A stretch of DNA of 27,378 nt, taken from assembly GCA_035249825.1 (NCBI GenBank), contig DATFFX010000182.1, positions 1 through 27,378 on the forward strand, in the 5' to 3' direction. The DNA is from Gemmatimonadales bacterium (GTDB lineage Bacteria > Gemmatimonadota > Gemmatimonadetes > Gemmatimonadales > GWC2-71-9). Each line of letters opens with the position of its first letter. Positions within the stretch are counted from its first letter, which is position 1. The notes below the pieces were generated by a model, which ran no database searches, was not told the origin of the DNA, and saw only the letters and a program-made list of their open reading frames with translations. Made by a program: the position numbers and the translations under genes. Of the stretch, positions 1-27,378 are shown in pieces.

Positions 1-333
1 CAGCTTGATGCCGATCATGCCGGCATCGAGGCAGCGCCGAAGCTCTGCTTCCGCATGGGAGCGGAAGTTCGGGTTGACCACGCAATAACCGCGAATGCGG
101 GTGGGGTGCGCACGTTGTAGTGCCAGGAGGCAGTCATTCCCGTACTGAATATCATCGGGCGATGGAAAGTAGATCGGAGAAGTCAGCCCCCAACTGCCCA
201 GGATCGAAGCGATATGAACCGTGATCCCGACACGTTCGCCCGCCCGCAGGCGGCTGGCATTGCGTTCCTGCCAGTCGCCGCGCGGCGAACGGTCATGGAG
301 AAAGTGGGCGTGTACGTCGACGAGGGCCCCTAT
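1..333 (-). CDS. Amidohydrolase family protein (Amidohydro_2-like), N-terminal part; runs off the window start
   Basis: Not in the ORF track; translated by hand. The minus frame reads (I)GALVDVHAHFLHDRS...RIRGYCVVNPNF...ELRRCLDAGMIGIKL. It has the DxHxH metal motif and the 'VNP...ELRRC...GIKL' pattern typical of this family. There is no in-frame ATG/GTG/TTG between the upstream TGA and the motif, so ATA at 333-331 is the candidate start. Confidence 0.8.
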   Translation of the reverse strand, partial: MGALVDVHAHFLHDRSPRGDWQERNASRLRAGERVGITVHIASILGSWGLTSPIYFPSPDDIQYGNDCLLALQRAHPTRIRGYCVVNPNFRSHAEAELRRCLDAGMIGIKL

Positions 334-506
334 GCCTCCTCCTCGGCCACTTCCTCGTCCTCAACCGCGCTACTCCCGGTGATCGCCTCGTCTGCCGACT
401 CGACGACCAGCGTCAAATCGGTTTCCTGCGAATCCTCATCCTCTACCGAGCCATCCTCATCATCCACGTCGTCGAGATCATCGACGGTTGGTTTGCGACT
501 GGACAT
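330..506 (-). CDS. Small, highly acidic hypothetical protein (58 aa)
   Basis: A strong Shine-Dalgarno (CAGGAGGT) lies 4 nt before the ATG at 506. 24 of 58 residues are D/E. It fills the gap between two co-oriented genes. Confidence 0.65.
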   Translation of the reverse strand: MSSRKPTVDDLDDVDDEDGSVEDEDSQETDLTLVVESADEAITGSSAVEDEEVAEEEA

Positions 507-565
507 ACCCACCTCCTGAAAAAGCACGCTGCAGTGTTAGCCTCGTCGTCAGGCTGCATTTCAAT

Positions 566-1732
566 CTAGGCAGATTTCGGCACCCCGGAGAGTGCTTCAG
601 CGAGGACCTGGAGAGTGGCATCGATCACGGCTGGATCGTGCGCCAGAGAGACGAAGTTGTAGGCTGATCGTTTGAACAGGAGGCCCCCACGGGCACACTC
701 GGCTGTCACCGCGCGCGACACCTCCTCGCCCGCATACTGGAGAAAGCACATCTCAGGGATCCCGCCGACTCCAACGATCAGCTCCGGATGTTCGTGATGC
801 AGTGTGGCGAGACCTTGCAGCAGGCGACTGCCAACCCTGCCGAGGTGCTGGGGTACGTGCCGGGCTGCCATGACGTCGAGGGTTGCCCGTGCCGCGGCGA
901 GCGAGACGAACTCGGTAGCCAGCGTGGAGGAGATCCAGGTACGGGCCGCTCCCGCCATCACCCACCGGCTACCACCGACCACTGCCAGGGGAAAGCCGTT
1001 TGCAATGGCTTTTCCCAGGACGACGAGGTCAGGGCGAATGTGATAGCGCTCGCAGGCTCCGCCGACTGCCAGCCGGCAGACCGTCTTGATCTCATCCACG
1101 ACGAGCAGCGCACCGAGACGCTCTGTCTCCACTCGCATCGTTGTGAGCCAGTCTGGATCAGGCTCTCGGAGAATGACCGGCTCGAACACCACAGCCGCCA
1201 GGTTATCACCTGCTGCCCTGATGAGCCTGCGAGTTGCTTCCACATCGTTGAAGGGAAGCTCACCGTACAGCTCCCGGGTGGACTGCGGAACTCCCTCCGC
1301 ACTCTGGGACCAGTCGTGCCAGCCGTGATAGCCGCAGCCGAGGATTCGCTCCCGTCCGGTGGCAACGCGGGCCAGGCGGACCGCGGCGGCCATTCCTTCA
1401 GCGCCGGTCTTCAGGAACCGAAGCTGTTCGACCCAAGGCATGAGCCCGCTGATCTGCTGGGCCAGCTCTTCCTCTATCACGGGAGGAAGGGGGCCGACGA
1501 CACCATGCTCGGCTGCCGCGACGACCGCCCGGGTGATTTCAGGGTGGCCATAGCCGAGTGCGACCGAGCCGAGCCCCATGATGTAGTCGATGAACTCGCC
1601 CTCGTTCTCGTCCCAGACGCGGCAGCCGGAGGATCGCACCATGCGCGCCGGCAAGCCGGGATGGCGCGCACCAAAGAGGCTTTCCGGGCGCTTGCTACCG
1701 GTAGAGGTGAAGCCCGCGACATGCTCGGTCAA
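566..1732 (-). CDS. Class-III PLP aminotransferase (glutamate-1-semialdehyde aminomutase-like)
   Basis: Motifs: DYIMGLGSVALGY, FLKTGAEG, GYHGWHDW, VVFEP, DEIKT and GKAIANGFPL (PLP lysine). TTG start. Confidence 0.88.
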   Translation of the reverse strand: MTEHVAGFTSTGSKRPESLFGARHPGLPARMVRSSGCRVWDENEGEFIDYIMGLGSVALGYGHPEITRAVVAAAEHGVVGPLPPVIEEELAQQISGLMPWVEQLRFLKTGAEGMAAAVRLARVATGRERILGCGYHGWHDWSQSAEGVPQSTRELYGELPFNDVEATRRLIRAAGDNLAAVVFEPVILREPDPDWLTTMRVETERLGALLVVDEIKTVCRLAVGGACERYHIRPDLVVLGKAIANGFPLAVVGGSRWVMAGAARTWISSTLATEFVSLAAARATLDVMAARHVPQHLGRVGSRLLQGLATLHHEHPELIVGVGGIPEMCFLQYAGEEVSRAVTAECARGGLLFKRSAYNFVSLAHDPAVIDATLQVLAEALSGVPKSA

Positions 1733-1760
1733 CGGTCCCCGCCCGAAAAGAAGGATTCAG

Positions 1761-4499
1761 TCACAGCAGTTCCAGCTTTCCGAATCTGCCGGGATCCTGC
1801 CGGTCACCGCGAAGCCACACCCAGCCGCCGCCGCCACTCCATACCAGCTGTCCCGCACGCCGGAGCCGGGCGGGTTGCATCTCATTCACCAGCAGGTCGA
1901 AGCCGATCTCGTCTCCCACGCGTACATTGCTCCAGCCCGGAAGCCTGAGCGAGCAGGTAATCCGGTATCCCCGATCGGTGGGAGTCCAACTTCCCTCAAC
2001 CATGTCACCTGCACTCGGAGATCCCGAGGTGTTGCGCGCGATCAGGCCTCCACCTTCAGTCGAGGGGACGATTAAAAAGCCGTTCACTGTTTCTTCCAAA
2101 GGCAGTTTGACATACACCTGAATTCCATCGGAGTGAATCTCGTCCGGCTCATTGTCGAGACGCAGCGGCTCAGCGCTTGGGTCGCGGGCAATCACGTCGG
2201 GCTTCACCACCTCCACAGCCAGGTACAGCGCGTCGTCGCTCCAGTTGACCAGGGCGCTGGCGGAGAGCTCGTCGGGACCTGGGTAGGGCTCCTCACTTCG
2301 CCGGTACTGGTCTTCATGATCGAGCTGAAGGTCTTCCTCGACCTCGAAACCGCTGAGCGTCCCGTCGAGCGCCGGCGGTTCCAGGATATGGTGGGCAGCC
2401 CCGACGGCTTGCAGTGGACGATCCTGCCGGACCAGGGGCTCGAATGGCGGTGGGTTCCGTCGGATGCCGGCGAGTCTCACTGTAGCCCCGGGGGTCTGTA
2501 CCTCCCATCCCTCGGCGGTGGACGTGTGTCGCTCCACTCCGGCTGCGGTTTCTATCTCGATAGCGGCTCCACTGAGCCGAACCGTGCGCACCTGACACTC
2601 ACCGCTGGTGGACTCCAGGACAGAGACCAACCGCAGATTTTTCCCCTGCGCCCGCACGATGTAGAATGTGGCTGGCTTGGTCGTCCCGGGCGCTCCCGGA
2701 CCCACGGCGCGGAGCAGGTCTGCCGCGGAATCGAGGTAGAGGCTCAGCGTCGCGCTGGTTCCCTGGGAGCGAAGCACCAGCGGTACCTGCCGATCGTTCA
2801 CGCGACGTTCAACCTGCCGTACAAACTCGTCGGACAGGTCGGCCGGCGCCCAGTTGCCGGCTGGCTCCACTTGCACCTCTCCGCTCAGATGCCAGGGCAG
2901 CTCGACTATGCGGTCCTCGGTTCCACTCAGCTCCAGGACGTCGAGCAGATAGCTGGGACCGGCCACCAACACCCGCACCAGCGGACCAAATCGTCCTCGA
3001 GCCCACGCCCACTCACCACTGGATCCGAAGTTGTCGCAGACAGCGTCACCGAACGGTTGAGAAACACCGTCGAGCCGGGGAGCGTTGTGAGCCAGCGTTG
3101 AGCGGTACCAGAACAGATCTCGAGCCACATAGGAACCGGTTCCGAAGTCAGGCAACCAGTACTCCCCGTCGGCATGCAGGATCAGGTTCAGCCGGTCCGG
3201 GTGGCCGTGCCCGCCACCCGAGCTGCCGCACTCGAGGCTGGCGTACCGGCTTCCACGGCGAAACAATGCCAGGCCCTGGCCTTCCACGAAGGTATTCCCC
3301 GGAGCCCATGGTGGAGTGTCGGTCGGCAACGAGGGCACCATCTCGAGCAATGCCCACCAGGACAAATCAGCACGGGTGCGCTCAGCGGCGGGATCCGGCT
3401 CACCCGCCTCGTGCAGGTAGGAGTCGAATGTCTGCGCCTTCGGCGCCGGAGCCCGGTACAGCTCTCGTAACCAGCTCCACAGGTCCTCGTGCCCGTCTGA
3501 TGCGGCGGAGACTCTTGCGAGCCCAATCTCCCAGAGCTCGAGATACATCGGCTGCGCCAGGGAGACGCCGAACCGGGAGTCCTTTCGAGCGGGAAAGGTG
3601 TAGTCCGGGAGCGCGGTAACTGCAGGAGCGCGAAGCGCGTGCACCAGCTTGTCCGCCAGCCGGGGGTCAGCGAGCAGGTCAACACCGGCGAGTCGGGCCC
3701 ACCACATGGCCAGCAACTGACCCCTGAGTGCGAACAGGTGATAGTTGTCTCCCTCGTACCACATCCCATCCTCACCGAACCCCTGCAGGAGATGAGTTAC
3801 GATCCCGGTATTCCCCTCGATGACCCGGGAGGCGAGTTCCTCGTCTTCGAACCACACCGCGATGCTCGCCAACGCAGCGTTGTGCCAGGTCTGCCGGTTC
3901 GAGAGCCCTTCGTCGTACTCACCGATAATGTTCGCCGCCTCGTCCGCGACCGTAGCGATCACTCTGGCGGTGGCATCCTCCAGCAAACCGCTCTCGCGAA
4001 GCAGCATGGCAGCCGCGAGGTAGTTGCCGATCCAGACGGATTCGAGATACGTGGAGAAGAAGAGATGGCTGGGACCCAGAACGTTGTCGCGGTTAGGGTA
4101 GTCGGAATAGCCGCGATACGCCTGCAGCAGATTGTTCGCCCCCCTGGCGGCATCGTCTCGCCCTGAAAACGCCGCCACCGCAGCAAGGTGAGCTGCGCGC
4201 TCGGCGAGCCAGAGATGCTGATAGTGCGCCCAGGCCCGATCGTGCCGTTCTCCAGTGAACTGTTTCCGACAGCTGGGGCAGCGGTGGAGATGGGGACTCC
4301 AGGGGTCGAACTCCAATCGGGCACCGTCATCGGGACATACGCCGCCGTCGGCCGTCAGCAGTGCCTTCAGCGGCGACACCGGCGGCATGCGCCGGAGCAC
4401 CGGTTCCGCCCGTTCTTCCAGTCGAGCCAGCAGCCGGGCCAGCTGAGGCGCGGCCTGGATATCGTTGCGACGCAGGTCCAGCTCTTCTGCCGTCAGCAC
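1761..4499 (-). CDS. Heparinase II/III-like polysaccharide lyase with N-terminal Cys cluster and C-terminal CBM9/DOMON-like domain
   Basis: Motifs NRQTWHN, GMWYEGDNYH, GHGHPDRL, PDFGTGSY and WYRSTLAHN resemble oligo-alginate/heparinase II/III lyases. The C-terminal WSDDALYLAVEV...DGIQVYV...GFDLLVNE is CBM9-like. The GTG start overlaps the end of the kinase gene. No signal peptide is evident. Confidence 0.8.
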   Translation of the reverse strand: MLTAEELDLRRNDIQAAPQLARLLARLEERAEPVLRRMPPVSPLKALLTADGGVCPDDGARLEFDPWSPHLHRCPSCRKQFTGERHDRAWAHYQHLWLAERAAHLAAVAAFSGRDDAARGANNLLQAYRGYSDYPNRDNVLGPSHLFFSTYLESVWIGNYLAAAMLLRESGLLEDATARVIATVADEAANIIGEYDEGLSNRQTWHNAALASIAVWFEDEELASRVIEGNTGIVTHLLQGFGEDGMWYEGDNYHLFALRGQLLAMWWARLAGVDLLADPRLADKLVHALRAPAVTALPDYTFPARKDSRFGVSLAQPMYLELWEIGLARVSAASDGHEDLWSWLRELYRAPAPKAQTFDSYLHEAGEPDPAAERTRADLSWWALLEMVPSLPTDTPPWAPGNTFVEGQGLALFRRGSRYASLECGSSGGGHGHPDRLNLILHADGEYWLPDFGTGSYVARDLFWYRSTLAHNAPRLDGVSQPFGDAVCDNFGSSGEWAWARGRFGPLVRVLVAGPSYLLDVLELSGTEDRIVELPWHLSGEVQVEPAGNWAPADLSDEFVRQVERRVNDRQVPLVLRSQGTSATLSLYLDSAADLLRAVGPGAPGTTKPATFYIVRAQGKNLRLVSVLESTSGECQVRTVRLSGAAIEIETAAGVERHTSTAEGWEVQTPGATVRLAGIRRNPPPFEPLVRQDRPLQAVGAAHHILEPPALDGTLSGFEVEEDLQLDHEDQYRRSEEPYPGPDELSASALVNWSDDALYLAVEVVKPDVIARDPSAEPLRLDNEPDEIHSDGIQVYVKLPLEETVNGFLIVPSTEGGGLIARNTSGSPSAGDMVEGSWTPTDRGYRITCSLRLPGWSNVRVGDEIGFDLLVNEMQPARLRRAGQLVWSGGGGWVWLRGDRQDPGRFGKLELL

Positions 4500-5515
4500 G
4501 GCCGCACGCCATACATCGCCCAGCGCACGGGTAGAAGCGTGGCACCACTGCCTTGTGCCGCTTCTATGACTGCACTGGGATCATCTGGAGCAAGAAAGAA
4601 CATGCACCCTCCTGCCCCGGATCCTGCCGCCTTGCCGCCCAGTGCTCCGGCGGCAAGGGCAGCTCGCTCCAATCGGGCCATGTTTTCCGTGCGCATACCT
4701 GGATCCAGGGCCTGCTGGTGAGCCCAGTTATCGCTCAGCAGCCGTCCGATCAGCGCAACGTCGGCGGACGCGAGTGCGGCATCCATGGACTCAGCCACAG
4801 CGCGCAGGCCGTACAGGGCACGAACTACCCTGGGCTCCCGGTTCTCATATGCCAGCATCACGCGATCGATGGTTGCACCAGAAAAATGGGACGCACTGGT
4901 GTAGCACAACACCGTCCTTCGACCGAGCTCATCAGCGAAATGCGGATCCAGATCGAGGCGCCGCACTTCGGCGTCGGGATCTCTGAAGTCGAGCCGGAGG
5001 AAACCGCCGTGAGACGACGTGAACTGATCCTGCCGTCCACCTGAAATACCGGCTTCCACCGCTTCCAGGTGGCAGGCACGTTCCGCGATATCTACCGGGT
5101 CAGGACTCTCGCCGCGAGCAGCCGACAACGCGGCGACCAGGGCCACATCCAAGGCACCGGAGCTTCCGAGGCCCGACCCCGGCGGCGCATCGGACCGGGT
5201 GGTGAGGGTACACGCTCCCACCGGCAGCATACGCAGTGCGGCCTTGAGAAGTTCGAGACGCCCATCGCTGACCAGTCCGGTCGAATCACGTATCTGCAGC
5301 TCGTCCCGGAGGTCTTCGGATATCAGCTGGATGCCACTCCCGCCCAGGCGGACCTCGGCGCGGGCGAAGAGCCGGATCGCAGCGGTGACGACCACCCCGC
5401 CTTCCTGGGCCGAAAACGGCGGAACATCGGTCCACCCTCCGGCCAGGTCGAGACGCACCGGGGCGGCGGCCCTGAAGGCGGGGCGCGGGTCTTCAGTAGG
5501 CTGCACTCCACTCAT
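4493..5515 (-). CDS. GHMP-family sugar kinase (L-fucokinase/HddA-like)
   Basis: Motifs: APVRLDLAGGWTDVPP, PPGSGLGSSG (GHMP ATP loop), GGRQDQ, KAAGSGAGG. The start at 5515 forms an ATGA overlap with the stop of the binding-protein gene. Confidence 0.9.
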   Translation of the reverse strand: MSGVQPTEDPRPAFRAAAPVRLDLAGGWTDVPPFSAQEGGVVVTAAIRLFARAEVRLGGSGIQLISEDLRDELQIRDSTGLVSDGRLELLKAALRMLPVGACTLTTRSDAPPGSGLGSSGALDVALVAALSAARGESPDPVDIAERACHLEAVEAGISGGRQDQFTSSHGGFLRLDFRDPDAEVRRLDLDPHFADELGRRTVLCYTSASHFSGATIDRVMLAYENREPRVVRALYGLRAVAESMDAALASADVALIGRLLSDNWAHQQALDPGMRTENMARLERAALAAGALGGKAAGSGAGGCMFFLAPDDPSAVIEAAQGSGATLLPVRWAMYGVRPC

Positions 5516-6936
5516 CGCGCGATCCACCAGTCGTGCACCGTCGGGAGCTCTCCCCGTAGATCCATGGTAACGCCGCGCACCCGACGATTCATTCCCTGAA
5601 GCCCGCGGGAGTGATAGAGAAAGGCCACCGGAGTCGAGTCGGCGAACAGGCGCTGAGCGGCGAGCGGATCCGCCGGCGCATCGAATCCGGCCAACGCCGC
5701 AAGCGGCTCCAGGTAGCCGAGACCCGGATCTCCAGCAATTCCCAGCACTGCCGCCTCGAAGTCGGGTGTCTGCCCGTAGACCCGCCCAAGGAAGGCGGAC
5801 ACTTCGAGCTGGCGGATTGTCACATCGAAGCCACGCTCGCGGAGCCGCGCTTGAAGCATCTGCTCCAGTGCCGCCTCGCCGCTCCCTACCGTGAGCAGTT
5901 CAAAGGGTATCGGCGTGCGAACGGGCTCCTCCCTGTACTCCACCGGCTTCACCGGAAGGTAGCCCGGCGCTGTCGGCGGCACCGGCCCCAGTGCCGGTGT
6001 TCCGTATCCATAGATGTATCCATCAACCAGCTCCTGGCGATCGATGGCATCGCTCACCCGACGGCGAGTCTCGAGGCGATTGAACGGAGGGCGCCGGGCG
6101 TTGAACACGATGCCCTCGGTCCAGAGCAGCGAGTAGCTCAGCACGGCGAGATTGGGATCACGGCGCACGAATTCGGCATGAGCGGGCTGGATCCCGGCGA
6201 AATCCAACTCGCCCGACGTGAGCGCGGCGAGCTTCGTGGTTGGTTCATCCACCACGACCACTATGAACCGCTTGAGGCGGGGCGGCCCGCCCAGCACGGC
6301 AGGGAAATGGGCATTGGCTTCGAACACCCATCGCCGGTTCGGCTCGTGTGACACGAACCGGAACGGGCCGTTACCGACCGGAGCGCTGTTCCAGCTTGCC
6401 TGGCGCAAGTGTTCGAGCGCTACCCCCTCGAGAAGATGAGCCGGCAAGATGGCGAGATCCGTGAGCACATCGGGAAAGCGGCTTTGCCGCCGCTTGAATG
6501 CGAGGAGTGCAGTTGAATCGTCGAGGGCCACAACACTGTCGAGCGCCGCGAGCTCGTTCCCCCGGGGATACCCGGTTGCCGGATTGCGGGCTGCGTTCAG
6601 GGTCCAGGCAACGTCTCGCGCCGTGGTAGGCCGTCCGTCATGCCAACGGATTTCGGTGTGGAGTTGGAGGATGAGCCTTCGACGATCGGAGGACCACTTC
6701 CACGAGCGAGCAAGATACGGCTGCGGCGTCAGCGCACTGTCATACTGTGCCAGGGTGGTGAGCAGCACATAGCGCTGTACCTGACGGGCCAGTGGATGCG
6801 CGGTAAGCAGCGGATTGATGCTCTGGAGATCCGCGCCCGAAGCAAAGAGCACGCTCTCGCCACGGCGATTTGCGTTGGAGCCGCAGGCGGAGATCAACGC
6901 TGACAGGAGCAGGATGCGGTTTGGCATTCGAAGCAC
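5512..6936 (-). CDS. ABC transporter substrate-binding lipoprotein, family 5 (OppA/DppA/NikA-like)
   Basis: Lipobox ISAC, then PYLARSW, IRWHDGRPTTARDVAWT, PVGNGPFRF and ALTSGELD. The start is GTG at 6936 or ATG at 6927, rather than 6963. Confidence 0.9.
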   Translation of the reverse strand: MLRMPNRILLLSALISACGSNANRRGESVLFASGADLQSINPLLTAHPLARQVQRYVLLTTLAQYDSALTPQPYLARSWKWSSDRRRLILQLHTEIRWHDGRPTTARDVAWTLNAARNPATGYPRGNELAALDSVVALDDSTALLAFKRRQSRFPDVLTDLAILPAHLLEGVALEHLRQASWNSAPVGNGPFRFVSHEPNRRWVFEANAHFPAVLGGPPRLKRFIVVVVDEPTTKLAALTSGELDFAGIQPAHAEFVRRDPNLAVLSYSLLWTEGIVFNARRPPFNRLETRRRVSDAIDRQELVDGYIYGYGTPALGPVPPTAPGYLPVKPVEYREEPVRTPIPFELLTVGSGEAALEQMLQARLRERGFDVTIRQLEVSAFLGRVYGQTPDFEAAVLGIAGDPGLGYLEPLAALAGFDAPADPLAAQRLFADSTPVAFLYHSRGLQGMNRRVRGVTMDLRGELPTVHDWWIAR

Positions 6937-7014
6937 GGCGAAGTTTATCTCTGCCAGGCGCAAGCTGCAGGATCAACCACCATTGATCGGCCCCTGACCG
7001 AGATACATTCTACC
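6937..7014. promoter_or_regulatory. Divergent promoter region with mirrored -10-like elements and a 6-6-6 palindrome
   Basis: Plus strand: GAGATACATT-CTACC-ATG(7015). Minus strand: GAGATAAACT-TCGCC-GTG(6936). Inverted repeat GATCAA-N6-TTGATC at 6971-6988. Confidence 0.5.
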
Positions 7015-7998
7015 ATGCTCCGAACGGTGTTTGTGCGGTCGATAGCCGGCGCTGCGGTCGTGATCGGCGTCGTGACTCTGATGTTTTTTCTCATCCGGAT
7101 GGCGCCGGGAGATCCTGCTCTGCTGCTGGTAGGGCCCACCGCCACCCAGGAACAGCTCACTGCACAGCGGAGAGATCTCGGTCTCGACCGCCCGGTGCCC
7201 GAACAATACGCCACCTGGCTGAGCCGCTTCGTTCGCGGCGATTGGGGCACCAGCATCGCATCCGGCCGGCCGGTCCGTGCGATGATCTCCGCCGCCTGGC
7301 CTGCGACCGTCAGTCTCGTCGGCCTCTCGCTGATTCTGAGTTATCTCCTCGGCATTCTGGTTGGTGCCATCCAGGCAACGAGAGGCGGGCGGCTCGATAC
7401 CGCCCTCTCGGTGGTCAGTGTCACGCTCTTCGCCGTGCCGGGGTACTGGCTGGGGCTGATGCTGGTGATGGTTTTCACCTACTGGGCCCGCGCCCTGCCG
7501 GCGTTTGGGGCAGCGGGTCTGGACGCCGACTTCCTCACCGGGTGGGATCAGATAGCCGATCGTCTCCGCCACCTCGCTCTGCCGCTGGCAACCCTCACGC
7601 TGATCGGCGTCGGTGGAACGGCGCGGTATGTTCGCGGCTCGATGCTGGATGTTCGGAACGCCCCTCATGTGGCGATCGCCCGAGCCAAGGGCTTGTCTTC
7701 CCTCCAGGTCAGCGTACGGCACGTACTCCGCAACGCATTGATTCCGGTGCTCACATTGCTCGGCCTCTCGCTGCCCGCGCTGTTTTCCGGGGCGGTGTTC
7801 ATCGAAGCGATCTTCGCCTGGCCCGGGGTCGGACGCATCATGGTCGAAGCCGTAGGGGCCCGGGATTACCCGGTGATCATGGCCGCGACGGCGGTGAGCG
7901 CCATGCTGGTCGTGCTTGGAAATCTGCTCGCGGATGCACTGACCGCATGGGCCGACCCGCGGGTACGGATCGCGGAGCCCTCGGAAGGAGCGGTGTAG
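7015..7998 (+). CDS. ABC transporter permease (OppB/DppB-like)
   Basis: Motifs APGDPA, GLDRPVPEQY, GDWGTSI, AWPATVSL, the EAA-loop region ARAKGLS...RHVLRNAL, FAWPGVG and RDYPVI; multiple TM segments. Confidence 0.93.
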   Translation: MLRTVFVRSIAGAAVVIGVVTLMFFLIRMAPGDPALLLVGPTATQEQLTAQRRDLGLDRPVPEQYATWLSRFVRGDWGTSIASGRPVRAMISAAWPATVSLVGLSLILSYLLGILVGAIQATRGGRLDTALSVVSVTLFAVPGYWLGLMLVMVFTYWARALPAFGAAGLDADFLTGWDQIADRLRHLALPLATLTLIGVGGTARYVRGSMLDVRNAPHVAIARAKGLSSLQVSVRHVLRNALIPVLTLLGLSLPALFSGAVFIEAIFAWPGVGRIMVEAVGARDYPVIMAATAVSAMLVVLGNLLADALTAWADPRVRIAEPSEGAV

Positions 7999-8853
7999 AT
8001 GGGTGTTGGCACTCTCCTTCAGGACACACGAGCCCGGTTTGGGCTGGCGGTGCTCGCGATGGCCGCGATATTCGCGGTGATTGCTCCCCTGGTGGCCGTA
8101 GATCCTTCGGTACAGCGCGATATCGTGGCGACCCGCTTTCTCGCACCGTTCACCACTGACCTGCACGGCACCTTCCATCTGCTCGGCACCGACCGGTTCG
8201 GACGCGACGTATGGGCCCGCCTGGTATTCGGCGCCAGGGTGTCGCTGAGTGTGGGAGTGCTCGCAGTGCTGCTCTCGGTCGTAATCGGGCTGGCCATCGG
8301 GGCGGCGGCTGGATTCTGGCAAGGCCGTGTCGGCGTCCTACTCCTGGGGCTGACTGATTTTGCGCTGGCACTACCTCGAGTGGTGCTCCTGTTGCTCCTG
8401 GCTTCACTCTGGCAGCCGAGCGCGGCACTCGTCATCATAGTCCTGGGACTGACCGGCTGGATGACTATCGCGCGCCTGGTCCACAGTGAAGTCCGGGCAC
8501 TGGCCGCCCGGCCATTCGTCGAGAGCGCGGTAGCGCTGGGAGTGAAGGGCCCCCGAGTCCTGGTGCGACATATCCTGCCCAATGCCCTGACCCCGGTTAT
8601 CGTAGCAGCGGCGCTCGGCGTGGGGAACGCTATCATGCTCGAGGCAGGCCTCTCGTTTCTTGGCCTCGGTGTGCAGCCACCCACGCCTTCATGGGGCAAC
8701 CTGATTGCCTCGGGACGGGATACACTCGTCAACGCGCCCTGGGTGGCTACCGCACCAGGGGTCGCGTTGGTGCTGGTGGTCGTAGCGGCCACGTTGCTGG
8801 GGGATGCGGTACGAGACCGGCTGGATCCGGCGGGGAAGCGGGTAAGCGGGTAA
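7999..8853 (+). CDS. ABC transporter permease (OppC/DppC-like)
   Basis: Motifs HLLGTDRFGRDVWARLVFGARVSL, ESAVALG...RHILPN, EAGLSFLGLGVQPPTPSWG and DAVRDRLDP. Starts immediately after the oppB-like stop. Confidence 0.93.
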   Translation: MGVGTLLQDTRARFGLAVLAMAAIFAVIAPLVAVDPSVQRDIVATRFLAPFTTDLHGTFHLLGTDRFGRDVWARLVFGARVSLSVGVLAVLLSVVIGLAIGAAAGFWQGRVGVLLLGLTDFALALPRVVLLLLLASLWQPSAALVIIVLGLTGWMTIARLVHSEVRALAARPFVESAVALGVKGPRVLVRHILPNALTPVIVAAALGVGNAIMLEAGLSFLGLGVQPPTPSWGNLIASGRDTLVNAPWVATAPGVALVLVVVAATLLGDAVRDRLDPAGKRVSG

Positions 8854-8886
8854 GTGGGGAAGCGGGGAAGCGGGGAAGCGGGAAGT
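8830..8886 (+). repeat. Tandem G-rich octamer array, consensus GCGGG(G/T)AA, about 7 copies
   Basis: GCGGGGAA GCGGGTAA GCGGGTAA GTGGGGAA GCGGGGAA GCGGGGAA GCGGGAA GT, read directly from the sequence. Confidence 0.9.
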
Positions 8887-8893
8887 GAATGAT

Positions 8894-9089
8894 TGTCACT
8901 CTGAGCGAAGCGAGGGGACCGAAACTCAATCAGCTATGAAGTCCCATCGAGTCATCGTACGCCAATTCGCCAGGATCGACACTCTTCGGGCGGGGTCGAC
9001 TCGATCACACGAAGAGGCTGTAGTTGAACCGCAGTTCTGGCTCCTTCGCGGAGTTTACCCTGAGCGTAGTCGAAGGGCTCAGGATGACA
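8894..9089. repeat. REP/MITE-like palindromic element with TGTCA...TGACA ends
   Basis: The left arm TGTCACTCTGAGCGAAGCGAGGGGACC (8894-8920) is an imperfect inverted complement of the right arm GGCTCCTTCGC...GCTCAGGATGACA (9039-9089). The right arm contains an internal CCTGAGC/GCTCAGG hairpin. Confidence 0.7.
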
Positions 9090-9108
9090 ACGGTTGTTAC
9101 CCTCCTGA

Positions 9109-9150
9109 CTTACCACTTCCCCGCTTCCCCGCGTTCCCGCTTACTTCCCC
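9109..9150 (-). repeat. Inverted copy of the G-rich octamer array
   Basis: The minus strand reads GGGGAA GTAA GCGGGAAC GCGGGGAA GCGGGGAA GTGGTAA G. Confidence 0.85.
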
Positions 9151-9641
9151 GTCCACCGGGCTGACCCCAGCACCTCATCGATTTTTTTCTCCAGCACCGT
9201 AAGGGCCCCGGGCACTCCGCGGCACCCGTAGTCGTGCACTATTCTCTTGCTGCGTCCTCGGAATGTTGCCGAGCTGATAGCGGAAGGAGAGTCGGTGGAA
9301 TAGCGGCGACAGGTGGGTTCGGGCGGAGCGTACCGGTCGGCGAAGGTGAAGAAGCCGGCCCGCTCCAGCTCGAGAAGTAGTTCGTCTACCTGCTTGGGCG
9401 GAATCTGACCCGTAGCGGTTCCCATATGCCGCACACCGGACTTGCCCTGGTACGTCACCAGGCCCGCCGGCGATACGGACACCCGATAGACCGGACATCC
9501 TCCGAAGCATGGTGTGCGCTCCAGGCTCACAGCCGGTCCGGAAGCAGCGGCGACCCGATCAGCGGCGTCCTGGGGTGCTGCCGACCCACGTGGCATGCAG
9601 GCGGTGAGTCCGACCAGCAGAATCGGGATGAAGCACCTCAT
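9141..9641 (-). CDS. DUF6438-like lipoprotein
   Basis: Lipobox LTAC, the motif SLERTPCFGGCPVYRV and further Cys (TC...DSP, HDYGC). TGATG overlap with the upstream peptidase gene. Confidence 0.75.
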   Translation of the reverse strand: MRCFIPILLVGLTACMPRGSAAPQDAADRVAAASGPAVSLERTPCFGGCPVYRVSVSPAGLVTYQGKSGVRHMGTATGQIPPKQVDELLLELERAGFFTFADRYAPPEPTCRRYSTDSPSAISSATFRGRSKRIVHDYGCRGVPGALTVLEKKIDEVLGSARWTGK

Positions 9642-11839
9642 CAGCGCGCTACCGGCACCCGTCGGACGCTGCTTCGGATGCCGTCCGAGAGCACGACATC
9701 CACTTCACGCGTCTGACTCACCAGCTCGGCGTATCCACCCCGGGCGAAGGACAGTACCTCACCGGTCTGGACATCGCGCACCATGGCCATGGGATGAGTG
9801 CGTGCGTCCCACTGCACTCCTACCCGGCCGGCTGAGACGAGCCGGAGTTGGGGTACATCCCTGACCGCACCGCCGGACAGCGACTGCGTGCGGGTTCGCG
9901 CGACCTGGCCGATGGGGCCGGCGAGCCGAAGGCTTGTTAAGCGCGCAGCCTGAGCCGAGGCCACCGGCACTGCGAACACGAAGCTCTTGTGATCTCCAGG
10001 GGCATCCGCGACCTCACGCGGGGAGAAGGAGAAGCTGAAGAGCCTGCCTCCACCTTCAGTCGTCGCCTCGAGGGAATACGGGCCCGGGCGAGACGGCAGA
10101 GTGGGCCGGGTGTTCACATGAAATGATGGCTCCAGCACCATCACGCCGTTTCGAATGTGACCCCATACCAGCAGACAGGGCTGCACCGCTCCGAGCCCGG
10201 CACCATCCGCGGACACGATGGGCGGCGGTGAAATGAGATAGTTCATGACCGCTTTGTAGGTGTAGTCACCGATCCACTTGGGATCGCAATAGCCCATGAT
10301 GTCGCTGGTACTGGCGGGCTTCAGGCTCTGCTCCGCAACATCAACTCCATATACTCCGATTCTTCCATCTGCATGCGGATATCCGTTGTCCACCCCGCTC
10401 GGGCCTCCACAAGGGGCATGGTTTCGCCCCCAGTTGTGCCCCAATTCGTGCGCCGCCACAGCGGCGCCACTCGGCAAGTAGTCCCAGCCCAGAGCGCTGC
10501 GCTCACTGGCGCCGTTACTCACGTATGCCACCCCGGCCACCCCGCTGGTGTAGGACACCTTGGCCACGCCGTAGTAGTAGCGTGAGCTTCCCTCGGCCAC
10601 CCGAAGCGCATCGATTTCCTCCAGAATAGTTCCCCAGGCACTGTTGCCGTTGTCGTCCTGGAGGGTGTCCGTGGTGGTGGTCGTGTAGGGCGCATGTACC
10701 GCCGTGTTATAGACGGCGATAGGGTGCATCTTCCGGGCGAGTGCCACGTACTCATCTCTGTTGCCGATCGTGACGTTCCCAACGTCTCCGCGCAGCGCGT
10801 GTTGTTTCTGAATGACGGGCACGAAGGTCAGGTTGAGGGTCGGCACCGTTTGAACAACCGGCGCGGGGGGCGTCGCCAGGTTGTCGGTCTCGTCGCTTTC
10901 GGGCACCGTCCCTGTTGGGTCAATCTCCGCTTCGATTCGGAACCCGGGTTGAATCAGTGTCCCCGACATCGGTGTGTTCCAGGAACGGCTGAGTGAACTC
11001 TCATCAACCGCCGTCGGGACTGAAAGGCCAGGCGGCGGGATCAACACCTCGGAAGCCAATACACTCGAGCTGTTGTATACCCGGACCCGTACGGCCGGGG
11101 CCGCGGTATTGGTGCGAGTGGCCACGGCGAATACCCGCAGGTAACCGTTTCGGTCCTGCACCAGCGGAACCCCGTTCGCAAAGGTCTGAGCGCTTTGCGT
11201 CACATAGAGCCCGGCTATACGCAAATTGAGCTCACCGCTGCTGGGCGGGGCGTAGCTTACGGTGGCACTGTCAGTTCCCGACCCAGATACGGTGACACTT
11301 TGAGTGGCGGACGTGGCCGTGTGTGGAGTGCCGCCGGTGGCGACGACGTCCTGGGCTGAGATGGTATAGGTGCCTGGGGTGAGGCTGAACAGTGTCTCGG
11401 ATGCGCCAATGCTGCGGCTATAGCTCCCCGGACCGGTGATCGTCACCGCCGCGTCACTGCGCGTGCCGAGTCCGGTGATGGTTACGCTGAGGTTACCGGT
11501 ACCAGCCGAGTAGAGGACCGACAGGCTGGCCGTGGAGCCACTCACTGACACGTCCTGCGTCTCTGGCGTACCGATGTAGATGGAGGAGCCTACGGTCACC
11601 GGGTTGGCCGTCAGGGTGTAGGTGCCCGGAGCAAGGTCGCTGAGAACCTGGGCGCCCGTGACCCCCTGGCTGTAGCCGCCGGGGCCGGTGACAACCAGAT
11701 CCGCTGAGGTGCCAGAGGGAAGCCCCGAGATCGATATGGAGAGATTACCGGCGCTCACGCCACTGGGCCCTTCGCTGCACGCGAGGGCAAGTCCGAACAG
11801 GGTGAGAGCAAAAAGCTGCTTCCGCGAGATCAGCGGCAC
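9641..11839 (-). CDS. Secreted or lipoprotein zinc metallopeptidase (metzincin, M66-like) with two Ig-like repeats
   Basis: Zinc motif HELGHNWGRNHAPCG (10418-10450) followed by DIMGYC (Met-turn). Lipobox ALAC. Two roughly 84-aa S/T/G-rich repeats. The start is probably GTG at 11839 (AGGA upstream); the ORF track starts at 11875. Confidence 0.8.
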   Translation of the reverse strand: MPLISRKQLFALTLFGLALACSEGPSGVSAGNLSISISGLPSGTSADLVVTGPGGYSQGVTGAQVLSDLAPGTYTLTANPVTVGSSIYIGTPETQDVSVSGSTASLSVLYSAGTGNLSVTITGLGTRSDAAVTITGPGSYSRSIGASETLFSLTPGTYTISAQDVVATGGTPHTATSATQSVTVSGSGTDSATVSYAPPSSGELNLRIAGLYVTQSAQTFANGVPLVQDRNGYLRVFAVATRTNTAAPAVRVRVYNSSSVLASEVLIPPPGLSVPTAVDESSLSRSWNTPMSGTLIQPGFRIEAEIDPTGTVPESDETDNLATPPAPVVQTVPTLNLTFVPVIQKQHALRGDVGNVTIGNRDEYVALARKMHPIAVYNTAVHAPYTTTTTDTLQDDNGNSAWGTILEEIDALRVAEGSSRYYYGVAKVSYTSGVAGVAYVSNGASERSALGWDYLPSGAAVAAHELGHNWGRNHAPCGGPSGVDNGYPHADGRIGVYGVDVAEQSLKPASTSDIMGYCDPKWIGDYTYKAVMNYLISPPPIVSADGAGLGAVQPCLLVWGHIRNGVMVLEPSFHVNTRPTLPSRPGPYSLEATTEGGGRLFSFSFSPREVADAPGDHKSFVFAVPVASAQAARLTSLRLAGPIGQVARTRTQSLSGGAVRDVPQLRLVSAGRVGVQWDARTHPMAMVRDVQTGEVLSFARGGYAELVSQTREVDVVLSDGIRSSVRRVPVAR

Positions 11840-12024
11840 GATGCGGTTCCTAGTCTGGGCCCTTGGGTCTGGCATTCTGCACGCCGATGGGTGAACGCAG
11901 CTCGGCTGGAGACCTGCCGATCAATCTATCTGGAGTAAGTCTCGGCAGAGGTACCCATAGGAGCGCTGAACGGGACCTTTTTTCGCTGGTCCGGCAAAGG
12001 TTGCGCCACAGGGCAACTCTCTCC

Positions 12025-12052
12025 TTGACTTGCCGGAGATTGCGCGTAGGTT
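12025..12052 (+). promoter_or_regulatory. Candidate sigma70 promoter for the GlcG/HbpS gene
   Basis: TTGACT-N16-TAGGTT, about 120 nt upstream of the ATG at 12170. Confidence 0.35.
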
Positions 12053-12169
12053 GGCCGCTCACGGGACCCTGCTAGGAACCGCACCACTGGACCACGGCCC
12101 CGGAGCGCTGAGCTACCTGGATGTAACTCGGCGTTTCTCATACACCATCAATCAGAAAGAGGTGGGCTG

Positions 12170-12964
12170 ATGCGCGTGCGAACCCGCGGAACGCTGAGTG
12201 CCGCCCTCGGCTGCATGCTCCTCCTGGGAGCAGCGGGCTGCGGTGATGATGATGACAATGACGACGGCGGATTGAATCCGCCGGCGACCGAAGGGCTCCC
12301 GAGTCATGACCAGTTAGTGCAGGCGCTCGAAGCCGCCCGTGCCACGCCGAATGGCGGCTTCAACCTGGAAATGTGGGCCACCGTGGTGGACCGGTCGGGT
12401 ATCGTCGTGGCCGTAGCCTTTACCGGAGCTCAGGAAGGCGATCAGTGGCCGGGTAGTCGTGTGATCTCGGCTCAGAAGGCCAACACCGCAAATGCCTTCA
12501 GCCTGCCCTCGCTGGCGCTCTCAACTGCCAATCTGTTCACCGCCACCCAGCCGGGGGGCAGTCTTTTCGGGCTGCAGGAGAGCAACCCGGTGAATCCCGA
12601 CGTGGCGTACGGCGGGAATGTGGCCGACTATGGCACTACGAGGGACTTCATGGTGGGCAAGCGCATCGGCGGGATCAACGTGTTCGGTGGTGGGCTGCCC
12701 CTCTACACGGCCGACGGGACTCTGGTAGGGGCAGTGGGTGTGAGCGGCGACAGCTCGTGCGCCGACCACAACATCGCGTGGAAAGTGCGCGATGGGCTCG
12801 CGCTCGACAACATACCTGGCGGCGTGAGCAGCACGGCAGACGACAATATCGTGTATGACATCTCGGGCGGCACGAGTGCCAGCGGGTGGGGCCATCCAGA
12901 GTGTTCGGCCGAGGCGACGGCCATCGGTAATGGCCTGCCAACCACGAATCCGGTCGGGCCCTGA
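12170..12964 (+). CDS. GlcG/HbpS family heme-binding lipoprotein
   Basis: Lipobox AAGC; motifs ATVVDRSG, AQKANTA and FGGGLPLY...VGAVGVSG. SD AGAGGT. Confidence 0.82.
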   Translation: MRVRTRGTLSAALGCMLLLGAAGCGDDDDNDDGGLNPPATEGLPSHDQLVQALEAARATPNGGFNLEMWATVVDRSGIVVAVAFTGAQEGDQWPGSRVISAQKANTANAFSLPSLALSTANLFTATQPGGSLFGLQESNPVNPDVAYGGNVADYGTTRDFMVGKRIGGINVFGGGLPLYTADGTLVGAVGVSGDSSCADHNIAWKVRDGLALDNIPGGVSSTADDNIVYDISGGTSASGWGHPECSAEATAIGNGLPTTNPVGP

Positions 12965-12988
12965 TTCATGAGCTGCGGTGGTGCTCTC

Positions 12989-13411
12989 TCAGGTGACATC
13001 CCGCTTGCGGGTGCACCGCCGCACTTCCTCCAGGAGCCGCTCGGCTGGGAACGGCTTCGCTAGAATCGCACATGGTGCGCTAATGCCGAGCTCGGCCAAC
13101 GCCGCGGTCGCGTATCCCGACATGAGAATGACCGGAATATCGGGACACGCAGTCGAGAGCGCCTGCATCAGCTCGACCCCGTTCATCCGCGGCATGACGA
13201 TATCCGAGACCACCGCGTCGAACGTCCGTCCGCATTTGATCAGCTCGAAGGCCTCGGCCCCATCACAGGCCTCAACTACCCCATAACCTTCTCGCTCCAG
13301 CACCCGCACGGCAAAGCGGCGGACGGCACCCTCATCGTCCACTATGAGAATGGAGGGACCTTCACCGGCGGGCACTGGCACCGCGGACGCGAGATCGTCG
13401 AGAGTCTTCAT
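12989..13411 (-). CDS. Single-domain response regulator (receiver)
   Basis: ILIVDDE, phospho-acceptor SDIVMPRMNG, MSGY and KPF. No output domain. Confidence 0.92.
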   Translation of the reverse strand: MKTLDDLASAVPVPAGEGPSILIVDDEGAVRRFAVRVLEREGYGVVEACDGAEAFELIKCGRTFDAVVSDIVMPRMNGVELMQALSTACPDIPVILMSGYATAALAELGISAPCAILAKPFPAERLLEEVRRCTRKRDVT

Positions 13412-13473
13412 TCCGATTTTCGGTAAGAGATGGGGTCAATCTAATCCAGCCGATCGGTTCAGTCATCGCCAGA

Positions 13474-13896
13474 TCATGGCGAAAACCTGGGACCTGCCGC
13501 AGATCTGCTCCGCAGCGCATCCAGACTCCAGGGACCGGCCCCAACTGCTCCGAAGTAAAGCCAAAGGCAGCAGAACAGTGCCGCGAGCTCTCCACCGTTC
13601 AAGTTGGGCCAGAACCCCCGCGGGGCGTGACTCTTCAAGTAGGCGATGGCCATTTCTCCCGCCAGGACGAATGCTACGGGCCGGGTAAACAGCCCTAGCA
13701 GCAGAAGGAGCCCTCCGAAGACCTCCAGAACGCCCGCCAGTCCCATGAGCGACAGCAGAGGAACCGGATCTTTCGGTTCCGATACCGGGTAGGCGAACAG
13801 CTTCTGAGTACCGTGCAACATGAAAAGAAACGCTGCAACGATGCGTAAGACGCTCTGCAGGCGAGCACCCCACGCCGCTGGAATTGGACCGTTCAT
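13474..13896 (-). CDS. DoxX family membrane protein
   Basis: LRIVAAFLFMLHGTQKLF, LEVFGGLLLLLGLFTRPVA, GGELA and GAGPWSLD. SD GAGGAG. Confidence 0.9.
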   Translation of the reverse strand: MNGPIPAAWGARLQSVLRIVAAFLFMLHGTQKLFAYPVSEPKDPVPLLSLMGLAGVLEVFGGLLLLLGLFTRPVAFVLAGEMAIAYLKSHAPRGFWPNLNGGELAALFCCLWLYFGAVGAGPWSLDALRSRSAAGPRFSP

Positions 13897-13919
13897 ACCA
13901 CTAACTCCTCTACTTGCGA

Positions 13920-15074
13920 TTATGGCCGCAAGGCGCGGTGCGCTCGCAGGATCCGGAGAACCTCGGCTATCGGGAGCGCCTCCACGGTACCGCCCCGTGA
14001 TGTCGCCGTGGTGGCTCTGAACAACGAATTGTAGATGGCCTCCTCGGTAGCTTCCACCACAGCCTGGAAAAGGCTGGACATCTCCTCGTTCGCCAGCTCG
14101 GTACCGGCATGGCGGATCTCGCGAGCTTGCCGCCTCACCTCGGGGCTGGTGGAGAATGCAATGACGTAGTCGCCCGATCCGTTGGAAGCCACTGAACCGG
14201 TTTTCCCGACGCCGAGCATGGCGCGACTCGCCAGGCGCCGGAGGTTTCGGTCGGACAGCGGAGCATCGGTGGCCACGACAATCATGATGGAGCCCCGGGC
14301 ACCCTGAGATTCAGTCTTTGCCCTCACTCCGTTCCGGCCCAGAGCGCGGCCGACGGGCACCCCGAGGATCTGGAGGTCTCCTCCGAAATTCGATTGAACC
14401 AGCACCCCGACGGTCCAGCCACTGTCCGCTCTGGTGAGCCGCGAGGAGGTCCCGATGCCACCCTTCCAGCCAAAGGCGATAGTGCCCGCGCCCGCGCCGA
14501 CACTTCCCTCGACGACAGGGCCTGATGCAGCGCGGGTCAACGCATGGCGCACATCGCCCGGCGAGAGAGGACGGTTTCGGATGGCGTTCAGCACATAGCC
14601 ATCGTTGGTCTCGCCTACCACGGGATTGATGGAGCGCACCGCTTCCATACCAGACAACTCCAGGAGGTACGCGGCCATGGCATCGGCCGCTCTCCAGACA
14701 CACAGCGTGCAGGTGAGCAGAATCGGAGTCTCCAGCTCCCCAAGCTCGGTGACCTGGGTGACACCGATCAGCTTGCCGAACCCGTTTCCCACGTGGATTG
14801 CCGCGGGAACTCGGTCGAAGAAGAGATTGCCCGGGTGTGGGAGTATCGCCGTGATGCCGGTGCGGATCGAGTCGCCCAGTGTCACGGTGATCTGTCCAAT
14901 GCGGACACCCGCCACGTCGGTGATCGCATTGTGAGTTCCAGGAAGGAGCAGCCCCGGAGCTATTCCGAGGTCACGAGCTCGTGGCCTTTCCTGCGCTTGC
15001 AGCAGGTTTACCCACAGCAGCGCGAGCAGCATGGCATGGCGTAGCATCGGCGGCCGCCTCGAAGACCATGTCAT
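13920..15074 (-). CDS. DmpA/P1 family (S58) Ntn-type aminopeptidase, probably exported
   Basis: NAITDVAGVRIG, GNGFGKLIG, VGETNDG, EGSVGAGAG, VQSNFGG, autoprocessing site G|SIMIVVATDAPL and NGSGD. The N-terminus resembles a signal peptide. ATGA overlap with NUDIX. Confidence 0.9.
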   Translation of the reverse strand: MTWSSRRPPMLRHAMLLALLWVNLLQAQERPRARDLGIAPGLLLPGTHNAITDVAGVRIGQITVTLGDSIRTGITAILPHPGNLFFDRVPAAIHVGNGFGKLIGVTQVTELGELETPILLTCTLCVWRAADAMAAYLLELSGMEAVRSINPVVGETNDGYVLNAIRNRPLSPGDVRHALTRAASGPVVEGSVGAGAGTIAFGWKGGIGTSSRLTRADSGWTVGVLVQSNFGGDLQILGVPVGRALGRNGVRAKTESQGARGSIMIVVATDAPLSDRNLRRLASRAMLGVGKTGSVASNGSGDYVIAFSTSPEVRRQAREIRHAGTELANEEMSSLFQAVVEATEEAIYNSLFRATTATSRGGTVEALPIAEVLRILRAHRALRP

Positions 15075-15556
15075 GCCGCGGGGTCCGGTTCCAGGAGCGC
15101 CGACTCGAGCCGATCGATGAACTCAGCCTGCGCCGGGTTGATCTTGTGCCGTGCCGAATGGGGGTCGAACCAGGCGCAGCGGTCCACTTCGGGAAAGGTG
15201 ATGATGCGTCCCGATCCCCGGGGCCACTCGGTGCGCATGGTGTTGCTGGTTACGCGCTCGGCATCAGCATCGCCTTCCCAGGCCCAGGCGTGTACCAGCT
15301 TGCCCGCCTTCTGACGGATACTGCCCAGCGGAAGGTACGGTCCCGCGGGACGCACACCGGTTTCTTCCTCGAATTCCCGGCAGGCTGCCGCAATCAGATC
15401 CTCGCCGGCCTCGGCCACACCTTTAGGGATCGTCCAGGCACCCGCTTCGCGGTTGTGCCAGAACGGTCCTCCCGGATGAGCCAGAAACAGTTCCAGGTGG
15501 CCCGAGGAGCGGCGGTACAGCAGCAGCCCCGCGCTCGATTTCGAGGACTTCACCAT
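15071..15556 (-). CDS. NUDIX hydrolase
   Basis: Nudix box GVAEAGEDLIAAACREFEEETG, plus SAGLLLYR, HPGGPFW and FPEVDR. The start is taken as ATG 15556 (MVKSS), not 15814. Confidence 0.9.
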   Translation of the reverse strand: MVKSSKSSAGLLLYRRSSGHLELFLAHPGGPFWHNREAGAWTIPKGVAEAGEDLIAAACREFEEETGVRPAGPYLPLGSIRQKAGKLVHAWAWEGDADAERVTSNTMRTEWPRGSGRIITFPEVDRCAWFDPHSARHKINPAQAEFIDRLESALLEPDPAA

Positions 15557-15567
15557 CGGCGCGCGGC

Positions 15568-16122
15568 TTACCGGTCGAGCCGAAAGGCGCAGAAGTAGCC
15601 CGCTGGATCGGGGAGGACCCGCCGGCCGTCCGACTCTGTCAGGGTGAGCCCTTGATCCGCCCTCCACCATCCCCAGAAGCCATTGGCAGCTACCGCCATG
15701 ATCTCGAGGTGCTGAGTCAGGCCACTGGAAGAGCCCGGTCCGAGCCTGAGGTGCTGTCCGGCCAGCACTACCCCGGGCCGGACAGGATCGCGCGACGCTA
15801 CCGCCGCGCGCCACGCTGAATCGCCCTCCGGCAGCTCGAGCCAGCCAACCAGATCGCGCACCGCACCGCCCATCGTGCGCGCCTTGGCGGACGAGTCGAG
15901 CGGGTGAAGATGGAGACGCCCTTCAGTGATCAGATCGCTGGTGGGCTGCGTCTGCACCTGAATCAGCTTGTACTCGCCGCCGAGGGCCGAGGGCGGAACA
16001 CTGATGGGGTGCTGCGCTGTTCGAGGCACAGCCGGGCTGCACCGGACCGGCTCGGGGGTCGTGGTCCCGGCTCGCCCGCACGCGACCACTGCGAGCAACG
16101 CTGGTGTGAACAGGAATCTCAT
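15568..16122 (-). CDS. Hypothetical lipoprotein (184 aa)
   Basis: MRFLFTPALLAVVAC is a lipoprotein signal starting at 16122. The upstream part of the 354-aa ORF overlaps the kinase gene and is not credible. Confidence 0.65.
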   Translation of the reverse strand: MRFLFTPALLAVVACGRAGTTTPEPVRCSPAVPRTAQHPISVPPSALGGEYKLIQVQTQPTSDLITEGRLHLHPLDSSAKARTMGGAVRDLVGWLELPEGDSAWRAAVASRDPVRPGVVLAGQHLRLGPGSSSGLTQHLEIMAVAANGFWGWWRADQGLTLTESDGRRVLPDPAGYFCAFRLDR

Positions 16123-16295
16123 GGCATCGCATGAGTTGAGCGCGAGCCGCGGCGTGGGGCGGCAAGTCAAGATCGGCCGGTCTTGTGAGTTACGTGGGAA
16201 GGACGGAACCTCCTGGCACGAACGTACGTATGAATCGTTCATGTGGCAACCGTGGGGCTGCGGAGGCTGCTGGTGTTCCGCGAAGTCCCCGACCG

Positions 16296-16304
16296 TGGTA
16301 GCCT
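16296..16304 (+). promoter_or_regulatory. Candidate extended -10 promoter for the kinase/transporter operon
   Basis: TG-G-TAGCCT (TGnTAnnnT), 29 nt upstream of the ATG at 16334. Confidence 0.35.
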
Positions 16305-16333
16305 TAGAGTGAACCCATAGCCCTGATACGCTT

Positions 16334-18007
16334 ATGACTACGCGACGCCTCCTCGGCCGCCGCCCCTCCACTCCCGGCAGAGTCACCACCGGCTCCAGAT
16401 CCGCGCAGAGCATGCCCAACGAACTGGCGTGCCAGTCCTGCCGGCGGGTCGGGATCGTCAGCGTTGTATTTGGCTCCATCTGGGCGTTCATGACAGTCAT
16501 GAACAACTTCGTTCTCCCGCTGCTCAGCGAGAGGATGGCCACACTATACCCATTCCCCGGCAATCTGCTCGGGGCGGCAGGCGTGGCAAGCTCGGCGGCG
16601 ATGGTGTACATCTCTCGCAAGATCAGCCACAAACCGCAGTTCCTGATCGACGTGGGCTCCGGCTACCTGGTGCTGCAGTGTCTCCTCATCTCGATCCTCA
16701 CGCATTGGGTGCCGGTACCGATGGTGCCACGGGTATCCTGGGTCTGCATCGCCATTCTCATCTACCCGGCCATCGTGCCCAACACTCCCAGGAAAACTCT
16801 GCTCGTGTCACTACTCGCCGCTTCGACCGAGCCGCTGGCTATGGGGCTGTCGGTGCTTCGCGGCACTGAGTTTCAGGGCGGGTGGCTGTACGTACTCTGG
16901 ATGTCGGTACCGAATTACATCTCCGCCTTCCTGGTGATGGTGCCGGTGCAGATCATCCACGGACTGGGGCAGCAGGTCAGGCGCGCGCGCGAGCTGGGCA
17001 GTTACCGGCTCGAGGAGCCACTCGGCAAGGGAGGCATGGGGGAGGTGTTTCGGGCCACCCATCAGATGCTCGCCCGTCCTGCGGCGGTGAAGCTGATCCG
17101 GCCGGAAATCCTGGGCTCGAGCTCGCCGGATGCGGCACGAGTCATCGTCGAGCGTTTCCGGCGAGAGGCAGAGGCGGCGGCATCGCTGCGCTCACCTCAC
17201 ACGATCAGTCTCTATGACTTCGGAGTCGCCAACGATGGCACCTTCTTCTTCGTCATGGAGCTGCTCGATGGCCTCGATCTGGAAACGCTGGTCGAGCGCT
17301 TCGGCCCCGTGCCGCCGGAGCGCTGCGTGTACCTGCTGAGGCAAGTATGTGAGTCCCTTCAGGAGGCACATAGCCGGGGATTGGTCCACCGTGACATCAA
17401 GCCATCGAACATTTTCACCTGCCGGCTCGGCCTGGACGTCGATTACGTCAAGGTGTTGGACTTCGGGTTGGTGAAAGCGGTCGATGACCTGGGAAGAGAA
17501 GCGACGCTGCTTACGGCTCCCGACAGCACGACCGGCACGCCGGCGTACATCGCACCGGAGGTGGTGCGAGGCGACCGGGTCGCTGATCACCGTGTCGACA
17601 TCTATACGCTGGGGTGCGTGGCCTACTGGCTCCTGACCGGAAGACTGGTGTTTCAGGCACCGAATGCCATTCAACTGATGTATCAGCATGCCAACGCCAC
17701 GCCCACTCCGCCTTCGCAACTGAGCGAGTTCGAGGTGCCACCCGAGCTGGACAACGTGATTCTCGCCTGCCTGGCCAAGTTTCCGGAAGAGCGGCCACAG
17801 CAGGCGGCTGAGTTGTCACGGCAGCTCTTGGCCGCGCTACCGGCACCGGCCTGGACCGGGGAGCTCGCCCACCGTTGGTGGGACCGCCATCATCCGGAGG
17901 CCTCGCGCCTGGAGTACACCGATTCGCACCGGATTCTGACCAAGACTATGGAAGCCGTCTGGGAACCGGTCGAAACCCCGTCTCCCCTGGCGTCGGCAGG
18001 ATCGTGA
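16334..18007 (+). CDS. Membrane-bound Hanks-type Ser/Thr protein kinase
   Basis: Several N-terminal TM helices, then LGKGGMGEVF, AAVK, HRDIKPSN, DFG, TGTPAYIAPE and DIYTLG. The exact start is uncertain. Confidence 0.95.
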   Translation: MTTRRLLGRRPSTPGRVTTGSRSAQSMPNELACQSCRRVGIVSVVFGSIWAFMTVMNNFVLPLLSERMATLYPFPGNLLGAAGVASSAAMVYISRKISHKPQFLIDVGSGYLVLQCLLISILTHWVPVPMVPRVSWVCIAILIYPAIVPNTPRKTLLVSLLAASTEPLAMGLSVLRGTEFQGGWLYVLWMSVPNYISAFLVMVPVQIIHGLGQQVRRARELGSYRLEEPLGKGGMGEVFRATHQMLARPAAVKLIRPEILGSSSPDAARVIVERFRREAEAAASLRSPHTISLYDFGVANDGTFFFVMELLDGLDLETLVERFGPVPPERCVYLLRQVCESLQEAHSRGLVHRDIKPSNIFTCRLGLDVDYVKVLDFGLVKAVDDLGREATLLTAPDSTTGTPAYIAPEVVRGDRVADHRVDIYTLGCVAYWLLTGRLVFQAPNAIQLMYQHANATPTPPSQLSEFEVPPELDNVILACLAKFPEERPQQAAELSRQLLAALPAPAWTGELAHRWWDRHHPEASRLEYTDSHRILTKTMEAVWEPVETPSPLASAGS

Positions 18008-18038
18008 GAAGCTCCCTGGAGGTGCAGGGCTCGAAACG

Positions 18039-19490
18039 ATGACGGCAGAGCTGGAGCTCGAATCCCGCACCGACAAGGCTGGACCGCTCGACCGTCTGCT
18101 CCGCCCTTTCGCCGACGTTCGCGACGGTGAGGGCGTCACGGCGACGCTTCTGGCGCTGAACGTTTTTCTGCTCCTGGCCACCTATTACTGCATCAGGCCG
18201 GTCAGGGAGGCGCTGATCCTCTCCGGCGAAGGTGGCCCGGAGCTCAAGTCTTACCTGGCGGCCGCCCAGGCAATCCTGCTGCTGGGGCTGGTCCCGGCGT
18301 ACGGTGCGCTGGCTGACCGCCTGCCCCGCCGGCGTTTATTGAACACCGTCACGGCGTTCTTCATCGTCTGTCTGGTTGTGTTCTACGGCTTGATGCAGGC
18401 GGCGGTTCCCCTCGCGGCGGTCTTCTTCCTGTGGGTGGGCATTTTCAATCTGATGATTGTGGCGCAGTTCTGGTCTTTCGCCAATGACCTGTACACCAAG
18501 GAGCAGGGTGAGCGCCTGTTTGCCATCGTCGCGGTGGGTGCGTCATTGGGCGCCGTGCTCGGTGCCAGACTGGCCGGCTCGCTCATTCCGTTCCTGGGCC
18601 TGCCGCAGCTCCTGCTGGTTGCCGCGGGCCTGCTCGCGGTGTCGGTGGCAATCAGTAACCTGGTGGACGCGCGAGAGCGGTTTCAGCACGAGGCGCATCT
18701 CCCGCTCCGGCTGACAACTGCCGAGCTGCCGGCGGCCACCGGCGAGTATCAGATCCAGACAGTGGAAGACAGCAAGAAGCTCACCGTTTCACTTCCCGGA
18801 ACTGGTCTCATGAATCGCCGGGGGACGTTCCGGCTCGTGTTCGGCAATCGCTACCTCCTGATGATCGCGCTCCTCATCATGTTCGTGAATTGGGTAAACA
18901 CGACGGGAGAATACATCCTGGGCCGCACGGTGGTGAAAGCCGCCGAAGCGGCCGTCGCGGCCGGGATGACAGGGGGGCTCACCGAATCGGAGTACATTGG
19001 AAGGTTCTATTCCGAGTTTCTGTTTGTCGTCAGCCTGGCAGCCCTCGTGCTGCAGCTGTTCGTCGTGTCCCGACTGATCAAGTACGTGGGAGTGCGGGTT
19101 GGTGTCCTGGTGCTGCCGGTTCTGGCGTTCGCCGGTTACACCGTTCTCGCATTCGTACCCGTACTCGCTCTGGTTCGCCTCGTGAAAATCGCCGAGAACG
19201 CCACCGACTATTCGATTCAGAACACCGTGCGCAACGTGCTCTTTCTCCCGACCAGCCGGGATGAAAAATACAAGGCGAAGCAGGCCATCGATTCGTTCTT
19301 CTGGCGTGCAGGTGACGTTCTGTCTGCGGGGCTCGTGTTCGTCGGTATCACGGTGATCGGGCTGGGTACCACCGGATTTGCCCGCGCCAACCTGGTGCTT
19401 ACCGCCATCTGGCTCATCCTGGCATTCGCGGTCGGGCGGGAATACGCTCGCAAGTCCAGAACACTGGAGGGCAACACACTCCCCCGGTGA
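18039..19490 (+). CDS. Npt1/Npt2 (TLC, ATP/ADP translocase-like) nucleotide transporter
   Basis: FADVRDGEG, YYCIRPVREALI, LWVGIFNLMIVAQFWSFANDLYTKEQGERLF, ENATDYSIQNT and KYKAKQAID; about 12 TM segments. Confidence 0.85.
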   Translation: MTAELELESRTDKAGPLDRLLRPFADVRDGEGVTATLLALNVFLLLATYYCIRPVREALILSGEGGPELKSYLAAAQAILLLGLVPAYGALADRLPRRRLLNTVTAFFIVCLVVFYGLMQAAVPLAAVFFLWVGIFNLMIVAQFWSFANDLYTKEQGERLFAIVAVGASLGAVLGARLAGSLIPFLGLPQLLLVAAGLLAVSVAISNLVDARERFQHEAHLPLRLTTAELPAATGEYQIQTVEDSKKLTVSLPGTGLMNRRGTFRLVFGNRYLLMIALLIMFVNWVNTTGEYILGRTVVKAAEAAVAAGMTGGLTESEYIGRFYSEFLFVVSLAALVLQLFVVSRLIKYVGVRVGVLVLPVLAFAGYTVLAFVPVLALVRLVKIAENATDYSIQNTVRNVLFLPTSRDEKYKAKQAIDSFFWRAGDVLSAGLVFVGITVIGLGTTGFARANLVLTAIWLILAFAVGREYARKSRTLEGNTLPR

Positions 19491-20632
19491 GTCGAAGACT
19501 TTTTTGGCGTGCGGTGGCGCTTACCGGCGCACTCGCCTGTGCCGGATCTCCCCAGCCACAGCCCCAGCCGGTACCGGTGCTCGCTCCTGAGAGCATCGCT
19601 ACGACCCTTTACCTGATCGGCGATGCTGGTGACCCGGATACCACTGAGGAACCGGTGCTCGAGGCACTGCGCAGAGATCTCGCATCACGCAGCTCCGAGC
19701 GGGTCGTCGTCTTCCTCGGCGACAATGCGTATCCTCGCGGGCTCCCTGCCCCCGGCCGACCCGGGAGACGCGCGGCGGAGTTGAGCCTCACCCGGCAAAT
19801 CGAGACGATTACCCAAACCGGTTCCCGCGGGTTCCTGATTCCGGGAAACCACGATTGGGCAAAACACGGGGTGGATGGCTGGGACGCGATCAGGCGCCAG
19901 GAAGCTTTCGTTGATTCGGCCGGCAAGGGAACGGTCTCGTTCGAGCCTGGCGGAGGCTGCCCTGGCCCGGTGGTGGCCGATATCGGGACCCGGTTGCGGC
20001 TCGTGTTGCTGGACTCCCAGTGGTGGCTCCATCCTGGACCCAAGCCTCGTCATCCCGAGTCCAGCTGCACCGCCGATTCCGAAGAGGAGGTCGTGGCTGC
20101 GCTCGGTGCCGCGGTCAGTGACGCCGCCGGGCGGATGGTCGTCGTAACCCAACATCACCCCCTCGTGTCTGGAGGCATCCATGGCGGGTATTTCGGCTGG
20201 CGGGATCACCTGTTTCCACTCAGGGCAATCAGCTCCTCGCTCTGGATCCCGATTCCACTGTTGGGTTCACTCTATCCAGCCGCGCGCCTTGAGGGTATTT
20301 CCAGCCAGGATATCGAATCCCGGGCGTACCAGCGCATGATCGCTGCCTTTCACCGGGGCTTCCGGCCGGCGCCGCCGGCCTTGGATGCCGCGGGACACGA
20401 GCACAACCTCCAGGTGATAGAAGGAAGCGCGGCAAGATTCCAGGTAGTGAGCGGCGCCGGCATCTATGGTCATACCAGCAGAGTGAGTTCTATCGCCGGG
20501 ACTGTGTTCGCCCGCGAAGCGAGCGGCTTCGCGCGGCTCGAGATTCCCCGAAAAGGTCCGGCGCGGCTAGGCGTGCTTGTAGTCGACAGTGAGGGAGCCA
20601 GTCGCGAGGTCTTTTCGACATGGGTAGAGTGA
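19487..20632 (+). CDS. Metallophosphoesterase lipoprotein, purple acid phosphatase type
   Basis: All five PAP motifs are present: DAG, GDNAY, GNHD, VTQH and GHEH. The N-terminus has SRRLFW (Tat-like) and lipobox ALAC. GTGA overlap with the Npt stop. Confidence 0.88.
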   Translation: MSRRLFWRAVALTGALACAGSPQPQPQPVPVLAPESIATTLYLIGDAGDPDTTEEPVLEALRRDLASRSSERVVVFLGDNAYPRGLPAPGRPGRRAAELSLTRQIETITQTGSRGFLIPGNHDWAKHGVDGWDAIRRQEAFVDSAGKGTVSFEPGGGCPGPVVADIGTRLRLVLLDSQWWLHPGPKPRHPESSCTADSEEEVVAALGAAVSDAAGRMVVVTQHHPLVSGGIHGGYFGWRDHLFPLRAISSSLWIPIPLLGSLYPAARLEGISSQDIESRAYQRMIAAFHRGFRPAPPALDAAGHEHNLQVIEGSAARFQVVSGAGIYGHTSRVSSIAGTVFAREASGFARLEIPRKGPARLGVLVVDSEGASREVFSTWVE

Positions 20633-20639
20633 GGCACAC

Positions 20640-23198
20640 ATGGGTCTGAGGACCGCGCTGTCGTTCGGGATTGCGAGTGCGGCTTTCCCGCTGGCGATAC
20701 TCGCCGCGCAGCAGCCGGACAGCACCCCTTACCGGCAGGCCCTTCAGACACCGGGCCCGCAATATGACGCGGGAGGTCTCCACCGCACCCTTCTGGGAGG
20801 GGAGTACCGGACCCTGTGGACTACTGCCGTATCGGTGCCGGTTCTCGATCTCAGCACCTTCGCCGGCGGACTCGAGCCGGTGTCGAAGGGCGGTGGACAG
20901 CAAACGAAATCACTGCTCCTCCGGGCCGAGAATGGCCGCGAATTTTTCTTCCGATCAGTGGACAAGGATCCATCCGCCACGCTGCCACCTGAGCTGCGAC
21001 CCACGGTAGCCGGTAAGGTCGTACGAGATCAGACCAGCTCGGCCTTCCCCACGGCGCCCCTGGTGGTAAACCCGCTGCTCGAGGCCGCGGGAATCCTGCA
21101 CGCCGAGTCATATCTCTATGTCCTCCCGAAAGACCCCAGCCTGGGGGAGTTTCAGGAAGAGTTCGGGGGACTCCTTGGCTTTCTCCAGGAACGGATCGGT
21201 GGAGAGAACGGACCTTCCGCTCACTGGGGCGGCGCCACGGAGATCATCGACAGCGACACGCTCATCGCGCGAATCACCCGGGCACCGGATGATCGGGTGG
21301 ACGCGCGCGCATTTCTTACCGCCCGCCTGTTCGACCTGCTGATCGGCGACTGGGACCGCCACGCGGGACAGTGGAGCTGGGCGCGATTCGGGGGCGCTAC
21401 TCCTCGGCGGTGGGTTCCCATTCCCGAGGACCGGGACCAGGCGTTCGTCAAGTACGATGGCCTGCTGCTCGCCGTAGCGCGGCAGACCGCACCCCAGCTC
21501 ACAAACTTCGGGCAGGACTATCCCTACATACCCGGCGCGACATGGAACGGTCGCGACCTGGACCGGCGGATCCTGGTGGAGCTGGAATGGCCCGAGTGGG
21601 AATCGGTAGCGGTGGGTCTCCAGGCCGCGCTCACGGACGATGTCATCGAGAACGCGGTGCGAGCCTTGCCCAGCGAGCATTACGCGTTGAAAGGCGCGGA
21701 TCTCATTCAGGCCTTGCGTACCCGGCGGGACGACCTCGTGAAAGCCGCCCGCGACTATTACGAGATGCTGGCCAGGCAGGCGGAGGTTCACGCCACCGAC
21801 AGCCAGGACCAGGCAACCCTCGTCAGGCAGTCTGATGGCGGGCTGGAGGTCTCCATTGCAAGAGCCGACGCGGACTCGAACCAGCATTACTTCAACCGGC
21901 GCTTCGACCGCCGGCTGACAAGCGAGGTCCGCGTCTTCCTCGGCGGTGGTGACGATCACGCTACCGTGAAGGGATCAGGCTCAGCTCCGTTGCTGCGCAT
22001 CCTCGGGGGGGAGGGGCAGGACCAGTTGGTGGACTCTACCCGGAACGGCAATGAGCACTTCTATGACGATCCGGACGCTCCGGAGAGGACGACAGGGTAC
22101 GCCAGCAAGGTGGATCGCCGTCCATACACCGCACCCAGAAAGAACCCGGACGCGCTCCCCCCCAGAGATTGGGGGAAGCGATGGACGGCGAACACCTGGG
22201 GATCCCTCGGCCCTGATATCGGCCTCTTGATCGGAGGCGGGCGCACGCTCACGGTCTACGGGTTCCGAAAGGATCCTTACGCGAGCCGGCACCGATTCCG
22301 GGCTGGATTCGCGACCGGTCCAAAGACGTACCGCCTGGACTATCGCGGGGATTTTCGTCGGGAGAACTCGAGAGGACACACTGAGGTCCTGGTCCGCGCA
22401 TCAGGTGTGGACGTCATCAGCTTTCATGGCTTCGGGAACACGATCTCGGCTCCAGGAAATAACGAGTTCTATCGGGTGACACAGGACGCCTTCAGCATCG
22501 AGCCTTCCTTCGTGCTCCCGATCGGTGGCCGCGCATCGTTACAGCTCGGACCGATTCTAAAGTACGCATCCACCGACCGACGACCCGGCCGCTTTCTGGC
22601 CTCCCTCGGAAGCGTGTATGGTACCGGCAGCTTCGGGCAGCTCGGCGCCGGCGTTGGGTTGCGATTCGACAGTAGAAACCATCAGCACGGCGCCACCCGA
22701 GGCATCACGCTCGAAGTGGGTGGCCAGGCGTATCCGGCGGCATGGCACGTGGACAGCACCTTTGGTCTGGTTCATGGGGAGTTCACCACCTACCTCACGC
22801 CTCCCTTGGCATTCCGGCCGACGCTCGCGTTGCGGTTCGGAGGCCGCAAGCTCTGGGGGCATTATCCGTTTTTCGAAGCCGCGTTCATCGGGGGATCGTC
22901 CACCGTGCGGCTCGGACGGGTGAATCGGTACGCCGGAGATGCCGCCGCTTATGGAAGCACCGAGCTTCGGATTCCGCTTGCCAAAGTGACCCTGGTCCTA
23001 CCCGCCGATCTTGGGGTGTTCGGACTCGCCGATGCGGGCCGCGTGTTCCTGGAAGGTGAGTCCTCCGACAAATGGCATACCGCCTTCGGCGGAGGGATCT
23101 GGCTTTCTTTCCTCAGCCGCGCCTATACCATCTCGGCCGCCATCGCAGCTGGTGAGGAGCGCACCGGGTTCTACATGCAGGCCGGCTTCGGTTTCTGA
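20640..23198 (+). CDS. Omp85/BamA-TamA family outer-membrane protein with an N-terminal atypical kinase-like domain
   Basis: Sec-like signal peptide. The C-terminal ~340 aa are amphipathic beta-strands with VRLGRVNRYAG...STELR, VFGLADAGRVF and a terminal Phe. The N-terminal region contains KGGGQQTKS, FFRSVDK, IGDWDRHAGQW and PIPEDRDQAF. Confidence 0.85.
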   Translation: MGLRTALSFGIASAAFPLAILAAQQPDSTPYRQALQTPGPQYDAGGLHRTLLGGEYRTLWTTAVSVPVLDLSTFAGGLEPVSKGGGQQTKSLLLRAENGREFFFRSVDKDPSATLPPELRPTVAGKVVRDQTSSAFPTAPLVVNPLLEAAGILHAESYLYVLPKDPSLGEFQEEFGGLLGFLQERIGGENGPSAHWGGATEIIDSDTLIARITRAPDDRVDARAFLTARLFDLLIGDWDRHAGQWSWARFGGATPRRWVPIPEDRDQAFVKYDGLLLAVARQTAPQLTNFGQDYPYIPGATWNGRDLDRRILVELEWPEWESVAVGLQAALTDDVIENAVRALPSEHYALKGADLIQALRTRRDDLVKAARDYYEMLARQAEVHATDSQDQATLVRQSDGGLEVSIARADADSNQHYFNRRFDRRLTSEVRVFLGGGDDHATVKGSGSAPLLRILGGEGQDQLVDSTRNGNEHFYDDPDAPERTTGYASKVDRRPYTAPRKNPDALPPRDWGKRWTANTWGSLGPDIGLLIGGGRTLTVYGFRKDPYASRHRFRAGFATGPKTYRLDYRGDFRRENSRGHTEVLVRASGVDVISFHGFGNTISAPGNNEFYRVTQDAFSIEPSFVLPIGGRASLQLGPILKYASTDRRPGRFLASLGSVYGTGSFGQLGAGVGLRFDSRNHQHGATRGITLEVGGQAYPAAWHVDSTFGLVHGEFTTYLTPPLAFRPTLALRFGGRKLWGHYPFFEAAFIGGSSTVRLGRVNRYAGDAAAYGSTELRIPLAKVTLVLPADLGVFGLADAGRVFLEGESSDKWHTAFGGGIWLSFLSRAYTISAAIAAGEERTGFYMQAGFGF

Positions 23199-27378: not shown

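Follow-up and report, generated by a model that had tools for sequence, protein, structure and literature searches.

Which compound is processed by the eight genes that occupy one end of a contig from a Gemmatimonadales bacterium? The window, that is the whole stretch of 27,378 nucleotides that we analysed, is the entire contig, and the operon is therefore interrupted at the contig end. Six minus-strand genes, all co-oriented, diverge from two Opp-type permease genes; a sequence-only reading had announced this arrangement, and all eight genes are present, in the order listed in Table 1. The region is most likely the promoter-proximal portion of a Gemmatimonadales catabolic operon. Our preferred answer, to which we give a probability of roughly 55%, is that the cluster imports an acidic alpha-mannosylated glycoside and degrades it in the cytoplasm, the later steps following a non-canonical route.

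Table 1. Genes of the cluster in the window, in operon order, followed by the two divergent permease genes.
Feature	Position	Strand	Basis
Family-5 solute-binding lipoprotein, 471 aa, begins MPNRILLLSALISAC	5512..6927	-	PF00496 at 195 bits
GHMP sugar kinase, HddA/WcbL/fucokinase-like, 340 aa	4493..5515	-	PF00288 + PF08544
Polysaccharide-lyase-like protein, 912 aa, cytoplasmic	1761..4499	-	PF07940 at 43.4 bits
Class-III (GSA-aminomutase-like) PLP aminotransferase, 388 aa, TTG start	566..1732	-	PF00202
Hyper-acidic microprotein, 58 aa, begins MSSRKPTVDDLDDVDDEDG	330..506	-	ORF with Shine-Dalgarno
Amidohydro_2 protein (amido1), N-terminal 111 codons	1..333	-	HxH motif VDVHAHF, orthologue match
Opp/Nik-type ABC permease, B subunit	7015..7998	+	PF00528 + PF19300
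Opp/Nik-type ABC permease, C subunit	7999..8853	+	PF00528

Overlaps had been claimed at three junctions, and two of them stand: the genes of the binding protein and of the kinase share ATGA (5512-5515), and those of the kinase and of the lyase-like protein share GTGCTGA (4493-4499, a 7-nt overlap). The third, ATAG at 330-333 between the microprotein and the amidohydrolase, is real only with a non-canonical ATA start of the amidohydrolase. The next canonical start is a GTG at 81, whose use would delete the HxH motif; judging from the sequence, the ATA at 333 is the probable start of amido1, of which the contig end at position 1 leaves only the first 111 codons. The lyase-to-aminotransferase spacing is 28 nt. 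A terminator scan of the locus found no terminator-like site at any operon junction; the 7 weak sites that it returned are all intragenic (shuffles gave 4.3 +/- 2.5). The tight or overlapping junctions and the junctions devoid of terminators are thus consistent with a predicted operon.

The same order (GH38, permC and permB, then in divergence SBP, kinase, lyase, aminotransferase, amido1 and amido2) was found by neighbourhood analysis in 88 loci from three families. This means that the arrangement is far from chance: the cluster is real and is widely conserved in soil Gemmatimonadales, as expected from the earlier proposal of a co-conserved import-and-process cluster. One of the families extends the operon beyond amido2 with DapA-like, DHOD-like and NSAR/OSBS-like genes. 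Across one set of 201 Gemmatimonadota genomes, the lyase was detected in 102 and amido1 in 103, a single genome (G114) accounting for the discrepancy; both are restricted to the three families, which belong to a single taxonomic order, are patchy inside them, and occur in 0 of the 62 genomes elsewhere. In five near-complete lyase-negative genomes, no orthologue of amido1 or of the kinase was found. The genes are co-present and co-absent across the 201 genomes, so that the proposal passes the test of co-conservation which could have overturned it. It must be noted that the co-occurrence of physically linked genes among related genomes inflates the apparent functional linkage. The two halves of the cluster are separable, since a SpoU-type methylase gene lies between lyase and aminotransferase in two loci (L018, L036) and an 8-kb block with a two-component system and PQQ genes parts the aminotransferase from amido1 in L034 and again in L036; the halves remain co-directional despite these insertions.

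From N- to C-terminus, the lyase-like protein carries a Cys/His ribbon (C55, H72, C74, C77), an alpha/alpha toroid, a beta-sandwich and a CBM9-like domain; its N-terminus has no hydrophobic segment. We compared its AF2 model (pLDDT 85.3) with solved structures by Foldseek: the ten best matches are all PL17 chains (E = 1e-22), and the PL17 matches, 7bjt and 4ojz included, have target-normalised TM-scores of 0.68-0.71, while PL8 is a weak match only. The model thus displays the predicted (alpha/alpha)6 toroid and antiparallel beta-sandwich of PL17, the same two-domain fold (TM-score 0.70) as Alg17c from Saccharophagus degradans (PDB 4nei/4ojz), which served as comparator together with Smlt2602, both being exo-oligoalginate lyases. 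Residues N201, Y258 and Y450 of Alg17c, in which the Asn is the neutraliser, Tyr258 the acid and Tyr450 the base (PMC4765187), align with N201, Y253 and Y457, and these are invariant in 18 homologues with identity down to 25%. The His/Asp/His triad is kept as well, H433, D451 and H471 standing for H415, D433 and H464 of Alg17c. The uronate-lyase fold which had been attributed to this protein is hence borne out: it has the PL17 fold and the catalytic residues (PMC4765187).

The sequence comparisons, on the contrary, do not place the protein in PL17: the identity is only 15-16%, the score with the NF042990 oligoalginate-lyase model is 19.7 bits where 1400 are required, and phmmer against 4nei (E = 4e-5) matches locally over 64 residues only. 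The ribbon and the CBM9-like domain are additions with respect to PL17. His202, a neutraliser and specificity residue of Alg17c, is absent and is replaced by an invariant R202, while R260 of Alg17c is aligned with a Leu. Mutation of the His202 equivalent moves the specificity towards glucuronan (PMC4765187). Because an Arg replaces His202, the sugar specificity is probably unlike that of alginate lyases. A homologue on a Vibrio plasmid (23-26% identity) adjoins uxaC, a KdgM porin gene and an alginate lyase gene, and a Clostridia homologue has a GH92 alpha-mannosidase gene nearby; neither neighbourhood contains an aminotransferase or an amidohydrolase.

The cluster matches no named pathway, which agrees with the sequence-only reading, but several systems resemble it in part. 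The cytoplasmic location of the lyase-like protein, downstream of an importer, recalls the oligo-uronate lyase step of alginate catabolism; DEH reductase, KdgK and Eda genes are not linked to it, and an aminotransferase and an Amidohydro_2 pair are linked instead. In the degradation of xanthan side chains by Bacillus sp. GL1, a PL8 xanthan lyase acts with a GH88 unsaturated glucuronyl hydrolase and a GH38 alpha-mannosidase. There too, an eliminative cut at a mannosyl-(1->4)-glucuronate bond is paired with a GH38 enzyme. However, the lyase family of the cluster is not PL8, GH88 is found in just one of five genomes, and the xanthan system, which works outside the cell or in the periplasm, includes neither an aminotransferase nor an amidohydrolase. 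The oxidative uronate pathway of Agrobacterium (Udh, the amidohydrolase-2 isomerase Gli, the enolase-superfamily cycloisomerase Gci and the DHDPS-family dehydratase KdgD) resembles the cluster in that the Amidohydro_2, enolase and DHDPS superfamilies co-occur beside a uronate-releasing enzyme. It differs in that the cluster lacks a uronate dehydrogenase, in that its enolase member is of the NSAR/OSBS subfamily and not of the Gci type, and in that its NSAR-, DapA- and DHOD-like genes belong to one of the three families only. Finally, the GH38 homologue which is a constant neighbour of the cluster has as its best curated model (E = 4.9e-117) MngB of E. coli, the mannosylglycerate hydrolase, a cytoplasmic alpha-mannosidase whose substrate is the mannoside of an acidic aglycone; the score is far under the equivalog cut-off (392 bits vs 1138), and PTS, MngA and MngR genes are absent.

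The binding protein has an ATG start and a lipobox LISAC, the Cys of which is kept among orthologues. Its top models and those of the permeases are of Opp/Nik/Gsi type, none being sugar-specific; for permease B, the Opp2B, Opp4B and NikB models match, each under its cut-off. The solved relatives of the binding protein have varied ligands (peptides, nickel, opines, sialic acid, mannosides), so that nothing ties it to peptides and the "glycopeptide" part of the earlier substrate proposal is not supported. ABC ATPase genes are found neither at the locus in the window nor in any of the 88 loci, and the importer thus lacks the two ATPase genes that a complete Opp/Dpp-type system has beside its permease genes. 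In one genome (G004) the sole OppD/F-type ATPase pair sits in a separate opp operon, 1.6 Mb distant. The location of the ATPases outside the locus, the constant GH38 neighbour and the exit of the operon from the contig had escaped the sequence-only reading.

Both GHMP domains of the kinase exceed their cut-off (PF00288 49.5 bits, PF08544 37 bits), which places it in the superfamily, and its motif II P-loop PPGSGLGSS covers residues 111-119. HddA and fucokinase are its best models and 3k85, 4usk and 4n3o its solved relatives; it is not an HddA equivalog (125.3 bits vs a cut-off of 600). The kinase step appears dispensable, as the gene is missing from the clusters of one family and missing entirely from one 99%-complete genome (G033). 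The aminotransferase belongs to class III (PF00202, 135.7 bits vs a cut-off of 30.5), with the PLP lysine K241 in VVLGKAIANG, and among solved structures it is related to GSA aminomutases and to aminoglycoside C-6' aminotransferases. We rejected a HemL identity: HemL models give 184-201 bits against cut-offs of 398-637, and a true HemL (566 bits) is encoded elsewhere, on contig C205.

The amido1 fragment is 84% identical to residues 2-109 of a 266-aa orthologue (locus L012), which matches PF04909 at 85.7 bits. In the orthologue alignment (A2), D4, H6, H8, H137, H173 and D224 are invariant; when aligned with ACMSD-type chains the last five provide the HxH (beta1), His (beta5), His (beta6) and Asp (beta8) of the metal-dependent branch of Amidohydro_2, the window itself covering the HxH part only. 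Among solved structures, amido1 is closest to ACMSD-, LigW- and gamma-resorcylate-type decarboxylases and to the LigJ hydratase. These are not deacylases, and the "N-acylated" substrate proposed earlier is not supported. Related operons go on with amido2, a second, degenerate Amidohydro_2 protein that has lost the HxH and the beta8 Asp. On five haloarchaeal megaplasmids amido1 and amido2 are a single fused protein, often adjoined by sugar oxidoreductase genes; a class-III aminotransferase gene is nearby in two loci (L110, whose copy is 35% identical to that of the window, and L117), Opp-type ABC transporter genes in two (L111, L117), and M14 peptidase and MR/MLE genes also lie near the fusion. 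The haloarchaeal plasmids that carry aminotransferase and fusion have no lyase homologue. In the extension of one family, the enolase-superfamily member is assigned to the N-succinylamino-acid racemase/OSBS subfamily by its score (223 bits vs a cut-off of 200.65), with N-acylamino acid racemases as best solved relatives, and the DapA-like one matches DHDPS only very weakly (26.8 bits). A MenC identity for the former was rejected because MenB was not found.

In the import and breakdown that we favour, the lipoprotein and the two permeases would bring a small acidic glycoside or oligosaccharide into the cell, powered probably by the single OppD/F ATPase pair of the cell, encoded elsewhere. In the cytoplasm, the PL17-fold protein would act by beta-elimination at the O4 bond of a uronic acid, most likely exolytically, and the MngB-like GH38 enzyme would release alpha-mannose. 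The HddA-like kinase might phosphorylate a released common sugar, probably at C1. The aminotransferase and a two-subunit Amidohydro_2 enzyme (catalytic amido1, degenerate amido2) would then convert an unusual product, for which the most plausible candidates are the 4-deoxy-5-keto-uronate that the lyase would yield and a fragment bearing an amino group; the DapA-, DHOD- and NSAR/OSBS-like enzymes would be added in one family. This route would replace KduI-type chemistry. A search for two markers of the canonical unsaturated-uronate route, KduI (PF04962) and GH88 (PF07470), found KduI in none and GH88 in one of five near-complete cluster-positive genomes.

The halves of the cluster could also be two unrelated modules on one transcript, with uptake, lyase, GH38 and kinase devoted to an acidic mannoside and the aminotransferase and Amidohydro_2 pair, together with the DapA-, DHOD- and NSAR-like enzymes, to another nitrogenous acid. 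The insertions of the SpoU methylase and of the 8-kb block, the haloarchaeal aminotransferase and fusion without lyase, and the Vibrio and Clostridia homologues without aminotransferase or amidohydrolase all fit this idea; we nevertheless judge it rather unlikely, as the halves were gained and lost jointly within Gemmatimonadales (102 vs 103 of 201 genomes), stay co-directional even where they are parted, and leave the lyase product with no alternative downstream route, KduI not being found. The salvage of peptide or cell-wall fragments, for instance a glycopeptide or a diaminopimelate-containing muropeptide, seems to us doubtful. Here the binding protein would import a peptide, and the aminotransferase, amidohydrolase and NSAR-, DapA- and DHOD-like enzymes would treat an N-acyl amino acid or a piperideine-carboxylate intermediate, which suits the Opp/Gsi/Nik models of the importer, the racemase subfamily, the presence of DapA- and DHOD-like genes and the M14 peptidase and MR/MLE genes close to the haloarchaeal fusion. 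Yet only one of the three families has the NSAR-, DapA- and DHOD-like genes, and the conserved core contains no peptidase or amidase but a GH38 and a uronate-lyase fold whose catalytic residues are intact; amido1 has its nearest solved relatives among decarboxylases and hydratases, not among peptidases.

Two other explanations were weighed. The 912-aa protein could act as a uronate C5-epimerase, or bind sugars as a non-catalytic scaffold, the cluster modifying its substrate instead of cleaving it. Human dermatan-sulfate epimerase 1 is also matched by the fold (6hzn, E = 5.8e-14), which leaves room for epimerase chemistry, and the changes at His202 and R260 as well as the extra ribbon and CBM9-like domain point the same way; but the tyrosines and the Asn are invariant family-wide and ten PL17 lyase chains rank above all other matches, which makes this improbable. 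Moreover, since epimerases of PL17-like fold have the first half of their mechanism in common with the lyases, a uronate substrate would be implied either way. That the cluster is biosynthetic, yielding an activated heptose or amino sugar, is suggested by the best models of the kinase and by the similarity of the aminotransferase to the aminoglycoside C-6' enzymes. We give it hardly any credence: nucleotidyltransferase, glycosyltransferase and exporter are all absent, an importer heads the cluster, and the kinase is lost from the clusters of one family and from G033.

As for the downstream half of the import and breakdown route, it is a speculative thought, to which we would give little weight, that the aminotransferase and the two-subunit Amidohydro_2 enzyme constitute an undescribed fate for 4,5-unsaturated uronates. 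In one version the amido metal enzyme might hydrate the enol-ether double bond, standing in for GH88/GH105 hydrolases and KduI. In another, the C1 aldehyde of 4-deoxy-5-keto-uronate might be transaminated to a 6-amino-2-keto acid, which could cyclise to a dihydroxy-piperideine-2-carboxylate and pass to the DapA-, DHOD- and NSAR-like enzymes; if true, lysine-type imino-acid chemistry would thereby be connected with the catabolism of uronates. An alpha-Man-(1->4)-GlcA glycoside, such as a fragment of glucuronomannan or the head group of a mannosyl-glucuronosyl-glycerol lipid, is a candidate for the natural substrate.

The microprotein matched no Pfam family. Its Shine-Dalgarno AGGAGG lies at 512-517, 5 nt ahead of the ATG, and its N-terminal motif recurs between aminotransferase and amido1 in about 14 of ~70 related loci; in most others it is absent and the gap is under 50 nt. 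Beyond permease C, a DUF6438 gene and an M12-like peptidase gene lie on the opposite strand.

Gene coordinates were taken from Pfam and tblastn matches, which replaced a GC3-based gene caller that had mis-called some genes. The window's source is a fragmented MAG of 473 contigs that totals 2.79 Mb and is 73.5% complete; the window spans the whole of its contig C182. The gene set and arrangement described by the sequence-only reading, namely six minus-strand genes and two divergent permeases, are confirmed, and the overlaps that it had noticed at three junctions are real: ATGA at 5512-5515, GTGCTGA at 4493-4499 and ATAG at 330-333, the last of which requires an ATA start. The lipobox Cys of the solute-binding protein (SBP) is kept in its orthologues.

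Features of the window and their coordinates
Feature	Coordinates	Strand	Remarks
SBP, family-5 solute-binding lipoprotein	5512-6927	minus	lipobox LISAC
GHMP kinase	4493-5515	minus	motif II PPGSGLGSS
Lyase-like protein, 912 aa	1761-4499	minus	Alginate_lyase and Hepar_II_III_C matches
Class-III aminotransferase	566-1732	minus	PLP lysine K241
Acidic microprotein, 58 aa	330-506	minus	AGGAGG ahead of ATG
amido1, first 111 codons	1-333	minus	Amidohydro_2; truncated at contig end
Opp-type permease pair (permB, permC)	7015-7998 and 7999-8853	divergent from the six minus-strand genes	
Perfect palindrome	6971-6988		GATCAA-N6-TTGATC; divergent promoter region
Tandem G-rich octamers	8832-8882	plus	GCGGGGAA-like; span permC stop codon
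DUF6438 protein, 744-aa M12/reprolysin-like metallopeptidase, HbpS-like protein	9141-11875 and 12170-12964	minus and plus	neighbours of permC
Two peptidase S58 (DmpA-like) genes	13920-15074 and 26496-27377	minus	

We compared the window proteins by tblastn with 8 loci from genomes of relatives and 80 loci of a genome collection, and found one recurrent order: a GH38 gene, then permC and permB, and, divergent from these, the genes of the SBP, kinase, lyase-like protein, aminotransferase, amido1 and amido2, the last two being Amidohydro_2 proteins (PF04909). The family to which the window belongs has, after amido2, DapA-like, DHOD-like and NSAR/OSBS-like genes; in the window's source genome these lie on contig C258, and pieces of GH38 on C147 and C363. 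One family has no kinase in the cluster, and its member G033 (99% complete) has no kinase homologue anywhere in its genome. A SpoU/TrmH-type RNA methylase gene stands between the lyase and aminotransferase genes in two different families (L018:9097-9843 and L036:12921-13670), while in one sublineage (L036:15006-21194; L106, L107) an 8-kb block of histidine kinase, sigma-54 response regulator, PqqB-like, PqqC and radical-SAM PqqE-like genes separates the aminotransferase from amido1, the genes downstream of it staying on the same strand. Beyond amido2, what had been guessed from size to be SusC/SusD in two families is actually the unrelated Alternative complex III. The best 80 loci of the genome-collection scan belong to Gemmatimonadales only, and in the protein atlas the query protein matched only its own Gemmatimonadota clusters. 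All of the cluster is also present on a contig labelled Acidimicrobiia (L070, CAXMUQ010000056.1), where the proteins are 45-71% identical to those of Gemmatimonadales, probably through a binning error and possibly through transfer.

Among 201 Gemmatimonadota genomes, 102 have the lyase and 103 have amido1, and the two lists differ only at one genome (G114). The positive genomes are all of one order (75/97 in family f1, 23-24/38 in f2 and 3/3 in f3), and 62 genomes from nine further families yielded neither gene. The tallies count G087, G206 and G183, which are unpublished; without these three, the picture is unchanged. Orthologues of amido1 and of the kinase are likewise missing from five genomes of the same family that are near-complete and lack the lyase. 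Hence, the cluster genes are kept together and lost together, the check that the sequence-only reading had called for; this co-occurrence is to be read bearing in mind that one deletion can remove linked genes and that related genomes do not count as independent cases. The cluster is real and conserved; it occurs in roughly half of the phylum's sampled genomes and in most of those from the order Gemmatimonadales.

The AlphaFold model of the lyase-like protein (pLDDT 85.3) has its best fold matches in the PL17 oligoalginate lyases 7bjt, 4ojz and 4nei (E about 1e-22, target-normalised TM-score 0.70, 15% identity), followed by weaker ones in PL40, PL12, PL39, PL15, PL35 and PL33 lyases and in dermatan-sulfate epimerase; at the sequence level, the protein falls outside PL17. 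In a HMMER alignment, N201, H202, Y258, H413, H415, Y450 and H464 of Alg17c, the PL17 exo-oligoalginate lyase of Saccharophagus degradans, correspond respectively to N201, R202, Y253, H431, H433, Y457 and H471, all of which are invariant among 18 homologues, down to 25% identity. In Alg17c, the carboxylate is neutralised by N201 and H202, with Y258 serving as acid and Y450 as base (PMC4765187). The catalytic apparatus to carry out beta-elimination at a uronate is therefore intact. Mutation of the His202 equivalent in another PL17 enzyme moves its specificity towards glucuronan (PMC4765187); because of this shift and of the Arg found at that position, the specificity of the window's protein probably differs from that of alginate lyases. 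It further differs from PL17 lyases by a CBM9-like tail and by an N-terminal Cys/His ribbon, in which, among the 18 homologues, C55 and C77 are invariant, C74 is nearly so and H72 is the consensus residue. Distant homologues share this architecture, with a clearly significant CBM9-like domain (up to 62 bits). No signal peptide was found in the lyase-like protein.

A homologue of the lyase on a Vibrio plasmid adjoins uxaC, a KdgM porin gene and an alginate lyase gene, and a Clostridia homologue, present in two species-level lineages, adjoins glpA- and glpK-like genes with a GH92 alpha-mannosidase gene less than 6 kb away. In a second phylum, this gene context ties the lyase family to alpha-mannosides and glycerol-type metabolism. 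In these loci (L121:8904-18616, L120, L122 and L123; Clostridia, metagenomes), the GH92 gene is upstream of the lyase homologue, which is followed by co-directional GlpA-like, Pyr_redox, DUF1667, FGGY kinase and FAD-oxidase genes.

The kinase is nearest to anomeric sugar kinases (HddA/WcbL heptose kinases and fucokinase), far under the equivalog cut-offs, and the cluster's GH38 is MngB-like. The aminotransferase is GSA-aminomutase-like and also similar to aminoglycoside C-6' aminotransferases; its identification as HemL was rejected, a separate true HemL being present in the genome. The enolase-superfamily gene belongs to the NSAR/OSBS subfamily, and we discarded a housekeeping MenC because MenB was not found. 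For the DHOD-like protein there is no plasmid homologue and no solved relative. The protein amido1 retains HxH, H137, H173 and D224, and its nearest profiles are ACMSD-, LigW- and gamma-resorcylate-type decarboxylases and LigJ hydratase; a binuclear carboxylated-Lys centre was dropped, as amido1 lines up in the profile with ACMSD-type enzymes, which are mononuclear. In amido2, DxN replaces HxH and the beta8 Asp is lost, so that it is probably a non-catalytic partner. On five haloarchaeal megaplasmids (L110:10001-11689, L111:10001-11677, L116, L117 and L118) the two are fused into one protein of about 560 aa, near which lie a class-III aminotransferase gene in L110 (its product 35% identical to the window's) and L117, Opp-type ABC transporter genes in L111 and L117, and, as recurring neighbours, DegT aminotransferases, Gfo/Idh/MocA oxidoreductases, sulfatases and RidA. 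These look like loci for the catabolism of sulfated amino sugars, and the fusion supports a two-subunit amido1/amido2 enzyme acting with the aminotransferase in the catabolism of a sugar derivative. A neutral-ceramidase-like gene occurs twice among them.

No ABC ATPase gene was found at the cluster in any locus, and in G004, a near-complete relative (3 contigs, 92% complete), there are only two Opp-type permease sets and a single OppD/F pair, the latter belonging to the second opp operon at a distance of 1.6 Mb (G004:C1:688567-693586 vs G004:C1:2306990-2309423). We infer from this that the OppD/F ATPases are probably shared in trans between permease sets.

We give a probability of about 0.55 to the cluster serving to take up an acidic, alpha-mannosylated glycoside and to break it down in the cytoplasm. 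The PL17-fold lyase, GH38 and the optional sugar kinase would act first, in the cytoplasm, and the aminotransferase and the two-subunit Amidohydro_2 module would act downstream. Among five near-complete cluster-positive genomes searched for KduI and GH88, the former is found in none and the latter in one, which is consistent with the operon itself encoding a non-canonical route for what the lyase produces. As for the N-acylated amino-uronic oligosaccharide or glycopeptide formerly proposed as substrate, its uronate element is supported and its amino element plausible; we found no support for N-acylation or for a glycopeptide.

There are four main rival explanations. A two-module operon, to be judged by the haloarchaeal fusion on one side and by the joint retention and loss of the genes on the other, is rather unlikely. 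Peptide or cell-wall salvage has the Opp-type permeases to recommend it and the uronate-directed residues of the lyase to account for, and we hold it to be doubtful. An epimerase or non-lyase role, beside which stand both the epimerase among the weaker fold matches and the conserved acid and base positions, appears improbable, and biosynthesis, for a cluster led by an importer, hardly credible. Our literature searches found nothing on this enzyme combination, and nothing relevant on Gemmatimonadetes with lyase and mannosidase or on NSAR genome context.

Gemmatimonadales are abundant in soil, with few cultured members and a little-known physiology. The cluster probably marks a common soil carbon and nitrogen source. 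Its unstudied enzyme families, that is, the PL17-fold lyase with its Arg-for-His active site, ribbon and tail, the two-subunit Amidohydro_2 enzyme (fused in haloarchaea) and the GSA-aminomutase-like aminotransferase, could by their chemistry extend uronate catabolism by a new branch and the polysaccharide lyases by a new family.

Within the window, no terminator-like site was found at the operon junctions, and no ATG, GTG or TTG precedes the essential HxH of the amidohydrolase. The ATA at 331-333 (minus strand), which overlaps the TAG stop of the microprotein, stands in the alignment where the orthologue in locus L012 has its GTG start: either ATA serves here, as a rare case, as the start, or the assembly is wrong. 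The hyper-acidic microprotein has a strong Shine-Dalgarno, a conserved N-terminus (MSxRKxTIDDLDDIDDEDG...SDLTL) and then a variable acidic tail, no Cys and no Pfam family; of about 70 loci, only about 14 have it, inserted between the aminotransferase and amido1 (the window, also L012, L019, L020, L021, L023, L026, L030, L031, L044, L062 and L093). The palindrome was rejected as a conserved operator, since none of the 65 other divergent intergenic regions inspected contains it. Finally, the DUF6438, M12 and HbpS-like genes stand beside permC in the window's genus only, where GH38 is displaced by them to the operon's far end.
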